From the IMG/VR virus record IMGVR_UViG_3300024239_000014, positions 1 through 64,000 of that record: a stretch of DNA of 64,000 bases; one strand, given 5' to 3'. Below are positions 1-64,000 of this stretch, in pieces. Below the pieces are notes generated by a model. The model made no database searches. It was not told the DNA's origin and saw only the letters and a program-made list of their open reading frames with translations. The stretch's first letter is position 1. Every line of letters begins with the position of its first letter. The position numbers were made by a program, and so were the translations under genes.

Positions 1-235
1 AAATGGTTAGTTCTTGCACTCATCCGACACCCTAACTGACAATGAAACGAATCCTAGTATACATGTACCCGGACCGTATAAAAAGACAGGAAAAATAGGT
101 TTGCGGAAAAAACCCCTCCCATTACGGGAGGGGGTGTTAAAGCATTGAATCAGCGGCAACCGGGGAGATGAAACATCAACGCTTAACTGAGGAAAGGCTA
201 TGTTCAAGCACGTTGAGGCCGAGACGCCTCATAGA

Positions 236-742
236 TTAACTACCTGCTTCATCAACCAGACGCACAGTAGCGGCCTTGTAACCGTTAGCAGACAACGCCA
301 GAACGATCTTTTCCACATCGGATTGACCGATATCTTCCACGATGATTTCACAGCGCTGACGGTTACGGATGACAATCGTGGCGCCGTTAATCCACGGCGC
401 ACCGAGGTAGGTTACCTGACCCGACACCAAGCGCAGTTTGACAAACGGATACTGATTGGCATTATTGGGCGTGCCAGGTGGGATCGATGGAAACACATTG
501 GCGTGCATCGAATAGGGATCGAAACCCAGCTGGCGAGTGGTGTCAGCGTCCAGATGTGCCAGGACTACAGCATCGACAAAACTTCCACCCAAAATGGTCG
601 GAGCAAAAGTTTCAAACGTTACAGCGGTGCCAATCGGAAGTTGTGCCAGTGTAGCCACAAGAAACTCCTTAAAAAAAGAAAGTGGGTGAGGGTAACCCTC
701 ACCCAGAACATTGGCCTTGTCGGAGTACACCGATAGCAACAT
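236..742 (-). CDS. hypothetical protein, 168 aa
   Basis: Last ORF of a tightly packed minus-strand run; followed by a hairpin at ~112-134. Confidence 0.6.
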   Translation of the reverse strand: MLLSVYSDKANVLGEGYPHPLSFFKEFLVATLAQLPIGTAVTFETFAPTILGGSFVDAVVLAHLDADTTRQLGFDPYSMHANVFPSIPPGTPNNANQYPFVKLRLVSGQVTYLGAPWINGATIVIRNRQRCEIIVEDIGQSDVEKIVLALSANGYKAATVRLVDEAGS

Positions 743-1088
743 CGGTTCCGTTCAAGCATTGAATATTCGTCATACAAATGACCGATAGTCCCAGAATGTC
801 GAACTTTTCGACAATCTCGCAGGCGATCGAGTAGATGCGAGCATTCAACTCTGCTTTCTCAGGAATAAAGTCGGCAAACCCTTCTTCAGGGATTGGACTC
901 TCGAACCATGCGGTGAGCCATTTCCAAAGAATGATGCTCATACGCCCTTCGATTGTCTGACACCACTGACCTCGTTCTTCAAAACGAGCATCTAGTTCAC
1001 CAAACTCCAACTCCGGGCGAGCCAACAAAAATTCACGAAGCGAGTCGAGTGACGCTAGTTCAAGGATCCAGACATCGTGCTGGCGCAT
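699..1088 (-). CDS. hypothetical protein, 129 aa
   Basis: ORF in co-directional, overlapping gene run. Confidence 0.65.
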   Translation of the reverse strand: MRQHDVWILELASLDSLREFLLARPELEFGELDARFEERGQWCQTIEGRMSIILWKWLTAWFESPIPEEGFADFIPEKAELNARIYSIACEIVEKFDILGLSVICMTNIQCLNGTDVAIGVLRQGQCSG

Positions 1089-1096
1089 AAGGTTCC

Positions 1097-1543
1097 CTAT
1101 AGAGCAGCGACTTGTTTAGCCGCTTTAACAACCGCAATGGTGTAAACATAGCCATTTGACGATTGGGCAGTGACAAATGCACGAGTACCTGGCACCGCCA
1201 GCTGCCTGGCGATTTGCTGGGTGATCTGGCACGTCATCAAGGTCTCGATCACCTGAAGAACAGATTTCTCTGTCTCATTGAGCGATGTCCAAGCAATGTC
1301 GCTACTTCTGTTAGAACCAATATCGGTCGGCTCGCCTTGCATCAGCAATTGAATTTGCAGTAACAGGTACTGTGGCAAGATGTTCGAAGCATACATCGCT
1401 ACAGCTTGAGAATGACCAACCAGTTCGGCATTGGCGTGGAAAAAGGGTGTCAGATCCAACACGACCGTTGAGACGACTTCGTGAGAAGGTGTATTTACGG
1501 TACTAGAAGTCATATTCGTATTTCCTTGGTTCGACCAGTACAA
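1097..1543 (-). CDS. hypothetical protein (true start probably the downstream MTSS)
   Basis: ORF in co-directional run; AAGGA precedes the internal ATG. Confidence 0.65.
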   Translation of the reverse strand: MYWSNQGNTNMTSSTVNTPSHEVVSTVVLDLTPFFHANAELVGHSQAVAMYASNILPQYLLLQIQLLMQGEPTDIGSNRSSDIAWTSLNETEKSVLQVIETLMTCQITQQIARQLAVPGTRAFVTAQSSNGYVYTIAVVKAAKQVAAL

Positions 1544-1916
1544 TGACTTCGGTCGGTGATAGCCATTTGTAAAGTTCGGCTCGGTAGTCCGACGCCTTAC
1601 CTGAGGTGACTGGGATGAACTTCAACAGCGTTTTACGCAGGCTATGTTCAATTTCTTTACACAAGTCGGATAAGTACCGATGCCTATAGAGATAATCAAC
1701 CTGGTCCTCTGAACCGGATTGGGCGTAGTAATCCAGCCGTACAGGCAATCCTACACCATTATACCCGAAGTGTAAGAATGAACAGGACAAGATATCGCCG
1801 ACACTAACACCATTGTCACGAAACGTAAACGCTAATCGATCGCGGATGTATTCGATTTCATCCGTGACTTTAAGCACCACATAAGCGCGTTGGAATACGA
1901 CCATACGCCACCTCAT
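1503..1916 (-). CDS. hypothetical protein, 137 aa
   Basis: ORF overlapping both neighbours, typical of phage operons. Confidence 0.65.
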   Translation of the reverse strand: MRWRMVVFQRAYVVLKVTDEIEYIRDRLAFTFRDNGVSVGDILSCSFLHFGYNGVGLPVRLDYYAQSGSEDQVDYLYRHRYLSDLCKEIEHSLRKTLLKFIPVTSGKASDYRAELYKWLSPTEVIVLVEPRKYEYDF

Positions 1917-2467
1917 TGATTCACTTGGACCAGCAGGTCACCATACCGCGTAACGCCGATGACCATGACAGACGACCCATCTGCCACAAAAGGTGCCAGC
2001 GGCAAACAAAGCCTAACAAACGCTTCACCGCGCAATGCCAGATAATCGATTAACACCCTGGCATGGTCAACCAATGCATCGGACAAAGTCAGGCGTTGAT
2101 CGACTACCTCCTGGGGGTCATCAGGCGACGTAAAATCTTCCAGGTACTGGCTGTCAACGATGTCAGCAATCTGCTGGCTAATGACGGTGTTCCACCAATA
2201 ATCGCTATAAGTCATCCCTGCGGCATAAATCTCCGCAGTAGTGCGGACAAGCACGTCGTAGATCACGACGTTAGCAAAATACTTGTCAGCACCACTTGCG
2301 CGGAGGTCGTTGTCAATCATCATCTTGACAGACAGAAACGGGAGTGAGACCACTAAAGCGGTGGTCGGTGTAAGTGGGCGGTATGATCGGATGGACGACG
2401 ACATAGATCCCGTCCATCGCCGGTAAGATCCGGTACCCAACCGATGAATGGAATCCTTCAGTGCCAT
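1913..2467 (-). CDS. hypothetical protein (start uncertain)
   Basis: ORF in co-directional run. Confidence 0.6.
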   Translation of the reverse strand: MALKDSIHRLGTGSYRRWTGSMSSSIRSYRPLTPTTALVVSLPFLSVKMMIDNDLRASGADKYFANVVIYDVLVRTTAEIYAAGMTYSDYWWNTVISQQIADIVDSQYLEDFTSPDDPQEVVDQRLTLSDALVDHARVLIDYLALRGEAFVRLCLPLAPFVADGSSVMVIGVTRYGDLLVQVNQ

Positions 2468-2798
2468 ACGACCAACCTCTCTGTTTAACAGCAGCTATCC
2501 CAAAAGACGAAAAGTCAAACTCTAACCGGCGGTATACCGCATCAATTAACTCGGTGGCCAGTCCGCTAGGTAGGCCCATGTCAACGAGGCGTTCCACTGG
2601 AGTCTGCTCGGCGTAATCGTATTCCGATACGCCGTGGCAAAGTAGGTCCAGACAATACCGCACCAAATAGCACAGTATTTCTGGACCAAAGACCATTTCG
2701 AGAACGCGGCTGTTTTGCTGCCCACGGACAATCGTTCTAACACGATCCACCAACGGACCGTCCGCTAGAAGAATGTGGAATACATGATTGACGTCCAT
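2313..2798 (-). CDS. hypothetical protein, 161 aa
   Basis: ORF with GAGG upstream of the ATG. Confidence 0.65.
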   Translation of the reverse strand: MDVNHVFHILLADGPLVDRVRTIVRGQQNSRVLEMVFGPEILCYLVRYCLDLLCHGVSEYDYAEQTPVERLVDMGLPSGLATELIDAVYRRLEFDFSSFGIAAVKQRGWSYGTEGFHSSVGYRILPAMDGIYVVVHPIIPPTYTDHRFSGLTPVSVCQDDD

Positions 2799-2809
2799 GG
2801 AATCCTCGT

Positions 2810-3346
2810 TTACGGCTGGGATTGCTCAGCCATCAGGCGGTGCCACTCTTTAATGCGGTAATCACCCTCATCAATCAGAATCAGGTTCATGTCCACTTGC
2901 TTGAGTGTCCACATCCGCCACGATGGTGGTTTCACTGCATCCACAATTGGTTTCATCATGGTATTGTATTCCAATTGGAAAGCCAATTCCGTCTGATGGA
3001 TGAACTCGTCCACCAAGGTTGAGTTGGTGCATTCCGTTCCGTAAATCAGCAGGTACAGACGAAGCCAAAATTTGCGCTGGTAGGCGATATCCGGGATGCC
3101 AGAACGCAGGGCGCGATGATCCGGGCGCTCGCCGTTGTCGATCCACAGCAACATTTCGTTCAGTGCCGTAGCGACGAGCGTCGCAGCCAATGATGTCGCA
3201 TTTCTCCATGGAACTTCTTTCGGCATGTCTGCGCTGCGTTGACTGCGGCAGTACGCGCGGATACAGTGAACCATCGGATATATGTCGATCACTACCGCTG
3301 GCAGTAAATCGACCTTTTCGAGACCATGGTGTTTCGAAGCGGGCAT
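2810..3346 (-). CDS. hypothetical protein, ~178 aa (start MPASK)
   Basis: CAGGAG RBS 10 nt before the ATG at 3346; globular-looking sequence. Confidence 0.65.
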   Translation of the reverse strand: MPASKHHGLEKVDLLPAVVIDIYPMVHCIRAYCRSQRSADMPKEVPWRNATSLAATLVATALNEMLLWIDNGERPDHRALRSGIPDIAYQRKFWLRLYLLIYGTECTNSTLVDEFIHQTELAFQLEYNTMMKPIVDAVKPPSWRMWTLKQVDMNLILIDEGDYRIKEWHRLMAEQSQP

Positions 3347-3665
3347 TGTAGTCAAACTCCTGTTCGATAACGAGTATCGCAGTAAACGGTGAAATGAGAG
3401 CAATGTGGGCTTTGGGAAAACCCACGATGAAATTAAGGTGTTTTGCGTAAGCATCCCACAGACGACGTTCGAGGTCTTGTAGGTCAATACTTGTAGAACG
3501 CATGGGGCTGATGTAACTAACGCGACAATCAACGATCTCAAGGGCATCGACAGCACGCTGAAGCAATTGAAGGATATCACTACCGTTGAAGCGCATTCCG
3601 GGATGGCGTTTAAAAAACGCCAGGAGAGCTTCTTCAAGGTCTACACTAAGGGCAACATGGGTCAT
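2871..3665 (-). CDS. hypothetical protein; first ~110 aa protein-like, the rest overlaps the next gene
   Basis: First ORF after the intergenic region; no stop until 2871. Confidence 0.55.
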   Translation of the reverse strand: MTHVALSVDLEEALLAFFKRHPGMRFNGSDILQLLQRAVDALEIVDCRVSYISPMRSTSIDLQDLERRLWDAYAKHLNFIVGFPKAHIALISPFTAILVIEQEFDYNARFETPWSRKGRFTASGSDRHISDGSLYPRVLPQSTQRRHAERSSMEKCDIIGCDARRYGTERNVAVDRQRRAPGSSRPAFWHPGYRLPAQILASSVPADLRNGMHQLNLGGRVHPSDGIGFPIGIQYHDETNCGCSETTIVADVDTQASGHEPDSD

Positions 3666-3770
3666 AGCTTAAAACCCTTTCTACGATCGATCTAGACCTA
3701 TTGGTGATATATATCCAAAGGTTGTTTGAGATAGTCTCTATAAATAGACCCTGTGTGTAGTTTTTAATAG

Positions 3771-3801
3771 CGGCATAAGGGTAGGGAATGACCCCTACCC
3801 C
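3771..3801 (-). terminator. hairpin+TATGCCG element
   Basis: Minus strand GGGGTAGGGG-tcatt-CCCTACCC-TTATGCCG. Confidence 0.6.
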
Positions 3802-4034
3802 ATGACCGGATTTTCCGTCCGTTGCACTCTGTGTTCCGAGCTCCTTAACGTGCTCATTGGTAACCAGCTGGCGTGGACGCTAAGATCTTTAACGACGGTA
3901 GGGAGTCACCCATCTTTTTTGCCTTTCGGCCCAGTTTGTTATTCGACAGCCACCGAGGTGGGGTAAACCAGCATCAACCAATGCCTATCCGTTTACCTCA
4001 GCTACGCTAATCCGAAGACTGGCTAGCTGTGTGC
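3802..4034 (-). ncRNA. candidate structured non-coding RNA
   Basis: No ORF; several stems with cUUCGg and GAAA tetraloops and G-U pairs on the minus strand; TATG motif at the 5' end and a hairpin terminator at the 3' end. Confidence 0.55.
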
Positions 4035-4122
4035 ATACAATACACGCTAAAATCAAGGGGTTAGAGTTTGTGCTGTACCGCCCTAGGGGTCCAATCATCT
4101 AACGTGTTTCGTATTGGCTTCG

Positions 4123-4359
4123 TCAGTCCAGCGAGAAACCGGTCGGACGATTGAGCACGAACGCATTCCCTGGGGTGTACGTTTTGCGCTCAAAGAAATT
4201 ATGCCACTGGCCGGTACCGACTTTCAGCCATGGATAGGTCGGGGTCGTCGGTAAGCACGCAGTGCACAAGAGGATACCGCCAGGAGGAGCAGACGCAGTG
4301 AGTACCAGCGACAGTGCATCAACGGTACCGCATTTATCACAAACGAACAAGTCGTTCAC
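4123..4359 (-). CDS. small putative zinc-binding protein
   Basis: CDKC...CTAC pair; GGAGGAG RBS upstream of a GTG start. Confidence 0.6.
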   Translation of the reverse strand: MNDLFVCDKCGTVDALSLVLTASAPPGGILLCTACLPTTPTYPWLKVGTGQWHNFFERKTYTPGNAFVLNRPTGFSLD

Positions 4360-4386
4360 TTCGTTCTCCTCCAGGCAGTAAACCGA

Positions 4387-5424
4387 TTACAGGATCAGGC
4401 CGGTCTCGTCAACGACATCACTGCCAGTAACAAACTGGACAGAGTCTTTGCGGGACTTCGCCTTTTCCTCGTAAGCCTTCACGTGACCTTCGATCGTCTT
4501 GGCAATGACGCGCAGTTGATCGATAAAGACCACGTAATGGATCTCGCCGCAGTTTTGCAGCTGGGCTTCTTCAGGGATGTACCCTTCAGCCAGGTATTCC
4601 TGACCGATCTGGATCGGTACCGATTCACGGTCGGTGTACAACGACGCCACGGTAATCGGATGGACGACACCGGCGGCTTTAAACGCCTCGTCGTCTTTAC
4701 CAGCAAAGATTTCCAGCTGTGCCAACTGAGGTTGGGCACGGGACACCAGGTCAAATCGGAGCAGGTTGCGGATGTCTTGGGAATCCATGCCGTCATTGAG
4801 ACCGGAAGCAAGGATTCGCAGGGCGTTAACGGCGCGAACGCATTCAGCATCGATCTCGCTCTTGGGTGCTTCCACCGAATTGTGCGAATACCACATCACC
4901 AGAGGACGGCTGGTGGTTTTGGTAATGCTGTCAAGGCTCTTCAAAGTCTTGAACGTATTGCTGGCAGTGATAGCCGACTCGTGAGAACCAATCACGACGG
5001 CTACGACCGGGACTTCGCGCTTAAGCAGTTCCTGTACGATCAGTGGACCAAAGACCGACCCCGAACCACCCGAGGCCGAAAAGAGGACCACGTTAAAACC
5101 CAGTGCCCCGTGCTCCAGCAACAGGTCACCGATACTCGACGCGATGGGCGACGAGTTCTCACCACGGATCTTGCCGCTACCGTCAACGTCGGGTAGCAGA
5201 AAGACGGGAAGGTTGTCTCCGGCTTGACGGAGATTGGATCTGGAGGTGTCAGCCAGGACGATGTCCGGCGTGGCCAGGCCAGGCTGGTTTTCACCGTAAG
5301 CCAACTTACGGGCCAGGTTAATACCGCAGCCGCCACAACCGTAGATACGAATGCGATTCGGCGCAGTCTTCGCTTCATGGAAAGTCGCGATCTCTTGAGA
5401 CACGGCGACGGGACGTTTTGCCAT
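4387..5424 (-). CDS. phuZ: PhuZ/TubZ phage tubulin
   Basis: IRIYGCGGCGIN nucleotide-binding loop, GSGK, SASGGSGS tubulin/FtsZ signature, acidic C-terminal tail VVDETGLIL. Confidence 0.93.
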   Translation of the reverse strand: MAKRPVAVSQEIATFHEAKTAPNRIRIYGCGGCGINLARKLAYGENQPGLATPDIVLADTSRSNLRQAGDNLPVFLLPDVDGSGKIRGENSSPIASSIGDLLLEHGALGFNVVLFSASGGSGSVFGPLIVQELLKREVPVVAVVIGSHESAITASNTFKTLKSLDSITKTTSRPLVMWYSHNSVEAPKSEIDAECVRAVNALRILASGLNDGMDSQDIRNLLRFDLVSRAQPQLAQLEIFAGKDDEAFKAAGVVHPITVASLYTDRESVPIQIGQEYLAEGYIPEEAQLQNCGEIHYVVFIDQLRVIAKTIEGHVKAYEEKAKSRKDSVQFVTGSDVVDETGLIL

Positions 5425-5435
5425 AGGTATAAGCC

Positions 5436-5735
5436 TCAAATTCGTGGAGCAGTCGGACCTTTGTTCGGGCCGAGTTGATCGAAAGCAGCCATGGTGTTGG
5501 TCTGAATGCGGCGAGCTTCGCGAAGAAGCTCAATCACCCTGTGGTTGTTATCCACCGCAAGTCTCAAAGCGTCTTCAGCGGTCTTTGTCGACAGAGGTGC
5601 TGGTTTGGTGGCGGTCTGGATAGTGGTCAGAAGCATCGCGTTCTTGGCTTCGAGCTCCAGTAACACTTGCTCCAGCAGGTCTTCCAACTTGGCACCGTCA
5701 GGATTGTCACGCGACATCAGGATGGGGTTTTTCAC
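5436..5735 (-). CDS. hypothetical coiled-coil protein, 99 aa
   Basis: Heptad-rich ORF directly upstream of phuZ. Confidence 0.65.
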   Translation of the reverse strand: MKNPILMSRDNPDGAKLEDLLEQVLLELEAKNAMLLTTIQTATKPAPLSTKTAEDALRLAVDNNHRVIELLREARRIQTNTMAAFDQLGPNKGPTAPRI

Positions 5736-5803
5736 GGTTATTCACTCGATGGTATGAATCGTCACATGACTACCACCTACCGTAAAATTTAACGGAGTTC
5801 GCT

Positions 5804-6637
5804 ATGTCTGGTGCCATCCAAAAAGCGCTTGATGAAATCTTTTTCCAGATTCCGATCGAGGTACTGCAACTAGCGTTCACCTCACAAAACATCTTCCTGA
5901 CCCAACGTCAGGTCAGCATTCCCGCCATGATCCGCGAAGAAGTGATCGAACGACGCGTTCGCATCGATCTCGATTGCGCAGGGGCTTCGCAAGTAGCGAT
6001 CCCGCTGACCGGACTGGTACCCGAGTACCTGGATCAATACACCCGGGTGTTTATCATCCCTGCTTCGTTGACCGATGGTCGTTCAATCAGCGCAACGCTG
6101 AGTGTCTCCTTTGGCCAATACGGGATGTACGGTTATCCGAATGCCCTGAGCCAAGGTCAGTTCAGCGCAGGGATGCCGGGTACGGATCAGTCGGTACTGA
6201 CCAACATGATCGATAACCTGAACAATGCACGTCGTCCTATCGCTCAGGTATCTTCGGCAAATGTTCGTCTGATTGCCGAAAACACTGTGATGATCACCGA
6301 GGTCATTCAACCTACCGCTGAGCTGTACCTGAACTGCCTGCTGGGCAGCGATCAAGAACTGACTCACATCCAGCCGCCGTATTGGCCGATGTTCTCTGAA
6401 CTGGTGGTGTGGGCTACCAAAGCCTACGTGTACCGCAAGCTGAACATCCAGCTCGATACCGGTGCGCTGGTAGGCGGTCAGGGACTGGGACGTATCCGTG
6501 AAGTCGTGGACGGCTACAGCGATGCTGAGCAGACTTACCAAGACATGCGTCGAGAAAAGCTCGGGAAGATGCTCTTCCTGAACGACCCGACACGGCGTAA
6601 GCAGCATCTGCGTCTGCTCATCGGTGGCGGTAACTGA
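5804..6637 (+). CDS. phiKZ-like putative virion structural protein, 277 aa
   Basis: GGAG RBS; followed by hairpin+TATGCCG; family assignment from recall and position near phuZ. Confidence 0.65.
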   Translation: MSGAIQKALDEIFFQIPIEVLQLAFTSQNIFLTQRQVSIPAMIREEVIERRVRIDLDCAGASQVAIPLTGLVPEYLDQYTRVFIIPASLTDGRSISATLSVSFGQYGMYGYPNALSQGQFSAGMPGTDQSVLTNMIDNLNNARRPIAQVSSANVRLIAENTVMITEVIQPTAELYLNCLLGSDQELTHIQPPYWPMFSELVVWATKAYVYRKLNIQLDTGALVGGQGLGRIREVVDGYSDAEQTYQDMRREKLGKMLFLNDPTRRKQHLRLLIGGGN

Positions 6638-6646
6638 GTCATAACA

Positions 6647-6678
6647 AGCGAGGGAGGAAACTCCCTCGCTCTATGCCG
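6647..6678 (+). terminator. hairpin+TATGCCG element
   Basis: AGCGAGGGAG-gaaa-CTCCCTCGCT-CTATGCCG. Confidence 0.7.
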
Positions 6679-6775
6679 CAATTCGAATAACCGTTCTAAA
6701 TCGCTTTCTGAGCGAATCTCTAAGCACGACGGTTCCGTTGTGGGTCTTCACGCTAGAAAACTTCTCTAGCGCGTT

Positions 6776-7351
6776 TTAGAAAGCACGGGTGTTGTATTCT
6801 GGTTCAGGGTATACTGGTTCGTGTAACTGTTCAGCTAAAATTTCGATTAGCTCTTTCTCGTCGTAGTGACGTTCGGTCGATGACAGCATGGTCAGGCATT
6901 GGTTGGCATAACGAGCGTATGCACGTTGGTGATCAGTCGCTGCGTACAGTTCAGCCAAGTGACCAGGGTCGTACCAGAGGGAATTGTTTTCAAGGTTCTG
7001 GAGCGGAATGCAATCGGGACAGCAGTACGTGAACGCTCGAAACATGTCGAACGTTTTGGTGTCGTTGATGGGGAGGAACCGAAGGGCGGTGGTCAGACCC
7101 AGCAGGACAGGGAAGATCTGGCCGATGTAGTAAAACCACGTTGGCTCAGGGGTGTCTGGTCGGTGTTGGTTCAAGCTGTCCAGGAGCTCGTCGTGGTCGA
7201 CGTTGTCCATCTCGACTGTGGACTGGACTGCCAGGTGATAGATTCGCCAACTGCCGTTGTACATCCCCAGTACGGCCAGCTGGGTGTTATCCGCGATGAG
7301 TGGTGAGAGGTCCAGGCTCAGGTGAAACTGATCGGTCAGTACTGCGCTCAT
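6776..7351 (-). CDS. hypothetical protein, ~191 aa
   Basis: GAGGG upstream of the MSAV start. Confidence 0.65.
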   Translation of the reverse strand: MSAVLTDQFHLSLDLSPLIADNTQLAVLGMYNGSWRIYHLAVQSTVEMDNVDHDELLDSLNQHRPDTPEPTWFYYIGQIFPVLLGLTTALRFLPINDTKTFDMFRAFTYCCPDCIPLQNLENNSLWYDPGHLAELYAATDHQRAYARYANQCLTMLSSTERHYDEKELIEILAEQLHEPVYPEPEYNTRAF

Positions 7352-7429
7352 GCAATGTCCCTCGGTGTGTCGCCCCATACGGTATATCCTGCTGTTAAGT
7401 TTAACGTTAGTTGCCTCTTTAGTTTATTA

Positions 7430-7910
7430 CGTACGTACGCACACCCGCGCCCACCGGCGTTAAACAAGCCTTCGTACTACTTACGTAGTACTCAGGTGAT
7501 TATACGGTATTTTCCCTACGGGAAAAATACCGTGTATACACGTGCGTACCCGCACGTATAAATATATATTTAATTAAGAGAATTACGAAATATATAAATA
7601 TATTTCTATAATTTAAACTAAGGAAGTGTGCGCATAGGCGCACACGCTATTATAGTCAGGTACTTGACGTACCTTCCTGGTCGACAGACCACTCACAGTG
7701 TTTTTCACAGGATGCCTAACCTGGTGAAAAACACTATTCGTGTTCGACCTAACTGGGAGAACCTAGCAGGAGTGCTTGTGGTAAACCACGCACTCAAAAC
7801 CGAGTATATTCCTATGGACGGAAAATTCACACCGTAAAAAGTTTTGCACAAACGGGTGTTGCACACAAAGCCCCCCGACCCCCCGCGCTTCGCGGCCGGC
7901 CGGCTGGGTC
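7430..7910. repeat. palindrome-dense intergenic region with AT-rich core
   Basis: At least 9 inverted repeats plus an almost purely A/T stretch at ~7558-7621. Confidence 0.75.
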
Positions 7911-7922
7911 AGGAGGACGACG

Positions 7923-8219
7923 ATGTCATGGCGGACGTGTTTAGCGCGGTGGTCGATGCGCAAACCGCAGGGTGCGGTGCAGGAGCCGCGTGAAGCGGCG
8001 GTAGCGCTGCTGGAGCAAGCGCTCCTGTTGGCGTACGCCAATGGCCTGACCGCACGGGACGTGGCGAGCCTCACCAACGGCGTATGGGATCGGGAGATCT
8101 TCTCACGACAGGCGGTGGATCAGACCGAAGTGCTGCACTCACTACTGGCAGCATGGAGACAGACCTGCGAAGCCAAAGGGGTGGATTGGGTCACCATGCT
8201 GCTGTGTGAAGTTACGTAA
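7923..8219 (+). CDS. hypothetical protein, 98 aa
   Basis: AGGAGG RBS at 7911-7916. Confidence 0.6.
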   Translation: MSWRTCLARWSMRKPQGAVQEPREAAVALLEQALLLAYANGLTARDVASLTNGVWDREIFSRQAVDQTEVLHSLLAAWRQTCEAKGVDWVTMLLCEVT

Positions 8220-8274
8220 AAACTTACACGGGTAATTCATGGTGTGCGAGAGTCGCATGCTGGAGGGATTCGTG

Positions 8275-8421
8275 ATGACCAAACAATCTTGGGAGCCCCA
8301 ACGTCGCACATTGGAACGTTCTGAACTACGAGCAGGACAACCAGTTCGTCTTGAGGTTTACGGTCGTGATAACACACTTGTCGTCGTACGGGAAATTACA
8401 CCGGCAAGACCAGCGGCATAA
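8275..8421 (+). CDS. small hypothetical protein (MTKQ...)
   Basis: GGAGG upstream; ends at a hairpin. Confidence 0.4.
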   Translation: MTKQSWEPQRRTLERSELRAGQPVRLEVYGRDNTLVVVREITPARPAA

Positions 8422-8446
8422 CGCCCTGAGGGATTCCCTCAGGGCT
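8414..8446 (-). terminator. hairpin+TATGCCG element between convergent genes
   Basis: + strand CGGCATA-ac-GCCCTGAGGG-att-CCCTCAGGGC. Confidence 0.65.
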
Positions 8447-8458
8447 GTTACGAAACGG

Positions 8459-8812
8459 TTACGGGGTGTACAGGCCCGCGAAAGCATCAGCCACAGGCTC
8501 AATGGCGTCGGCCAGGTCGGAGGGCTTCCGATCAAACGAGATAGCGAATTGCTCAGCAGTACCGAGATTGGACTGCACGTAATCGCCGATCGCAGTAGCG
8601 AGCTCGTCAGTGTCGCTGATGTTCGTGACAGCGTAGTAGCGAATGCCGCGATCACGAAAGTACGTTTTGAGTCGTTCCTGGGCAGGTGCTTCACCAGGAG
8701 CAGTAGCGTCGATGAACGCCTTGTTGCCGGAGTAGTCGGGATTAGCGTCTAGCACTAGACGCAGTTGGGTGTTGGCAGCGGCGGCTTCAGCCACCTTGGC
8801 GATGCGAAACAT
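8459..8812 (-). CDS. hypothetical protein, ~117 aa (MFRIAK)
   Basis: AGGAGG RBS before the internal ATG. Confidence 0.65.
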   Translation of the reverse strand: MFRIAKVAEAAAANTQLRLVLDANPDYSGNKAFIDATAPGEAPAQERLKTYFRDRGIRYYAVTNISDTDELATAIGDYVQSNLGTAEQFAISFDRKPSDLADAIEPVADAFAGLYTP

Positions 8813-9032
8813 GTGCGTCCTCCTTTGGACTGATTCATGGAATATCTCCACGCTGAAAGTGGTCGACACCAGCGCCGACCATAAGAACTCACTCAAAACC
8901 GTACTAAAACAAAAAAAAACAGCGGAGACGAACTCCGCTGCGTTGTGACGCCAATGGCTGTGGGTAGATCACTGGATCAAAGCGGCGTCCAAGGCTCCGT
9001 TACCGGAGCGACCCTACGACACAGAAACGGGT

Positions 9033-9749
9033 TTAATCAGCGGTATCCTCGGACACAGAAACCGGGAACACGTCGATGGAGTAACCCGGCAGAGCGCGAT
9101 AGCGCAGTTGACCACGTTGACGGTAGACAACCACCAGCGTGTCCTTACCGATCGATTGGAAGGGTTTGTACTGGTACTGGTAGAGCCAGGTGCCGTCGGT
9201 GAAGGTGTAGATGGTTTCCTTCCAGCTAGGCTTGCTGGAGATGACGGCCATCATACCGCGCTTGAAACCACCGAAGAACCCGCAGTTATCAAACAAACTG
9301 GCATCGAGGTACTGGCGGTCGAAATGTTCCGCCATGTCACCGAGACTGAGGTCTTCGTTCCAACGCGGTACGACTAGTGAACGAACCTCGTGCACCATCG
9401 ATTCGGGGTCGTAATCGAAGATCGAGTACAGACCAACGATGCTGTGATCTTCGAAAACGTTGGCGGTGAGTTCGCTCAGCTTCGGGATTCCATCTGTCAG
9501 AAGAGGACGCCAGTTAGATGTGTCAACCAGATCGTCGTGGAATTCTTCGACGGCATCGACGTAGGTCTTGACGTACGCCGTTTTCTTGGTGGCATAATAG
9601 TCAAGGTAAAAGGGTTCGTAGCCATCGTACAGCGCGCGAGCACTGAGCTCGCCGTCAGCGATTGGGTAGTGCGCCAAAAGGGCGTCCATGTTAAGTTGGA
9701 ATGCGGCGCGATCGTATTCGCGCTTATAAAAACGTTTGGAGTGATCCAT
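9033..9749 (-). CDS. hypothetical protein, 238 aa
   Basis: ORF with AAGGA RBS; U-tract terminator downstream at ~8911-8941. Confidence 0.7.
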   Translation of the reverse strand: MDHSKRFYKREYDRAAFQLNMDALLAHYPIADGELSARALYDGYEPFYLDYYATKKTAYVKTYVDAVEEFHDDLVDTSNWRPLLTDGIPKLSELTANVFEDHSIVGLYSIFDYDPESMVHEVRSLVVPRWNEDLSLGDMAEHFDRQYLDASLFDNCGFFGGFKRGMMAVISSKPSWKETIYTFTDGTWLYQYQYKPFQSIGKDTLVVVYRQRGQLRYRALPGYSIDVFPVSVSEDTAD

Positions 9750-9809
9750 TGCAGTTTCCTTAACTAAAGAGAATAAAGCGGGTAGGGATTCCCTACCCGC
9801 GCTATGACG

Positions 9810-10436
9810 TTAACCGTTTTCCATGAAGTACCGGAAGTACTCAGCTTCGAATGTTTTTACACTCAAACCGAACTTCCAATTGACATAGCTCCTTACCTGA
9901 GAGACCGTGCGCGCTTTACCTTTATCAGTGTAAAACACCGACCGGTTATTCTGCGCAGCTCTCGGTAAGACGGCTGACGCCTTACGATTACTTTTCGCCA
10001 GCAGGAGTTTCTTTACCCCACCTTCTCCAAGGAGATGGGCGAGATAGAGTTCTCCGGGGGTCGGGTCACGACCGAGGATGCCTTTTAAGTACGTCTGGTT
10101 ATACGCCAGCAATTCAGCTGCCATCAAGGCATTGTAACGAGCGTTGTACTTTGACGCATTAAGGGGAATCCCGTGTTTCCGGCCGTGTCCTTTTAACATA
10201 GCCTTCCAGGTACGATCTGTAAACTGGAAAAGGCCGCCGGCTGAAGTCGTCTCGGATTGAGCCCGTCGTTTGAACCTCGATTCCTTGTAAGCAAAGGCGG
10301 CAAGAACTGCTGCATCTACTTCCACGGTCTCGGCTGCTAGGAGCAGCGTTCGTGCATGGTAGTCGAAATCTTTCCCGAAGATGGGAAACGACACCCCAAC
10401 GAGCAGCAGTAGAGCGAAGATGCTCTTCATCTGCAT
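9810..10436 (-). CDS. lytic transglycosylase (SLT/gp144-like catalytic domain) with N-terminal signal peptide
   Basis: KES catalytic Glu, SAGGLFQF..TW, ELYLAHLLG motifs; hydrophobic N-terminus. Confidence 0.85.
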   Translation of the reverse strand: MQMKSIFALLLLVGVSFPIFGKDFDYHARTLLLAAETVEVDAAVLAAFAYKESRFKRRAQSETTSAGGLFQFTDRTWKAMLKGHGRKHGIPLNASKYNARYNALMAAELLAYNQTYLKGILGRDPTPGELYLAHLLGEGGVKKLLLAKSNRKASAVLPRAAQNNRSVFYTDKGKARTVSQVRSYVNWKFGLSVKTFEAEYFRYFMENG

Positions 10437-10512
10437 GATACACTCCTTCTAGGTTATTATTTCGGTGTTTCCTCAACCTACCTAGTTTCACCTCCTTTTT
10501 CTGATTTACAGA

Positions 10513-11169
10513 TTAACCAACTTGTTTGGATTTAGGCGTCCAATGGAGTTTCCACAACCGGTCGGTAAGGCGCATATCCCATTTACCATCCTTCGCCTGG
10601 TGTCGCATGGTAGTGTGAATATCGACAGCCAGTTCACCGGACTGAAAGAGACTTTCTGGCGTATCCGATGGATCGATGAAGCCCTGTACTTCAATGTCGG
10701 CATAAAGGCCTTCGGGTTTATTACCGTGGCGATCATGGCAGACAAGGTTACTCAGAATAAAAGTCGTAAGAACCCAACGTTTAGATTCTGCATCAGTGAC
10801 GCAGGTCGAAACTTCAGCGCAGATAACGCTGTTCAGCTGGTTTTCACCACACTTCAATAACCACCAATAGTCCATGCAGCCGATGTCGCCAAAGATGTGT
10901 ACCTGTTTCGATGTCTGTAGAACATTCTTGCTTTTAACAATCAGGTACTTCTTGAGATGTTCTTCTTCGCACGGGATGTGGTAATCGCCGTGACGCATCT
11001 TCTTGATATCTGACGCCGTGATTGACCCGTCGCTGTAAAAGCATGCCACCGGCCGCGTTTCGACGTCGTCACCATTTTCAAGATAGTAGTACGTCTCATC
11101 AAGCCCTTCCAGATAGAAGGGCGATTTTACACGACGCACCAAAGTTTTGCACCGGTCGAGGATGGACAT
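10513..11169 (-). CDS. hypothetical protein, 218 aa
   Basis: GGAGG RBS. Confidence 0.7.
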   Translation of the reverse strand: MSILDRCKTLVRRVKSPFYLEGLDETYYYLENGDDVETRPVACFYSDGSITASDIKKMRHGDYHIPCEEEHLKKYLIVKSKNVLQTSKQVHIFGDIGCMDYWWLLKCGENQLNSVICAEVSTCVTDAESKRWVLTTFILSNLVCHDRHGNKPEGLYADIEVQGFIDPSDTPESLFQSGELAVDIHTTMRHQAKDGKWDMRLTDRLWKLHWTPKSKQVG

Positions 11170-11188
11170 GAAACCTCCTATTCGGCAG

Positions 11189-11452
11189 TTACAGCGAAAT
11201 CACACCTTTGTTAGTACGGATGCACCAGCGTTCGCTGTAACGGAAAACCGCGAACCCAGCGCGCTCGAAGGATGCCGCTTTCTGGGAGTCGAGTTTTCCA
11301 TCACTCGTGAGCAACAGCCGCCGGATGTCGTCGAGCAATCCGCGATAATAGTTGCGGATATCGGCCACCAGCGACTGGTTACTAATGAGAGAATCTGCGT
11401 CGGTGTTCTGCAGACGACGGATGGTGTTGATGGTCAGTGCATTGGAAGTCAT
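11189..11452 (-). CDS. hypothetical protein, 87 aa
   Basis: AAGGA RBS; fills the gap between co-directional genes. Confidence 0.6.
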   Translation of the reverse strand: MTSNALTINTIRRLQNTDADSLISNQSLVADIRNYYRGLLDDIRRLLLTSDGKLDSQKAASFERAGFAVFRYSERWCIRTNKGVISL

Positions 11453-11479
11453 TCGAGGTTCCTTTTCGTTAACATGGTT

Positions 11480-12376
11480 TTATAATTCGCGAAACAACAA
11501 AGAGCCTTGAGCCAACGCTGTTTCGATGTCAATGACGCCGTGAAGATGTGCTTCCCAGTCGATGTCGTTATCCATGACCAACCGTACGTTGTACGCATTG
11601 GCAATCATCTTGGTAGTTGGATCTCCAAGTTCGGCATTAGGTAATTCACGAAGGTCGGTGTAAGTAATCAGACAGGGCTTACCTATCAGGTGTCCTACAT
11701 TCCCTTCATTGATGTTCATCCGTTCACTGTCGTAGCGGTCAACGAGCAACAGTAGTCTTTTACCTGACTCCGTTGTTGCTATTAGTTGACGCCGTGACGG
11801 AACATAACCGGTGATGGTGACCTTTAACACCGAAGAGAACACACGGCGATACCAACGATAATAGCTGGTACCTGGGTTTCGACGAGCGATGTACATCCCG
11901 CAGATTTGTTTATCGCGTTCACTGCGCTCTGCCAGTTCGGCGTACATATCGTCAATGTCAGATTGCAGTAATACTTTTTCATGTTGCACCAACGGTAGGT
12001 TGGTCGACACGCCTGAGCCCTGACGATAGTAGACGTGCAGGTGATACAATTCCCACTTCAGCGGTTTATCGTTTTTGATCGTGTTCAGCAGGTGCTCTTT
12101 CACAGCAGTTTCCGGAATAGACCGGTGGTTTACTATGAAACTCAGCTCATTCAGGTCGTAACCATAGTGAGTGTTGATGTACTCCCACAGCGAGTCGCCA
12201 AAGACGGTACCTGGTACCGCTTGTCGGTCGATTACAGTTTCCCATCCTTCCCGTCCACGACTGACGGTGATGAGACAACCGCGGTATGCCGGCATGATGA
12301 TACATTCTCTGTCCAGAATACCGTCTTCTTTAGGGCATGCGCTGTAGGGCCCGATCGTAAAGCTCGCTTTGATCAT
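11480..12376 (-). CDS. degenerate ATP-dependent DNA ligase-like protein
   Basis: Segments in ligase-motif order (PAYRG for KxDG; VTITGY; IGK..ITY OB-like), but catalytic Lys absent. Confidence 0.45.
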   Translation of the reverse strand: MIKASFTIGPYSACPKEDGILDRECIIMPAYRGCLITVSRGREGWETVIDRQAVPGTVFGDSLWEYINTHYGYDLNELSFIVNHRSIPETAVKEHLLNTIKNDKPLKWELYHLHVYYRQGSGVSTNLPLVQHEKVLLQSDIDDMYAELAERSERDKQICGMYIARRNPGTSYYRWYRRVFSSVLKVTITGYVPSRRQLIATTESGKRLLLLVDRYDSERMNINEGNVGHLIGKPCLITYTDLRELPNAELGDPTTKMIANAYNVRLVMDNDIDWEAHLHGVIDIETALAQGSLLFREL

Positions 12377-12403
12377 AAGGCCTCAAAAAGGATGGGTGAT
12401 AAG

Positions 12404-12425
12404 TCACCTGTGTGATTTAGGTTTA
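12404..12425 (-). promoter_or_regulatory. putative early promoter motif ACCT-N10-GGTGA
   Basis: Same motif and spacing as the copies at 27107-27131 and 31526-31550. Confidence 0.45.
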
Positions 12426-12466
12426 TTATTCTTTTTGATTCTATCCCGCCACATAGGAGACGGGTC

Positions 12467-13834
12467 ATGTCAGAATTGACATTGCTTGAACCGCAACCAT
12501 TGTTTAATGATGCTACCTCAGAGCACGACTGGGCTGCAGCACCGGATCTGGAAACTGCGTTTTCAGCCTTTAGTGAAGAAAACCATTCGTTGAGCCTGGA
12601 AGCTTACAAGGAAGTCGTGAATGGGGCGTATTTGATCCAAGCCTTTACGAAGGTCTGTGGTCATTTGAAGTTTGATGCCAAACTGGCCAAACAGATTCGC
12701 CGCTACGCCAACCATTTTGCCACTAAGAATGAAGAGCATATTCATTTCTTTGGCAGCATGCTCCTAGGTGTCCACAAAGTCCGTTTCACAGAAGACGACC
12801 GTCTGGCGTGGTACAATGACATTTTGGATTGCGATGAGATCGAATTGATCGAAGCTGTCCAGAACTGCCCTACGATTGAACCAGAGTTCGTGGTTTCCTC
12901 CGATCCGATGAACCAATCGTTCATTTGGATGTTGCACCAGTTTCATCACAGCAAGCTGCTGCACGAGCACGAGATCGAAGAAGTCAAAGTAGAACTGATG
13001 AAAATCATGCACTACAAGTTCGTGACTTCACTCATTGCGCATTCGTTCAAGTTCCCAGCAGATCGCGAAGTCGCACTTGCCGCTTACAGTGCCTTGTCGA
13101 AGAAGTACGACATTAAGCGCTACGGTAGTTGGGGTGCGCTGATCCAAGCACGTGCGGAGTCGATTGTATCACGTACTGGTTTACATTACCAGACGTATGT
13201 CCGGTATGACGATGACAAAAACACCGTCTACATGGTCAACGACATTCAATCCCGTATTCGCGAGGTGATTAAGAGCTATCGGGCAGAGTTCTATAACCAG
13301 CGGGAGCAGAACAGCCGAATCGGTACATCCAGTTCGACGATTGAACTGCAGGGCGAAAAAGTGATCCGGGATCGTACCCAGGCCTTTACCTTGTATCGTC
13401 GCTACCTGTACACCACACTGACAAACCGAAACGACTTCGTTAAACCGGAGCTCATTGCGGTTGTGTCTTCTGCCATGTCGGATGTATCGCCAGTCCACAT
13501 CACTGAAGCATTGGAAGGACTCCTTCTCGCCATGCGGGATGCTAAGTCGCCTTTTGCCGAACTGATCGATGAAACCTTGCTGCATGCGATTGACTTTATC
13601 CAGCGTCAACAGGTAAAGGTCAATGACCTGCAATTCATCATTACCAAGTTGCGCGCGCTGTATACAGCATCGCGATCTGCTGACGCCTCGGTTTTGCGGA
13701 TGCGTGCTTTGGGTGATGAATTGGTCAACGAGTTTGTGCGTTCTAAGAACGACACAGTGAAAGCTGGGGTACGTACCGCGGTATTGTTGTACCTTGTCCT
13801 GCGTGCCCTGTCGCGTAACTACTACACCAAGTAA
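12467..13834 (+). CDS. phiKZ-like putative virion structural protein (gp32-like), 455 aa
   Basis: AGGAG RBS; SLE protease motif near the N-terminus; assignment from recall. Confidence 0.65.
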   Translation: MSELTLLEPQPLFNDATSEHDWAAAPDLETAFSAFSEENHSLSLEAYKEVVNGAYLIQAFTKVCGHLKFDAKLAKQIRRYANHFATKNEEHIHFFGSMLLGVHKVRFTEDDRLAWYNDILDCDEIELIEAVQNCPTIEPEFVVSSDPMNQSFIWMLHQFHHSKLLHEHEIEEVKVELMKIMHYKFVTSLIAHSFKFPADREVALAAYSALSKKYDIKRYGSWGALIQARAESIVSRTGLHYQTYVRYDDDKNTVYMVNDIQSRIREVIKSYRAEFYNQREQNSRIGTSSSTIELQGEKVIRDRTQAFTLYRRYLYTTLTNRNDFVKPELIAVVSSAMSDVSPVHITEALEGLLLAMRDAKSPFAELIDETLLHAIDFIQRQQVKVNDLQFIITKLRALYTASRSADASVLRMRALGDELVNEFVRSKNDTVKAGVRTAVLLYLVLRALSRNYYTK

Positions 13835-13844
13835 GGAAAAGATC

Positions 13845-15161
13845 ATGTCAGAGTTGATGAAATTGCTGGCCACGAGCCTGTCACTGGAAGATGGGTTGGT
13901 AGCCCCAGCAGTAGAAGATGAAACGCAGACTGAACTTGAATCTGTGACTTCTGAATTTGATGGTGTCGTTGAGAACGTTACTGAAGCTGCGGTGGCGTTG
14001 GAGTCGCTCGTTGCGACTCTCGAACACTATGCGAATTCCGGAAAAGGGTTCAACCCACTCGAAGCCGCATTGTTCGATTCGGCTTACGCTGCGAACGCGC
14101 GTACGCTGGGTCTACCTGTTGTAAAGCTACCTGCGTTGGAGTCGTTTTCAAACGATCCGGTGGCTGCTACCAAGTTGTCGATGGAGATGGTGAGTGTGCT
14201 GTCCATCCTCCATGTCGCGGTTGTAGAACCTATCAAGAAACTGTTCATCTATGTCTTCAACTTCCTGAAGAAAATCGCAGACCGTTTTGCCAAATTCCTC
14301 AACAGAATTCTTGGCAGGCGCGATGAGGTGGCCGAAAAGTCCATGATTGAAAAACTTCAGCACTACGCCAGTACTGGTGCGAAGATGCAGAAGGTCAGAA
14401 TGGCACACTGCGAGTACATCTCCTTTGATAAGTATAACACAGCAGCGCACCGCCAGGTTACAGTCGCTAACCAGGTTGACATTGTTGCTAACACTCTAAA
14501 GCTACTCCAGGCTGCCGAAGAAATGCTGGCGAAAAACGGATCCGATATTGCATCGCACAGCAAGGAGTACAGCCAGTTTATTCGAGAAGTTCTGCATAGC
14601 CCCGATCGAGTTGACTACAGTAAAAAGATCCCCGATTTCGCTGTAGATGGTTTTTACCACCAGTCAATTAGCCTGGTCAAAAGTTCACGCCTACCGGGCG
14701 AGATCGTCACACCCGCGGAAATGGGTGATAACGGTCTTCTGGGGTACCACTTTAAAACCGAGCGTGGTTTTACTCTCGGTAACCATACTGAAGTCTTCCC
14801 GCCTTCAGCAGCAGACGCCGTTAAGATGGACGGCTACGTACAGCAGATGTTTGTTGAATTTCAAAAGATCCTGAAAGCCGACGCACTCAAACGTACCATC
14901 GATGACTTGAAACAAGATATCGAGATGCTTGAGTCGTATAAGCACACGGAGGATCTTCACGCCATGGCCGGTCATCCTTACGAAAAGAGACCGACCGAAT
15001 ACTACAGAAACTTCCACGACATCACTAAAGCCGGTAAGGCTGCGGTTAAAAAGATGTATTTGTACGTTTCTTTTGTTGTTAATGCCTCTAGTTATGGCGG
15101 CCATATACACAAGGACGCTCTACGTCTTATTAAGGCGTCGCTGGAGTCTTACCAAGGCTGA
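13845..15161 (+). CDS. internal head protein with propeptide
   Basis: Acidic N-terminus with several S/A-x-E sites (SLE, ALE, SME), typical of phiKZ-like head proteins processed by the prohead protease. Confidence 0.75.
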   Translation: MSELMKLLATSLSLEDGLVAPAVEDETQTELESVTSEFDGVVENVTEAAVALESLVATLEHYANSGKGFNPLEAALFDSAYAANARTLGLPVVKLPALESFSNDPVAATKLSMEMVSVLSILHVAVVEPIKKLFIYVFNFLKKIADRFAKFLNRILGRRDEVAEKSMIEKLQHYASTGAKMQKVRMAHCEYISFDKYNTAAHRQVTVANQVDIVANTLKLLQAAEEMLAKNGSDIASHSKEYSQFIREVLHSPDRVDYSKKIPDFAVDGFYHQSISLVKSSRLPGEIVTPAEMGDNGLLGYHFKTERGFTLGNHTEVFPPSAADAVKMDGYVQQMFVEFQKILKADALKRTIDDLKQDIEMLESYKHTEDLHAMAGHPYEKRPTEYYRNFHDITKAGKAAVKKMYLYVSFVVNASSYGGHIHKDALRLIKASLESYQG

Positions 15162-15168
15162 TGTCCCG

Positions 15169-15208
15169 GGACATAGAGGGAGGGTCGAAAGACCCTCCCC
15201 TTATGCCG
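15169..15208. terminator. bidirectional hairpin with TATG-containing flanks
   Basis: GGACATA-GAGGGAGGGTC-gaaa-GACCCTCCCC-TTATGCCG between convergent genes. Confidence 0.7.
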
Positions 15209-17575
15209 TTAAGCAGCTCGACTGTTCCAGGGGTTGTAGCCTCCTCGACCACCACCCATTCGGTTAATACCACCCATTCGCGAACGAAGCTGGCGTTTCT
15301 GTTTGATCGATTCCACCAAGTTAGTCAAGGTGTTCATCACCAGTTCTTCCTCGGTGTTAATCTGGCTAGTCAATACTTTAATGCGGTTTTCATATCGCAT
15401 CAAGGTAAAGTCGTCCGTGATGGACTTAATTTGACTTGCCATCATTTCCAGTTCTTCGCGCAGTTTCGTTTGTTCGCGCTTCTTCCGAATGTCCTCTTCG
15501 GTCATCGGTTTCGAAGCATCACCAACGAGTGCCATGACCGACAAGGTATCAATGCCATAGAAGTCCAGGTGTTTACCTTCCATGATAAACCAGGCTGCCA
15601 ACAGCCATGACATCACCATGTCGTCGTGTCCGCTGGTTTCATGGTCAATACGCCCCTTCTTCACCACCAGCGATCGAATCTGTTCCGACAGCTGTTTATC
15701 GCGTACCAGGTGCCCTGCCTTCTTCGCAGCATTCTGCAAGATACGAGAGTACAGATGCTCACGACTATTCCCGGTCGTTACGAAACCGAATTCACGGATG
15801 TAGCGATCGTGGAAATAGGTGCTTCTGCGACACAAATCGACCATAATGGCCTTGAAGTCTTCACGGCGATCGTGCTGTTCATCGACAATCTTGTTGTAGA
15901 TGCGCTTGAAGGGGTCTATTCCGCGCTGTGGCAGCATCAGCAGAAGTTTACCTAGGATGGCCGGCGCTGAGCTCTTACGTTCAATCACGAGCGTGGTATT
16001 GCGATACCGCGTCATGAAGTCCGCAAGGAAGTCCGCAAAGGTAATCAAGTTCGTTTCGTTAAACGACCCTGCACCTACCGTTGACATATCTCGTACGTCC
16101 ATCACTAACATCGCGATTTCATCTCGACCAATAGCATCACTGGTATCCATGCCAATGACGAAGTGACCTTGATGCATGGTGTTGTACACCAACGATTCTG
16201 GAATGTACCATCGGAATGCGTAGCAGTCTTTGGTAATTTCTGTGTGCTTTGGTGATTGCTCGCTCTTTTGGATGATTTCCAGCAACTGGATCGACAGCGG
16301 TGAGCCTTGAGAACCACTACTCCAAACGTTGAAGAAGTCGCGGTTGATCTGCTCAGGCGTACCACCGGCGTTGCTGATAGCGTCTTTGAGCCAAGCATCG
16401 CTAAAGCCCAACTGACGGTGCGAGAAGGTACAGTTCACCATGGTACGCTTCGGCGCGTTGTCGTTCTCGCTGAGCTTACGACAACTGTTCCTCACGACCA
16501 AGTGCAAGCGTACTTTACTCGGGATGTCCATAAAGGCTTCAGACCACGGTGCAGCCCGTTGGAACATCTCGTACATAAACCGTCCTGACCGGTCATCCTT
16601 CTTACCAGCCGTTGTGGTGAAGATGTTCCCGTATGGCTGACCAGTACGCTTGGACTCGTTACGGGCAGCGGTACCTGCTGCCAGTGCCGCTGGTAGTGTG
16701 ATGTCAATGTACGTCGTAAACGGACCTTCGTCACACTGCGTGATGGGTACGGTGTTACCACGAGCCACGTTGTTAGCAGCTGTTTCAGAGTTCTGAGCCA
16801 CTGACGTGATGTACTTGTTACCCAGCTTCTTGTAAGTCAGTTCTTGTTGGTTGTTGGCATCGAGCTTATCGGGATAGACCAAGTACTTGGGCAACAGGTC
16901 TCGAATCTTCTTCAACCGCTCGATGTTTGCCGTTCGCAGTTTATCGTCTTTAGTAATCAGCGAAATTGTGGTGTTGTTAAGTCCGATGAACAACAGGTAA
17001 ATCATCAAACAGTCCGTAGACACTGACTTACCAGTCTGACGAGGTTGGATCAACCCAACGTCGACATTGGAGAAGAACAACCAAATGAGCGAGATGTTCC
17101 CACGGTTTGCTCGGAACTTATCGGGAATGTTACCGGCAGACGGTGGGATGCGGACCACTTCACGGAAGTAATACCATGGATTGTATTTACACTCCATGGC
17201 GATCTTGACTTTGGTGTCAAAATCCAAATTCGGATCATGGGGGTCTACATGCTCCAGTTCAGGCTGCATAAGCGCCAACATGAAGTAGTAGTTCTTCACA
17301 CCCATCTTGCGGTATAGTCCAGCGAGTTCCACAAACGAGCGGTTACGCGTCGAGGTGTGAACCATCGCTGTAGGGAAGTACCGCCAGTCATCGGCAAAAC
17401 GAATCATGGGAATAGGATTGACACCAGGTTCTTCGCCTTCGATTGTGTCGTCCAACTCGTCCGTTTCTAATGCTGAGGCTAGTTCTTCCAAATCACGATT
17501 GATGAAGGCGTCAGTTAGGTCACCAGTCTTTTTGGCGGTAACGCCTAACTCAGCTTCTTTGCTTTTCACGAACAT
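15209..17575 (-). CDS. terL: terminase large subunit (phiKZ gp25-like)
   Basis: Walker A PRQTGKS, Walker B ..CDEG, nuclease motifs IGMDTS and HDDMVMS. Confidence 0.93.
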   Translation of the reverse strand: MFVKSKEAELGVTAKKTGDLTDAFINRDLEELASALETDELDDTIEGEEPGVNPIPMIRFADDWRYFPTAMVHTSTRNRSFVELAGLYRKMGVKNYYFMLALMQPELEHVDPHDPNLDFDTKVKIAMECKYNPWYYFREVVRIPPSAGNIPDKFRANRGNISLIWLFFSNVDVGLIQPRQTGKSVSTDCLMIYLLFIGLNNTTISLITKDDKLRTANIERLKKIRDLLPKYLVYPDKLDANNQQELTYKKLGNKYITSVAQNSETAANNVARGNTVPITQCDEGPFTTYIDITLPAALAAGTAARNESKRTGQPYGNIFTTTAGKKDDRSGRFMYEMFQRAAPWSEAFMDIPSKVRLHLVVRNSCRKLSENDNAPKRTMVNCTFSHRQLGFSDAWLKDAISNAGGTPEQINRDFFNVWSSGSQGSPLSIQLLEIIQKSEQSPKHTEITKDCYAFRWYIPESLVYNTMHQGHFVIGMDTSDAIGRDEIAMLVMDVRDMSTVGAGSFNETNLITFADFLADFMTRYRNTTLVIERKSSAPAILGKLLLMLPQRGIDPFKRIYNKIVDEQHDRREDFKAIMVDLCRRSTYFHDRYIREFGFVTTGNSREHLYSRILQNAAKKAGHLVRDKQLSEQIRSLVVKKGRIDHETSGHDDMVMSWLLAAWFIMEGKHLDFYGIDTLSVMALVGDASKPMTEEDIRKKREQTKLREELEMMASQIKSITDDFTLMRYENRIKVLTSQINTEEELVMNTLTNLVESIKQKRQLRSRMGGINRMGGGRGGYNPWNSRAA

Positions 17576-17631
17576 AGGGATATCCTCCCCTACTGGTAGG
17601 TCCGCAAAGACCTACCAGTAGGGACTATCGT

Positions 17632-19269
17632 TTACATGTGGCGTGCAGTCACTGCACTGACCCCCAGATGGAGATCATTCCCACCATCACGCTTGATCCA
17701 GTGCAGATACAGGTTCTGACCGTGTTTTACTTCGGTCGGAATGATCAGTTCAGCACCAAAGGCGTTGAGCGGGTATTCAGTCATCACACCATGAGCGTTA
17801 ACCACAAAGTGCGTCGGACGAGGCGGTCTGACTTCGAAGTCCGAATTGGTAACCGGCAGAGACTGGTAATAGAACCGTTCCAGCCAGGCATCCACGTTCG
17901 CCCAACGGTCGTTCAGACGAGCCTTGTAGGTATAGCCACTGATGTGCTCCATCATGGCGTACACTTCGGCACCGTACGGGGTGTCAGAACCGGTATCGTA
18001 GCTCACGGTCCACAGGGTCTGGGCTGCCGTACCGGCTGCAAACAGCGTCAGGCGCACAGTCTGTACGTGACGATATTTGGCAAACAGCGGGCTGACCTTG
18101 CTCAGATCGAGACTAACAGTGATGTCCTGGGTCTGACCGTACAGGTTAGCTTGGAACGGATTGCTGGTGACAGCAAATTCCACCAAGTCATCCACACGGT
18201 AGTAGGTTTCACGGTTCAGGTTGTACAGGAACCACTCCAGTCGGTATTGACTGAGCGTGTAATCCCAGTATGGGCAACAGAACAGCTTCACCGAATAAGC
18301 TCCGTCCACCGCAGTGGTCTTGGCACGGTAGTTGGCCATCACGACCTTCTCACCAATCCCCACTGCATTAAAGCTTGACTCATTTGGAGCCAGGCTGTAA
18401 CGAAGGTACAGCGGTACGCTGTTACCCAGAATGGTAGAAACGTAGTTCTCCAGACCCAGCAGTTGGATCTTGTCGCCGTCAATCGCTACGTCACGATGAC
18501 CGTCGGTGTAGTTCACCCGAGCCATCATGGTTACGGACGCCAGTGTTACGTTGATCGGGAATTCGATCAACTGAGGATCAACCGCCGATTTGAACGGCGA
18601 TACGATTTCCACGCTGGTGATGTAGCGTTCCGGTGTTTCGATGGCGCGTACGAACGACGTGTTCCACGCCAGCAGCTGTGCCTTGGAAGCAACACCACCA
18701 GCATCATCGTAGAACACCGCGGTGACCAACTCGCCGTCCACAAGACGATCGGTGCAATAACCGGTCTTCGGTGCCTTGATAGCGTAGTTGTTGTGGTCAG
18801 GCATCGCCACCACTTCGAACGGGATGTTATCACTGATGAAGTTGCCGTTCTGGTCGTAGTACTTCGAGATCACCCGACCCTGGGGGCCGATGTCAGACCC
18901 CAGAAACACTTTGCAGTACGACACCGTGCTGCTGTAGGCATGTAGGCGACGATCAAACTGCAAACGGAACGGTACGACACTGCTGTCGATCAGCATGCGC
19001 CAGCTTTCACTGGCGTACCCGGGACCCACACCGCTCAGGATGTCCAGACGGTTTTCAGGTTCTGGTTCGGCGGGTGCTTGCCAAGCCTGCAAGGTCGACA
19101 GACCCGTGGACATATCCACGGCGACCACGCGCAAAATACCTTGTACCCAATCCCACACCTTGTCGTCCACATTCGGAACGTACACGCCCGTACCGGTGGG
19201 TCCGGTATAGATTTCACTTCTGAGCCATTCGCGAAAACCGCGATTGGAGTCGAAAATAGGCTGAATCAT
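17632..19269 (-). CDS. virion structural protein (phiKZ gp26-like)
   Basis: 545-aa beta-rich ORF in the terminase-to-sheath block. Confidence 0.7.
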   Translation of the reverse strand: MIQPIFDSNRGFREWLRSEIYTGPTGTGVYVPNVDDKVWDWVQGILRVVAVDMSTGLSTLQAWQAPAEPEPENRLDILSGVGPGYASESWRMLIDSSVVPFRLQFDRRLHAYSSTVSYCKVFLGSDIGPQGRVISKYYDQNGNFISDNIPFEVVAMPDHNNYAIKAPKTGYCTDRLVDGELVTAVFYDDAGGVASKAQLLAWNTSFVRAIETPERYITSVEIVSPFKSAVDPQLIEFPINVTLASVTMMARVNYTDGHRDVAIDGDKIQLLGLENYVSTILGNSVPLYLRYSLAPNESSFNAVGIGEKVVMANYRAKTTAVDGAYSVKLFCCPYWDYTLSQYRLEWFLYNLNRETYYRVDDLVEFAVTSNPFQANLYGQTQDITVSLDLSKVSPLFAKYRHVQTVRLTLFAAGTAAQTLWTVSYDTGSDTPYGAEVYAMMEHISGYTYKARLNDRWANVDAWLERFYYQSLPVTNSDFEVRPPRPTHFVVNAHGVMTEYPLNAFGAELIIPTEVKHGQNLYLHWIKRDGGNDLHLGVSAVTARHM

Positions 19270-19281
19270 TACAGACTCCTG

Positions 19282-21828
19282 TTACTTAACCGTCACGAAC
19301 CGCGTCAGGTCCACTTTGTTTTGCAGGAAGAGACCGATGACCCGTGACAGGTAAGCATATTCCTGCATGGTCACCTCAAGCGTCAGAACCGAGTCGTGAG
19401 GATGAATCGCCACGTACCGTAAATCCAAGCCAGTGTTCAGACATGGATCGTACGTCAGTAGCGGTTGGTAAACATTACATTCAGACATGATCTGGTGATC
19501 ACTTCTAAACGATCCGTCAATGGTTTTTACACCTGTGACGATGTCGTAAAGGATCTTGGCCAGGAACGGGCTGTACAGTGCGTACTTATCCCGAATGAAG
19601 GTAATTTCACCGATGACCGGTTCCGGCAGATACGTAGACAGGTAGGCTTTCACCTTGGTATCGATTACACGAGCTTCTTGGCGCAATACCAGCGTGTTGA
19701 AGTTCGTCACCCCGCGTACCGGCACAAACAGCTCGTTGACCTGGTACGGTGCACCTTCGTACACCGATTCAACAGTCACCCCAGAATCGTCTTCCGAAAA
19801 GCGTAACTGATCGCGATGAAGCATCCGTCCATCGGCGACACACCGAATGACCTTATCATCACGAATGTCAAACTGGTTATTGCGGCTGAGCATGCGATGC
19901 TTTACAAAGCCGAATTCGCCGATCGGTTCACGATTCAGTTCAGCATCACAAAAGCCAGTGCAACGCACCACGATCTTTTGTGTCCAAGGGGTGATATCGC
20001 TGAGATACTGCTTGTTACAGATCACGACTTCCGGGAAGTTCACGACATAATCAAGGCCTTCGATCAATGATCGACCGTTCATCCAAACGGCGATCCGACC
20101 TGGCGGTACTTCCATGATCTGTGCTTCTTGGCCAACTGGTTTCCACCGCAGGCTGAATTTCAACAGATGGTCGCGATACGTCAAGTCGAAACTGTAGGTC
20201 AGGAACTTCTTGTCAGAAATGACCAGATACGTCCAGGCTTCGGTGTTATCGGTGAAGGTAATCAGGTTGTTTTCCAGGACGTAGTCCGTGGTACCGGTGA
20301 CATCTTCCCAAGTCCGCACGCCCGGCAGATAACCGTTCTGGGTGCGGTAAACGCGATAGCTGTAATTCGGGTCTACTGTTACTGGATCAAAACCGATGAT
20401 ACCGTCGAGCTCTAAACCAGCTCGCCCTGAAATCGCTTCGATCATGACACAGCTAGGATACTGCGGAATGTAGGTCACGTTGTTTTCGTGGTACATAACG
20501 CCCAACAGTAACCCATCGCCGTCGTATTCAAACACCGTGGCATTCTGACGCAGCTCCGGAGGGAGAACAACATACCGCCGCTCACCAGAAACAGTCACCC
20601 GTTGTGGTGTGTTCGCCGCCACAACCGTCATCCCATTATAGCCGTAAGCTGTCGCTACTGCATCCAGGGTAACGTTCTCGTACGGCAACCGCATCAAGGT
20701 AGTGTAGTTGGACTGTTCCAGATTAGGCGCTTGCCATTCTTCCACGGTGGCGTTTGTGCCAATCATGGCCCGCACAATCTGAATGTCATTGAGCTTATAC
20801 AGCTCATGTATCCGATTGTTTTCAAACACCAATGGCCGATAGACGCTAGCATCACGGATATGGAACCGGAGATACACGTCTTCCATGTTAACCCAACTTT
20901 CACCATGTGGTTGATACGCCTGAACGTACATCACCGGCACGGAGTAGTCGTTGTGGGTTACCATGCGCACAGCGTCTGGTTGGTTCTTGTGGTAGTACAG
21001 CCCACGTGCATGACCGCGGGTGTTACGCTTGATCAAGAACACGTCCAGATCGTCGTAAAAGTCAATGCGGTCAGCCAGTGCCTTTGGCAAATGGATCAGG
21101 TATTTACCCTTGGCATCCAAGTTGCTGTCGAAGATGTCCAAATCACCGATCTTGATTTCATGGATACGGTCGACGGTTGGATCGAAGACAAACTCAACGA
21201 CATCGCCGATGACCACACTGCCTGAATCAAAATGGTCAACAAACCGACCATTGTGGAACGCATAAGCGTGTCCAGTGGGACTGCCTTTGTAGATCTCGAA
21301 TGTGTGTTGCAGGTTAAGCAACTCGGACATGGTTTTAATCAAACCGCCACGCACTACAATTTTGTTATTTGCAGGACGGACGACGTCAGAATCAAACCAA
21401 GCGTTGGAGTACATCCGCAGATAAAGATCCTGGTCATCGAGGTTATCGATGGTCGGACAAATCCGTACCGCCAGAATCAGGTTACCGTCATCGTTACGAT
21501 GCATCCACGATTCAGACCGAGGAATCTGTAACCCGTTGGTGAGGTACAGATCCATGACCAGGTTTTCGATTTCGCACGCATCGGACATTTTTGTCCAGAT
21601 CTCCGTGATCGTCGGTAGGCCCAATCCCGGTGAGCGGTTCTGACCGATCTGATAGACGTGGTAGCGGGCATCGCGAGACGGCATGTAGATGCGTTCAAAC
21701 TGGTAGTCGATGCTGACATACGCCCCGGTACGAGGCGTCAGGCGAGTCAGTCGTAAAACGTGCTGACGGTCCTGCTGGGGTGCACACCAAACATTTCGGA
21801 GTGCGTGCTCGACCAGGTAATGGTTCAT
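19282..21828 (-). CDS. virion structural protein (phiKZ gp27-like)
   Basis: 848 aa, N-terminal NVWCAP.QD; synteny. Confidence 0.72.
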   Translation of the reverse strand: MNHYLVEHALRNVWCAPQQDRQHVLRLTRLTPRTGAYVSIDYQFERIYMPSRDARYHVYQIGQNRSPGLGLPTITEIWTKMSDACEIENLVMDLYLTNGLQIPRSESWMHRNDDGNLILAVRICPTIDNLDDQDLYLRMYSNAWFDSDVVRPANNKIVVRGGLIKTMSELLNLQHTFEIYKGSPTGHAYAFHNGRFVDHFDSGSVVIGDVVEFVFDPTVDRIHEIKIGDLDIFDSNLDAKGKYLIHLPKALADRIDFYDDLDVFLIKRNTRGHARGLYYHKNQPDAVRMVTHNDYSVPVMYVQAYQPHGESWVNMEDVYLRFHIRDASVYRPLVFENNRIHELYKLNDIQIVRAMIGTNATVEEWQAPNLEQSNYTTLMRLPYENVTLDAVATAYGYNGMTVVAANTPQRVTVSGERRYVVLPPELRQNATVFEYDGDGLLLGVMYHENNVTYIPQYPSCVMIEAISGRAGLELDGIIGFDPVTVDPNYSYRVYRTQNGYLPGVRTWEDVTGTTDYVLENNLITFTDNTEAWTYLVISDKKFLTYSFDLTYRDHLLKFSLRWKPVGQEAQIMEVPPGRIAVWMNGRSLIEGLDYVVNFPEVVICNKQYLSDITPWTQKIVVRCTGFCDAELNREPIGEFGFVKHRMLSRNNQFDIRDDKVIRCVADGRMLHRDQLRFSEDDSGVTVESVYEGAPYQVNELFVPVRGVTNFNTLVLRQEARVIDTKVKAYLSTYLPEPVIGEITFIRDKYALYSPFLAKILYDIVTGVKTIDGSFRSDHQIMSECNVYQPLLTYDPCLNTGLDLRYVAIHPHDSVLTLEVTMQEYAYLSRVIGLFLQNKVDLTRFVTVK

Positions 21829-21831
21829 GAA

Positions 21832-22758
21832 TCAACCTCTCCAGTGATCAAGGCAACGACGGTAATTGGTGGAGAAGACGGCAAAGTTATCGCCCTTGTT
21901 ATAGGAGCGATGCAAGATATCACCCAGACGGGTCTTCTTCCCACCGCGGTCGTTGATGGCTTCGTAAACGAGAACGGTGAACGTCGGTGGGTGTTCCAAT
22001 GCGACGGCCACCATTTCACGAGCATGTTGACCCATCCAGCTACCTGCCAGAATCTGAATCATGATAGCCGGCGTGAAGTTCTCCAGACGGATGGACCAGT
22101 TGCGTTCTCTGACTGCCTGACAGAATTCGGTCAGATTGCCGATAAACGGCACACCGTCCAACGCTTCCTTAATAAAGGCTGTCCCGATACCGGTAACGCG
22201 TGACAGGTTGGACTCATGCATGGTGCGGTTCATGTCGTCGCCGTTTTCTTTAAACTGGCAGCTATAGAAGTGTGCAGCGATGCAGGCGATTTTGGCCTGT
22301 ACTTCCGGTGCGAGGTTGTACTGGCGTGACACCACTTCAGACACCCAACGTTGATACAGCTGATGAGGAATCGGCGAAATGTTACGGATGTCGGAATAGT
22401 GTCCGTTGTCCCAACACTGTTGCATAACAGCGCGAGCCAGGAGCATCGCGAATTCGTTACGAGAGCGCAGCGATGGCGACGCGTTTCGGTCAGCGCGCTG
22501 TGATACCATCGACCGTGCATCGATGGCGATACGGTCTTCACCGTCTACGGTTTTAAAGTGGATCGGATGGGCGAAAGGCTTGATAATCACACTCTGAAAA
22601 CGAAGCGGAGTGACTACGATAATGTTCGTGTTGACCTGTTCAGTCAACACAGGTTCAACGCCGATTTCATTGACCACCAGCGCCTTAGCCAAAGCCTGCT
22701 GGATTTCAACCAGGTTGTATCCGCGGCAGGCGGTGGTGCTGTAGGGAGAAATAATCAT
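21832..22758 (-). CDS. conserved phiKZ gp28-like protein
   Basis: 308 aa with ALEHPPT motif; synteny. Confidence 0.65.
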   Translation of the reverse strand: MIISPYSTTACRGYNLVEIQQALAKALVVNEIGVEPVLTEQVNTNIIVVTPLRFQSVIIKPFAHPIHFKTVDGEDRIAIDARSMVSQRADRNASPSLRSRNEFAMLLARAVMQQCWDNGHYSDIRNISPIPHQLYQRWVSEVVSRQYNLAPEVQAKIACIAAHFYSCQFKENGDDMNRTMHESNLSRVTGIGTAFIKEALDGVPFIGNLTEFCQAVRERNWSIRLENFTPAIMIQILAGSWMGQHAREMVAVALEHPPTFTVLVYEAINDRGGKKTRLGDILHRSYNKGDNFAVFSTNYRRCLDHWRG

Positions 22759-22824
22759 GTGGACCTCTGGTTTACGTTAACTTTTAGGGAATACCGTAAT
22801 AGGCCAAAACATTTTAATGTTTAT

Positions 22825-23188
22825 GACGTGCGGTTGTTCCCGCTGTCGCATGCCTATACGATTTGAGTCTCCATCGGCATCGATGGCGATTTCTCGACTA
22901 TACCCCGATTTTCGTAAGAAGTCGCGGCACTAAAGCCTGGTCGATTAGCTCTACTACGATAGCGCTATCGTGGTAGGTATCCAACGTGCAACGATAGGTG
23001 GTGGCTGAGTAGGCTACTTATAGTTGGTGGTGTAAATCTGTCCTGGGGTAGCAGGGTTGCTTTTCATCACGTTAAACCGTTGAATACAGTCGGCGTAACT
23101 CAGACCTTCTCTGGTAGGTTACCAGACAAAAGACGTCTTTTGTAAACCCTCAGTTGCAGGAATATACCCCCTGCTCAAGGAGTCGTTA
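22825..23188 (+). ncRNA. long structured 5' leader or ncRNA upstream of the tail sheath gene
   Basis: TATG at 22822-22825, then ~360 nt with many stems whose G-U pairs and GNRA loop favour the + strand. Confidence 0.5.
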
Positions 23189-25261
23189 ATGACCGCGATT
23201 CAGAACGCGGCACCGCAGTATGTGCTTGATGGTATCAAGGACAACAGTGGTCGTCGTGCCGATCCGGAGCGCGAAGCGCTTCCTATTCACCTGCCCCTCG
23301 TGTTCTTCTACGCCGAACGTGGTCCGTCGGCCGCCCAGATCCTGACTGGCGGTGACGCCCGTCGTCTCTACGGTGCCAAGACCTTTGACTATCGTGGTGC
23401 TTACGCCAACCATGCAACTGCCCTGTTGCAGGAAGCCCTTTATCCGGGCAGCGGTGCGGTCATGCACCAGCGCGTGATCCCCGCTGATGCCCGCAAAGCT
23501 CGTCTGGCCGTCTACCTGGACCTGCTCGAAACCGCAATCCCGGTCTATGAGCGCAACAGCGACGGTTCGTTCCGTCTGGATACCAACGGCGACCGCATCA
23601 GTACCGGTAGTACTGTGCCGGGCTATAAAGGCAAGTGGGTGGTGGAAGCCATTCCGCCTACTGGTATTGGCGCACGTGCCATCGGTGCTGCTGTGCAGCT
23701 GCCGGGTACCCAGAATGACGGCGAATACGGCCAGTCGGTGAAATACCCGATCTTTGACGCCGAAGTGTCGTTCGAAGGCAAATACGGCGACAACGTTGGT
23801 TTCCGCCTGTATGCTCCGACCACTCGTTCTGCACTGCCGGTTAACCCGTCGCTGGTGACCGACCTGAACGCCTACGTCTTCCGTCTCCAGTTCCTGGAGC
23901 GTCCGACTGCTCAGTCGACTCCGAACATCATTCGCACCCGCGAAGATGAAGTGGCCGTTGACTTCTGTCTGAAGCCGGACTCGTTCCACGACAAGACCAA
24001 GCGTGAATACGGTATGGCCGAAGCGGTACTGCCGGCTTACAGCGACAAGACCATCGGGGTTGCTCCGACCTTCTCGCCGTTTGGCACTTTCCACGCCTAC
24101 CAGAACAACATCGACACCGTACTGAGTCTGATCTACGAAGGCGAAGAGAGCTACATGGGCCTCGGCGCCGGCATTGACGGTACCTACCTGATCGACCCGT
24201 TCACTGGAACTACGGTTGATGGCGTACCGTACCACACCTACGAGGTGGTTGGTGTGCTGGATGGCGGTGCTGCGTTCAACGACAGCGCTGTGTACTATGC
24301 CAAAGACGGTACTGACGGCACGATGTCCGATACGGCCTTCGACCTGCTCGTTCGCAACGAGCTCGAGAAGTACGGCGAACTGGAAAACCGTTACCTGGAC
24401 GAACTGCGCTTCCCGCACTCCTTCGTCTACGACAGTGGCTTCTCTGTGGAAACCAAAGAAGCGCTCCTGTCGCTGCTGTCCCGTCGCAAGGACATCATCC
24501 CGATCGTTTCGACTCAGGATGTGTCTCAGCCTCAGAACAGCCAGACTGTGGAATCGTCGATGGGTGTGGCGCTGGCCACTGCTGCGCGTTTCCATCCGGA
24601 ATCCGTCCTGCACGGTACCGGCGTCTGTCGTGCGGCCATCATCGGCCAGTCGGGTTACCTGATCAATTCGACCTACAAGAAGCTCGTACCGATGACTTTC
24701 GAAGTCGCGTACAAGCTGGCTCGTTGGGCCGGTGCCAGCAACGGTATCCTCAACGAACGTTGGGCGCCGGATGTCAGCCCGAACAACAAGCTCGAACTGC
24801 TCACTCGCGTCAACTGTACCTACAAGACCGCCGCCGTCCGTAACAAGGACTGGGTCAACGGCGTGGTGTGGGCGCAGTCCTACGACACCATGTCAGACTT
24901 CATTCCGGCGATTCAGACTGTCTATGGCGATGACACTTCGGTGCTCAACAGCCTGCTGGTGGTCATCATCGCATCGGAACTCCAGAAGGTCTGTATGCGT
25001 GTCTGGCGTGACCTGGTCGGTCGTACCGATCTGACCAAGGATCAGTTCAAGAAGAAATCCGACCAGCTGATCACCCAGTATGGTTCGGAAACGCGTTTCG
25101 GTAACCGTGTCCGTATCGTTCCCGATACCCACTTTACCGTACGTGACGAGCAGCTGGGCTACAAGGTCTCGGCTAACATCAATCTGTACGCCAACAACAT
25201 GATCTCCGTCGGGAGCTTCACCATTGTGGCGGACCGTATGGAGGCCTTGAACAATGGCTAA
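23189..25261 (+). CDS. tail sheath protein (phiKZ gp29-like)
   Basis: 690 aa; NAAP..GIKD N-terminus, PIHLPL, YDSGF, YPES-like motifs; directly upstream of the tube gene. Confidence 0.88.
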   Translation: MTAIQNAAPQYVLDGIKDNSGRRADPEREALPIHLPLVFFYAERGPSAAQILTGGDARRLYGAKTFDYRGAYANHATALLQEALYPGSGAVMHQRVIPADARKARLAVYLDLLETAIPVYERNSDGSFRLDTNGDRISTGSTVPGYKGKWVVEAIPPTGIGARAIGAAVQLPGTQNDGEYGQSVKYPIFDAEVSFEGKYGDNVGFRLYAPTTRSALPVNPSLVTDLNAYVFRLQFLERPTAQSTPNIIRTREDEVAVDFCLKPDSFHDKTKREYGMAEAVLPAYSDKTIGVAPTFSPFGTFHAYQNNIDTVLSLIYEGEESYMGLGAGIDGTYLIDPFTGTTVDGVPYHTYEVVGVLDGGAAFNDSAVYYAKDGTDGTMSDTAFDLLVRNELEKYGELENRYLDELRFPHSFVYDSGFSVETKEALLSLLSRRKDIIPIVSTQDVSQPQNSQTVESSMGVALATAARFHPESVLHGTGVCRAAIIGQSGYLINSTYKKLVPMTFEVAYKLARWAGASNGILNERWAPDVSPNNKLELLTRVNCTYKTAAVRNKDWVNGVVWAQSYDTMSDFIPAIQTVYGDDTSVLNSLLVVIIASELQKVCMRVWRDLVGRTDLTKDQFKKKSDQLITQYGSETRFGNRVRIVPDTHFTVRDEQLGYKVSANINLYANNMISVGSFTIVADRMEALNNG

Positions 25262-26144
25262 TGATCCGCTGAGCTATCTGCTCGCCTCCGGTCAAACCGG
25301 TCGCAAAGGCTTTCTCGAAGGCACTGTATCCGATGTTGCGGATGTCACCAAGGGTGGTCAGATGGGCTTCATGCCCGACTACACCACCATCAATGCGAAC
25401 GTCCCGTACGTTCGCAAGAACATCTTCGCCGTCGTGATTCAGGCACCGCTGGGTTTCGACGACCTGCCGGAACCTGATCTGTGGTACTCGGCCTTTAAGG
25501 CCATGGTCGAACGTCATCCGACTCGTATCGAAGGTCTGCGTTCCACCGTGAACGTGGAATGGGTGGAAACCCCCGTCGGTGGTGCCGGTGAAGTTCAGCA
25601 GGACGTTGGTAACGTGACGCGTGAGCGTTCCGAGCCGGCGTTCACCTGGCAGGAGAAACTCGGTCGTCCGTTTACCCGCTTCCTCGAAAGCTGGATTACG
25701 GAACTGATGGGCGATCCCAACAGCAAGGTGCCGAACGTCATCACTCGTGGTCTGCGTAAGACCCCGAACATGCTGCCGCAGTACAAGTCGGCCACCGTGA
25801 TGTTCATCGAGCCTGATGTGACTCACACCAAGGTCGAAAAGGCCTGGCTGTGCACCAACATGATGCCGAACATCTCCGGCCCGATCGAAGGTAGCCGCGA
25901 CATCACCGCCGGCGGCGAAATCCTGGAAATCAGCGTGACCTTCAGCGCCATCACCCAAGTGGGTTATGGTGTTGATACCTACGCGCAGAAACTCCTGGAC
26001 GACCTGAACCTGGTGGGTGCAAACCCGATGCTGGCTCCGGCTTTCGTTGACGGCATCGACCCCGATGTTTCTTCGAAGCAAGTGGGTTACATGGATCAGG
26101 TCAAGAAGGCTCGTGAGACCTTCCTGACTCGTTCTCCGACCTAA
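25254..26144 (+). CDS. tail tube protein (phiKZ gp30-like)
   Basis: 296 aa overlapping the sheath stop codon; FIEPD..AWLCTNMMP motif. Confidence 0.85.
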   Translation: MANDPLSYLLASGQTGRKGFLEGTVSDVADVTKGGQMGFMPDYTTINANVPYVRKNIFAVVIQAPLGFDDLPEPDLWYSAFKAMVERHPTRIEGLRSTVNVEWVETPVGGAGEVQQDVGNVTRERSEPAFTWQEKLGRPFTRFLESWITELMGDPNSKVPNVITRGLRKTPNMLPQYKSATVMFIEPDVTHTKVEKAWLCTNMMPNISGPIEGSRDITAGGEILEISVTFSAITQVGYGVDTYAQKLLDDLNLVGANPMLAPAFVDGIDPDVSSKQVGYMDQVKKARETFLTRSPT

Positions 26145-26166
26145 TCCGTTAAAGGAGAGGGGTATA

Positions 26167-26198
26167 CGGGAGGACCGAAAGGTCCTCCCGCTATGCCG
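26167..26198 (+). terminator. hairpin+TATGCCG element
   Basis: CGGGAGGACC-gaaa-GGTCCTCCCG-CTATGCCG. Confidence 0.72.
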
Positions 26199-26251
26199 CA
26201 ATGCAAAAAAAAACAGCGCGATTGCTGTTTTTCCGTAGCATTGCACTACGG

Positions 26252-26716
26252 TTACTCCTCGCGAGCCCATTCGGCTACCGCAGTTTTCAGGTTCTGCAGT
26301 CCACAGCGGTAGCCGTTGCGACCCGGTGTTGCAGCCTTACCGTTGACCCACTCCGGAGCCTCCTTGAGGATTTCTTCGAAGGAGCGCTTGGTGCCCGATA
26401 GTCCGATGCAGAGGTAACCGAGCGGGCGTTCGGTCGCCCGGAGTTCTCGCCAAAACTCCAACATCCGCGCTTTGCGCGCGGCGCCGGCGTTGTATACCCG
26501 TTGGGCCGGCCCGCCGATTACGAGATATACCACACTCTCGCTCTCGTAGAGATCTTCGAGCGTTTCAACCACGTCATCCCAATTGACAACACAGACGCGG
26601 TGAACGAGGCGATGATGGCCAACTCCGAAGGTGGCGCCGTCGAGCTCGATCAAGTAGCCAGAGGCTACCTCGATAGAGACAGGGCAGTCTTCTCTAAAAA
26701 TTGCTTCTACGTACAT
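26252..26716 (-). CDS. hypothetical protein, paralog of 27195-27584
   Basis: Shares YVE.IFR.DCP.S, VVYLV.GGP.QR.YN and YLC.G.S.T. Confidence 0.8.
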   Translation of the reverse strand: MYVEAIFREDCPVSIEVASGYLIELDGATFGVGHHRLVHRVCVVNWDDVVETLEDLYESESVVYLVIGGPAQRVYNAGAARKARMLEFWRELRATERPLGYLCIGLSGTKRSFEEILKEAPEWVNGKAATPGRNGYRCGLQNLKTAVAEWAREE

Positions 26717-26719
26717 GAA

Positions 26720-26896
26720 TTAGCTCTCCTTGTTGTACGCTGCGAGGATTGCACCGGCAGTTGCGCACAATGATGCGCCGATGCTCACACCAATCGCCAA
26801 CCCTGTCCACCAGCCACGGTTTTCACCGCGCTCGTACCCTTTTATCCACCCCGCAGCAAAGGTTTCTGGATTGGTGTTGTTATTTTGGTTTTCCAT
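26720..26896 (-). CDS. 58-aa single-TM protein (not in ORF track)
   Basis: MENQNNNTNPETFAAGWIKGYERGENRGWWTGLAIGVSIGASLCATAGAILAAYNKES; AGGAGG RBS. Confidence 0.72.
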   Translation of the reverse strand: MENQNNNTNPETFAAGWIKGYERGENRGWWTGLAIGVSIGASLCATAGAILAAYNKES

Positions 26897-26908
26897 AGTC
26901 GACCCTCC

Positions 26909-27085
26909 TTACTTGTTTTTGACGATGGCCACCACCGCCGCTGTGATGACCAGACCCACCAGGGCACCTGCGGCCCAGCCGCGGAGCTTCACGCGGACCC
27001 GGCCGTTCTCGAACCCGGCCTCGTAAGCTTTCACCACCTTGGCTGTTTGTTCGTCCATGGTCGGGGTGTTGATGTTGGTATTCAT
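26909..27085 (-). CDS. 58-aa single-TM protein (not in ORF track)
   Basis: MNTNINTPTMDEQTAKVVKAYEAGFENGRVRVKLRGWAAGALVGLVITAAVVAIVKNK; AGGAG RBS. Confidence 0.72.
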   Translation of the reverse strand: MNTNINTPTMDEQTAKVVKAYEAGFENGRVRVKLRGWAAGALVGLVITAAVVAIVKNK

Positions 27086-27106
27086 GATTTTCTCCTGGTT
27101 AAAGAT

Positions 27107-27131
27107 TCACCCCAGCAATATAGGTCTGAAA
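27107..27131 (-). promoter_or_regulatory. putative early (virion RNAP) promoter
   Basis: TTTCAGACCTATATTGCTGGGGTGA; the TATATT core resembles the phiKZ early TATATTAC consensus. Confidence 0.55.
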
Positions 27132-27194
27132 TAAAGTGGGATTAGAATTGCAAAAAAAAAGAGGAAAGGGATTTCCCTCTCCTCCTATGTCAGA

Positions 27195-27584
27195 TCAGTA
27201 CGTACAACTTGTCACCCATTCGGGAGCTTGTTTAAGCATTTCTGCAAATGCCTCTTGGGTGGTCGAAAAGCCTAAGCAGAGATATTGAAACGGGTGTTTC
27301 TCAGGTGCAAGACTTCGCCAGAAGTCCAACATCTGCTTCTTCCGATCAGGACCCACGTTATAAGCCCGTTGACCTGGACCTCCAACGACGAGGTAGACGA
27401 CGTCGCTGTTATCGGTTATATCAGATACCCTGTCCGCAACATCATCCCAGTACGCCACCTTGACACGATGACCACGGTCGTATCCTGTCATTACCCATTC
27501 ATCGTCTTGCTTCGCGAGGTAGTCTGTCGCAATCTGAACGCTAATCGGACAATCGGTCCGAAAGATTACTTCGACGTAAGCCAT
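27195..27584 (-). CDS. hypothetical protein, paralog of 26252-26716
   Basis: Direct sequence similarity. Confidence 0.8.
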   Translation of the reverse strand: MAYVEVIFRTDCPISVQIATDYLAKQDDEWVMTGYDRGHRVKVAYWDDVADRVSDITDNSDVVYLVVGGPGQRAYNVGPDRKKQMLDFWRSLAPEKHPFQYLCLGFSTTQEAFAEMLKQAPEWVTSCTY

Positions 27585-27590
27585 GTTACC

Positions 27591-28103
27591 TTACTCCACT
27601 TTACTCGCCGTGTCCTGGTACAGTGGTCCTGGCACCAAACCGTGGCGCTCGATGAAGCCGCGGATCAAGCGCCGAGATACTTCATCGATTTCTTCGAATT
27701 CGACCAGCTCTACACCCGTGGCGAACTTCTTGTGGAAGAAATCGCGATATGCGTAGATATCCGCCACATTGTCACGCGGTTTAGACGTGAAGGTGTCGAA
27801 GTGACTACCGTCAATCTCAAACCATGCATGGAACGATGTCATGTGGTACGTCACCCGGACGTCGTACAGATCAAAGATGACCGAACCGATCGCAAGAGCC
27901 GCTGTCACCGAATCGTTGAAGTTGATGGACATCACCGCTTCACGATGCGCATCGTCACTGTACTCGTGTACTTGCATGTGGTTGTACATCTCACCATTCA
28001 CACAGAGTTTGTCCAACGTCTGCAGTGGGACGCGACCTTTGCTGTATTCCACAAAGTCATCGATCAGCGCACTAACCTTTTCCAACAATTTACCCTTGTC
28101 CAT
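27591..28103 (-). CDS. hypothetical protein, 170 aa
   Basis: ORF in operon; HAWFEIDG..FD segment. Confidence 0.7.
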   Translation of the reverse strand: MDKGKLLEKVSALIDDFVEYSKGRVPLQTLDKLCVNGEMYNHMQVHEYSDDAHREAVMSINFNDSVTAALAIGSVIFDLYDVRVTYHMTSFHAWFEIDGSHFDTFTSKPRDNVADIYAYRDFFHKKFATGVELVEFEEIDEVSRRLIRGFIERHGLVPGPLYQDTASKVE

Positions 28104-28113
28104 AAAGCCCTCG

Positions 28114-28641
28114 TTAACCTGGTGTTAATTGATTTGCTTTCCACGCATCGAGTAGTTCTTTCCAGTACCCGAGAATGGTGTGCTGTTGTTTGTCGCTCAC
28201 GTACGCTCGAACAATATCGTAGCGGCTGACACGCAGTCGCTTTTGCGTGTACTTGTGCATCACTTCACGATCAGCGTCAGAAAGGATTGCAAACTGCGTA
28301 GCTACCGCGGCTTTAATCCGGCCTAAGCGCTCGTCTGTCTTGATCAAACGGCGACTGATAGGTGGATAGCCGATCATGGTAAAGAGTCGCGCAGCTGCGC
28401 TTACAGCAGCTTCACTGTGGCTATTTCTGAGTCGCTCGCGACCAGCCAAGACCCACGGCATCTTGACGAGTCGGGTTTGTTTATCTACCAACCAGTCTTC
28501 CACATCGGTATCGATGATAAAACTGAAGAGGCAAGCATACTCACGTACTTCATCACTACCTTCGGGTTTATACAGCACAGGTAGCGGGTAAATCGGACTC
28601 GGGTTAATCGACACTTGGTTCGACGTGACGGGGTGTTTCAC
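28114..28641 (-). CDS. hypothetical protein, 175 aa
   Basis: GGAGGAG RBS; GTG start overlapping the upstream stop. Confidence 0.7.
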   Translation of the reverse strand: MKHPVTSNQVSINPSPIYPLPVLYKPEGSDEVREYACLFSFIIDTDVEDWLVDKQTRLVKMPWVLAGRERLRNSHSEAAVSAAARLFTMIGYPPISRRLIKTDERLGRIKAAVATQFAILSDADREVMHKYTQKRLRVSRYDIVRAYVSDKQQHTILGYWKELLDAWKANQLTPG

Positions 28642-29237
28642 GTAGTCTCCTCCTTTAACTCCTGTCTCAAACCTTCCCAGAACATCAACTGCCAGTCGTG
28701 GTGGGGAAGTTCGATAACACGGTACGGCACTTTCATGCCGTAGTAGTAATAGTGCTTAAACGGTAATGTTGACTCAGCTAGTAGCCGTGCTAATTCCTCA
28801 TTGAGTTCTACCTTGCTTCGCAATGCCACGCGAAAGGCGCGACGGAATGCTTCGCTTGAAGTGATCTCAATCTTCTCTTCATCCGTGATGCCGGCTTCAT
28901 CACACAGCGTACGGCCCAGCTTCTTGGCATAGCCGCCATACGCCGTACGTAAATCCGACCAGGGTTTCTTCTTGACATCAAACCCATCCACGCGATGGGA
29001 ACATTCAATTAGATTGCAGTACCAGAACGCTTCTGCCGAGTTATAGCGCACGTCGCCAAACACCACCGGAGAATTCGCTAGGTTCGACAACAGTCGACCT
29101 AAGCGGGTAATTCCCGATGAATAGATGTTGATGTGGGTGCGACCGTCTTCTGCCGGCAATTCACTCAGGTTTGGGGTCACAGTAAAGCTCTCCTTGGTAC
29201 TGGAATTCAAAGCCATGCTTCTTGGCAATGGCTTCAA
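28638..29237 (-). CDS. NADAR-superfamily-like protein (start uncertain)
   Basis: DG.THINIYS....LGRLLSN, YNSAEAFW, AKKLGR, L..ST.PF.HYY motifs. Confidence 0.6.
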   Translation of the reverse strand: MKPLPRSMALNSSTKESFTVTPNLSELPAEDGRTHINIYSSGITRLGRLLSNLANSPVVFGDVRYNSAEAFWYCNLIECSHRVDGFDVKKKPWSDLRTAYGGYAKKLGRTLCDEAGITDEEKIEITSSEAFRRAFRVALRSKVELNEELARLLAESTLPFKHYYYYGMKVPYRVIELPHHDWQLMFWEGLRQELKEETT

Positions 29238-29541
29238 GGAAGTTCACCAGCAGGTACCGGTGACAAAAGGTGTGGGGTGTGCAGTAACAACCAATCGCAA
29301 TTGATGGATACTGAAAGAGCTCATGCCAGTGTGCTTGATGGTCTTTGTACGACTGCCGCATCCGTTCGGTGTAAATGCGACGGTACTCCGCTTCAGTCAT
29401 CGTTTGGTTCTTAATCCCCATGACGATGTCCCAACCGGGCGCAAAGACTGCATCACCAGTCTTGGTCGTGCTGTCGAGTAGGAAGTGGTTTTCCTTTCTG
29501 ACCTTACGCCAATGAGAGAGATGGACTGTGTGGCATTTCAC
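29161..29541 (-). CDS. DUF488-like protein
   Basis: FAP.W.IV...K....EY...Y, then CYC....CHR.L. Confidence 0.65.
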   Translation of the reverse strand: MKCHTVHLSHWRKVRKENHFLLDSTTKTGDAVFAPGWDIVMGIKNQTMTEAEYRRIYTERMRQSYKDHQAHWHELFQYPSIAIGCYCTPHTFCHRYLLVNFLEAIAKKHGFEFQYQGELYCDPKPE

Positions 29542-29956
29542 GGCGCTTCCCCCATTTGAGTTGTTTCAGATCAGCTTCTAATCCCAATCGCCCTACAGCG
29601 ATACCCAAAGCTAGTGCTTTGTTAGACGAGCAGGTTTCAAACTGCACCGTATCGTATTGGAGTTCGTGGTGATGACTAAACGTCCCGGGTGCGAAGGGTG
29701 GTCGCACACTCACGAAGTGACGATAGGTGTTACGTTCGCCGCTGATTCGTTCTTGAGAGATCTTCACACCCAATCGACGAGACTCCCGCAGCAACCAATC
29801 TGAATCATCCACTAAAGAGATGATGCGTTCCATGCCATTAATGAGCACCAGTGATTTACGCTTTTTAACGTCATAACCGATGAAAGTGATGTCACGGATG
29901 ATACAGAGCAGCTGCTCCAGCTCCAAGTCACTGGCAGTGAGCGTTTGAAATAGCAT
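29504..29956 (-). CDS. hypothetical protein, 150 aa
   Basis: GAGG RBS; in operon. Confidence 0.6.
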   Translation of the reverse strand: MLFQTLTASDLELEQLLCIIRDITFIGYDVKKRKSLVLINGMERIISLVDDSDWLLRESRRLGVKISQERISGERNTYRHFVSVRPPFAPGTFSHHHELQYDTVQFETCSSNKALALGIAVGRLGLEADLKQLKWGKRREMPHSPSLSLA

Positions 29957-30034
29957 AAAGGCCTCTCAGAGCGATTTGTCAGGGGTAGGTGACACTACCC
30001 CACTATGACGCATAACAATGCAGTACAGCGCGTT

Positions 30035-30592
30035 TTAGAGTGCCCTGCCTGAATAGCTTTCACACATCGCGGTCATCCAATCCATCGCTTCCTTGCCTTG
30101 ACGGATGTCGAAGAACTCCGAGTACTTCCCGCCTGTCATGGTGTACAGTTCGGTACGCATCACGCGGTGGTTACTCAGGTAGTCCCAGAACTTCTGACCT
30201 TGCTTCGGCGGGGCGCTACCAGCCATCATGTGCATAAAGGCGACATCATCACCTGTTTTGTACACATACTTGATCGGTGTGCCAATGATCGGTTCGTCGT
30301 CGATCAGCACACGCACAAACCCGAAGTCAGGATCTACGTAGTCTTCGGTGTCGCTATTAGGTACAGCAAGCTGTGTTGTGAAGTTTTCGCAGTCGTTGAC
30401 TTTGGATGTGACAACAAACTTAGTGTCGCTATCCTCGGATACAACCGGGTTGATTGCCGAAACAATTACATTCCCGCTAGCTGCCGTAATGACGCTGACG
30501 TACCAGTCACCGAATACCTTACCGGTGTCCTCATTAGCCGAAACGCCGGCCACCGAAAGAAGCAACACAAAGAAAAACAGAATAGATTTCAT
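30035..30592 (-). CDS. exported/periplasmic protein, 185 aa
   Basis: Signal peptide MKSILFFFVLLLSVAGVSA; FGDW near the mature N-terminus; two Cys. Confidence 0.7.
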   Translation of the reverse strand: MKSILFFFVLLLSVAGVSANEDTGKVFGDWYVSVITAASGNVIVSAINPVVSEDSDTKFVVTSKVNDCENFTTQLAVPNSDTEDYVDPDFGFVRVLIDDEPIIGTPIKYVYKTGDDVAFMHMMAGSAPPKQGQKFWDYLSNHRVMRTELYTMTGGKYSEFFDIRQGKEAMDWMTAMCESYSGRAL

Positions 30593-30662
30593 AACCTTTT
30601 CTCTCTATTAACAAAAGTGGCATAAAGCCCACTCCCTAACACAAGGGAGTGGGCTACCAGAC

Positions 30663-31139
30663 TTACTTCTCGGTGCCGAAGGTTTCGCGGAACATCGCGC
30701 GCACGTTGTCGCGGACGTTCTTGTGTTCACCACGGTCACCAGCACCAGCCAGAATAACTTTACCGGTTACACGACCCCAAGTGGTGGTCATGCCGGGGTT
30801 ATTCTTGTCGCCGTTCGGCACCTGTGCTTCACGGTAGACGTCGAAGTCAAACTTCAGGCCTTTGACGGCCGGCAGCGTAGCGCTGACAATGTCGACACCA
30901 CTGTTCTGTTGCATGTAGTCGTGAGCAGCTTCGGCCACCACGAGACTACCGGCCGCGCTGACGTTGCCGATGTGTCTGACCGCCTTTTGGAATTGGTCGA
31001 TGTCCAGACCGGTACCGGTAAGCGACTTTTCGAACACACCTTCGCTGAACGCGCCAGTGCCGGCATCACCGATTGTGAAGCCGTCGGCCAGTACGGTGGC
31101 CAGTTGGCGTGTTCTTTCTTTGATCTCAGCCATTTTCAT
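30663..31139 (-). CDS. hypothetical protein, ~158 aa
   Basis: GGAG before MKMAE; followed by a hairpin+TATGCCA element. Confidence 0.72.
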   Translation of the reverse strand: MKMAEIKERTRQLATVLADGFTIGDAGTGAFSEGVFEKSLTGTGLDIDQFQKAVRHIGNVSAAGSLVVAEAAHDYMQQNSGVDIVSATLPAVKGLKFDFDVYREAQVPNGDKNNPGMTTTWGRVTGKVILAGAGDRGEHKNVRDNVRAMFRETFGTEK

Positions 31140-31305
31140 ACTCCGGAGTGTGTGGATAGGAAACATTCAGCACCGCGCGATGCTGTTTCTGCACAACTAG
31201 ACCCCAAACGTTAAAGTTAACAGGGCCTAATTGCACGGAAAGGGACAAAAAGAAGGGTCCAGTGAAGGACCTCTCTCCTGCTACCCGAAGGCAGCAGGAG
31301 ACTTC

Positions 31306-31458
31306 TTAGGTTGGGATACCCATCACCAGTCCGCCGTAGATGACGGCGATGGTGACGAGAACAAAAGTTATGCCGTTAAGCAGCTCGTTGGTCTGCTCTT
31401 TGGCACCAGCGCGCTGGGCGCTGTTGCGATAATGCTTTAATGGTTTTACCTGAGTCAT
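31306..31458 (-). CDS. 50-aa single-TM protein (not in ORF track)
   Basis: MTQVKPLKHYRNSAQRAGAKEQTNELLNGITFVLVTIAVIYGGLVMGIPT; GAGGA RBS; downstream of the early-type motif. Confidence 0.6.
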   Translation of the reverse strand: MTQVKPLKHYRNSAQRAGAKEQTNELLNGITFVLVTIAVIYGGLVMGIPT

Positions 31459-31525
31459 TTTTTTTTCGTCCTCTTAACTGGTTTTATATACCGATAACGC
31501 GATTGATGTTACCGGTCTTTGATGG

Positions 31526-31550
31526 TCACCTAGGGAATATAGGTTTGAAA
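31526..31550 (-). promoter_or_regulatory. putative early promoter
   Basis: TTTCAAACCTATATTCCCTAGGTGA, a near copy of 27107-27131. Confidence 0.55.
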
Positions 31551-31568
31551 TGTTTTTAAACTCAATTG

Positions 31569-31602
31569 CGGCATAGAGGGGGGATCTTTCGATCCCCCCT
31601 CT
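31569..31602 (-). terminator. hairpin+TATGCCG element
   Basis: + strand CGGCAT-AGAGGGGGGATC-tttc-GATCCCCCCTCT. Confidence 0.7.
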
Positions 31603-31612
31603 TTCTTACCGT

Positions 31613-32797
31613 TTACAGGTTCAACAGAGTACCGGCCAGTTTGGAGTCCATGGTGGAGATGTAGCTGATCCACGCACGCGGTACTTGAGAAGTTGTTTTC
31701 CACAGCGCCTTGACCATGACTCGACCTTGCGAGAAGGTGCCAAAGTCTTGAGCATTGTCCATCTTCTCGATGACACCACCTCTGGACACGTGCCGCTGGC
31801 TATTCTCAACCAACTGCGCAACGGCTTTGCCGATTGCCTCGTCGGTTGCGCGCCATCCGCGGATGTAACTGGATGCGTATTCCAGAGCCGTGATCATTGA
31901 ATCAACCATCTTTTCGGCATCAGCCTTGGCGATCGTCATGCCTTGACCTGGGATGACTTTGGCGTTGCGTTCGACGCGAACAGTCATCTTACTACCGAAC
32001 CAAGACCACTTGAAGTTGAATTCAGGCGCCCCTGGCAGATCGTAATGCGTCAGATCAACTTCTTTCTGGAGAGCATGGTGGTTGAAGTAGAGGCCTGGGT
32101 TTCTGATGATGAAGAAGACGTTATCGTTGCGATACTGGGCGTTCAATTTCTTGACGCCTGAGTTGATTTCGTTCACGTAATCAACAAGCACTTGCTTACT
32201 CGCCTTGGCGAGATCGTCGTAGACCTTTACCGGGTTATTACCGGTGTCACCTGAAAACTCAAGCCAGCGAGCCGTTTGACGCGGGGTCATAACGATATCG
32301 CCATGGATGTTGCCGCGAGCTTTCTTGTAGGCCTTGATTGAACGTGCGGCGTGGTCAGCCACTTTAGCAAAGAAGTCTTTGATACCTGCACGTACCTTGG
32401 CGAAAGCATCGCCGATGGCATCGCCAATACGACCCAGGGTATCGCCAACACCTTCCATTGAAAAACCGCCGTCGGCGCTTTCCAGGGAAATGTTTTCCAT
32501 GCTCACGCCGATGCGGCCGAATTCGGCGCGCAGTTTGTCGGTAACGAGCACACGCTCGAGGTCAGACTTACAACCACCGAAGCTTTCGAGCTGGATGATC
32601 AGGTTTTCGATCGATACCGCAGCAGATTCAGCGTTGTCGATTTCAGCTTCATTGGCAGCCAGTGCTTCGCCGGTGGCGATGACGCTTTCAGCTGATTCAA
32701 CGTGCTCAGTTACAGTGGCATGGGCTTCACCGTCTTCAATCACTTCGTCATTTTCCATGGCCAGCCCATTGGCTTTCAGATATTGTTGCAACAGCAT
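31613..32797 (-). CDS. internal head protein with propeptide
   Basis: Acidic N-terminus with AME/SIE/SME/SLE sites; adjacent to the protease gene. Confidence 0.75.
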   Translation of the reverse strand: MLLQQYLKANGLAMENDEVIEDGEAHATVTEHVESAESVIATGEALAANEAEIDNAESAAVSIENLIIQLESFGGCKSDLERVLVTDKLRAEFGRIGVSMENISLESADGGFSMEGVGDTLGRIGDAIGDAFAKVRAGIKDFFAKVADHAARSIKAYKKARGNIHGDIVMTPRQTARWLEFSGDTGNNPVKVYDDLAKASKQVLVDYVNEINSGVKKLNAQYRNDNVFFIIRNPGLYFNHHALQKEVDLTHYDLPGAPEFNFKWSWFGSKMTVRVERNAKVIPGQGMTIAKADAEKMVDSMITALEYASSYIRGWRATDEAIGKAVAQLVENSQRHVSRGGVIEKMDNAQDFGTFSQGRVMVKALWKTTSQVPRAWISYISTMDSKLAGTLLNL

Positions 32798-32826
32798 GAG
32801 GAACGTTCCTTTACGTGATGATAGAC

Positions 32827-33597
32827 TTACCAGCGACCGCTGGCGGGTTTTTCGTAGGTTTGTTCACCAGGTACAAAACCCAGCGACTCCATGAGGTCTT
32901 CCAGCGATAGCGCCAACGATTCCATTGACACCATCCCACGAGACTGGGCGGTCGCCAGCGACGAAATGATGTCAGTTGTTACCATCAGCGTATCGCCGGC
33001 AAAACATTCGAGGGTGGGCGAGTGCCACTTCTTGGCCGGCCACAATCCTGGCTCGTTCACATAATCCCATGTCACGATTTGCTTCAGTTCCTTTTGCAAC
33101 TCTCCTCTGACGTATTTGTCATCGGTCAGTGCACGAATACTGAAACAGACATTTTCATCGGGGTTGTTGAGTTGGCGTTCCAGTGCCGGACCGTAAGGAC
33201 CTGACGGGAGGATCTTGGCGATGATTGCCACCACCTTACGACCATCCGGACCTTTGATCAGGCTATCATCCAACCGTACCGATTTGATGTGGAATGCCTG
33301 AAGTGTTTCTTCGATGGTCATGCAACGCAGCAGGTAGTCCTGCATGCTCTGCCCGGTCTGACGTTTCGGATGTCCATACTCGCCGCGCAGTGCACCGTCT
33401 TTAATACGACGCTGCAACAACCCGCTATCTTCAAACAAAGTACGTGCCTTCTGGGTAGCCGGATACCAGGCTTGGCCTGAGTTATACACATCCAGCGCGC
33501 CGAGCAGTACTTCGTAATACCCCTTCTCATCTTTCTTCAGGTTCCCAACTTTGTTGGTTCCCATCAAGGCTGTACAGCCGTATTCTACACATTTCAT
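32827..33597 (-). CDS. prohead protease (phiKZ gp175-like)
   Basis: GEYGHP (His), FSIR (Ser), TWDYVNEPG (Asp) motifs. Confidence 0.9.
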   Translation of the reverse strand: MKCVEYGCTALMGTNKVGNLKKDEKGYYEVLLGALDVYNSGQAWYPATQKARTLFEDSGLLQRRIKDGALRGEYGHPKRQTGQSMQDYLLRCMTIEETLQAFHIKSVRLDDSLIKGPDGRKVVAIIAKILPSGPYGPALERQLNNPDENVCFSIRALTDDKYVRGELQKELKQIVTWDYVNEPGLWPAKKWHSPTLECFAGDTLMVTTDIISSLATAQSRGMVSMESLALSLEDLMESLGFVPGEQTYEKPASGRW

Positions 33598-33609
33598 ACC
33601 CGACTACTC

Positions 33610-34326
33610 CTACCAGTGGGCAGAAGGCACCGAATGCTCGAGCGCCACCTGTTCTTTGACGTACTGTTGATATTCCGCACGGCTAATGGAAACAGCTTCA
33701 ACGACTGTGTCCTTCAAGGTGTTACCGCAGCCGTACCAGTTCTTCACTTCGACACGATGATACCCGCGACCCAACAGCACGCCGTCAGAAAACAGGATAG
33801 GTTCTTCGCCGTTGACCTTCACCACCAATTCCATACCACCGGTCAACACGTTATTGATGTACCGTGAAATCACAGAAGTGAGTTTCACAATGCCAATAAT
33901 GTCAGCTCGGTATTCACGGGTTTCGGGGCTATAGGTCACGAGCCAATGCTCGTTTGTTTCTTTTTGGTCAGGCAGGAGTTTCTTCGTCGGTTTAATGGCC
34001 TTGTCAAACACAAAGCGGTACACCGACCACATTGCCTCGTTCCCTTTACCTTGGAAGAAGTCGCGGTACACCGCGCCATACCCCGCCATACACTCGAGTA
34101 CCGACGGAGCGGTACAGACACGAGGTACGCGGTTATCTTCGCCATTGGCGACCCGAGCGGAGACCATGGGAACGAACTTCGGGATTTTACCGTTGGTGGA
34201 GATGTGGTACAGAGTCCCTTGCGCGAACTCGTCCTTATCCACCACTTGCACGTTGTTCTTGATGATGTCCGGTAGGAGTTCTACCCACTTCATCATGTCA
34301 GGATCAGTCGTCAATGCCCGTGGCAT
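33610..34326 (-). CDS. probable virion protein with an ADP-ribosyltransferase-like N-terminal region
   Basis: LYHIS..F.P...ED..PRVC.A.S and E.W motifs; C-terminal ALE site. Confidence 0.5.
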   Translation of the reverse strand: MPRALTTDPDMMKWVELLPDIIKNNVQVVDKDEFAQGTLYHISTNGKIPKFVPMVSARVANGEDNRVPRVCTAPSVLECMAGYGAVYRDFFQGKGNEAMWSVYRFVFDKAIKPTKKLLPDQKETNEHWLVTYSPETREYRADIIGIVKLTSVISRYINNVLTGGMELVVKVNGEEPILFSDGVLLGRGYHRVEVKNWYGCGNTLKDTVVEAVSISRAEYQQYVKEQVALEHSVPSAHW

Positions 34327-34335
34327 AATTCATCC

Positions 34336-35067
34336 TTACTGACGCAGCAGTTCTTCGATGTTTTCATTACGCGTACTGGGGTTCACCAGTGCCGAGGTCA
34401 CTGCCAGGTCAGCATAACTGCCCATGAGCTTGGCTGTCACGTTGGTGGCGCCGTACTGAATATCCTTAAACGGAATCCAATAGGGCTTCACCGACCACTG
34501 CTGGTCTATAGACTCGATGGCGGTACAGTACTTCAGGGCTGGGTTCTCGGGGTTTCTGGCAATGTCCGATGCAATCAGAGACATTACCGACTCGTTGGCG
34601 GCCAACGATACCCCGGTGTAATACGGACAGGAAGTGAACAGATTCACCACATCCAGGAATCCGAAGTACCACGGAATGCGCGCGTGGGCAATGAAATGGT
34701 TATACGTCCGATAAGGAAGAACGTCGTCCATCACGCAATCGGTCGTGGGGATAACCACGGTACCCGGATCAAACACCAGCTCGTAGTAGTCTTCATCGTA
34801 GATCTTGACCACATTCACAATGGCTGGCGAAAACTTCACCAGCGTGCAGGCCGACATCACCGCATAAGCGTGCTTCTCAGGAAAGATGATGGCCAGATAC
34901 CCGATGGCGCTGACTTCTTCGCCAATGAACGCTAATTGATGTTCAGCATAGTTAACAGGAAATACAACCCGACAAGCTGCGTCGGTAAACACAGTCCCAT
35001 CTGGCAGTGTTTTCCAAGCACCCATGACCGATGCATCGCGTTTGAGTTTCCGGTAATCCATAAGCAA
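34336..35067 (-). CDS. phiKZ gp176-like virion protein (possible vRNAP-associated subunit)
   Basis: 243 aa ending E.IE.LLR; synteny between protease and vRNAP genes. Confidence 0.6.
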   Translation of the reverse strand: MLMDYRKLKRDASVMGAWKTLPDGTVFTDAACRVVFPVNYAEHQLAFIGEEVSAIGYLAIIFPEKHAYAVMSACTLVKFSPAIVNVVKIYDEDYYELVFDPGTVVIPTTDCVMDDVLPYRTYNHFIAHARIPWYFGFLDVVNLFTSCPYYTGVSLAANESVMSLIASDIARNPENPALKYCTAIESIDQQWSVKPYWIPFKDIQYGATNVTAKLMGSYADLAVTSALVNPSTRNENIEELLRQ

Positions 35068-35121
35068 TCCTTGAATAAGTCGCTACCGCTACCCTATTCA
35101 GGCAACGGTAGCGACGCACGG

Positions 35122-36591
35122 TTAGGGTTTGATCACTGTCAGGTATTCGCAGACCCAGTCCGCCAGCACTTCTACTGAAGCGTAGTAGCTCAGCAGTCGA
35201 CCATCGGCCGACGGCATGCGCTTGGCCAGATCGTCCATATAGGTCAGGATTGACAGTACATTGGTGCCGTAGAAGAAGCAGTGACAGACCAACTTGCGTG
35301 CCACGACCCAAAGGTTATCGAGATCAGCCAAAGTAACGTACTTCAGGTGTTCTTCGATTTCCTTCACGGCATCACCACGAGTGCGGGTGCTCTGACCTTC
35401 TTTCAGTCGCTCATTGAGAGTCTGGTAGAGTTCAGCACGCAAACTGGCAATGGTGCGGGCGTGGTATTCGGTGTTGTCACGCTCGATCATATTGCGAGCG
35501 TACACCTGCTGTGCTGCCAGGTAGCGTTCCATCCCTTTGGCGATTTCATCCTTCAGCAGCGCTTTGTCAGTCAGAGCATTGCCAATGATGGCCTCGACAC
35601 TACCACCTTCTTTCAGAAACTGGGTGTAGACGTCAGCGTTGACCAGAATGGTGGTCTTGGTCTTACCACGATCCAGCAACTTTTCAGACTGACTCAGCAC
35701 CAGACGGCCAGAGGCGTAGTCACGACGCCGTGCTTCGAGCGCGCCAGCCAAACGACGGCCGGTTTGACCCACCAGCACACCCATCGATGCTTCAAACTTC
35801 TTGGCGTCGCCAGAGAAGCCGTCAGGGATTGATTTCAACAGACCCTTGGCCAGGAAGTGCAGAACAGCAACGTGATTGCAACCTACCTGATTCGGGGTGA
35901 AGCTGGCGCTACCAACCGTCGAACCCGGTGCCATGAACGATGCGGTCAAGGCAGTGGCTTCGTTGTTGAAGAAGACGTCGTTGTACAGGCGAACCAGATA
36001 GTCATCTTCTTCAGACGACATCTTCTCGACGTATTCGAGTACCGCCTTTTCCACCGAGCTGCTACCCTTGATCAGAGCACGCAGTTCGTCTTTGGTCATC
36101 TGACCCAGACCACCACTGAACACCCAGGGTTCTGCTACCATTTCACGGTATTTCTCAACCGTGGCAACAAACCCGCTGTTGTCCCAGAAATCAGCATACT
36201 CAAACGGCACCACGTCAAACCCGTAGGCGAAGCGGGCATCGCGATTAGCCTCGCGTGTCTTGATCCCTTCGACCACCTGTTCGATCAGTGGGTTCACCAC
36301 GTGGCGTGCATAGGCGATGTTGTTCTGCAGCGCTTTGCTGGCCAGTTCAACCACCTGAGCGGTAGCAACATCGTGCGGATATTGGTCGGTGGGAGTCTTC
36401 TTGGCACTAGCCACTTCCAGGCCAGCCACAATCAGTTCCAGCGACAGGTCGGGACCCAGAGCCACTTCACACATGCACTGGTCAACCATCAGACGCAACG
36501 GGGTACCCGATTTAGCGTCTGCATACACCCCGGAGGTTTCCAGGGCAGTCGTCACGGCGGTCGCAGCGGCGACAGCATTTTTAGTCAGCAT
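35122..36591 (-). CDS. phiKZ gp177-like virion/head protein
   Basis: 489 aa; synteny. Confidence 0.6.
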   Translation of the reverse strand: MLTKNAVAAATAVTTALETSGVYADAKSGTPLRLMVDQCMCEVALGPDLSLELIVAGLEVASAKKTPTDQYPHDVATAQVVELASKALQNNIAYARHVVNPLIEQVVEGIKTREANRDARFAYGFDVVPFEYADFWDNSGFVATVEKYREMVAEPWVFSGGLGQMTKDELRALIKGSSSVEKAVLEYVEKMSSEEDDYLVRLYNDVFFNNEATALTASFMAPGSTVGSASFTPNQVGCNHVAVLHFLAKGLLKSIPDGFSGDAKKFEASMGVLVGQTGRRLAGALEARRRDYASGRLVLSQSEKLLDRGKTKTTILVNADVYTQFLKEGGSVEAIIGNALTDKALLKDEIAKGMERYLAAQQVYARNMIERDNTEYHARTIASLRAELYQTLNERLKEGQSTRTRGDAVKEIEEHLKYVTLADLDNLWVVARKLVCHCFFYGTNVLSILTYMDDLAKRMPSADGRLLSYYASVEVLADWVCEYLTVIKP

Positions 36592-36602
36592 GTTCAGCCC
36601 TC

Positions 36603-36791
36603 TTAAACAGCCGTGAATTTGTTCAGGCGTACCTGAATCTTGGCAGCGATCAGTTCATCCACCACCGCATCATCGGCCTGCGGTACTGCGATGTCGTTCC
36701 CTGCCACACTGTCCACCACCTGCCGCACCAGATGCACCGCGTTAGCGATTGCATTGAGCGACTGGTAACGCATATCACTCGTAAGACTCAT
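36603..36791 (-). CDS. small conserved-position protein, 62 aa
   Basis: AGGAG RBS; between vRNAP beta and the gp177-like gene. Confidence 0.6.
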   Translation of the reverse strand: MSLTSDMRYQSLNAIANAVHLVRQVVDSVAGNDIAVPQADDAVVDELIAAKIQVRLNKFTAV

Positions 36792-36860
36792 GGATTGCTC
36801 CTATCAAAAAGAAGTGAAAGCACCGGTACCCATCAAGGGTACCGGTGTCTTTTCGTGACG

Positions 36861-37988
36861 TTAACTGTCTTCAAAAAAGAGGGCAGCCCCAACTTTCGAG
36901 CCTTCCAGCATCAGTCGGCTCATGATACCGATCTGATAAGGAGAACCCACGATACGGTTAAAAATCGACATGTGTCCGAACTTGCCGTCCAGCTGCAAAC
37001 CGGACTCGGTTTCCATCACCCCTTCGTACGTTCGACAGGTTACGGATTTCAGCTGGTTACCAAACACCAACTTATCACCGCCGCCGTAGTCTTCTTCGTA
37101 GGTAATGAAATAACGCACCGCCACGGTATCCTGTTCAAGTGGATACCCTTCGATTCGTACCCGGTCCATGACTTCGCCGTCTTCTGCTTCGTCGTTCCGG
37201 AGTTTCCGGACCAATGCAGCGCGTTTACGGTTGTAGGCTTTCACCAACTCCCGCAATGAGTCGGACATGTCTTCGAGGTCCCCTCGATAAAAGACCTCAA
37301 TCTTTTCCACCGTACCCTCGACTTTCGCCTTGGGTGTATGGGATGACAGCATCTTCAAAGTGTCCAACGACATCTCGTCGAAGAGCCCTGAATTGGCCGT
37401 CAGTTGGTCTTCAATCGTACATAGAATTGAGTCAGAGTCAACGATTTCGCCCTCTTTCACAATCCCACGGACCTCTTGGTCGAACTTCAAAATCACTGCT
37501 TTGACTTTCGTGAGTTTGGTCTTAAGCTTCTCGGCAGAACGTGACATCAACGCCGAGGAGTCCTCAAACGTATCTGCGTCATCAAGGATCGCCACGTTAA
37601 ACAGTGCGCCAGATTTCCACAACACCTGTGTCGGGTAGAAGTGGTCTCTGACGAACCAGTGACTATTCCAAGCCAAGACATCGCCCTTAACGAACGATTG
37701 ACCAACCACCACATCTGTTTCTACCTGATGTGGATAGCAACTCCCTTCAGCCCGCCCGAAGCGGCGACCGAGTTCTACCGACGTAACGGTCCCGTCTTTG
37801 TACTCGATCAACAGATGGTTCGGGCTAACCTCTTTCACCATCCCATCAGCCGTCGCAGCAAATGCGTAAAGGTCGCCCACACGCTTAGACAGGACATTTT
37901 CATATCCGGTCACAGTCGGCATGTAGGTATAACCTTCAGCAGCAATACCTGACGATTGTTGGATGCTGGCAAAGAGGGCACGTTTCAT
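36861..37988 (-). CDS. virion RNA polymerase beta-like subunit (gp178-like), exon 2
   Basis: MKRALFASIQ, TFEDS, GDKLVFGNQLK (RpoB GDK motif). Confidence 0.9.
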   Translation of the reverse strand: MKRALFASIQQSSGIAAEGYTYMPTVTGYENVLSKRVGDLYAFAATADGMVKEVSPNHLLIEYKDGTVTSVELGRRFGRAEGSCYPHQVETDVVVGQSFVKGDVLAWNSHWFVRDHFYPTQVLWKSGALFNVAILDDADTFEDSSALMSRSAEKLKTKLTKVKAVILKFDQEVRGIVKEGEIVDSDSILCTIEDQLTANSGLFDEMSLDTLKMLSSHTPKAKVEGTVEKIEVFYRGDLEDMSDSLRELVKAYNRKRAALVRKLRNDEAEDGEVMDRVRIEGYPLEQDTVAVRYFITYEEDYGGGDKLVFGNQLKSVTCRTYEGVMETESGLQLDGKFGHMSIFNRIVGSPYQIGIMSRLMLEGSKVGAALFFEDS

Positions 37989-38330
37989 CTAATGTCTTCA
38001 ATGTGGCCTAACCACACCCGTGCACCGCATGCACTGCTCCAGGTTTTCCCTGGATGTAGAGACTATATCTTCACCCTCGCTGGATTTGCGATAGGGTGCC
38101 TCCCATTTCGGCGGATGCCTACGAGCTCGCGCTCTAGTCGTTGAACGTTCTTCCCAGTAGGAAGCTTCGCTGCGGATTACCCAATCCCAGTCTCTTTTAC
38201 CATACCCAAGTGATTAGCTTGGCCACCTGTACATTACTGTTACAAGCTTGGTGTACTGGGCTTTCAGTGGATTCCCGTCAGTTAGAGAGGATTCGCTACC
38301 GGATTACGCCGGTAGAGGACTATGTAAATA
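37989..38330 (-). mobile_element. group I intron, 342 nt, no internal ORF
   Basis: P (AACUGACGGGAA 38283-38272), Q (AAUCCGCAGC 38178-38169), R (GUUCAACGACUA 38146-38135), S (AAGAUAUAGUC 38071-38061); P1 with U-G wobble at the 5' splice site; terminal G; splicing gives in-frame HDD|MKRAL. Confidence 0.93.
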
Positions 38331-41300
38331 ATCGTCGTGAACGATCGAGGGTGACAGGTTACCAGTAGTACTCAACACCGATGTCAACCCGTCGCCATTC
38401 TTGTCGAACGCTCGTGTGACACCATAAAGGTTGGTGAAGTTCGGATCAGAAGACAGGTAGGTGTTCACCGCCACTTCAGACGAGTCCACCGTTGCTTCAG
38501 AAACCACCCCGAAGTCAGAATCATCGTACGCACGTGTGCTGCGCACCATGGTGCGACTACTGCGACCGCCAGTACCACCAAAGGTCACAGCTTCCTGTTC
38601 TTTCAAGTGGTGAACCGGGTTGATGTCCTGCACCAGTGTGATACTCGGATCGCTCTGAATTGCATTCCATACCGCATTGGGCTTGATGTCAATGCTGGCT
38701 CGACTCGTTACCGGTTTTCCATGGTACTGTTTCAGCGCCATAGCCAATTCACGATACACGGCACCGGCAATACGCTCGTAGCCTTTGAATCGATCTGGAC
38801 GGTGTTCCACTTCATCATTCTGAAGCATTTCCACGGAGCGGAAAAGCAGCCCATCAAAAGTGGTTGGTTCCTGGTAGCTTTCCAGCAACGTCTTCGTGAT
38901 CGGATCTACGAAGTGCAGCATCAGCACATCAAGCTCACGCAGCTGTCTGGCTGTCATCCCAAGCCCATCGAGCAGGTTCAGGTAGACATCCTGCCGGTTG
39001 AACTCCTTCACGGAATAGTGCGACATCTGCCGGTGGAAACGGTTCATGCCAGAAAGCACCAACGCTGCTTTTCGGTCGTGGCGCGACAGAGCCCAGGTTT
39101 CATCCTTAAAGCGCAGTGAATATTCACCATGCTCCAGGGTGGCCTTTTGCCCCTTGGGAATACGGCGAGGTGTTACCCCCAGTCGTCGGCAGAGTTCGTC
39201 CAAACCGAAGTAGTAGCCGAAGACAAACCCGAGCGGGATTTCCTTACCGGCCACTTTTATCTCGATCTGTTCAATCGGCGCTTGGTTGTTATCAAAACCA
39301 ACCAGATCGCCAATATCGCCCACTGGCATTGGTTTACCGTCTTCCGTGGTATAAAGCGCATCGCGATCATCGACGTACAGGAACTTCGAGTTGTCTTCAC
39401 GTCGTCCCATGACCACCAAGCCGTCGATCTCACCTGCCAAGGCATCTGCACCAAAGAAGGCGGCGCGGTTGTCGTAGTCGAAGTTCAACTCCCAGCCATT
39501 TACGGTAAAGCCGATAAAGCGACTGGTCAGGATGGTGTACAGACGAGGAAGGCGCGACCCCTTCTTCCGACCCTGGGTTTTGTACGCCAGCTTGGAAACA
39601 GTGGCGTTATCACCCATTGACATGTAGATGATGCGGTTCTGCAACCACCGACCGTAGTTGTGCACGGCCTTCTCAGAACGTTTCACAAAGAGCTTGCCGT
39701 AGTAGCTGGTCAAAGCCACTTTATCCGGAGCCACCTTGTGGATCGGACAATCACCTCGTTGCTTACGCAGACGGTATTTCACGCCATCGGCCACCCAGCT
39801 ACCGTCTTCAGCCACGACCGGCAGCTCGATCCGCACGGTCGTGGGTTTGCCAGCCACTGGGACCAGTTTAACAGTGATCACGTCGTATTTGTTCAGAGCG
39901 TCTTTGACGCGCTCTACTTCGTACGACGTCACGGCAACACCCGAATGCTGCAGCGACATGATCATCCGCGCTACGTCTCGATGCAGGACGTCTTTGATGT
40001 ACGCCTTGTCGAAATCGAGCAGCGTACTTCTCAGCATGGTCTTGTCAGTGACTGCTTCATGGTCAGTTACAGAGAGTCGTTCGGGCTTCAACGAAACATC
40101 GCTGTCTTTGACATCAATCAAGTCAGCCAATGTCCCTTGACCAAAGGGGTTTTCGATGGACTTGTAACTGTTCGCCAGTTTTTCAAAGCGACGAAATTCG
40201 GCTCCAGAAATCATAGCGTGTTCAAGCAAGCGTTCAGCGCTGTGGATTACACCGAGTTCCGGTTTCGCAGTCAGGTCAATCGCCGCTTTACTTTCATTAC
40301 CCACCTGCCCCAGTTCCACACCAGGGATGTGGAGCTCAAACAGATCGTCATTCCAAATGTCCACAGCACCTTCTGCCAGAGCTTCGAGTTCTTCGCGATA
40401 CTCGTCAGCTTCTTTTTCAGACATTTCAGGAATGGCGGCTTCCTGCTCTTCTGGCATCGGTGTATCTTTCAGACGTTCAGGTACGGTAGCGCCTGGTGCT
40501 TCGCTACCGCTGTCGCTTTCATCGTCAGTGTCGTGGACTGGCGGTAGATCACTGTCTTCTTCGACAGCATCGACCTGTACTGCGGTGAAGACGTTTTCAG
40601 CACGCAGCTTGGCGAGTTGGATAAAGAAGTAGTAGACCTTCCGTTGAAAGGTTTCCATGCTTGCATCGATGACATCACCATCGGTCTTTGCACGCGCTTT
40701 GCGCCACCCATCCAATTGACCGAGGTTGATCACCCCACCCTGACCGTTATCAGTAACCACCAGGTTCACACGAGCCAGAGCCTCGGGCTTGATTTTCGAC
40801 AGCAACGACTCACCGTGCTTCTTACCAGCCCAAGTCCACAGGTCGAGCAGAAACATCGACTCGTACGTCGACAACGATTCCACCACGTTTTTAGACAGGC
40901 TATTTTCACCCATCTTCAACAGCGCTAACCGCGGCAGGTGTTGCGGTAGGTTGATGTGGATGTAATGCTGACGATCGCTCTGGATAGCAATGTCGTTGAT
41001 GGTTTCGATCATCGTGGCAAAAATGTTCTGCCAACGATAATAGTTTGCCATGAAGTTAACGGGGTAGCGGTACAGATGCTGGAGTAACGCGTAGTTGATA
41101 ACCAGGGTAGACCGCAGGTCACGATCCACCATGTCAAACTGCCGCACCCGTCTGAGCAGACGGTTCTTCTTCTCCAGGTCGCGGATTGCAGTACCGGCAT
41201 TGATAGACCCCATGCGAATAGGTCTACCTACTTCACTTTTAAGTTCTGCCACATGCTGACAGTACAGCAACCCGCCCTTGCGCTGAATGAACGGGTCGTT

Positions 41301-41459
41301 GTTATCCAACGACCGTTCTTGTGTGTTCAGTGGCAGATAATGGTACACCGGCCGTAGGGGAAAGGCCAATTCAACCAAGGGCTTAAATGCAAAGCCTGTC
41401 AGTTGTTGCTCTTTCCACACCCCGTTCTTACGGTAGTACTGTGGGTATTTTAAAAACAT
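38331..41459 (-). CDS. virion RNA polymerase beta-like subunit (gp178-like), exon 1
   Basis: GTGGRS.R.M and SEATVDS motifs; ends in HDD; spliced product 1418 aa. Confidence 0.9.
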
Positions 41460-41469
41460 TCGACCGTCC

Positions 41470-43098
41470 TTATGCTGGGGTGGTCAGAAGTGACTTCAGC
41501 ACGAGTGTGATGGTGTCGTTGTTGGCTGAAGTCACCAGCTTCCCTGACGCACTGATCGCAAAGGACCGGCTGTGCAGGTAGCGCTTGATTTCTTCACCAG
41601 AATCTTTCAGGTAGACAGTTTCTGCCGAGCAGGTATCGCCGTCATAGTCACCACCCAGATCGGCCAAGAACGCCGGGTGGGGTGCCATCGTGGAAATAAA
41701 CTTCGCATTGATGTCGGTGTCGGGAAATTCACGTGCCGTAAACTCGGCGCCTTTAGGTTCCCACGCTTCGTCCAACTCAATCTTGGCAGACGCTTTGACA
41801 GTAGTCCGACAATACAGCTGCGACGGGTACATACTTCCCACGCCTGCTACCGGATAGCGGGTTACAAAGGTGTACAGTTCGTACCACTTCTGATATCCAC
41901 TCAGGTAGAACAGTTCAGTGTACGTCATCGGATGGACATTCTTGCGACTCAGATTCTTCGGCAGGTCTTCAATGTCATTAAAGACCTTGAAGTGCTTGTC
42001 GTCGCTGTACACGAGCCCCAAGTAATACCCTTCAATCTTCACGGGCTTTTGACGCAACTTGGGATTTTCAAATGCTTCAATGAGCTTCTCGATCCCAGCC
42101 GCTGTTGTCCACTTGTCGATGGTTTCCACGCCGACTGATTTGTATTCAGCTTTGAGCGTTTTAGGGTTTACCAATAACGCGTCACGATCCGCGCCAGCAA
42201 AGACGTGACTGACCACGCCGGTCAAGATAAGGTGTACTGCTACAGGTAAGGCTGACTTCAGTGTTTGATACAACCCCATCTGGGTGTTGATCACGGACAT
42301 ACTGCGCAGACCACCGAAGTAGTCCGCCACGGTGTCCATTGAAGAAATAACGTTACGTGTCCCGTTGAATACGCGACGACTACCCCATTTAGCCTGAACG
42401 AACCCTTTCTTGCCGTAAAGGATTTCAGCGATCTTGTCGTAGATATCCGTGAACGCTCGTTCAAGACTCAGGCGAGCTGGGTCGAACGCGGAGTCGTCGT
42501 AACTGTTGACGTTACCAAGCGTGTTGCTGACCGCAATCAGGCGACGATAGGGGTCGTTGATCTCATCTTCGATGGTACGACCGTACTCATCTACCTCAAT
42601 GTCGCGCAGCCCAGCAGGAAGAACCAGGATCTTGTCGACCATGGCAACGCTGCGGTACTTTTCAACAAACTGCAGCGCAATACGACGGCGGATGCTTTTG
42701 GTTTCTCCAAATACAATCGATTGCCACTTTTCGGCAAAAAAACCAAATCCGGTTCCAGCACCATCCTCTTCAGGTAGTGCAGGAACAAAATCATTCTTTT
42801 GACCATCCCACTTGGCGTAGGCTTTACCGGTAGCAACGTCACCGTATAGGCCTTTCAGGTCCACCAGACGTCGATAAATCAGCGGGTGGAAGATCAAAGC
42901 TTTGATGTCGATGTAACCGAAGTTGGTATCGCGTTCAGGACTCCCGACTCGGCCAAAGGTCGTTGTAGAAAACAGACCATCTTCATGGTAGTTGTTGGTC
43001 ATCCCGTCGAAGATATCGAGCGACTTCACTTGGCGCATGGCCTTAAGTGATTCGGTCGTGGGTTTCAACAACCGTAAATTAAAGGGCGCTTTGGCCAT
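41470..43098 (-). CDS. virion RNA polymerase beta'-like catalytic subunit (gp180-like)
   Basis: GLFS..FG, VLPAGLRD, TRYP and catalytic GGDYDGD motifs. Confidence 0.92.
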   Translation of the reverse strand: MAKAPFNLRLLKPTTESLKAMRQVKSLDIFDGMTNNYHEDGLFSTTTFGRVGSPERDTNFGYIDIKALIFHPLIYRRLVDLKGLYGDVATGKAYAKWDGQKNDFVPALPEEDGAGTGFGFFAEKWQSIVFGETKSIRRRIALQFVEKYRSVAMVDKILVLPAGLRDIEVDEYGRTIEDEINDPYRRLIAVSNTLGNVNSYDDSAFDPARLSLERAFTDIYDKIAEILYGKKGFVQAKWGSRRVFNGTRNVISSMDTVADYFGGLRSMSVINTQMGLYQTLKSALPVAVHLILTGVVSHVFAGADRDALLVNPKTLKAEYKSVGVETIDKWTTAAGIEKLIEAFENPKLRQKPVKIEGYYLGLVYSDDKHFKVFNDIEDLPKNLSRKNVHPMTYTELFYLSGYQKWYELYTFVTRYPVAGVGSMYPSQLYCRTTVKASAKIELDEAWEPKGAEFTAREFPDTDINAKFISTMAPHPAFLADLGGDYDGDTCSAETVYLKDSGEEIKRYLHSRSFAISASGKLVTSANNDTITLVLKSLLTTPA

Positions 43099-43187
43099 AG
43101 TGGACTCCGTCAGCGTAAAACTATGAGGGTTCCCAACGACCAATCCGCGCCGGGGTGTAACGAACCCGACAGGCGCCGATAGTCTAT

Positions 43188-46100
43188 ATGTCTTACAGGA
43201 ACAAACCGATGGCTAAGAAAGACGATATCGATCTGGACAATGACTTCGATTTCGATGATTTCGAAGACTTTGACGATTTTAATGTCGATCCCCCGAAAGA
43301 CGACCGAAACCCTATTGTTAAAACAGGGGTGGCGGTCATTAAAGGCGCTGCCGAAGGGGTCGCTAGTGAGACCTTTTTGCGCGAGTTTACTCGCGCTGCT
43401 ATGCCCCCTGGATATAGCGAAGCATTTGACCTCGTCAGCGACGTCAAGAACCGTACGAGCAGTCTATACAATGAAGCCCGTACTAAATTAAAGCCAGCCA
43501 TCCGTGACGCCAAGAAAGCCGTCAATGCAGTGATGCCTGCGGCAGAAAAACTCCTGCCCAAAAGGCTGGCTGAAAAGATCAAAGCGGCAGTGGCACCCGA
43601 GAAGGAATTCTCGAACCAACAAGCTACTGCACAGGACTCTGAAATCACTGGCACCTTGGCATCGATCTTTGATGCACAAGTTCAGTTGGCTGAAGCAGAT
43701 AAAAACCGCCAAGAAGCCGAAGCGGTTATCAAAGACCGCCGTGACAGCAAGCGCCATGAAGAATCCGTGGTGGTTCTCCAAGACATCCGCGATGCTGCTG
43801 CCCGTCTGGTAGGGTATCAGGATAACGTTCTGTCCAAGTTCCAGCGCAAATCGCTGGAGCTCCAGTACCGCCAGTTCTTTGCTACTCGCGATTTGTTGGC
43901 GGTTACCCAATCGACAGCAAAAGCCACCATCGACGAACTCAAGGCAATTGCGAAGAACACCGGCCTTCCGGATTACGTGAAGATCCACAGCAGCGAAGCC
44001 TTTAAACAGGCGATGCGCGATAAGCTGATTGGACGCTTCACTGATTCTGCCGCCGAGTTTTCGCGGAACTTCCGTGAGAAGGTGTTTAAGAACATCAGCG
44101 AACGCGTGATGTCGAATGTCAATACATTCAAGGACTCCTTCTCTGCTGCCGCCCAGATGGGTGATGATCTCTCATCAATGAATGAGATGATGGCGGATGC
44201 GGAAGAGATGGGTATGGGTGGTGGTCGGACCGAGATGGCCGGCAACTTCGCTGGCGGTATGCTTGGTCAGTGGTTGGGGATTCGTGCAGGACGAAAACTT
44301 AGAAAGTACACTGAGTCGCACGATAAGACGGTTGCAACTGGCGCCGACCTGCTGTACAAGGTCCGTAACTCACCACAGCTGCTGTCTGAGTGGGCGAAGT
44401 CGCCTACTGACTACATGTCTAAGTACGGGATGTTGACTGACCTTGCAAAGTCGGTCATTCCGATCTTCAGTGGTCCTGGGGCAGAAGTTACAAATGCAGG
44501 CACGGCAGACGTTGTCGGCAATGCCTTCTTTGATAACCAAACCCATCGTTCAATCAACGAGGTAATTCCGGGATATCTGTCCCGTATTTACCAGACCATG
44601 GAAGGGATTCGTACCGGCGAAATGCCGGACCGCGTGGTGTACAACCACGAGCGCAACGCATTCACCTCGTACAAGCAGTCGGTTGGCGATATCAAACGCC
44701 GCCTGATTGCTCCCCAGGAACTTGAGTACTTCAAGAAAAATGTCGACGCCACGGTCGACCGGGTGGATGGTGATAAGAAGCTGAGTCCAGAAGCGCGGAA
44801 GGCACTGGCCGATCAGTTGTCAAAAGACGCCTATGCTAATAAGCGGTTTGACCCGACTCGTATGGTAACAGACGACGGGTATCATTCATCGATCGATACT
44901 GCAGTGCGGGATGAGTTGAAGGAGCATTTCCGGAACGCATTCGACCTCGACGATGACGGCAAAATGAGAGAAGGTGCAAAACCTCGCACGTTCTTGAATG
45001 AAGTCGATCGCTATTACAAAGACGTCATCAACAGCATGCCCAACCCCTACAGTCGTGTTAACCTGTATGCCAATACAGGACAGCGCGAACAGTTGCGGTC
45101 ATTGGGACTACTTAATCGCGTCGGTTTGCAAGATACCGTGGATGGTGCTTGGATGTCGCGTGTCCTCGCTGACCACCAGGCTGATACCCTGGATTACGAC
45201 GGCGTTGAGACGGACAGACCTACTGACACCCTGCGCCAGCGTGGCGGGAAGGGTCGGGCATCTAAAGCAGAGATTGCTGCATTCCGCACCCTTGCCGAGG
45301 AGTTAAAGAAGTTACGTGAGCAAGGAATTTCGAGCGGCCTTTCGAATGGCCAAAATGGGCCTCTTCATACTGGCAATGGCGCTCCTGGCGGTCCTGCTGC
45401 TGGTCCTGGAGCTACCCCTACGCCTGTGCCGCCGCCCCCGCAAGCGGGTGGAGCCGGTGGAGTAAGCAAGTGGGAAGAGACGATTAACTCAATCGTTGAC
45501 GGAACGGATCGGACTACGCAAGAAATCCGATCCTTCCGCGACGCACTGATGTCTGCTACTGGCGGAACCAACGAACTACTTGTGAAGGTGGTCGAAGCAT
45601 CCGCAATCATTGCCGATTTGATTCCTACAGCCGGTAGCGGGAGCGCTGGTACACGTGGCGGCAATCGCCGTTCGGTGGGTCAGATGATCAGCGGTGGGTT
45701 GGCAGGTATCATTGATAAAGGTCTGTGGTTGGGTGGTAAAGGCCTTGGTGCTATTTGGCGTGGCACTGGCCATACAGCCAAGGGTGCTTGGTGGGTTACC
45801 AAGAAACTCGCGGGACTCCCTTTGGCAGTGGCTTCAGGTACGATTAAGTACGGCCAGAAGCTTATGGAAAAGAGTCCGTTGAATTGGCTGCGCGAGAAGA
45901 AAGAAGCCATCAAGGGAGCTATCGACTTGCGTGCTGCCGATGGTCGCATTCTGATCGAGAAAGCTCGGCTGGCCGCCGGTGAATACCGCGATGCCATTAC
46001 AGGAGAAGTGATCAAACGTGTTCAGGATATCAAAGGTCAGCTACTGGATCCGGATGGTAAAGTAGTTTTGACCATTGAAGACATCAAGAAAGGTCTTTTT

Positions 46101-49100
46101 ACGGAAGAGGGTCGTCGCGTCTATTTGAAGCATGTGGGTGACATCATCCACGGCATTGATGGACGTGTGCGTGGTAGTGCCACTTTCCGTCGTATCCGGA
46201 ACCTTTGGAACTGGGATGCTGAAAAGATCTGTGACGTCTATATCCGTGATAAACCTGACCTTCCGGTCATGCAGGCGGTGGATATCCAACAGGGTAAATA
46301 CCGTGACAAGAAGTCAGGTCGGGTGATCAAAACGATCGGGGACATTGAAGGTGCTGTGGTTGACTGGGATAACAACCTGGTACTGACCGATGAACAGTAT
46401 TCAGATGGTCTCTTCGACCACAAGGGCAAACGCCTCAACCGCAATGTTGTTGGACGGGCCTTTGGTGCAGCCGTTGGTCTCGTCAAAGGCGGGCTCAATA
46501 TAAGCAGCTTGATGATGAAGCCGATGCAATGGATGGCTAAGAAGGCCAAGAGCGGCCTTAGGTCAATCCTTGTACCTTTTGACGTGTACGTCAAGGGCGA
46601 AACGTCGCCGCGACTGTTAGCCAGACTGATTCGTGCTGGTCAGTACATCTGTAAGTCCACCGGTAAAACAGTGGTATTGTATTCAGATATCGAAGGCCCT
46701 ATCGTCCACCGTAGCGATCCAAACGGTAATGAGCTCGTTACATTGGCCGAAGTTACCGCAGGACTTGTAGACCGTTTTGGGCGCCCTATCGAAGGGATTC
46801 CAAAGCGCCTTGTGAAGCTGGGTGTTGAAGCTGGCATCAAGGCTATTAGAATGGTTGGCAAGGTTGGTAAGTGGGCGTTGGATAAATCCAAAGGTGCGTG
46901 GGACGTGATGTCCAAGGGACTGGGTAAGTTCACGAGTTATCTCCGCGAACACTGGATCGGTAGCACTGAGGAAGTCAAACGCAGCAACAGCCTCCTGGAG
47001 AAAATCTACGAGCTGTTGGATGAGCGTTTACCAGGCGGTGGCAAGCGACGTCGCAAGGGTCGTAAAGGCCGTGGTGCAGCGGTGGCTGACAATGTCAAAC
47101 TCGACCAGAATGGCAATCCTGTCGGTAAACACGATAGTGATGGCGATGGTGATCGTGACGGGTCTTGGCGTGATATCTTGGCCAACAAAGCCAAGAACGC
47201 CAAAGACAAAGCGAAAGCACTGATTGAGAAGGTCAAAGCACCGAAAGGTAAAGGCCTGCTTGGCATGCTCTCCACGCTGACAGCAGGGATCGGTTCACTG
47301 ATTTCTGCCATTGCGACATTCAACCCGCTGAAGTTCCTGACTAAGATTCCTGGCCTTGGTAAGCTCGGTAAACTGGCTGCCGGTGCTTGGGGTGGTATGA
47401 AGGCACTCGGGTTAGGAATTGCTGGTCGCGCCACAGCCGGTGGAGTCATGGGTACGCTGGGTAAAGGGATTGGTGCGGTTGGCCGGTTTGTTGGTCGCAA
47501 CATTCTCTGGCGTGGGTTAACTTGGGCTGCCTTTGGCTTGGCCAGCGTGGTCAGCACGCCAGTACTGGCTGTTGGTGCGGTGGTTGCCGGTGCTGCGATC
47601 GGTGGATATCTGCTGTATAAGTACCTGACCAAAGAAAACAAGCTGACTCGACTGCGCGCCTTGCAGTACGGTATCGACCCGGATGATAACGACCAGGTAG
47701 GACCTGTTGCCAAGCTCGAAGAAATCTTTGGTCCTCATGTGACGGTAAATCGCGTGGGTGATTTGAAGGTAGAAGGCGAGCCTGACATGAAACAAATGTT
47801 GGAGCCTTTTGGTATCGATCCTCAGAATGACGGCGATGTCGCACGTTTCGCTCAATGGACGGTGTGGTTCAAGGATCGTTTCAAACCGGTCTACTGTAAG
47901 CATCGCATCGAACTCGGGACCCGTGTACCTGAAGCCGATATTGGCGATGTGGATAAAGTGATCAAGCCCGAATACAAACTCCCGTTTGCTCGGGGTACGA
48001 TGATTACCACCGAACCCAGCCCGTACAACGTGACACATTCGCCGTTTGGCGATCAACCATTGCCTGTGGGTACGGAAAAGATCCGTGCCTTGATTTCTGA
48101 GATCGAAAAGGAATTCGGTCAGAAGGAAATTAAAACCGATAAAGGTACTTACCGTCCTGCTTTGCAGGGGTTGACGGTTCCTAATCGGTTCGCTGGCAAT
48201 AGCGCTGCAGATGAGGCCGCACGACGGACACTCGAAGGCTTGAGCAAAGACGAGTACTTGACTGAAGACGAAGCCAAACGCCAACGTGATAAGTTGGGTA
48301 CTGTGGGTGCTGGCACTGTTACCTGGAGCACTCTGCCGGTGAATCGGATCGATGAGATCACCTCTATTCGATTCCGTGTTTACGGGATGTCCAAGCTTCT
48401 GGTATCGCACACCAATGCGTTGATGTCGTTCGAGAAGGACGTCATGGACATGGTGGACCTTGGTGCTGGTAAAGACGCAGTATTCAGCGGTGATCAAATT
48501 ACCATCTACGAAAAGTATGCTTCGTTGTTTAACCGCTTGGCGGGTAATGAGGCAGACCGGACGCAGTGGACCTACTGGATGATGAACCGTTTCTTGCCGA
48601 CCTTCTTGGCGTATGTCGGAATGGTTCGTAAGTTGGTTCCCGGTGGATTGGTCAGTGAAGCATGGAAGAACTTCAAACCTGAGCAGAAGCTTCAGGTGGC
48701 AGAGGCGTTAGCAAACGTGCGCGTGAAAATCAAGGATGATGAAGTCTCGGTCTGGAAGATCGAGGCGGGTCCGTTCCCAGATCTGGAAGTGAACACCAAC
48801 CCAGAAAGTATCAAGCCGATCCTGGACGCGCTCCGTAAGGCGGTACTGGACAAGAAGGTGGAGGAATCCTTCAAAACGGACGCGCAGAAGAAAGCCGAAG
48901 CCGAAGTCGGTAAGCTGGTCAAAGGAAAGAATCTTGGGATCGCCCCAGGTACTGGTCCGCTCATGCCTACGGGCAACGGGAATCAGGTAGGCTTCCTGGA
49001 CGGCATGATGGGTGGACTGGCGGCTTCGGCTGGTGGTCAACCTGTAGCGGCTATCGTAACGGGTAGTGGTGGTAAGGCGTCGGATATCACAGCAGGTACG

Positions 49101-50333
49101 GCGTACCAGAAACTGGCTAGCAATGCTAGCCGTGCTCAACGGTGGGATGCCGTGAAAGACATTATCACACAAGCAGCGCGGATGGCTGGGGTTGACCCGG
49201 CGTTGATGGCGGCTATTGCTGGGGTAGAGTCTAACATGAACCCGAACGCTGGTGCGTCGACGTCGTCTGCTAAGGGGTTGTACCAGTTCACCAAGTCAAC
49301 TTGGGCTGAGACTCTCCAGAAGCATGGGATGAAGTATAACCTGCCGTCAGATGCTGATCCAATGGACCCGGTGGCTAATGCCCTGATGGGTGCAGAGTTC
49401 TTAAAGGACAACATGGCATACTTCGAACGCCGGATGGGTCGCAGACCGTCTGACTACGAGTTGTACATGATGCACTTCTTAGGCGCAGGGGGCGGTGTTC
49501 ATTTCCTGAAGTCGCCGATGACAGCTATGGCATCTGATGCCTTGGTCGATAAAGGTGCGCTGTCCGCTAACAAACCGATCTTCTACACCGAGAGTGGGCG
49601 GATGCGGACAGTTGCAGAGGTTACTCAGGAAGTCCAACGTCGGATGGAAGCAAATGGTCGTCCGTACGGGCGATTGGCTAGTACCTACGTGGGTACGGGT
49701 CAAACACCCATTTCGCCAATGTTGGAGCGTCCGACTGAACCGGAAGGTACTGCAGCTCCGGCTGCTCCGGCGATGTCGGTAACCACCATGCCTGCCGTTC
49801 CAGGGTCAGCACCCGTTGCTCCGGCAAAAGTATCGCCGTTGCCAGACATGACACCGGTTAAGCCAGACCCGTCCAGTGGTTATCGAACCACCGTTAACGT
49901 TCCGGGTGCTGGCGATGCAGGGATTGCAGCACCGTCTGTGACCACTACTGCTTCCATGATCATGCCGGTATCGTCGCCCGTGGCGACCATTCCGACCGCT
50001 GATCCGGGTACCAAACAGCGCGAACGCGCTATCAGGGACCAGGAAGTCAGACAGCAGCGTCAACAGCAAATCCGTCAGGCACAGGAAGCCGAAGTATCGC
50101 GGATGACCACCGAGCAAGCAATCAAAGTTGAAACGGTTTTGAACCAACAGCTTGAGGTCCAAAAGACCATGGTTGTGAAACTCGATGAGGTGGTCAAGGA
50201 ACTCAGGGCACAGTCAAAGCAGTTGAAGGCTAGCCAGCAGGCGCCTGCGCAAGCAAGCACACCAGCAAAACCAGTCCGTCAGACGCGAGACGCCTTGCCA
50301 AGGGAACCGGTTGTTGATATGAGGTCACGTTAA
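43188..50333 (+). CDS. giant tail (tape-measure-like) protein with C-terminal lytic transglycosylase (gp181-like)
   Basis: 2381 aa; helical N-terminus, Gly-rich hydrophobic segments, VES...SSAKGLYQF..TW domain at ~49150-49650. Confidence 0.88.
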   Translation: MSYRNKPMAKKDDIDLDNDFDFDDFEDFDDFNVDPPKDDRNPIVKTGVAVIKGAAEGVASETFLREFTRAAMPPGYSEAFDLVSDVKNRTSSLYNEARTKLKPAIRDAKKAVNAVMPAAEKLLPKRLAEKIKAAVAPEKEFSNQQATAQDSEITGTLASIFDAQVQLAEADKNRQEAEAVIKDRRDSKRHEESVVVLQDIRDAAARLVGYQDNVLSKFQRKSLELQYRQFFATRDLLAVTQSTAKATIDELKAIAKNTGLPDYVKIHSSEAFKQAMRDKLIGRFTDSAAEFSRNFREKVFKNISERVMSNVNTFKDSFSAAAQMGDDLSSMNEMMADAEEMGMGGGRTEMAGNFAGGMLGQWLGIRAGRKLRKYTESHDKTVATGADLLYKVRNSPQLLSEWAKSPTDYMSKYGMLTDLAKSVIPIFSGPGAEVTNAGTADVVGNAFFDNQTHRSINEVIPGYLSRIYQTMEGIRTGEMPDRVVYNHERNAFTSYKQSVGDIKRRLIAPQELEYFKKNVDATVDRVDGDKKLSPEARKALADQLSKDAYANKRFDPTRMVTDDGYHSSIDTAVRDELKEHFRNAFDLDDDGKMREGAKPRTFLNEVDRYYKDVINSMPNPYSRVNLYANTGQREQLRSLGLLNRVGLQDTVDGAWMSRVLADHQADTLDYDGVETDRPTDTLRQRGGKGRASKAEIAAFRTLAEELKKLREQGISSGLSNGQNGPLHTGNGAPGGPAAGPGATPTPVPPPPQAGGAGGVSKWEETINSIVDGTDRTTQEIRSFRDALMSATGGTNELLVKVVEASAIIADLIPTAGSGSAGTRGGNRRSVGQMISGGLAGIIDKGLWLGGKGLGAIWRGTGHTAKGAWWVTKKLAGLPLAVASGTIKYGQKLMEKSPLNWLREKKEAIKGAIDLRAADGRILIEKARLAAGEYRDAITGEVIKRVQDIKGQLLDPDGKVVLTIEDIKKGLFTEEGRRVYLKHVGDIIHGIDGRVRGSATFRRIRNLWNWDAEKICDVYIRDKPDLPVMQAVDIQQGKYRDKKSGRVIKTIGDIEGAVVDWDNNLVLTDEQYSDGLFDHKGKRLNRNVVGRAFGAAVGLVKGGLNISSLMMKPMQWMAKKAKSGLRSILVPFDVYVKGETSPRLLARLIRAGQYICKSTGKTVVLYSDIEGPIVHRSDPNGNELVTLAEVTAGLVDRFGRPIEGIPKRLVKLGVEAGIKAIRMVGKVGKWALDKSKGAWDVMSKGLGKFTSYLREHWIGSTEEVKRSNSLLEKIYELLDERLPGGGKRRRKGRKGRGAAVADNVKLDQNGNPVGKHDSDGDGDRDGSWRDILANKAKNAKDKAKALIEKVKAPKGKGLLGMLSTLTAGIGSLISAIATFNPLKFLTKIPGLGKLGKLAAGAWGGMKALGLGIAGRATAGGVMGTLGKGIGAVGRFVGRNILWRGLTWAAFGLASVVSTPVLAVGAVVAGAAIGGYLLYKYLTKENKLTRLRALQYGIDPDDNDQVGPVAKLEEIFGPHVTVNRVGDLKVEGEPDMKQMLEPFGIDPQNDGDVARFAQWTVWFKDRFKPVYCKHRIELGTRVPEADIGDVDKVIKPEYKLPFARGTMITTEPSPYNVTHSPFGDQPLPVGTEKIRALISEIEKEFGQKEIKTDKGTYRPALQGLTVPNRFAGNSAADEAARRTLEGLSKDEYLTEDEAKRQRDKLGTVGAGTVTWSTLPVNRIDEITSIRFRVYGMSKLLVSHTNALMSFEKDVMDMVDLGAGKDAVFSGDQITIYEKYASLFNRLAGNEADRTQWTYWMMNRFLPTFLAYVGMVRKLVPGGLVSEAWKNFKPEQKLQVAEALANVRVKIKDDEVSVWKIEAGPFPDLEVNTNPESIKPILDALRKAVLDKKVEESFKTDAQKKAEAEVGKLVKGKNLGIAPGTGPLMPTGNGNQVGFLDGMMGGLAASAGGQPVAAIVTGSGGKASDITAGTAYQKLASNASRAQRWDAVKDIITQAARMAGVDPALMAAIAGVESNMNPNAGASTSSAKGLYQFTKSTWAETLQKHGMKYNLPSDADPMDPVANALMGAEFLKDNMAYFERRMGRRPSDYELYMMHFLGAGGGVHFLKSPMTAMASDALVDKGALSANKPIFYTESGRMRTVAEVTQEVQRRMEANGRPYGRLASTYVGTGQTPISPMLERPTEPEGTAAPAAPAMSVTTMPAVPGSAPVAPAKVSPLPDMTPVKPDPSSGYRTTVNVPGAGDAGIAAPSVTTTASMIMPVSSPVATIPTADPGTKQRERAIRDQEVRQQRQQQIRQAQEAEVSRMTTEQAIKVETVLNQQLEVQKTMVVKLDEVVKELRAQSKQLKASQQAPAQASTPAKPVRQTRDALPREPVVDMRSR

Positions 50334-50393
50334 CCCATTAGAGGGGAGCGGTCACCCGCTCCCCTTTATTTTCCGCATTCTGAGGTAACTACC

Positions 50394-52436
50394 ATGAATC
50401 TGTTTGGACGCGAAGATGTCACCACTTGGGTCAGACATGCGTTTGTACTTCCACCACAAGCACTTGATGCCGTGGCACAACGTCGCCGGATTTACAGCGA
50501 CACGTCACTGAAGTTCACTGATACCTCACTAGGTGGTAACTTTTGTATTAACCCTCCGGCACAATTCACGCCCACTGCTGATCCGCGAATGAAGTCCTTC
50601 TGGACCACGACTACTGCCGATGGCATGGGTCGTTACTACAGTGAAGCAATTGACGATAATAACGTACTTGCTCATTTCCGTTTTGGAGTAGCCGAATTTA
50701 ACTCCATGCGGAACTTCTTCACTAACTTCTACGACTACGATGTTGGCTACATGGCACGTACAGGTCGTACCACGAATCTTGGGTTTGTATTAGGTAAATT
50801 GATCGGAACGGTTGTTGGTTGGCCGTTGGTTGGGATGTCGATTATCGGTAGAGCTTATCGCTTTGCTTTTGGTAAACCTGCATCCAAATACTACTACCTG
50901 AAACCCACGATGCCGGTGTACTGGAACGCTGTGAATGACATTGCCAATAACATGGCAGTAAACCTCGGTATCGTCGCTCCTTTGTGGCCGTCGGCTTACG
51001 ACGTTAGCAAGAACGCGGTCTTTAACCAGTCCGTTTCAACCGAACAGCAAAAACAGGCGCTGAATTCAATTATTCCCGATGTCTGGCGTGAGAACGGAAC
51101 GATCGATGTTTACGGTGTTGCCACCCGTGCTCAGCGCTTGTCAGCGTCTTTGAATGAACGCATCCTCGAAGCCTTGGGCGGTAGTTTAGAAGAAGCCAAC
51201 CAGCGCCAGCTGACGATGCGAGAGGCAATCGAGAAGATCAGGGACATCAAACAAGAATCGCTTCAAGAGCGAAAGGTTTCGCTTCGTGATTACTTGTCTA
51301 AGTACCTGCGACTGCAAGGTGCACAACCTACACACTCGCTTGTCGAACAGGACGCTGAAGGCGTCGATAAGGATACAGGCAAGATTGTCTATCGGTCGGA
51401 TACGATCAGTGACGCAGAAGCTTACCCGTCGTTCTACCCGAACAACGATGAAAGCAACAATGATACGTCCAATACAACCAATAGCGCCGCTGCGTTCCTT
51501 ATGGGCGAAGTTCGCGACGGGGCACAGTTCATCACCTACCGTATTGATAACCCCGGCAATACCGGCGAATCGTTTAACAACAGCACCCGTGAATCAGACA
51601 TTGCTTCGACGCTGAATGGGTTTTCTGGCGGGATGAAGAACACGCGCTTCTCGTTGATGGACGGCCAGATCGCCGGTCTTCGTGATATTCCGGTAGTGGG
51701 GGACATGATTGTTGGGGCGATGGAACAGGTCAAAGGGGTGATTACCGGCGCAATTGCTGGTGCTAAGCTCGATGGTCTGCTGGGCCTGGCTGGTTCTGCA
51801 TTTGTTGACATCCCCAAACACTGGGAATCTTCAACGGCAAACATGCCACGCGCCGAGTTCACCATTCCGCTACGGTCTCCTTACGGTAATGATGCTTCGC
51901 GGTATCAGGCGATCTTGTTGCCAATCGCTACGCTGCTAGCAGCAGCCTTACCGATGGCTACCGGTGGTGCTTCCTACACAAGTCCGTTCCTCTGCGAATG
52001 TTACGTACAAGGTCGTTGCCAGATTCGTCTGGGGATGATTGAATCGTTAACGTTCACCCGTGGTACCGGTAACCAAGGCTGGACTCCCGATGGCAAGTTC
52101 CTAGGTGTCGACGTTACTGTTTCTGTGGTCGATATGTCATCGATCTTGACAGTACCAGTCGGGTCGGCAATGTCACCAACAGACCTGCTTGATCCAGATG
52201 CACTCGTAGCAAAGATCCTGGGCGAAGATTCGCCTTGGCATGATTACTTGGCAGTATTGACCAGTATGTCGTTGTCAAGTCAGATCTACCAGTTTCCTAA
52301 GCTGATGAGGAACATTACTCGGTTTGGTGCCAACTGGGATGCGTTTTGGTCGGTATCGCACGGAGCGAACTGGTTACGTGGAACCTGGCCAGTTTCAACA
52401 TTGTCGAACTTCTTCAAAACTGCTGAACGAATGTGA
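50394..52436 (+). CDS. virion/tail protein (gp182-like)
   Basis: 680 aa; KFTDT.LGGNF.INP.QFT motif; synteny. Confidence 0.72.
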   Translation: MNLFGREDVTTWVRHAFVLPPQALDAVAQRRRIYSDTSLKFTDTSLGGNFCINPPAQFTPTADPRMKSFWTTTTADGMGRYYSEAIDDNNVLAHFRFGVAEFNSMRNFFTNFYDYDVGYMARTGRTTNLGFVLGKLIGTVVGWPLVGMSIIGRAYRFAFGKPASKYYYLKPTMPVYWNAVNDIANNMAVNLGIVAPLWPSAYDVSKNAVFNQSVSTEQQKQALNSIIPDVWRENGTIDVYGVATRAQRLSASLNERILEALGGSLEEANQRQLTMREAIEKIRDIKQESLQERKVSLRDYLSKYLRLQGAQPTHSLVEQDAEGVDKDTGKIVYRSDTISDAEAYPSFYPNNDESNNDTSNTTNSAAAFLMGEVRDGAQFITYRIDNPGNTGESFNNSTRESDIASTLNGFSGGMKNTRFSLMDGQIAGLRDIPVVGDMIVGAMEQVKGVITGAIAGAKLDGLLGLAGSAFVDIPKHWESSTANMPRAEFTIPLRSPYGNDASRYQAILLPIATLLAAALPMATGGASYTSPFLCECYVQGRCQIRLGMIESLTFTRGTGNQGWTPDGKFLGVDVTVSVVDMSSILTVPVGSAMSPTDLLDPDALVAKILGEDSPWHDYLAVLTSMSLSSQIYQFPKLMRNITRFGANWDAFWSVSHGANWLRGTWPVSTLSNFFKTAERM

Positions 52437-52439
52437 TTG

Positions 52440-52473
52440 TGGCATAGAGGGAGGGCCATTCGGCCCTCCCTCT
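52440..52473. terminator. bidirectional hairpin with TATGCCA flank
   Basis: TGGCAT-AGAGGGAGGGCC-attc-GGCCCTCCCTCT between convergent genes. Confidence 0.7.
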
Positions 52474-53474
52474 TATTTCGCATCTACGGTCAACCACTTC
52501 CCAGCAGGTGATTGTGGGAAATGCTGCCTTATCATCGTTCTCAGTTGATTGGTGGGGTATGATTTTGCAATCATGGCCTCGGTGCGGTAAATCCCAGCCT
52601 GTGTGAACACCGCCAAGGTGTCTTCACTGGCATGAGCAAAATAACCGATAAAACTAATCGGTTCGCCGAGACGGTCACGTCGACTCCATTCGGGATCCAG
52701 GCTGTCGAAGAGCTCAATCAACTCGTTGTAAATTGATCCATAGTTCGGCGTCTCGTCTTCCTCAGTTTTCAGACGGAACCCGGCCATAATCAATTGAACG
52801 ATGTTAGGTAGGCGAGCGTACATTTCAGCCGCGCCAATCCAACCGCGAATCTTTCGGAGGTTGGGTAAGTCACCTGCCCGTGCTACTCGTTCGAGGTTGG
52901 CAATCAGAGCCTTCTTCTTGGCCTTATCGTCATCGATCTTTTCAAGCAGCTTGTCGATGGCTTCGGGAAGTTCCAATTCAATGGCCAAACCAATCAAGCT
53001 GCCGATCATGGCGACATTGACGTAATCGTCCACCACCGGCGGTAGTAAGTCAGACTTCAACAAGTCATTGACAAACTCGGTAAATTCGCTGGCGCTGCCG
53101 GTAATATCACCACCAAATCCAACGCCTGTGGCATCGCTGGCAATATCAAGCATCTGTCGCTTGAAATCGTCCATGAATGCGCGTTTGGATGAAAGATCAA
53201 TCCCAGCGGCGCGTTCAGCTCGCCGACCAATTGCGTTTTGATTGCCCTTGATTGCACCATCTTCGATGTCAATCAAATCGACTAGGTCGGATAACGACGT
53301 ATTATCACCCTTTAGACGGGAGAGCATGTCGTTCGATCCCTGTGTTACCGACGACACATAATCGTTCAGTAACGCATCACTCCCGCTTTCGGCTTTATAG
53401 ACATCGGTAACTTTAAGCTGTTCGTCACCGCCGCCGCCAAAGACGGTACTCACAATCGTTGGTCGGTTGGCCAT
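52473..53474 (-). CDS. putative virion structural protein, 333 aa
   Basis: Long ORF; function not recognised. Confidence 0.6.
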   Translation of the reverse strand: MANRPTIVSTVFGGGGDEQLKVTDVYKAESGSDALLNDYVSSVTQGSNDMLSRLKGDNTSLSDLVDLIDIEDGAIKGNQNAIGRRAERAAGIDLSSKRAFMDDFKRQMLDIASDATGVGFGGDITGSASEFTEFVNDLLKSDLLPPVVDDYVNVAMIGSLIGLAIELELPEAIDKLLEKIDDDKAKKKALIANLERVARAGDLPNLRKIRGWIGAAEMYARLPNIVQLIMAGFRLKTEEDETPNYGSIYNELIELFDSLDPEWSRRDRLGEPISFIGYFAHASEDTLAVFTQAGIYRTEAMIAKSYPTNQLRTMIRQHFPQSPAGKWLTVDAK

Positions 53475-53519
53475 AGCACCTACTCGTTAGTAACATTCCA
53501 TACGATGAACACGTGTAAA

Positions 53520-53813
53520 CTACCATCGTTTTCTAGGAGCCATCAGTTCGTCGGTACGCAGCAAATACGGTGGGTAGTCTCTTTCACGAACGTTGATGAC
53601 TTCATGCTCGCGTCGAAAGTCGTATTCCATTTTGGTAGGCGGTCCCTGAATGGTCATGCGATAACTGCGTTCTTTCTGTGCCGCGACCATCGCCTCTTTT
53701 TCTTTTTCGTTTCTAGCTTCGGGTAAATGACCGTAATGACCACTCCAGTTAACCGATGTTTCTACATACCCTTTTTCGAGTCTGCTGCTGTAAGCCAGAT
53801 AGTCCGATTCCAT
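53520..53813 (-). CDS. hypothetical protein, ~97 aa (MESDY)
   Basis: GGAGG RBS. Confidence 0.55.
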   Translation of the reverse strand: MESDYLAYSSRLEKGYVETSVNWSGHYGHLPEARNEKEKEAMVAAQKERSYRMTIQGPPTKMEYDFRREHEVINVRERDYPPYLLRTDELMAPRKRW

Positions 53814-53868
53814 AAAGCACCTCCAGTTGAACAAAAAAAACAGGGAGGTCGCTCCTCCCTGTTTTGCC

Positions 53869-54291
53869 TTACTCGTCTTCTTGCTCGAGTTCGCGTGTAA
53901 TGTCCAATGCATTGCCATCCAATTTATTCACAACATCAAACCCGCGTTTACGGATGACGTTGCCACGTTTATAGTGGACTTCAAACCGAATGTAAGGTAC
54001 TGCATAAGACAACAACCGCAACGCCCTGATAAACGATTTCCACGTCATCGTGTTGCTGAGTAACGCTTTGTTCAGGTTCCCAGCAGCAGTCGATCGATCC
54101 TTTGAAGTGGCAGCCACCCCGTTAGCAGGGTCTTCCACAAACTGTTTCATTAGCGTGCGCCAATAAAACGGATCGATTCGTAAATCCGCCAGGATGGCAC
54201 GAAAGGTTCGCGCCAGGTGATCGTTTGCCCGACTCTCACCTTTGTCGGTGGTCATTAAAATGTCCAACCGTTCAGATTTGTCGTCACGCAT
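53869..54291 (-). CDS. conserved phiKZ-like hypothetical protein, ~140 aa
   Basis: LAR.FR.IL...GNL.K.L....MTWK.F motif. Confidence 0.65.
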   Translation of the reverse strand: MRDDKSERLDILMTTDKGESRANDHLARTFRAILADLRIDPFYWRTLMKQFVEDPANGVAATSKDRSTAAGNLNKALLSNTMTWKSFIRALRLLSYAVPYIRFEVHYKRGNVIRKRGFDVVNKLDGNALDITRELEQEDE

Positions 54292-54799
54292 ACGCCAACT
54301 CCACCTGGTACAGGACCAGCAACAATTGGTGCAGGTCATTACAAACGCCCCGTAGGCTGCGGTCGTAATAACTGATTTTGTCCTGCCGTGTTAACTGAGC
54401 ACTGCGGTAAACCGTTACCAGCTTATCCAGTTTTTGCGATAACAATGGAAGGTATCCAGTCATCGAAATGTACCGGGTGTTTGCCACGAACCACTCTTCG
54501 AAGTAGAGGCTCTGCTTTAACTGGTTCAGATACGATGTGCTGATAACTGCGTCTTCGCCAATACAACTCGTGAAGACATCAAGGGTTTCAAGTAAGCTGG
54601 AGGGCGAATGGTAATACTGGCCTGAAATGCGTCCATCTGCAGGCGTGTATACCTTCGCGATATTAACTCGATCAAGCAGACCCCAGTGACGATACAATTG
54701 CAGTAGCGTCGGTCTTTGAAGCTCTTTCAAGCTTTCAAATTCTTTTAGCATTGCATGCCGCCTCCGTTGTCGCTTAAAGCGCTCGATTAAAGATCTCAT
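54284..54799 (-). CDS. hypothetical protein, 171 aa
   Basis: GGAG RBS; overlaps the next gene. Confidence 0.65.
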   Translation of the reverse strand: MRSLIERFKRQRRRHAMLKEFESLKELQRPTLLQLYRHWGLLDRVNIAKVYTPADGRISGQYYHSPSSLLETLDVFTSCIGEDAVISTSYLNQLKQSLYFEEWFVANTRYISMTGYLPLLSQKLDKLVTVYRSAQLTRQDKISYYDRSLRGVCNDLHQLLLVLYQVELAYA

Positions 54800-54978
54800 G
54801 AGAACTCCGTTAATCCAGCAGACCAGGTTACCGGTATGGTCTGTTAGACAGTGATGATCCTTAGACGTCCATCGACTTGGCCGAGTCGTTTGGAATATGG
54901 GCGTTTTCGGTCCATTCTGATGATATGAGTCTATTATTCCTTTCGATTCGTCGAAAGAGGGCGGTTAGGAGGTATACG

Positions 54979-55380
54979 ATGGCCCTTTTTAACAATGATG
55001 GAGAAGCGCTGGCGTATACGCAGTCCCTACGTAAACGCCTCGTAGAAGAATGTTTAATCACCGACGGTAAGCTACCTGGCCATGAAGAAGGTCAGGCTAT
55101 GCTCCTGAAAGTTCTCGGTGATATGGACAAACAAACCCTCGTTCTGAAGAAGATCGAGGTGGATGCAGGTAATGCCGACGCCGACCGCCAAGCTGCATTG
55201 ATGGTTGCTCAAATCAATCGCGGCGTTACCAGTAGCCCATTCTTCTCGGCAGAATACACTCGTTCCGCTCCGCAGCCGGAACTCGAAATTCCGATTCCAG
55301 AAGCAGTGGAAGAGTCTGTTATGGCTATCGGTATTTCTACCGAACGCTACGAAGATTTCTGTGATCGTGCTGGTGACTGA
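54979..55380 (+). CDS. hypothetical protein, 133 aa
   Basis: AGGAGG RBS; ends at a hairpin. Confidence 0.7.
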   Translation: MALFNNDGEALAYTQSLRKRLVEECLITDGKLPGHEEGQAMLLKVLGDMDKQTLVLKKIEVDAGNADADRQAALMVAQINRGVTSSPFFSAEYTRSAPQPELEIPIPEAVEESVMAIGISTERYEDFCDRAGD

Positions 55381-55387
55381 TCCTTGG

Positions 55388-55424
55388 GACATAAGGGGAG
55401 GGCGAATGCCCTCCCTCTATGCCG
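55388..55424. terminator. bidirectional hairpin with TATG-containing flanks
   Basis: GACATA-AGGGGAGGGC-gaat-GCCCTCCCTC-TATGCCG. Confidence 0.7.
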
Positions 55425-55430
55425 CGGGTT

Positions 55431-56141
55431 TTACCCCAAGGGCTTTACGCACCATTCGTAGACAGGTAGACACCGGAGTTTCATCCGACCTTCCCACGAT
55501 GCTTCAATCACCCGAAAAGCTGGAATCTCTTTTACCAGTTTCAGGTTTTCTTCTGGGGGTGAAGAATACATGCTAATCAACTCCGGTGCGACCACAGTAG
55601 TCCTAAGCATGTACACCTGTTCAAAGTCATCGGCAAAACGTTTTAACCAGCCGAAGAGATCGTAGATGAACATTAAGTCCCATTGCTCCGTAGCCGCTTT
55701 CGGGTGGAGAAAATCAATGGGATTAAAGATAGCATCAACCGTCACATGCATCGGCATCATCGAAGCAACAGCATCTACCACCGCACGACGTTCATCGAGG
55801 TTGCATTCGTACGGCCAGAAGTTGATATCGATGTTCACTTTCTTGGTCGCGCCAGCATCGCTATCGAGCGCCCAGTTAATGGATAACACGGACTCCCACA
55901 ACACTTCTGCAATGCACGTCCGCACTGCTTGTGCCAGGTGTCGATAACCACGCCCCTGCCAGGCCTTTACCCAGTCTTCACGGGTAACCTTAGACCCTAA
56001 CAGTGACCAGTCGTCAGACAGTCGTGTCCGGTATACGTCGGGTAACTTTTCTTCCACGAATTCTGGATCAAGCTCGTGTAGGATAGGTAGTCGCGTATCC
56101 ATCAAACTGTCGAGATCGACATAGATACGGTGGCAAGCCAT
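55431..56141 (-). CDS. phiKZ-like protein with HAD-like N-terminal motif
   Basis: IYVDLDSLMDTR. Confidence 0.6.
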   Translation of the reverse strand: MACHRIYVDLDSLMDTRLPILHELDPEFVEEKLPDVYRTRLSDDWSLLGSKVTREDWVKAWQGRGYRHLAQAVRTCIAEVLWESVLSINWALDSDAGATKKVNIDINFWPYECNLDERRAVVDAVASMMPMHVTVDAIFNPIDFLHPKAATEQWDLMFIYDLFGWLKRFADDFEQVYMLRTTVVAPELISMYSSPPEENLKLVKEIPAFRVIEASWEGRMKLRCLPVYEWCVKPLG

Positions 56142-56150
56142 GTGTGGTCC

Positions 56151-56633
56151 TTATCGCCGCTTGGGGTCGGGGAGGCGGATAGTGAGTGTGTGCATGATGT
56201 AGATCGGCAGCAACCAGATATTGGCTGACAACGTGTCAATCCCTGTCTGGAGCTTAGGAATCAGAAACAGTGACTCACGTGGAATCGCAGTTCGCTCATC
56301 GTGCAACGAAACAATGTTGCTGGCAAATGTGGCGATGAATGCTACTTTACTGTCTTCATCATTGAACGACCGTTGCAGGAGCTCGGTCGTAACACTCAAG
56401 ATGAAGTTAGCGGCAAAGGTGTCTTCTGCAAAATACCGCGCCCAGATATCGCGTGCAACGCCATTGCCCAGCAACTGCCAATCAGTCACGTTATTGGACA
56501 GATTGAGATACAGCTTCAAGAAGTCGGTGTACATATCCGGATCAGTTGCTGCATACCAACGACTTTTGCGTTCGATGATCTCTGCCATGGTTTTGCGGAG
56601 CAATTCCACAGTGTCAGTGTAATCCAAGAACAT
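56151..56633 (-). CDS. hypothetical protein, 160 aa
   Basis: ORF in operon. Confidence 0.65.
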   Translation of the reverse strand: MFLDYTDTVELLRKTMAEIIERKSRWYAATDPDMYTDFLKLYLNLSNNVTDWQLLGNGVARDIWARYFAEDTFAANFILSVTTELLQRSFNDEDSKVAFIATFASNIVSLHDERTAIPRESLFLIPKLQTGIDTLSANIWLLPIYIMHTLTIRLPDPKRR

Positions 56634-56642
56634 AGCCGTTCC

Positions 56643-57317
56643 TTACAAGTTATTATCCAGATGCTGCGCCTTCAGGTACGTCGACAGCACTTCCGATGAC
56701 TTCGCCCGAGAACCGAGCTCCCGCAACTCAGCTACGGTAGCGACACCGCGTTCGTAAATCATCCGGTTTGACGCATCAAAGGCAGTACCGTCCCCACCAC
56801 GTACCTTCAACAATTCAAAGGCCGCACTCTTCAGACCACGCGACTCCAGGATCAGTGCCTGAGGGAAACTGATGCTACTGCCTTTAGAATCACCGGTGGG
56901 TTGTCCGGTCATGGTGTCAATGTGCGAGTTGTCGCTTGCCAGCGACCCTTTCTTTCGCTGGATCTGACTTTGACGACGGGTTGGCAATGTGAGGATCAGT
57001 GCCGGTTTGTTCGTGAAGGTGTCAATCCCTGTTGCTGGGTCGGTGAACTTCACACGTTCCCAGAACTTGATCCCCATGCTTTCACCGATATCCAACAACT
57101 CTTCAACACCCAGATGGGCTTCGCTGTTTGGCAGAGTAATTCGAAGATGATGTTTGCCATTTTGAAAATCGGTCATCAGAGCTTCGAACTGCTGATCGGT
57201 CAGGCGATCGAGCTGAGTTCGCGTTAGAGCTGCGTTGGGGGTATTGGGAGCGCACCTTTCCATCAGGCTGACGAAGTATTGGGTTGCCTTCTCCCGACGT
57301 TCTTTGAGGTTTTTCAT
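56643..57317 (-). CDS. virion RNA polymerase beta C-terminal subunit (gp149-like)
   Basis: RRQSQ..K, TGQPTG.SKG, ELLKVRGGD (RpoB C-terminal motifs). Confidence 0.85.
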   Translation of the reverse strand: MKNLKERREKATQYFVSLMERCAPNTPNAALTRTQLDRLTDQQFEALMTDFQNGKHHLRITLPNSEAHLGVEELLDIGESMGIKFWERVKFTDPATGIDTFTNKPALILTLPTRRQSQIQRKKGSLASDNSHIDTMTGQPTGDSKGSSISFPQALILESRGLKSAAFELLKVRGGDGTAFDASNRMIYERGVATVAELRELGSRAKSSEVLSTYLKAQHLDNNL

Positions 57318-57708
57318 GAATGCTTTCCTTCAAAACAGATTCAGGTGGGATGGAAACACACACCCGTAGGTTTGCTTCTTTAGCACGCCGGATCAGTGCA
57401 TCGGTACCACGGTGCTTGGTATCCCAGATCGCGATCAGGTGAGTAGCATAATCTACCGCTTCCTCATCGCGTTCAATGGGTGCCATTTTGTCGTGGGTCT
57501 CCCAATCAAGCTCGATGATCTTGTATGCGTAATCATTTTGCTTGGCGTACGAACATGCTAGTTCATGCACCCCGCCTTCAGCATACATCACTAACTCCAC
57601 AACGCTCTTATCGAACGCCGATAACAAATCATCGAGCTCAGCAAAGACGTACTCACGATTCTTGATCTGCGGTGGCCCGGCTACAATGAAGCGGTACTTG
57701 GCTAGCAT
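57103..57708 (-). CDS. SLOG-family (DUF2493/YspA-like) protein
   Basis: IIVAG-like FIVAG, A.G...LA..YA, DW..H.K.A...R, LIAIWD...GT..I..A motifs. Confidence 0.65.
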   Translation of the reverse strand: MLAKYRFIVAGPPQIKNREYVFAELDDLLSAFDKSVVELVMYAEGGVHELACSYAKQNDYAYKIIELDWETHDKMAPIERDEEAVDYATHLIAIWDTKHRGTDALIRRAKEANLRVCVSIPPESVLKESIHEKPQRTSGEGNPILRQPDGKVRSQYPQRSSNANSARSPDRSAVRSSDDRFSKWQTSSSNYSAKQRSPSGC

Positions 57709-58132
57709 GTGAGCCCCCTTGGACCCAGCGTTTGCGTTCGTTTTCGCGGTGAGCGAGGACTTGTCTGGCGATTTCGATAGATTCATCACACCCTCCGATA
57801 ACCACCAGCTCGCCATCCGCCATGACGCGTACAAGGGAAATCGATGACCCGTCGGGTAGATCTTTGTAGATCGTCACTGCTTCCCAGTAGGTACTGTCTT
57901 CGATGGCAGCGCATACTGCTTCGGACGACTTCGCAGTACTTTGGAAGAAAATACTGCGGACGCACGCACCGAGGATGACAGAAACAATCAGAATTGGACC
58001 GACATGTATCGCCACTCGTAGCAAACGTTCCGGTTCCATCGTCGGCAGTGCTACGAACAGACTTACCAGCAACACCACCAACATAAACGAAGCCGCAACT
58101 ACAGTAACGGTGTTATTTGGATGTTGATTCAT
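57653..58132 (-). CDS. membrane protein with two N-terminal TM helices
   Basis: Two hydrophobic segments. Confidence 0.6.
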   Translation of the reverse strand: MNQHPNNTVTVVAASFMLVVLLVSLFVALPTMEPERLLRVAIHVGPILIVSVILGACVRSIFFQSTAKSSEAVCAAIEDSTYWEAVTIYKDLPDGSSISLVRVMADGELVVIGGCDESIEIARQVLAHRENERKRWVQGGSHASQVPLHCSRATADQES

Positions 58133-58416
58133 TGCGGTAGTCCATTATTTACCATAAACGGGATGATGGAAAGTTCGACCTGTTGAAGCCAACGGTCGTA
58201 GTCTTCACCCACATTCAGAATTTCGCGTAAATCTCGGGTATCTTGACCAGGTACCCGCCCTAACTGAATTCGCAGCATTCCGTTGGCGTATTGCCAGTCA
58301 CCTTGACGACTCACGGTTCGGGTCGGGCACAAGGCCCGCCACCGGTTTGCTGCGTCAGTGTTCAGGCGGTCCAACGCAGCTGCGACATCATCAATCGCAT
58401 TGCGTGTAAGTTCCAT
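58129..58416 (-). CDS. hypothetical protein, 95 aa
   Basis: GAGGA RBS; ATGA overlap with the next gene. Confidence 0.65.
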   Translation of the reverse strand: MELTRNAIDDVAAALDRLNTDAANRWRALCPTRTVSRQGDWQYANGMLRIQLGRVPGQDTRDLREILNVGEDYDRWLQQVELSIIPFMVNNGLPQ

Positions 58417-58423
58417 AACGTCC

Positions 58424-59857
58424 TCATTCGGTAACAGCCAGCGCTTTGGGCTTCTCGGCCATCCAGAACGGATGGTACAAGCCAGCGCGCATATTCAGCA
58501 AATCGCCTGTGCTCAGGTAGTTCTTCACGCCCTTGGCACCATTCCATGTCCACCAGCCGCGGGTATCCAGGAGCTGGTCCCAGTCATAGCCTTTGGCCTT
58601 AAGGTCATCATACAGTTCTTTGGGAGTGCAGAGCCAACCTTCCGGCAAGTCATGCCAGAAGTTCCGCATCTGACACATTTCACCAGTGATCTCCAGCGCA
58701 CGACGCAGTTTAGCGTCGGCATCAATCTTCCCGCGCACGGTGGTACGCGAAAGCTTCACGTCAGGCAGAATGTCCAGGAAGTAGTTGCGGTCGTTACCGC
58801 CGATCCCGTACCCATCGTTGTCTTTCAGATACACCAGTGCAGTCAGGTGAGACAGAATACCTTCGCTCTGAGAAACGATGACGTCGACCACATGACCCGA
58901 TGGTCCGTTCTTGGAACGCACCAGCATGAAGGTCACGCGCATCAGGTCGGTATCACCTTCAAGGTTGTCTTCACTGCTTCTCGGGAATTCCGGTGCACCG
59001 GTCGTGCGGTTCTTCAGCGGTGTGCCTGTAATCAGGTACCACAGGTGAGTGGTCAGGAACCCGAAGTTTTCAGGAACGCGTTTGAACTTCACATCGGCTT
59101 TCAAGAACGCCAGTGATTTACTCAAAGGGGCTCTGGGGTCAAGTTGATAGACCTTGCCGACGTGAGCGGTGGAAATGCAGCAGACGTTCGCAGAAGCACA
59201 GAGATCCGGCATCTGCACCAACATCTGGGTCTTCGCAGCCTGACCCTTCATGGCTTCGATGTTGGCACCGGATTCACCGATTTCGTTTTCATCCAAGATG
59301 CGATCAACCACCTCCGCCTGTAACATCGACAAAGAGTCGATCTCTACCACATGCGGCAGGTAGTTCGTCAAGAACTTACCGGTCTTCTTATCGAGGAACG
59401 GGTATTCCACCAGCTCGGGTTTCTTGTCATCCAACGTTTCTTTGATACCGTCGCGAAACGCCTTGAAGAACTTATTACCAGTCATCACCGTGGAGTCGGT
59501 GAACATCATAACGGACTCGACATCCATTTCGGCCAAACGTTCGCGTTTGCGAACCAAACCTTGGAAACGACCAGGGTTAACACTGGGTGGCTCGGTATCG
59601 TACACCAACGAACGTGCTTTGGCTTCAGCGGGGTCCAGCATCGCGTAACGATCGATCATCGTCACATTGAATTCGTGTGCAGCCAGAGACTTACCCAGGT
59701 TACCTTGCCCACCGATCCCGGTGAAGGTCAAAATGCCGCCATTGAGCAACATCTCACCGTAGATGCCTTTGTAGTAACGGCCAGTCGGGATATCCCAAGG
59801 GAAACCCATGTTGTAAGCAGGACGAAGAGAAGGTGCGGGGATGACTTTGCCAAACAT
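58424..59857 (-). CDS. uvsX: UvsX/RecA-like recombinase (gp152-like)
   Basis: Walker A G.GN.GKS, YDTE, IDSLS, RSKNGPSG. Confidence 0.85.
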   Translation of the reverse strand: MFGKVIPAPSLRPAYNMGFPWDIPTGRYYKGIYGEMLLNGGILTFTGIGGQGNLGKSLAAHEFNVTMIDRYAMLDPAEAKARSLVYDTEPPSVNPGRFQGLVRKRERLAEMDVESVMMFTDSTVMTGNKFFKAFRDGIKETLDDKKPELVEYPFLDKKTGKFLTNYLPHVVEIDSLSMLQAEVVDRILDENEIGESGANIEAMKGQAAKTQMLVQMPDLCASANVCCISTAHVGKVYQLDPRAPLSKSLAFLKADVKFKRVPENFGFLTTHLWYLITGTPLKNRTTGAPEFPRSSEDNLEGDTDLMRVTFMLVRSKNGPSGHVVDVIVSQSEGILSHLTALVYLKDNDGYGIGGNDRNYFLDILPDVKLSRTTVRGKIDADAKLRRALEITGEMCQMRNFWHDLPEGWLCTPKELYDDLKAKGYDWDQLLDTRGWWTWNGAKGVKNYLSTGDLLNMRAGLYHPFWMAEKPKALAVTE

Positions 59858-59997
59858 TTTACCCGATTCCTTTTAGTGCGAGTTCAGGGACGTACATAGA
59901 AATACCTCTCCTGTATTTTTTAAAGAACAGATACAGATAAATGCATCGTATGACAGGACTTCTTCTATATGTCCCACTTGCCCAATGAGGAATTTCC

Positions 59998-61245
59998 ATG
60001 ACCATGACGTTCGAACAGGACGTGTTGACCGCCCATGACTTTGTGGTCAATCACACCGAAAACGCTGAGGTGAGCCCCGGTGAAGTCGTCCCCGAATCCA
60101 TTTATCAGGACGACTACGACGACAGCATCCAGAAATTGGCTCTCGTCTTTCCTGACAAGTCCGTTCACAAACAAGTGCGTGAATGGGATCGTGAAGAATT
60201 TGAGAAGTACGACCAAATGGCCCGCAACAACGGCTTTGCCAACAAACACGAACAGTTCGAATACATCAACAGCCATTCGCAACTCAAAGAAGATCTGGTG
60301 GAAGAAACACCAAAGACTGTTGCAGATGCGCAGGCTCAGTTGGTAGGCAGCAAGGTATCGCTGGAAGCCTTCCTGGACGCTCGTGGTTTGCGTGCCAATG
60401 AAGATGGTACCCTTACCCCTATGTTCACGCTGGAATCGCTCCAGCGGCTCTCTATGGAGCTTTCGATTGCGCTGAATACCCGTGAGCTGATGGCAGGTAT
60501 TTCCGGTAAACTCCGCGGCCTCATGAAGGGCTTTAGCGGCTACCTGAAAATGCGTCAATTCACCACGGTCTATAACTTCCAGTACAATCGTATTGAGAAG
60601 GCAGCCACGATTGCTCGCGACACGCCTTACGCTGCTGTGGCTCGCACCAAGCTCAATGCCATGCGCGGTCAGAACGCCAGTTATGTCGATGTGCTCAACG
60701 CGCTCATCCTGGCTCAAGATGCCGCTGAGAAAACCTTTACCGACAGCATCACGTCTCTGAAACGCTGGCTGGGCGGTCTGTCGAGTTCGCACGACTTACG
60801 CCAGTCGATTCGCGATACATCGTCACTGCGTCCCAACCTGGGTACTGGCGACACCAGCATCTATGCTCCTGTGCGTGAAGCGCTGGCACGTTGTATCGTC
60901 AACCGCCCTGAAGTGCAGCACCAGTACAACCTGCTGTTTAAGAACCATACCGAGTGGTTCGATCTGCTCGCTGCAACACCGGCACTGCTGGGTCGTTTGG
61001 AAAGTCATGGTCCTGCGGCCTTTAACCAAGCCATTGAAGGCTGTGTTCATCTGATCGACCATTTGATCTCAATCATTGATCGTCAGCAGGATCAGGCGCT
61101 TTCTCGGGAAGTGGCACAGAAGATCGGCGAAGTTGTTTACGCAGTTGCTCAGGAAGTCGAGTTCTGTGCGGCGTATAACACCCTCGTGATTCAGTTCTGT
61201 AACGGGTTGAGTGAAACGGCCGATCATTTCATCAAAACCCGGTAA
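59998..61245 (+). CDS. virion head protein (gp153-like)
   Basis: SLE/TLE/SME sites after an acidic propeptide; synteny. Confidence 0.65.
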   Translation: MTMTFEQDVLTAHDFVVNHTENAEVSPGEVVPESIYQDDYDDSIQKLALVFPDKSVHKQVREWDREEFEKYDQMARNNGFANKHEQFEYINSHSQLKEDLVEETPKTVADAQAQLVGSKVSLEAFLDARGLRANEDGTLTPMFTLESLQRLSMELSIALNTRELMAGISGKLRGLMKGFSGYLKMRQFTTVYNFQYNRIEKAATIARDTPYAAVARTKLNAMRGQNASYVDVLNALILAQDAAEKTFTDSITSLKRWLGGLSSSHDLRQSIRDTSSLRPNLGTGDTSIYAPVREALARCIVNRPEVQHQYNLLFKNHTEWFDLLAATPALLGRLESHGPAAFNQAIEGCVHLIDHLISIIDRQQDQALSREVAQKIGEVVYAVAQEVEFCAAYNTLVIQFCNGLSETADHFIKTR

Positions 61246-61296
61246 TGCGTGAATAGGCGGGGACCCGGATGGGTCCCCGCTCTATGTTGTCAATGG

Positions 61297-61710
61297 TCAG
61301 CGCGCGAGATTTCGTTCGATGACATTACAGAGAGTATTGAAATCCCTCTGGAAGTCACTTTCTTGTCCGTAGACCATCCAGTCTGGTAGCTTGCTCAAAA
61401 TTTCACGAGCTACTGCTTTGCGTTTGCTGCTTTCATGCGACCTAGCAGCGTCGGCTACCCGTGAAACTAAAGGTTCTTCGTCCTGCCACAGAAGGTTACG
61501 GAAACTGATCGGTACATCCAGACTGCGAGTATCGCTCACCAGACACAAACTTGTGTTGAGGTCGGTCACTTCACTCACTGGACGACGGCTCTGTTCCATA
61601 CACTTTGCAAACAGTGAAGTCATCACGAAAACACGATGTCCCTTTGGCGGTTGGCGTCTGAGAATCCACCTCACCACCGTGGCCAAAAAGCCAGTTTTGT
61701 TGACAGTCAT
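61297..61710 (-). CDS. hypothetical protein, 137 aa
   Basis: ORF downstream of RNase H. Confidence 0.6.
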   Translation of the reverse strand: MTVNKTGFLATVVRWILRRQPPKGHRVFVMTSLFAKCMEQSRRPVSEVTDLNTSLCLVSDTRSLDVPISFRNLLWQDEEPLVSRVADAARSHESSKRKAVAREILSKLPDWMVYGQESDFQRDFNTLCNVIERNLAR

Positions 61711-61763
61711 TTAAGCACCATAGGTAGAGGTTGGGGTGATCGTCACGTAACTACAGACGACCG

Positions 61764-63299
61764 TTATTTACGCAAAATGCGCAGATTGGAGAACACTCCT
61801 GCCCAGATCCCACTGTCATCGCCAACCTCGACGATGACCGCGTATCGGAATCCATGATCGGATTCGCGCCATGTAACCACCTTAATCGCCGGCTTGATTT
61901 CCGACGCAATGGCAGATAGAGCGTTTCTGGTGGGGAGGTCAACACCTACCGCAAGGGTAAGCTTGCAGGTCTCCAGGGAGCCAGTTACGTTATAAAGAAC
62001 GTCCACTTCCAACGACCGAGTGGTCGGTAAGATATCTCCCTTGAGCCGGTATACCGGCTTCTTCTTTGACACGTCTTCTTCATAGACATGGTCACTAATG
62101 TCGGTAACTACCAGCGTATTCATCGCTGTACCGACGTCACCGCGAGCGTATTCGAGATAGGTATCGCGCAGCGCGTTCATTCGCAACTCGGCGTTCCACG
62201 CCATCATGGGCGGATTAACTTGTTCCGTCAGGCTAACACCGCCGACGTATTCCAAGCTTTCCGTTACCCCAGGGCGATGTACATAACGAGATCCATGTTC
62301 ACAAAGATCAGAATAGTTCTTTGCTGACAAGGTCCCCGAGAGGTTGCCAACGAACGGCGAGCCGTAAAGGCCCTTAGCAATCGATTCCTGATACGCTCGA
62401 ATGCAATCCAGTACAGGCTCAGGTTCCTTCAGGAACAAAACAGCGAAGCTGCCGCTAGATTGCACTTTACCGTGGTCTTCATCGTCCTTGCCGTGTTTAC
62501 CGGTATAGTAGATGTGGCGACCATCGGGTGCCAAACGTGCTTGGTTCGACATAGTCGAGAAGTACCAAGCATTCTGGCAAAACAACCGGTTATAATCCGC
62601 CTTGAAGTTCCAGTAACCTTTAGCCGGCTTATACGTTGTGACGGGCTCCAACAAACCCTTACTGGCCAAGATCAACCCACGAGTCGCTTGGTTATCGGCC
62701 GTGTCGTTACCGAGATTGCCCGAATGCCCCATGACCCAATACATCTGAACCGGAACTTTCTTGTCATCGAGTTGTCCGACCAACCCGTAGATCTTTTTCC
62801 AGTATTCGACATTCTGGACCGGGATACCACCACCCTTGCACCAGTTATTCTTCACCCACTTGTGCATGTGGTTCAGCGTACCTTCAAGGACGTACTTGCT
62901 ATCGGCCGCAACGACCACCGAACGCACTTCATTTTCCAGTGCCACTGTCAGGGCTGAAATCATCCCTTCAAGTTCACCGATGTTATTCGTGCCGTTGGGT
63001 ACAGGTACATGGGAGTCTACCATGACCAACGGTTTGACCACCCTGGCACCCATGCTGATTAGTTCAGCCAGATTGTTTTCATCCACATAGCCGTGGGTGG
63101 TCGGCGTTTCTTTCTTGGCGGGTGGTTCTTTGACCAACACTTCCAATTCTTCGCCTGGACTTGTTGCGTAAATATACGCATGCAGACCACCGCCTGCCAT
63201 CGGCGGTGTCCACCGGCACCCGCCATCAGAATACGCCACCAAATGGAGCGTCTTCCCTGCTTCGAGTGCTTTTGTCAATTCGCTCATGTAAAGCTCCAC
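61764..63299 (-). CDS. ribonuclease H (gp155-like)
   Basis: YSDGG, TNNIGEL, DSKYV, WVMGHSG..GN..AD motifs. Confidence 0.9.
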   Translation of the reverse strand: MELYMSELTKALEAGKTLHLVAYSDGGCRWTPPMAGGGLHAYIYATSPGEELEVLVKEPPAKKETPTTHGYVDENNLAELISMGARVVKPLVMVDSHVPVPNGTNNIGELEGMISALTVALENEVRSVVVAADSKYVLEGTLNHMHKWVKNNWCKGGGIPVQNVEYWKKIYGLVGQLDDKKVPVQMYWVMGHSGNLGNDTADNQATRGLILASKGLLEPVTTYKPAKGYWNFKADYNRLFCQNAWYFSTMSNQARLAPDGRHIYYTGKHGKDDEDHGKVQSSGSFAVLFLKEPEPVLDCIRAYQESIAKGLYGSPFVGNLSGTLSAKNYSDLCEHGSRYVHRPGVTESLEYVGGVSLTEQVNPPMMAWNAELRMNALRDTYLEYARGDVGTAMNTLVVTDISDHVYEEDVSKKKPVYRLKGDILPTTRSLEVDVLYNVTGSLETCKLTLAVGVDLPTRNALSAIASEIKPAIKVVTWRESDHGFRYAVIVEVGDDSGIWAGVFSNLRILRK

Positions 63300-63335
63300 T
63301 GATTACGCCTACAGATTATCCGTCGACGTAAAGAC

Positions 63336-63818
63336 TTACCGGACACAAGTTTTCAACCAATCTTGATACGCCTTTGCCAGCGCAGCGTCGTAATCAATAA
63401 TGTGTTTCTTCAAGTCCAGTATGTAGTACTTCATGGCCAGGATAACTTCACGATCATCGCGAATATCTGACACCTTACCAATCACAGGCATCTGTGGCCG
63501 CTGTGGTGGTGTAAATTCCTTTGTACAGCTCATGCCGGCAGCTTGGGGTGGGGTGACAACCTTAGGAGTCGGCAAAGGTTCTATGGCCACGCGGTGGCGT
63601 TTCAGGTAATCGATGTAAGCATCCAGCTCAGCGACGTAAGCGGCGCTTTCATCGTGGTAATAAGTACCTTCAGGCAAACCTTCATTGGAAACTGGGACTG
63701 GGGGTGATAACAATTCGGCAGGATAAGCCGTATCAACTTGGCGATAATCAACGTGACTCTGAGGAGACAGTGTACAACCGGAGAGAAGAGCGATCGCAGC
63801 AAGAATAACAGCTTTCAT
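63336..63818 (-). CDS. outer-membrane lipoprotein, probable o-spanin
   Basis: Lipobox LSGC; Pro-rich; overlaps the upstream coiled-coil gene. Confidence 0.6.
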   Translation of the reverse strand: MKAVILAAIALLSGCTLSPQSHVDYRQVDTAYPAELLSPPVPVSNEGLPEGTYYHDESAAYVAELDAYIDYLKRHRVAIEPLPTPKVVTPPQAAGMSCTKEFTPPQRPQMPVIGKVSDIRDDREVILAMKYYILDLKKHIIDYDAALAKAYQDWLKTCVR

Positions 63819-64000
63819 TTGGCACCTTCGGTCAATTCGTTGTACACGTCCGCACCGACCCCTTTCTTCTTAGGCGTCGAAGGAGTGGTTGTTGTGCAGA
63901 GCTTGCGCTTACGGAGTTCTGCTTCCATGCGAGCATTATCGCTCACCAGGATTGACAGATCCTGATTCATTTTGGCGTTTTCCAAAAGCGCCGTGCTCAA
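63815..64000 (-). CDS. 3' end of a probable i-spanin (truncated by the window edge)
   Basis: Coiled-coil C-terminus overlapping the lipoprotein start. Confidence 0.4.
   Translation of the reverse strand: MSTALLENAKMNQDLSILVSDNARMEAELRKRKLCTTTTPSTPKKKGVGADVYNELTEGAK

What the first reader, a model, noticed from the sequence alone, without database searches (positions are those of the whole stretch)
37989..38330. ORF-less group I intron splits the virion RNAP beta gene at the conserved HDD motif
Seen: the exon ends GAU, paired in P1 (GAU|UAU-uuac-AUAGUC, U-G wobble); P/Q/R/S are intact; omega-G at 37989; the product reads HDDMKRALFASIQ, matching RpoB HDDANRALMG. An in-frame stop at 38304-38306 makes splicing essential, and the exon 2 ATG makes gene callers report two genes. 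No homing endonuclease is recognisable inside or nearby. Known: RNAP-gene introns occur in phiKZ-like phages.
Basis: partly seen in the sequence, partly recalled or inferred. Interest (0 to 1): 0.65.

Follow-up and report, generated by a model that had tools for sequence, protein, structure and literature searches.

The report
ORF-less group I intron in phage vRNAP gene
A 342-base self-splicing-type (group I) intron with no gene of its own interrupts an essential RNA-polymerase gene of an uncultivated jumbo phage, at the same spot where phage PhiPA3 carries a known endonuclease-bearing intron, so it is a real but fairly ordinary new member of a known kind.

Summary
Window 37989..38330 (minus strand) is a group I intron: Rfam RF00028 scores 78.5 bits, E 2.8e-18, and it is the only Rfam hit in the window. 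It splits a phiKZ-gp178-type RNAP beta gene after the codons for ..VHDD.

- Junction: the two ORFs abut exactly on one PHROG profile (positions 1050|1051). Uninterrupted relatives read ..HDDMKR.. across the predicted joint.
- Fold: nine ORF-less introns at the same site support it by covariation. The G-C/A-U/U.G pairs at the 5' splice site are invariant in all nine.
- Endonuclease: the intron holds no ORF. The 250-kb genome has no HNH or LAGLIDADG gene; its only homing-endonuclease-like gene is an I-TevI-like ORF inside a split thymidylate synthase gene about 115 kb away.
- Known precedent: this is the insertion site of the PhiPA3 gp210 (HNH) intron (Birkholz 2024).
- Frequency: 25 of 76 metagenomic relatives carry an insertion at or within 12 nt of the site. 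Eight of those are ORF-less introns at the exact site.
- Splicing itself is inferred. Public RNA and DNA contigs showed only the unspliced form.

Verdict: a new member of a known kind, of modest interest.

The parts
38331..41459 (-). Exon 1 of the virion-RNAP beta-like subunit gene (1043 codons, ends ..SIVHDD)
   Evidence: ORF 38304..41459. Residues 3-1043 match PHROG 3148 'RNA polymerase beta subunit' positions 2-1050 of 1424. tblastn gives about 44% identity to chimallivirus gp178-type genes.
37989..38330 (-). Group I intron, 342 nt, ORF-less, with P7.1/P7.2 (subgroup IA-like)
   Evidence: Rfam RF00028 at 78.5 bits, E 2.8e-18. Hand-built helices are all canonical apart from one C.C in P1. 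No sense ORF lies within it.
36861..37988 (-). Exon 2 (375 codons plus stop, starts MKRALFASIQ)
   Evidence: Residues 1-365 match PHROG 3148 positions 1051-1414. Residues 3-106 align to T. thermophilus RpoB 557-656, E 6.8e-4. tblastn gives about 45% identity to relatives.
38315..38336 (-). P1 hairpin: exon GACGAU plus intron UAU (38328-38336), loop UUAC, internal guide AUAGUCCUC (38315-38323). The 5' splice site lies between 38331 and 38330 at a U.G wobble.
   Evidence: The three exon pairs G-C, A-U and U.G are invariant in 9 of 9 ORF-less same-site introns.
38304..38306 (-). TAA that ends the exon 1 reading frame 8 codons into the intron
38296..38315 (-). P2 hairpin CUACCGG-CGUAAU-CCGGUAG. 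In relatives the HNH ORF lies between P1 and the P2/P3 region.
   Evidence: 100% of cells are paired and 7 of 7 pairs carry compensatory changes.
38099..38290 (-). P3 (38285-38290 with 38099-38104), enclosing P4 (38274-38280 with 38171-38176), P5 with its 81-nt extension (38183-38273), P6/P6a (38145-38170), the P7 5' strand GACUA (38135-38139), P7.1 (38123-38134) and P7.2 (38110-38119)
   Evidence: P3 is 100% paired with 5 of 6 compensatory pairs. P4 is 86-100% paired and P6/P6a 89-100%. P5, P7.1 and P7.2 are only weakly supported in the MAFFT alignment.
38061..38098 (-). P8 (38072-38098), J8/7 AAGAUA and the P7 3' strand UAGUC (38061-38065; the S element)
   Evidence: P8 is 91% paired with 6 compensatory pairs. 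P7 is invariant in all 9.
37989..38054 (-). P9 (38038-38054), P9.1 (38020-38034), P9.2 (38001-38017), tail UGAAGACAUUA and the terminal G (omega-G) at 37989
   Evidence: These helices are 85-94% paired with compensatory changes. The GAAGA..G tail is shared by same-site introns whose exon 2 starts CCN.
41470..43143 (-). Upstream neighbour: another RNAP subunit gene (557 aa). It gives context for the operon and is not part of the intron.
   Evidence: PHROG 2986 'RNA polymerase beta subunit', E 4.5e-203.

Best explanation
Window 37989..38330 (minus strand) is a 342-nt group I intron without an ORF. It carries the extra P7.1/P7.2 hairpins typical of phage subgroup IA introns. It sits directly after the second Asp codon of the conserved (H/N)DD motif in the beta-like subunit gene of the virion-packaged RNA polymerase, the orthologue of phiKZ gp178 and PhiPA3 gp211+gp209. 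The host is an uncultivated 250-kb phiKZ-like jumbo phage.

Inferred mechanism:
1. The pre-mRNA folds into the ribozyme.
2. An external guanosine attacks the phosphate after the U of the U.G wobble in P1 (between 38331 and 38330).
3. The freed exon 1 end then attacks after the terminal G at 37989.
4. The ligated message encodes one protein of 1043 + 375 residues that reads ..SIVHDD|MKRALF.. across the joint.

Without splicing, the frame stops 8 codons into the intron.

The intron belongs to a family that occupies this same site in many relatives. About half of the occupied alleles carry an I-HmuI-like HNH homing endonuclease ORF near the 5' end, as in PhiPA3 gp210. This copy has none, either by loss or because it never gained one, so it cannot move on its own and is inherited vertically. 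Because it splits the endonuclease's target sequence, it probably also makes the gene immune to such enzymes from co-infecting phages (inference).

Shown here: intron identity, boundaries, fold conservation, absence of an ORF, site identity. Inferred: catalysis in vivo, history of the ORF, immunity.
For: **Intron identity**
- Rfam RF00028 gives a full-length match at 78.5 bits, E 2.8e-18, and is the only Rfam hit in 64 kb.

**Junction**
- Exon 1 residues 3-1043 match PHROG 3148 positions 2-1050, and exon 2 residues 1-365 match positions 1051-1414.
- In FLC9, LucasX, RTH11, RP12/RP31, FLC1-1B/4-3B and Viktualia the two halves are contiguous, with exactly one codon for residue 1 of exon 2.
- 51 of 76 IMG/VR relatives are uninterrupted at the site.
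- Three of those read ..HDDMKR.. (L050, L055, L087), matching the predicted joint.
- Exon 2 residues 3-106 align to T. thermophilus RpoB 557-656, that is the ..NRALMG.. block.

**Structure**
- All hand-built helices are canonical except one C.C in P1.
- On nine ORF-less same-site introns, 85% of cells are paired against 69.9% in shuffles.
- 42 pairs have changes on both sides, against 23.4 +/- 3.0 in shuffles (0 of 500 reach it) and 11-19 in slid controls.
- P2 and P3 are 100% paired, and the P1 G-C/A-U/U.G pairs are invariant.
- The same trend holds for nine intron cores of the family: seven at the DD site (five of them HNH-bearing) plus the PhiPA3 DNA-polymerase intron and L007 intron B.

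**Same site as a studied intron**

**Relatives must splice**
- The eight ORF-less same-site relatives aligned in A3 start exon 2 with CCN or GGA, not a start codon.

**No endonuclease**
- The intron holds no ORF.
- The genome has no HNH_3, HNH, HNH_5, LAGLIDADG, Endonuclease VII or NUMOD1 match.
- tblastn with five same-site HNH proteins finds nothing better than E 0.028.
Against: There is no direct evidence of splicing.

- In four public runs, two of them true metatranscriptomes, every contig that crosses either junction is unspliced: X5 records 20 and 23, X9 records 27 and 28, X19 records 2 and 8. No joint skipping 37989-38330 was seen.
- Contigs drop rare forms, and DNA may contaminate RNA libraries, so this result is uninformative rather than negative.
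- P1 is short and carries a C.C mismatch.
- P10 is at best 3 bp (AUG with CAU).
- P5, P7.1 and P7.2 are not well supported in the MAFFT alignment.
- Minimum-free-energy folding alone does not recover the native fold and is only marginally better than shuffles (z -1.88).
- Exon 2 happens to start with ATG, so separate translation is not formally excluded.
Confidence: 0.88

Rival explanations
1. The ribozyme is a splicing-dead relic and the gene is now a split gene. Exon 1 plus the 8 read-through residues, and exon 2 started from its own ATG at 37988, are translated separately and assemble in the polymerase, like the other naturally split subunits of jumbo-phage RNAPs.
For: - Exon 2 begins exactly with ATG, and exon 1 meets a stop 8 codons into the intron.
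- Only unspliced contigs were seen in RNA libraries.
- Gene callers output two genes.
- Jumbo-phage RNAP subunits are often split (PMC7598289).
Against: - The core scores 78.5 bits, with every conserved element and the terminal G intact.
- The fold is kept by compensatory changes across relatives.
- The eight aligned ORF-less same-site relatives have no start codon at exon 2, so the family must splice.
- Met after DD is an ordinary variant in uninterrupted genes, seen in 11 of 51.
- The GAAGA stretch before the ATG is a conserved intron tail, not a dedicated ribosome-binding site.
- The break would fall inside the most conserved HDD-x-(K/N)R active-site block.
Confidence: 0.06
2. The intron is still mobile, driven in trans by a free-standing homing endonuclease encoded elsewhere in the phage ('collaborative homing', as proposed for the cyanophage psbA introns; that comparison is from my own knowledge).
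For: - The genome does encode one homing-endonuclease-like protein: GIY-YIG + NUMOD3 + I-TevI DNA-binding domain, G000:C1 about 152.4-153.3 kb.
- The record is only about 90% complete, so a gene could be missing.
Against: - That endonuclease sits inside a split thymidylate synthase gene, the classic T4 td/I-TevI arrangement, about 115 kb from this intron. Its expected target is td.
- No HNH of the type linked to this site exists in the genome.
- Neither neighbour of the gene is an endonuclease.
Confidence: 0.04
3. The intron is real, but the 3' splice site is another G nearby, for example the G of the ATG at 37986, which would give a protein one residue shorter.
For: Several G residues lie within a few bases of 37989, and P10 is weak.
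Against: - Uninterrupted relatives have exactly one residue between DD and (K/R)R.
- All aligned same-site introns end in G directly before that codon.
- A cut after 37986 would delete that residue.
Confidence: 0.02

Closest known systems
PhiPA3 gp210 intron in the vRNAP gene gp211/gp209 (Birkholz et al. 2024, Science; PMC11620839)
   Same: - Same gene (phiKZ gp178 orthologue).
- Same insertion point, directly after the second Asp codon.
- Same ribozyme architecture (P7.1/P7.2, P9-P9.2, GAAGA..G tail).
- Exon 2 also starts ATG AAA CG.
- Core identity is about 55%.
   Different: - The PhiPA3 intron is 1352 nt and encodes a 330-aa HNH_3/NUMOD nicking endonuclease. This one is 342 nt with no ORF.
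- PhiPA3 has the short P5 form. This one has the long P5 extension (GGUAUGGUAAAAG) also seen in L010, L011, L019, L051 and L073.
Unannotated 348-nt intron at the same site in Pseudomonas phage HPP-Temi (PP968062)
   Same: It is ORF-less, sits at the same site, and is an Rfam group I hit at 70.5 bits. The record annotates the gene as two 'RNA polymerase beta subunit' CDS.
   Different: It has the short-P5 core type and only about 52% identity. Its exon 2 starts CCG (Pro), and its P1 guide is GUUAUUG rather than GUCCUC.
PhiPA3 DNA polymerase intron (between gp085 and gp084)
   Same: It is the best DNA match to this intron: 74% over 255 nt by blastn and 68.5% in alignment. It has the same long P5 extension.
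   Different: It lies in a different host gene and at a different insertion site.
ORF-less group I introns of phages such as Twort orf142 and the ORF-containing T4 td/nrdB/sunY introns (from my own knowledge; Landthaler & Shub 1999 is cited in PMC11620839)
   Same: They are subgroup IA-type phage introns in conserved parts of essential genes. Some lack an endonuclease, and several can occur in one genome.
   Different: They occur in other genes and other phage families. No sequence comparison was made here.
Introns in RNAP genes of Bacillus jumbo phage AR9 (Lavysh et al. 2016, from my own knowledge; cited in PMC12908238)
   Same: Group I introns interrupt multisubunit RNAP genes of a jumbo phage.
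   Different: A distant phage lineage. Sites were not compared here.

Membership tests
Group I intron (Rfam RF00028) | Covariance-model score above the curated gathering score | tested here: met
   78.5 bits against a gathering score of 50, E 2.8e-18, model positions 1-253.
Group I intron (Rfam RF00028) | Conserved core helices P3-P8 with the P/Q/R/S elements, supported by covariation | tested here: met
   P3 and P6 are 100% paired, P6a 89%, P4 86-100%, P7 invariant and P8 91%. 42 pairs show double changes, against 23.4 +/- 3.0 in shuffles.
Group I intron (Rfam RF00028) | 5' splice site after a U that forms a U.G wobble in P1 with an internal guide sequence | tested here: met
   GAU|UAU pairs with AUAGUC. 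The G-C, A-U and U.G pairs are invariant in 9 of 9 same-site introns.
Group I intron (Rfam RF00028) | Terminal G (omega-G) at the 3' splice site that restores the reading frame | tested here: met
   G at 37989. Every same-site intron whose 3' junction was read ends in G. The joint matches uninterrupted homologues.
Group I intron (Rfam RF00028) | GTP-dependent self-splicing | not testable with these tools
   Contigs from four runs show only unspliced junctions, which is uninformative.
Subgroup IA (Michel-Westhof classification, from my own knowledge) | Extra hairpins P7.1 and P7.2 between the P7 5' strand and the P3 3' strand | tested here: inconclusive
   Two hairpins, GAGC-GCGA-GCUC and GGC-AUCC-GCC, fit in the 27-nt insert that Rfam leaves unaligned. 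Relatives have differently sized hairpins there, and MAFFT columns give only 50-70% pairing.
Mobile (homing) group I intron of the PhiPA3 gp210 type | Same insertion site in the vRNAP beta gene | tested here: met
Mobile (homing) group I intron of the PhiPA3 gp210 type | Intron-encoded HNH/NUMOD homing endonuclease | tested here: not met
   The intron holds no ORF. The genome has no HNH family hit. It therefore works like the ribozyme part of that element but is not a mobile intron.
Virion RNAP beta-like subunit (phiKZ gp178 orthologue) | Full-length collinear homology to the gp178-type family | tested here: met
   PHROG 3148 is covered over positions 2-1414 of 1424 by the two exons. The best phage hits are the genes annotated as gp178 homologues.
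Virion RNAP beta-like subunit (phiKZ gp178 orthologue) | Protein packaged in the virion | not testable with these tools
   Assigned by orthology only. gp178 is described as virion-packaged in PMC11620839.
Intein | In-frame protein-coding insertion | tested here: not met
   The exon 1 frame stops after 8 codons, and no long sense ORF is present.

The most novel reading that the evidence does not exclude
The endonuclease-less intron is kept by selection, not inertia. By splitting the HNH target at the DD codons, it acts as a cheap immunity allele. It would protect the essential vRNAP gene from gp210-type 'weaponised' homing endonucleases of co-infecting chimalliviruses. That would explain why ORF-less introns of two different core types recur at this one site in many lineages.
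Probability: 0.25. Interest if true: 0.55.

Novelty: new member of a known kind. Interest (0 to 1): 0.33.

Why it matters
For annotation, the two 'RNA polymerase beta subunit' ORFs at 38304..41459 and 36861..37988 are one gene. The same mis-split exists in GenBank records such as HPP-Temi.

For biology, it extends the single studied case (the PhiPA3 gp210 intron) to a picture in which the DD codons of the vRNAP beta gene are an intron hot spot in phiKZ-like phages:
- About a third of metagenomic relatives are occupied at or next to this site.
- Endonuclease-bearing and endonuclease-free forms both occur.
- There are two ribozyme core types.
- There are two further nearby insertion sites.

That material suits a study of the homing cycle (gain, ORF loss, intron loss). 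It also allows a test of whether bare introns protect against endonuclease-mediated interference between co-infecting phages. In itself the finding is not surprising to a specialist.

Tried and rejected
- **megablast of the gene region against 50,697 phage records:** no match. The phage has no close sequenced relative.
- **Pfam on the exon ORFs and neighbours:** no hit. The proteins are too divergent, and PHROGs was needed.
- **phmmer of the last 400 aa of exon 1 against PDB:** only chance hits.
- **Minimum-free-energy folding of the intron:** it does not give the native pseudoknotted fold (z -1.88). It was not used as evidence.
- **Sequencing runs:**
  - The phage, as 95-99% variants, occurs in subsurface and wastewater metagenomes from several studies, always with the intron.
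  - No spliced joint and no intron-less DNA allele was seen.
  - Two 60-nt contigs ending exactly at 37988 look like arms of a SNP bubble (k = 31) rather than a splice signal.
  - High depth at 38012-38213 comes from the conserved cores of unrelated introns.
  - This gives no verdict on splicing.
- **Rfam at E 0.1 on the split td locus:** nothing.
- **tblastn of five same-site HNH proteins against the genome:** nothing significant.
- **Intein, and an alternative 3' splice site:** both considered and rejected (see rivals and membership test).

Each exon was searched by reference on its own.

The large protein searches were not used because the family scans settled the identity.

Full report
**1. 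What is in the sequence**

All features lie on the minus strand.
- A 1051-codon ORF (38304..41459) reads ..SPSIVHDD and then runs on for 8 codons (YLHSPLPA) to TAA at 38304-38306.
- A 375-codon ORF (36861..37988) starts ATG AAA CGT GCC = MKRALFASIQ.
- Between GAT (ending at 38331) and ATG (starting at 37988) lie 342 nt.
- Rfam RF00028 (group I intron) matches 38037..38340 over the whole model at 78.5 bits. The gathering score is 50 and E is 2.8e-18. It is the only Rfam family found in the 64-kb window.
- The alignment shows the classical P (AACUGACGGGAAUCC), Q (AAUCCGCAGC), R (GUUCAACGACUA) and S (AAGAUAUAGUC) stretches.

**2. The gene and the exact junction**

Pfam is blind to these proteins. 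PHROG 3148 ('RNA polymerase beta subunit', 1424 positions) is matched by exon 1 residues 3-1043 at profile positions 2-1050. Exon 2 residues 1-365 match positions 1051-1414, a perfect abutment at the proposed splice site.

tblastn finds about 310 phage records, nearly all phiKZ-like jumbo phages, at 40-47% identity.
- In FLC9, LucasX, RTH11, RP12, RP31, FLC1-1B, FLC4-3B and Viktualia, the exon 1 and exon 2 matches are contiguous. Exactly one codon stands for the first residue of exon 2.
- In 76 IMG/VR relatives, 51 are uninterrupted.
- In those 51, the residue after DD is P (23), M (11), A (10), G (3), S (3) or F (1).
- Three of them read ..HDDMKR.. (L050, L055, L087), which is the predicted joint.
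- Exon 2 residues 3-106 align to Thermus thermophilus RpoB 557-656, starting in the ..NRALMG.. block.

The PhiPA3 homologues are annotated as similar to phiKZ gp178. The literature describes gp178 as the beta subunit packaged in virions (PMC11620839). Virion packaging of this particular protein is an inference from orthology.

The exons were handled separately by reference.

**3. Structure of the intron**

A hand-built model gives these helices:

| Helix | Sequence | Note |
|---|---|---|
| P1 | GACGAU\|UAU with AUAGUCCUC | U.G at the splice site, one C.C mismatch |
| P2 | CUACCGG / CCGGUAG | |
| P3 | CCUCUC / GGGAGG | |
| P4 | UG(A)CGGG / UCCGCA | |
| P5 | AAUCC / GGAUU | plus an 81-nt extension |
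| P6/P6a | GC / GU; CUUCC / GGAAG | window 38145-38170 |
| P7 | GACUA / UAGUC | |
| P7.1, P7.2 | two small hairpins between P7 and P3' | the mark of subgroup IA (from my own knowledge) |
| P8 | CACCCU / AGGGUG; CGC / GCG | window 38072-38098 |
| P9, P9.1, P9.2 | UCCAGG / CCUGGA; GUGCA / UGCAC; GUGUGG / CCACAU | window 38001-38054 |
| Tail | UGAAGACAUUAG | ends in omega-G at 37989 |
| P10 | AUG with CAU | at best 3 bp |

An alignment of nine ORF-less introns from the same site (own, HPP-Temi, L019, L046, L051, L067, L073, L079, L090) was scored against this model.
- 85% of cells are paired, against 69.9% in shuffles.
- 42 pairs have changes on both sides, against 23.4 +/- 3.0 in shuffles (0 of 500 reach it) and 11-19 in slid controls.
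- P2 and P3 are paired in every sequence, with compensatory changes in 7 of 7 and 5 of 6 pairs.
- P8, P9, P9.1 and P9.2 are 85-94% paired.
- P7 and the three exon pairs of P1 (G-C, A-U, U.G) never vary.

A second alignment of nine intron cores gives the same picture. Seven of these cores sit at the DD site, five of them endonuclease-bearing. The other two are the PhiPA3 DNA-polymerase intron and L007 intron B.

P5, P7.1 and P7.2 are poorly resolved because MAFFT cannot align the variable peripheral hairpins. Plain energy folding is uninformative.

**4. No endonuclease**

The only sense-strand ORFs of 20 aa or more that touch the intron are the read-through tail of exon 1 and a 21-aa TTG frame at 37936-38001, which lies almost wholly in exon 2. 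The window belongs to a 249,640-bp IMG/VR virus record, about 90% complete.
- Six-frame family scans of that genome find no HNH_3, HNH, HNH_5, LAGLIDADG_1/3, Endonuclease VII or NUMOD1.
- tblastn with five HNH proteins from same-site introns gives nothing better than E 0.028.
- The single GIY-YIG hit is an I-TevI-like protein at about 152.4-153.3 kb. It lies between the two halves of a split thymidylate synthase gene, a td/I-TevI-like arrangement unrelated to this site.
- The flanking genes here are another RNAP subunit (PHROG 2986) and a conserved protein of unknown function (PHROG 3841).

**5. Comparison with what is known**

Birkholz et al. 2024 (PMC11620839) showed the following for PhiPA3:
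[quoted passage not shown] - The enzyme damages the intron-less gp178 of phiKZ during co-infection.

In PhiPA3, exon 1 ends NDD, a 1352-nt insertion follows, and exon 2 starts MKRVGF. That is the same site as here.

Pseudomonas phage HPP-Temi carries an unannotated 348-nt ORF-less intron at the same place.

Among the 76 IMG/VR relatives, 25 have an insertion at or within 12 nt of the site:

| Insertion size | Loci | Content |
|---|---|---|
| 1.3-1.7 kb | 13 | An HNH_3/NUMOD ORF in ten of the eleven ORFs scanned. L047's 356-aa ORF has no Pfam hit. L086's 466-aa ORF, at the same coordinates as L062's, was not scanned. |
| 335-479 nt | 9 | No room for an ORF. Eight sit exactly at the DD site. L095 sits 12 nt downstream. 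|
| 640-818 nt | 3 | Intermediate. |

Rfam confirms most of these as group I introns.

Two core types occur at the site. One has the long P5 extension (own, L010, L011, L019, L051, L073). The other is short (PhiPA3, HPP-Temi, L007A, L008, L046, L067, L079, L090). Each type is found with and without the endonuclease, so the ORF has been gained or lost more than once.

This intron's nearest DNA relative is the PhiPA3 DNA-polymerase intron (74% over 255 nt by blastn, 68.5% in alignment). The same-site introns are more distant at 52-62%.

In the searched literature, only the PhiPA3 case is described for this phage family.

**6. How it most likely works, and the rivals**

The best reading is a self-splicing ribozyme whose removal is required to make the full-length subunit. 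It is immobile for lack of an endonuclease, is inherited vertically, and probably shields the site from gp210-type enzymes because it splits their target (inference).

The main rival is a dead intron with two separately translated polypeptides. Four points weigh against it:
- the intact, covarying core;
- the eight aligned ORF-less same-site relatives, whose exon 2 starts CCN or GGA and therefore cannot be translated alone;
- Met after DD is a normal variant in uninterrupted genes;
- the conserved GAAGA..G tail also stands before CCN exons.

Mobility in trans and a shifted 3' splice site are unlikely (see the rival explanations).

**7. RNA evidence**

The phage, as 95-99% variants, is present in subsurface and wastewater runs from several studies. 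Contigs from two DNA-like and two metatranscriptome runs cross both junctions only in the unspliced form. No joint skips the intron. Contigs hide rare forms, and RNA libraries may contain DNA, so this neither supports nor refutes splicing.

**8. Verdict**

The element is a new, endonuclease-free member of an intron family already known at this exact site. It is useful for correct annotation and as material for studying intron and endonuclease turnover in phiKZ-like phages, but it is not a surprise.

Noticed in passing
Own genome outside the window: G000:C1 about 151.9-153.9 kb (locus L017: 477-755, 961-1818, 1857-2498, all minus strand): The thymidylate synthase gene is split: Pfam PF00303 positions 1-168 and 176-266. 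Between the halves lies a 285-aa GIY-YIG + NUMOD3 + I-TevI DNA-binding ORF, an arrangement like T4 td/I-TevI. Rfam finds no group I core there even at E 0.1, so the intron is either missed because the ORF splits it, or is something else.
   Followed up: partly
Own genome outside the window: G000:C1:242299-242698 (-) (L004) and C1:216137-216393 (+) (L005): Two more ORF-less group I introns (69.6 and 57.1 bits). One lies in another RNAP beta-like subunit gene (PHROG 2987) and one in the DNA polymerase gene (PHROG 3011). The phage therefore has at least three introns in its transcription and replication genes.
   Followed up: partly
L007 (IMGVR_UViG_3300036546_000129) 1489-2996: The vRNAP gene carries two group I introns only 11 nt apart. 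Intron A (1489-2605) has an HNH ORF and sits at the DD site. An 11-nt micro-exon, CCAAAACGAGT (2606-2616), follows. Intron B (2617-2996, ORF-less) comes next. L082 has the same tandem layout. L085 and L095 have only the downstream site occupied.
   Followed up: partly
L073 3510-3810, L082 3488-3730, L086 3500-3797: A third group I intron site lies about 900 nt into the exon 2 part of the same vRNAP gene in several uncultivated relatives (74-102 bits).
   Followed up: no
L002 = PP968062.1 (Pseudomonas phage HPP-Temi) 119668-120012: The GenBank record annotates the interrupted gene as two 'RNA polymerase beta subunit' CDS, plus a 39-aa 'hypothetical protein' that lies inside an unannotated 348-nt group I intron.
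   Followed up: yes
window 37989-38330 compared with L006 (PhiPA3 74587-74844): The ribozyme core is closer to the PhiPA3 DNA-polymerase intron (68.5-74%) than to any intron at its own insertion site (52-62%). This hints that cores move between genes within jumbo phages.
   Followed up: partly
window 38012-38213: In wastewater runs this stretch has 10-50 times the depth of its flanks, and many contigs diverge at 38033, 38060, 38075-38081, 38135 and 38153. These are the conserved core segments of many unrelated group I introns in the samples, not extra copies of this phage.
   Followed up: partly
L047 1298-2368: One same-site insertion of 1399 nt carries a 356-aa ORF with no Pfam hit, unlike the HNH_3/NUMOD ORFs found in the other large same-site insertions that were scanned.
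   Followed up: no
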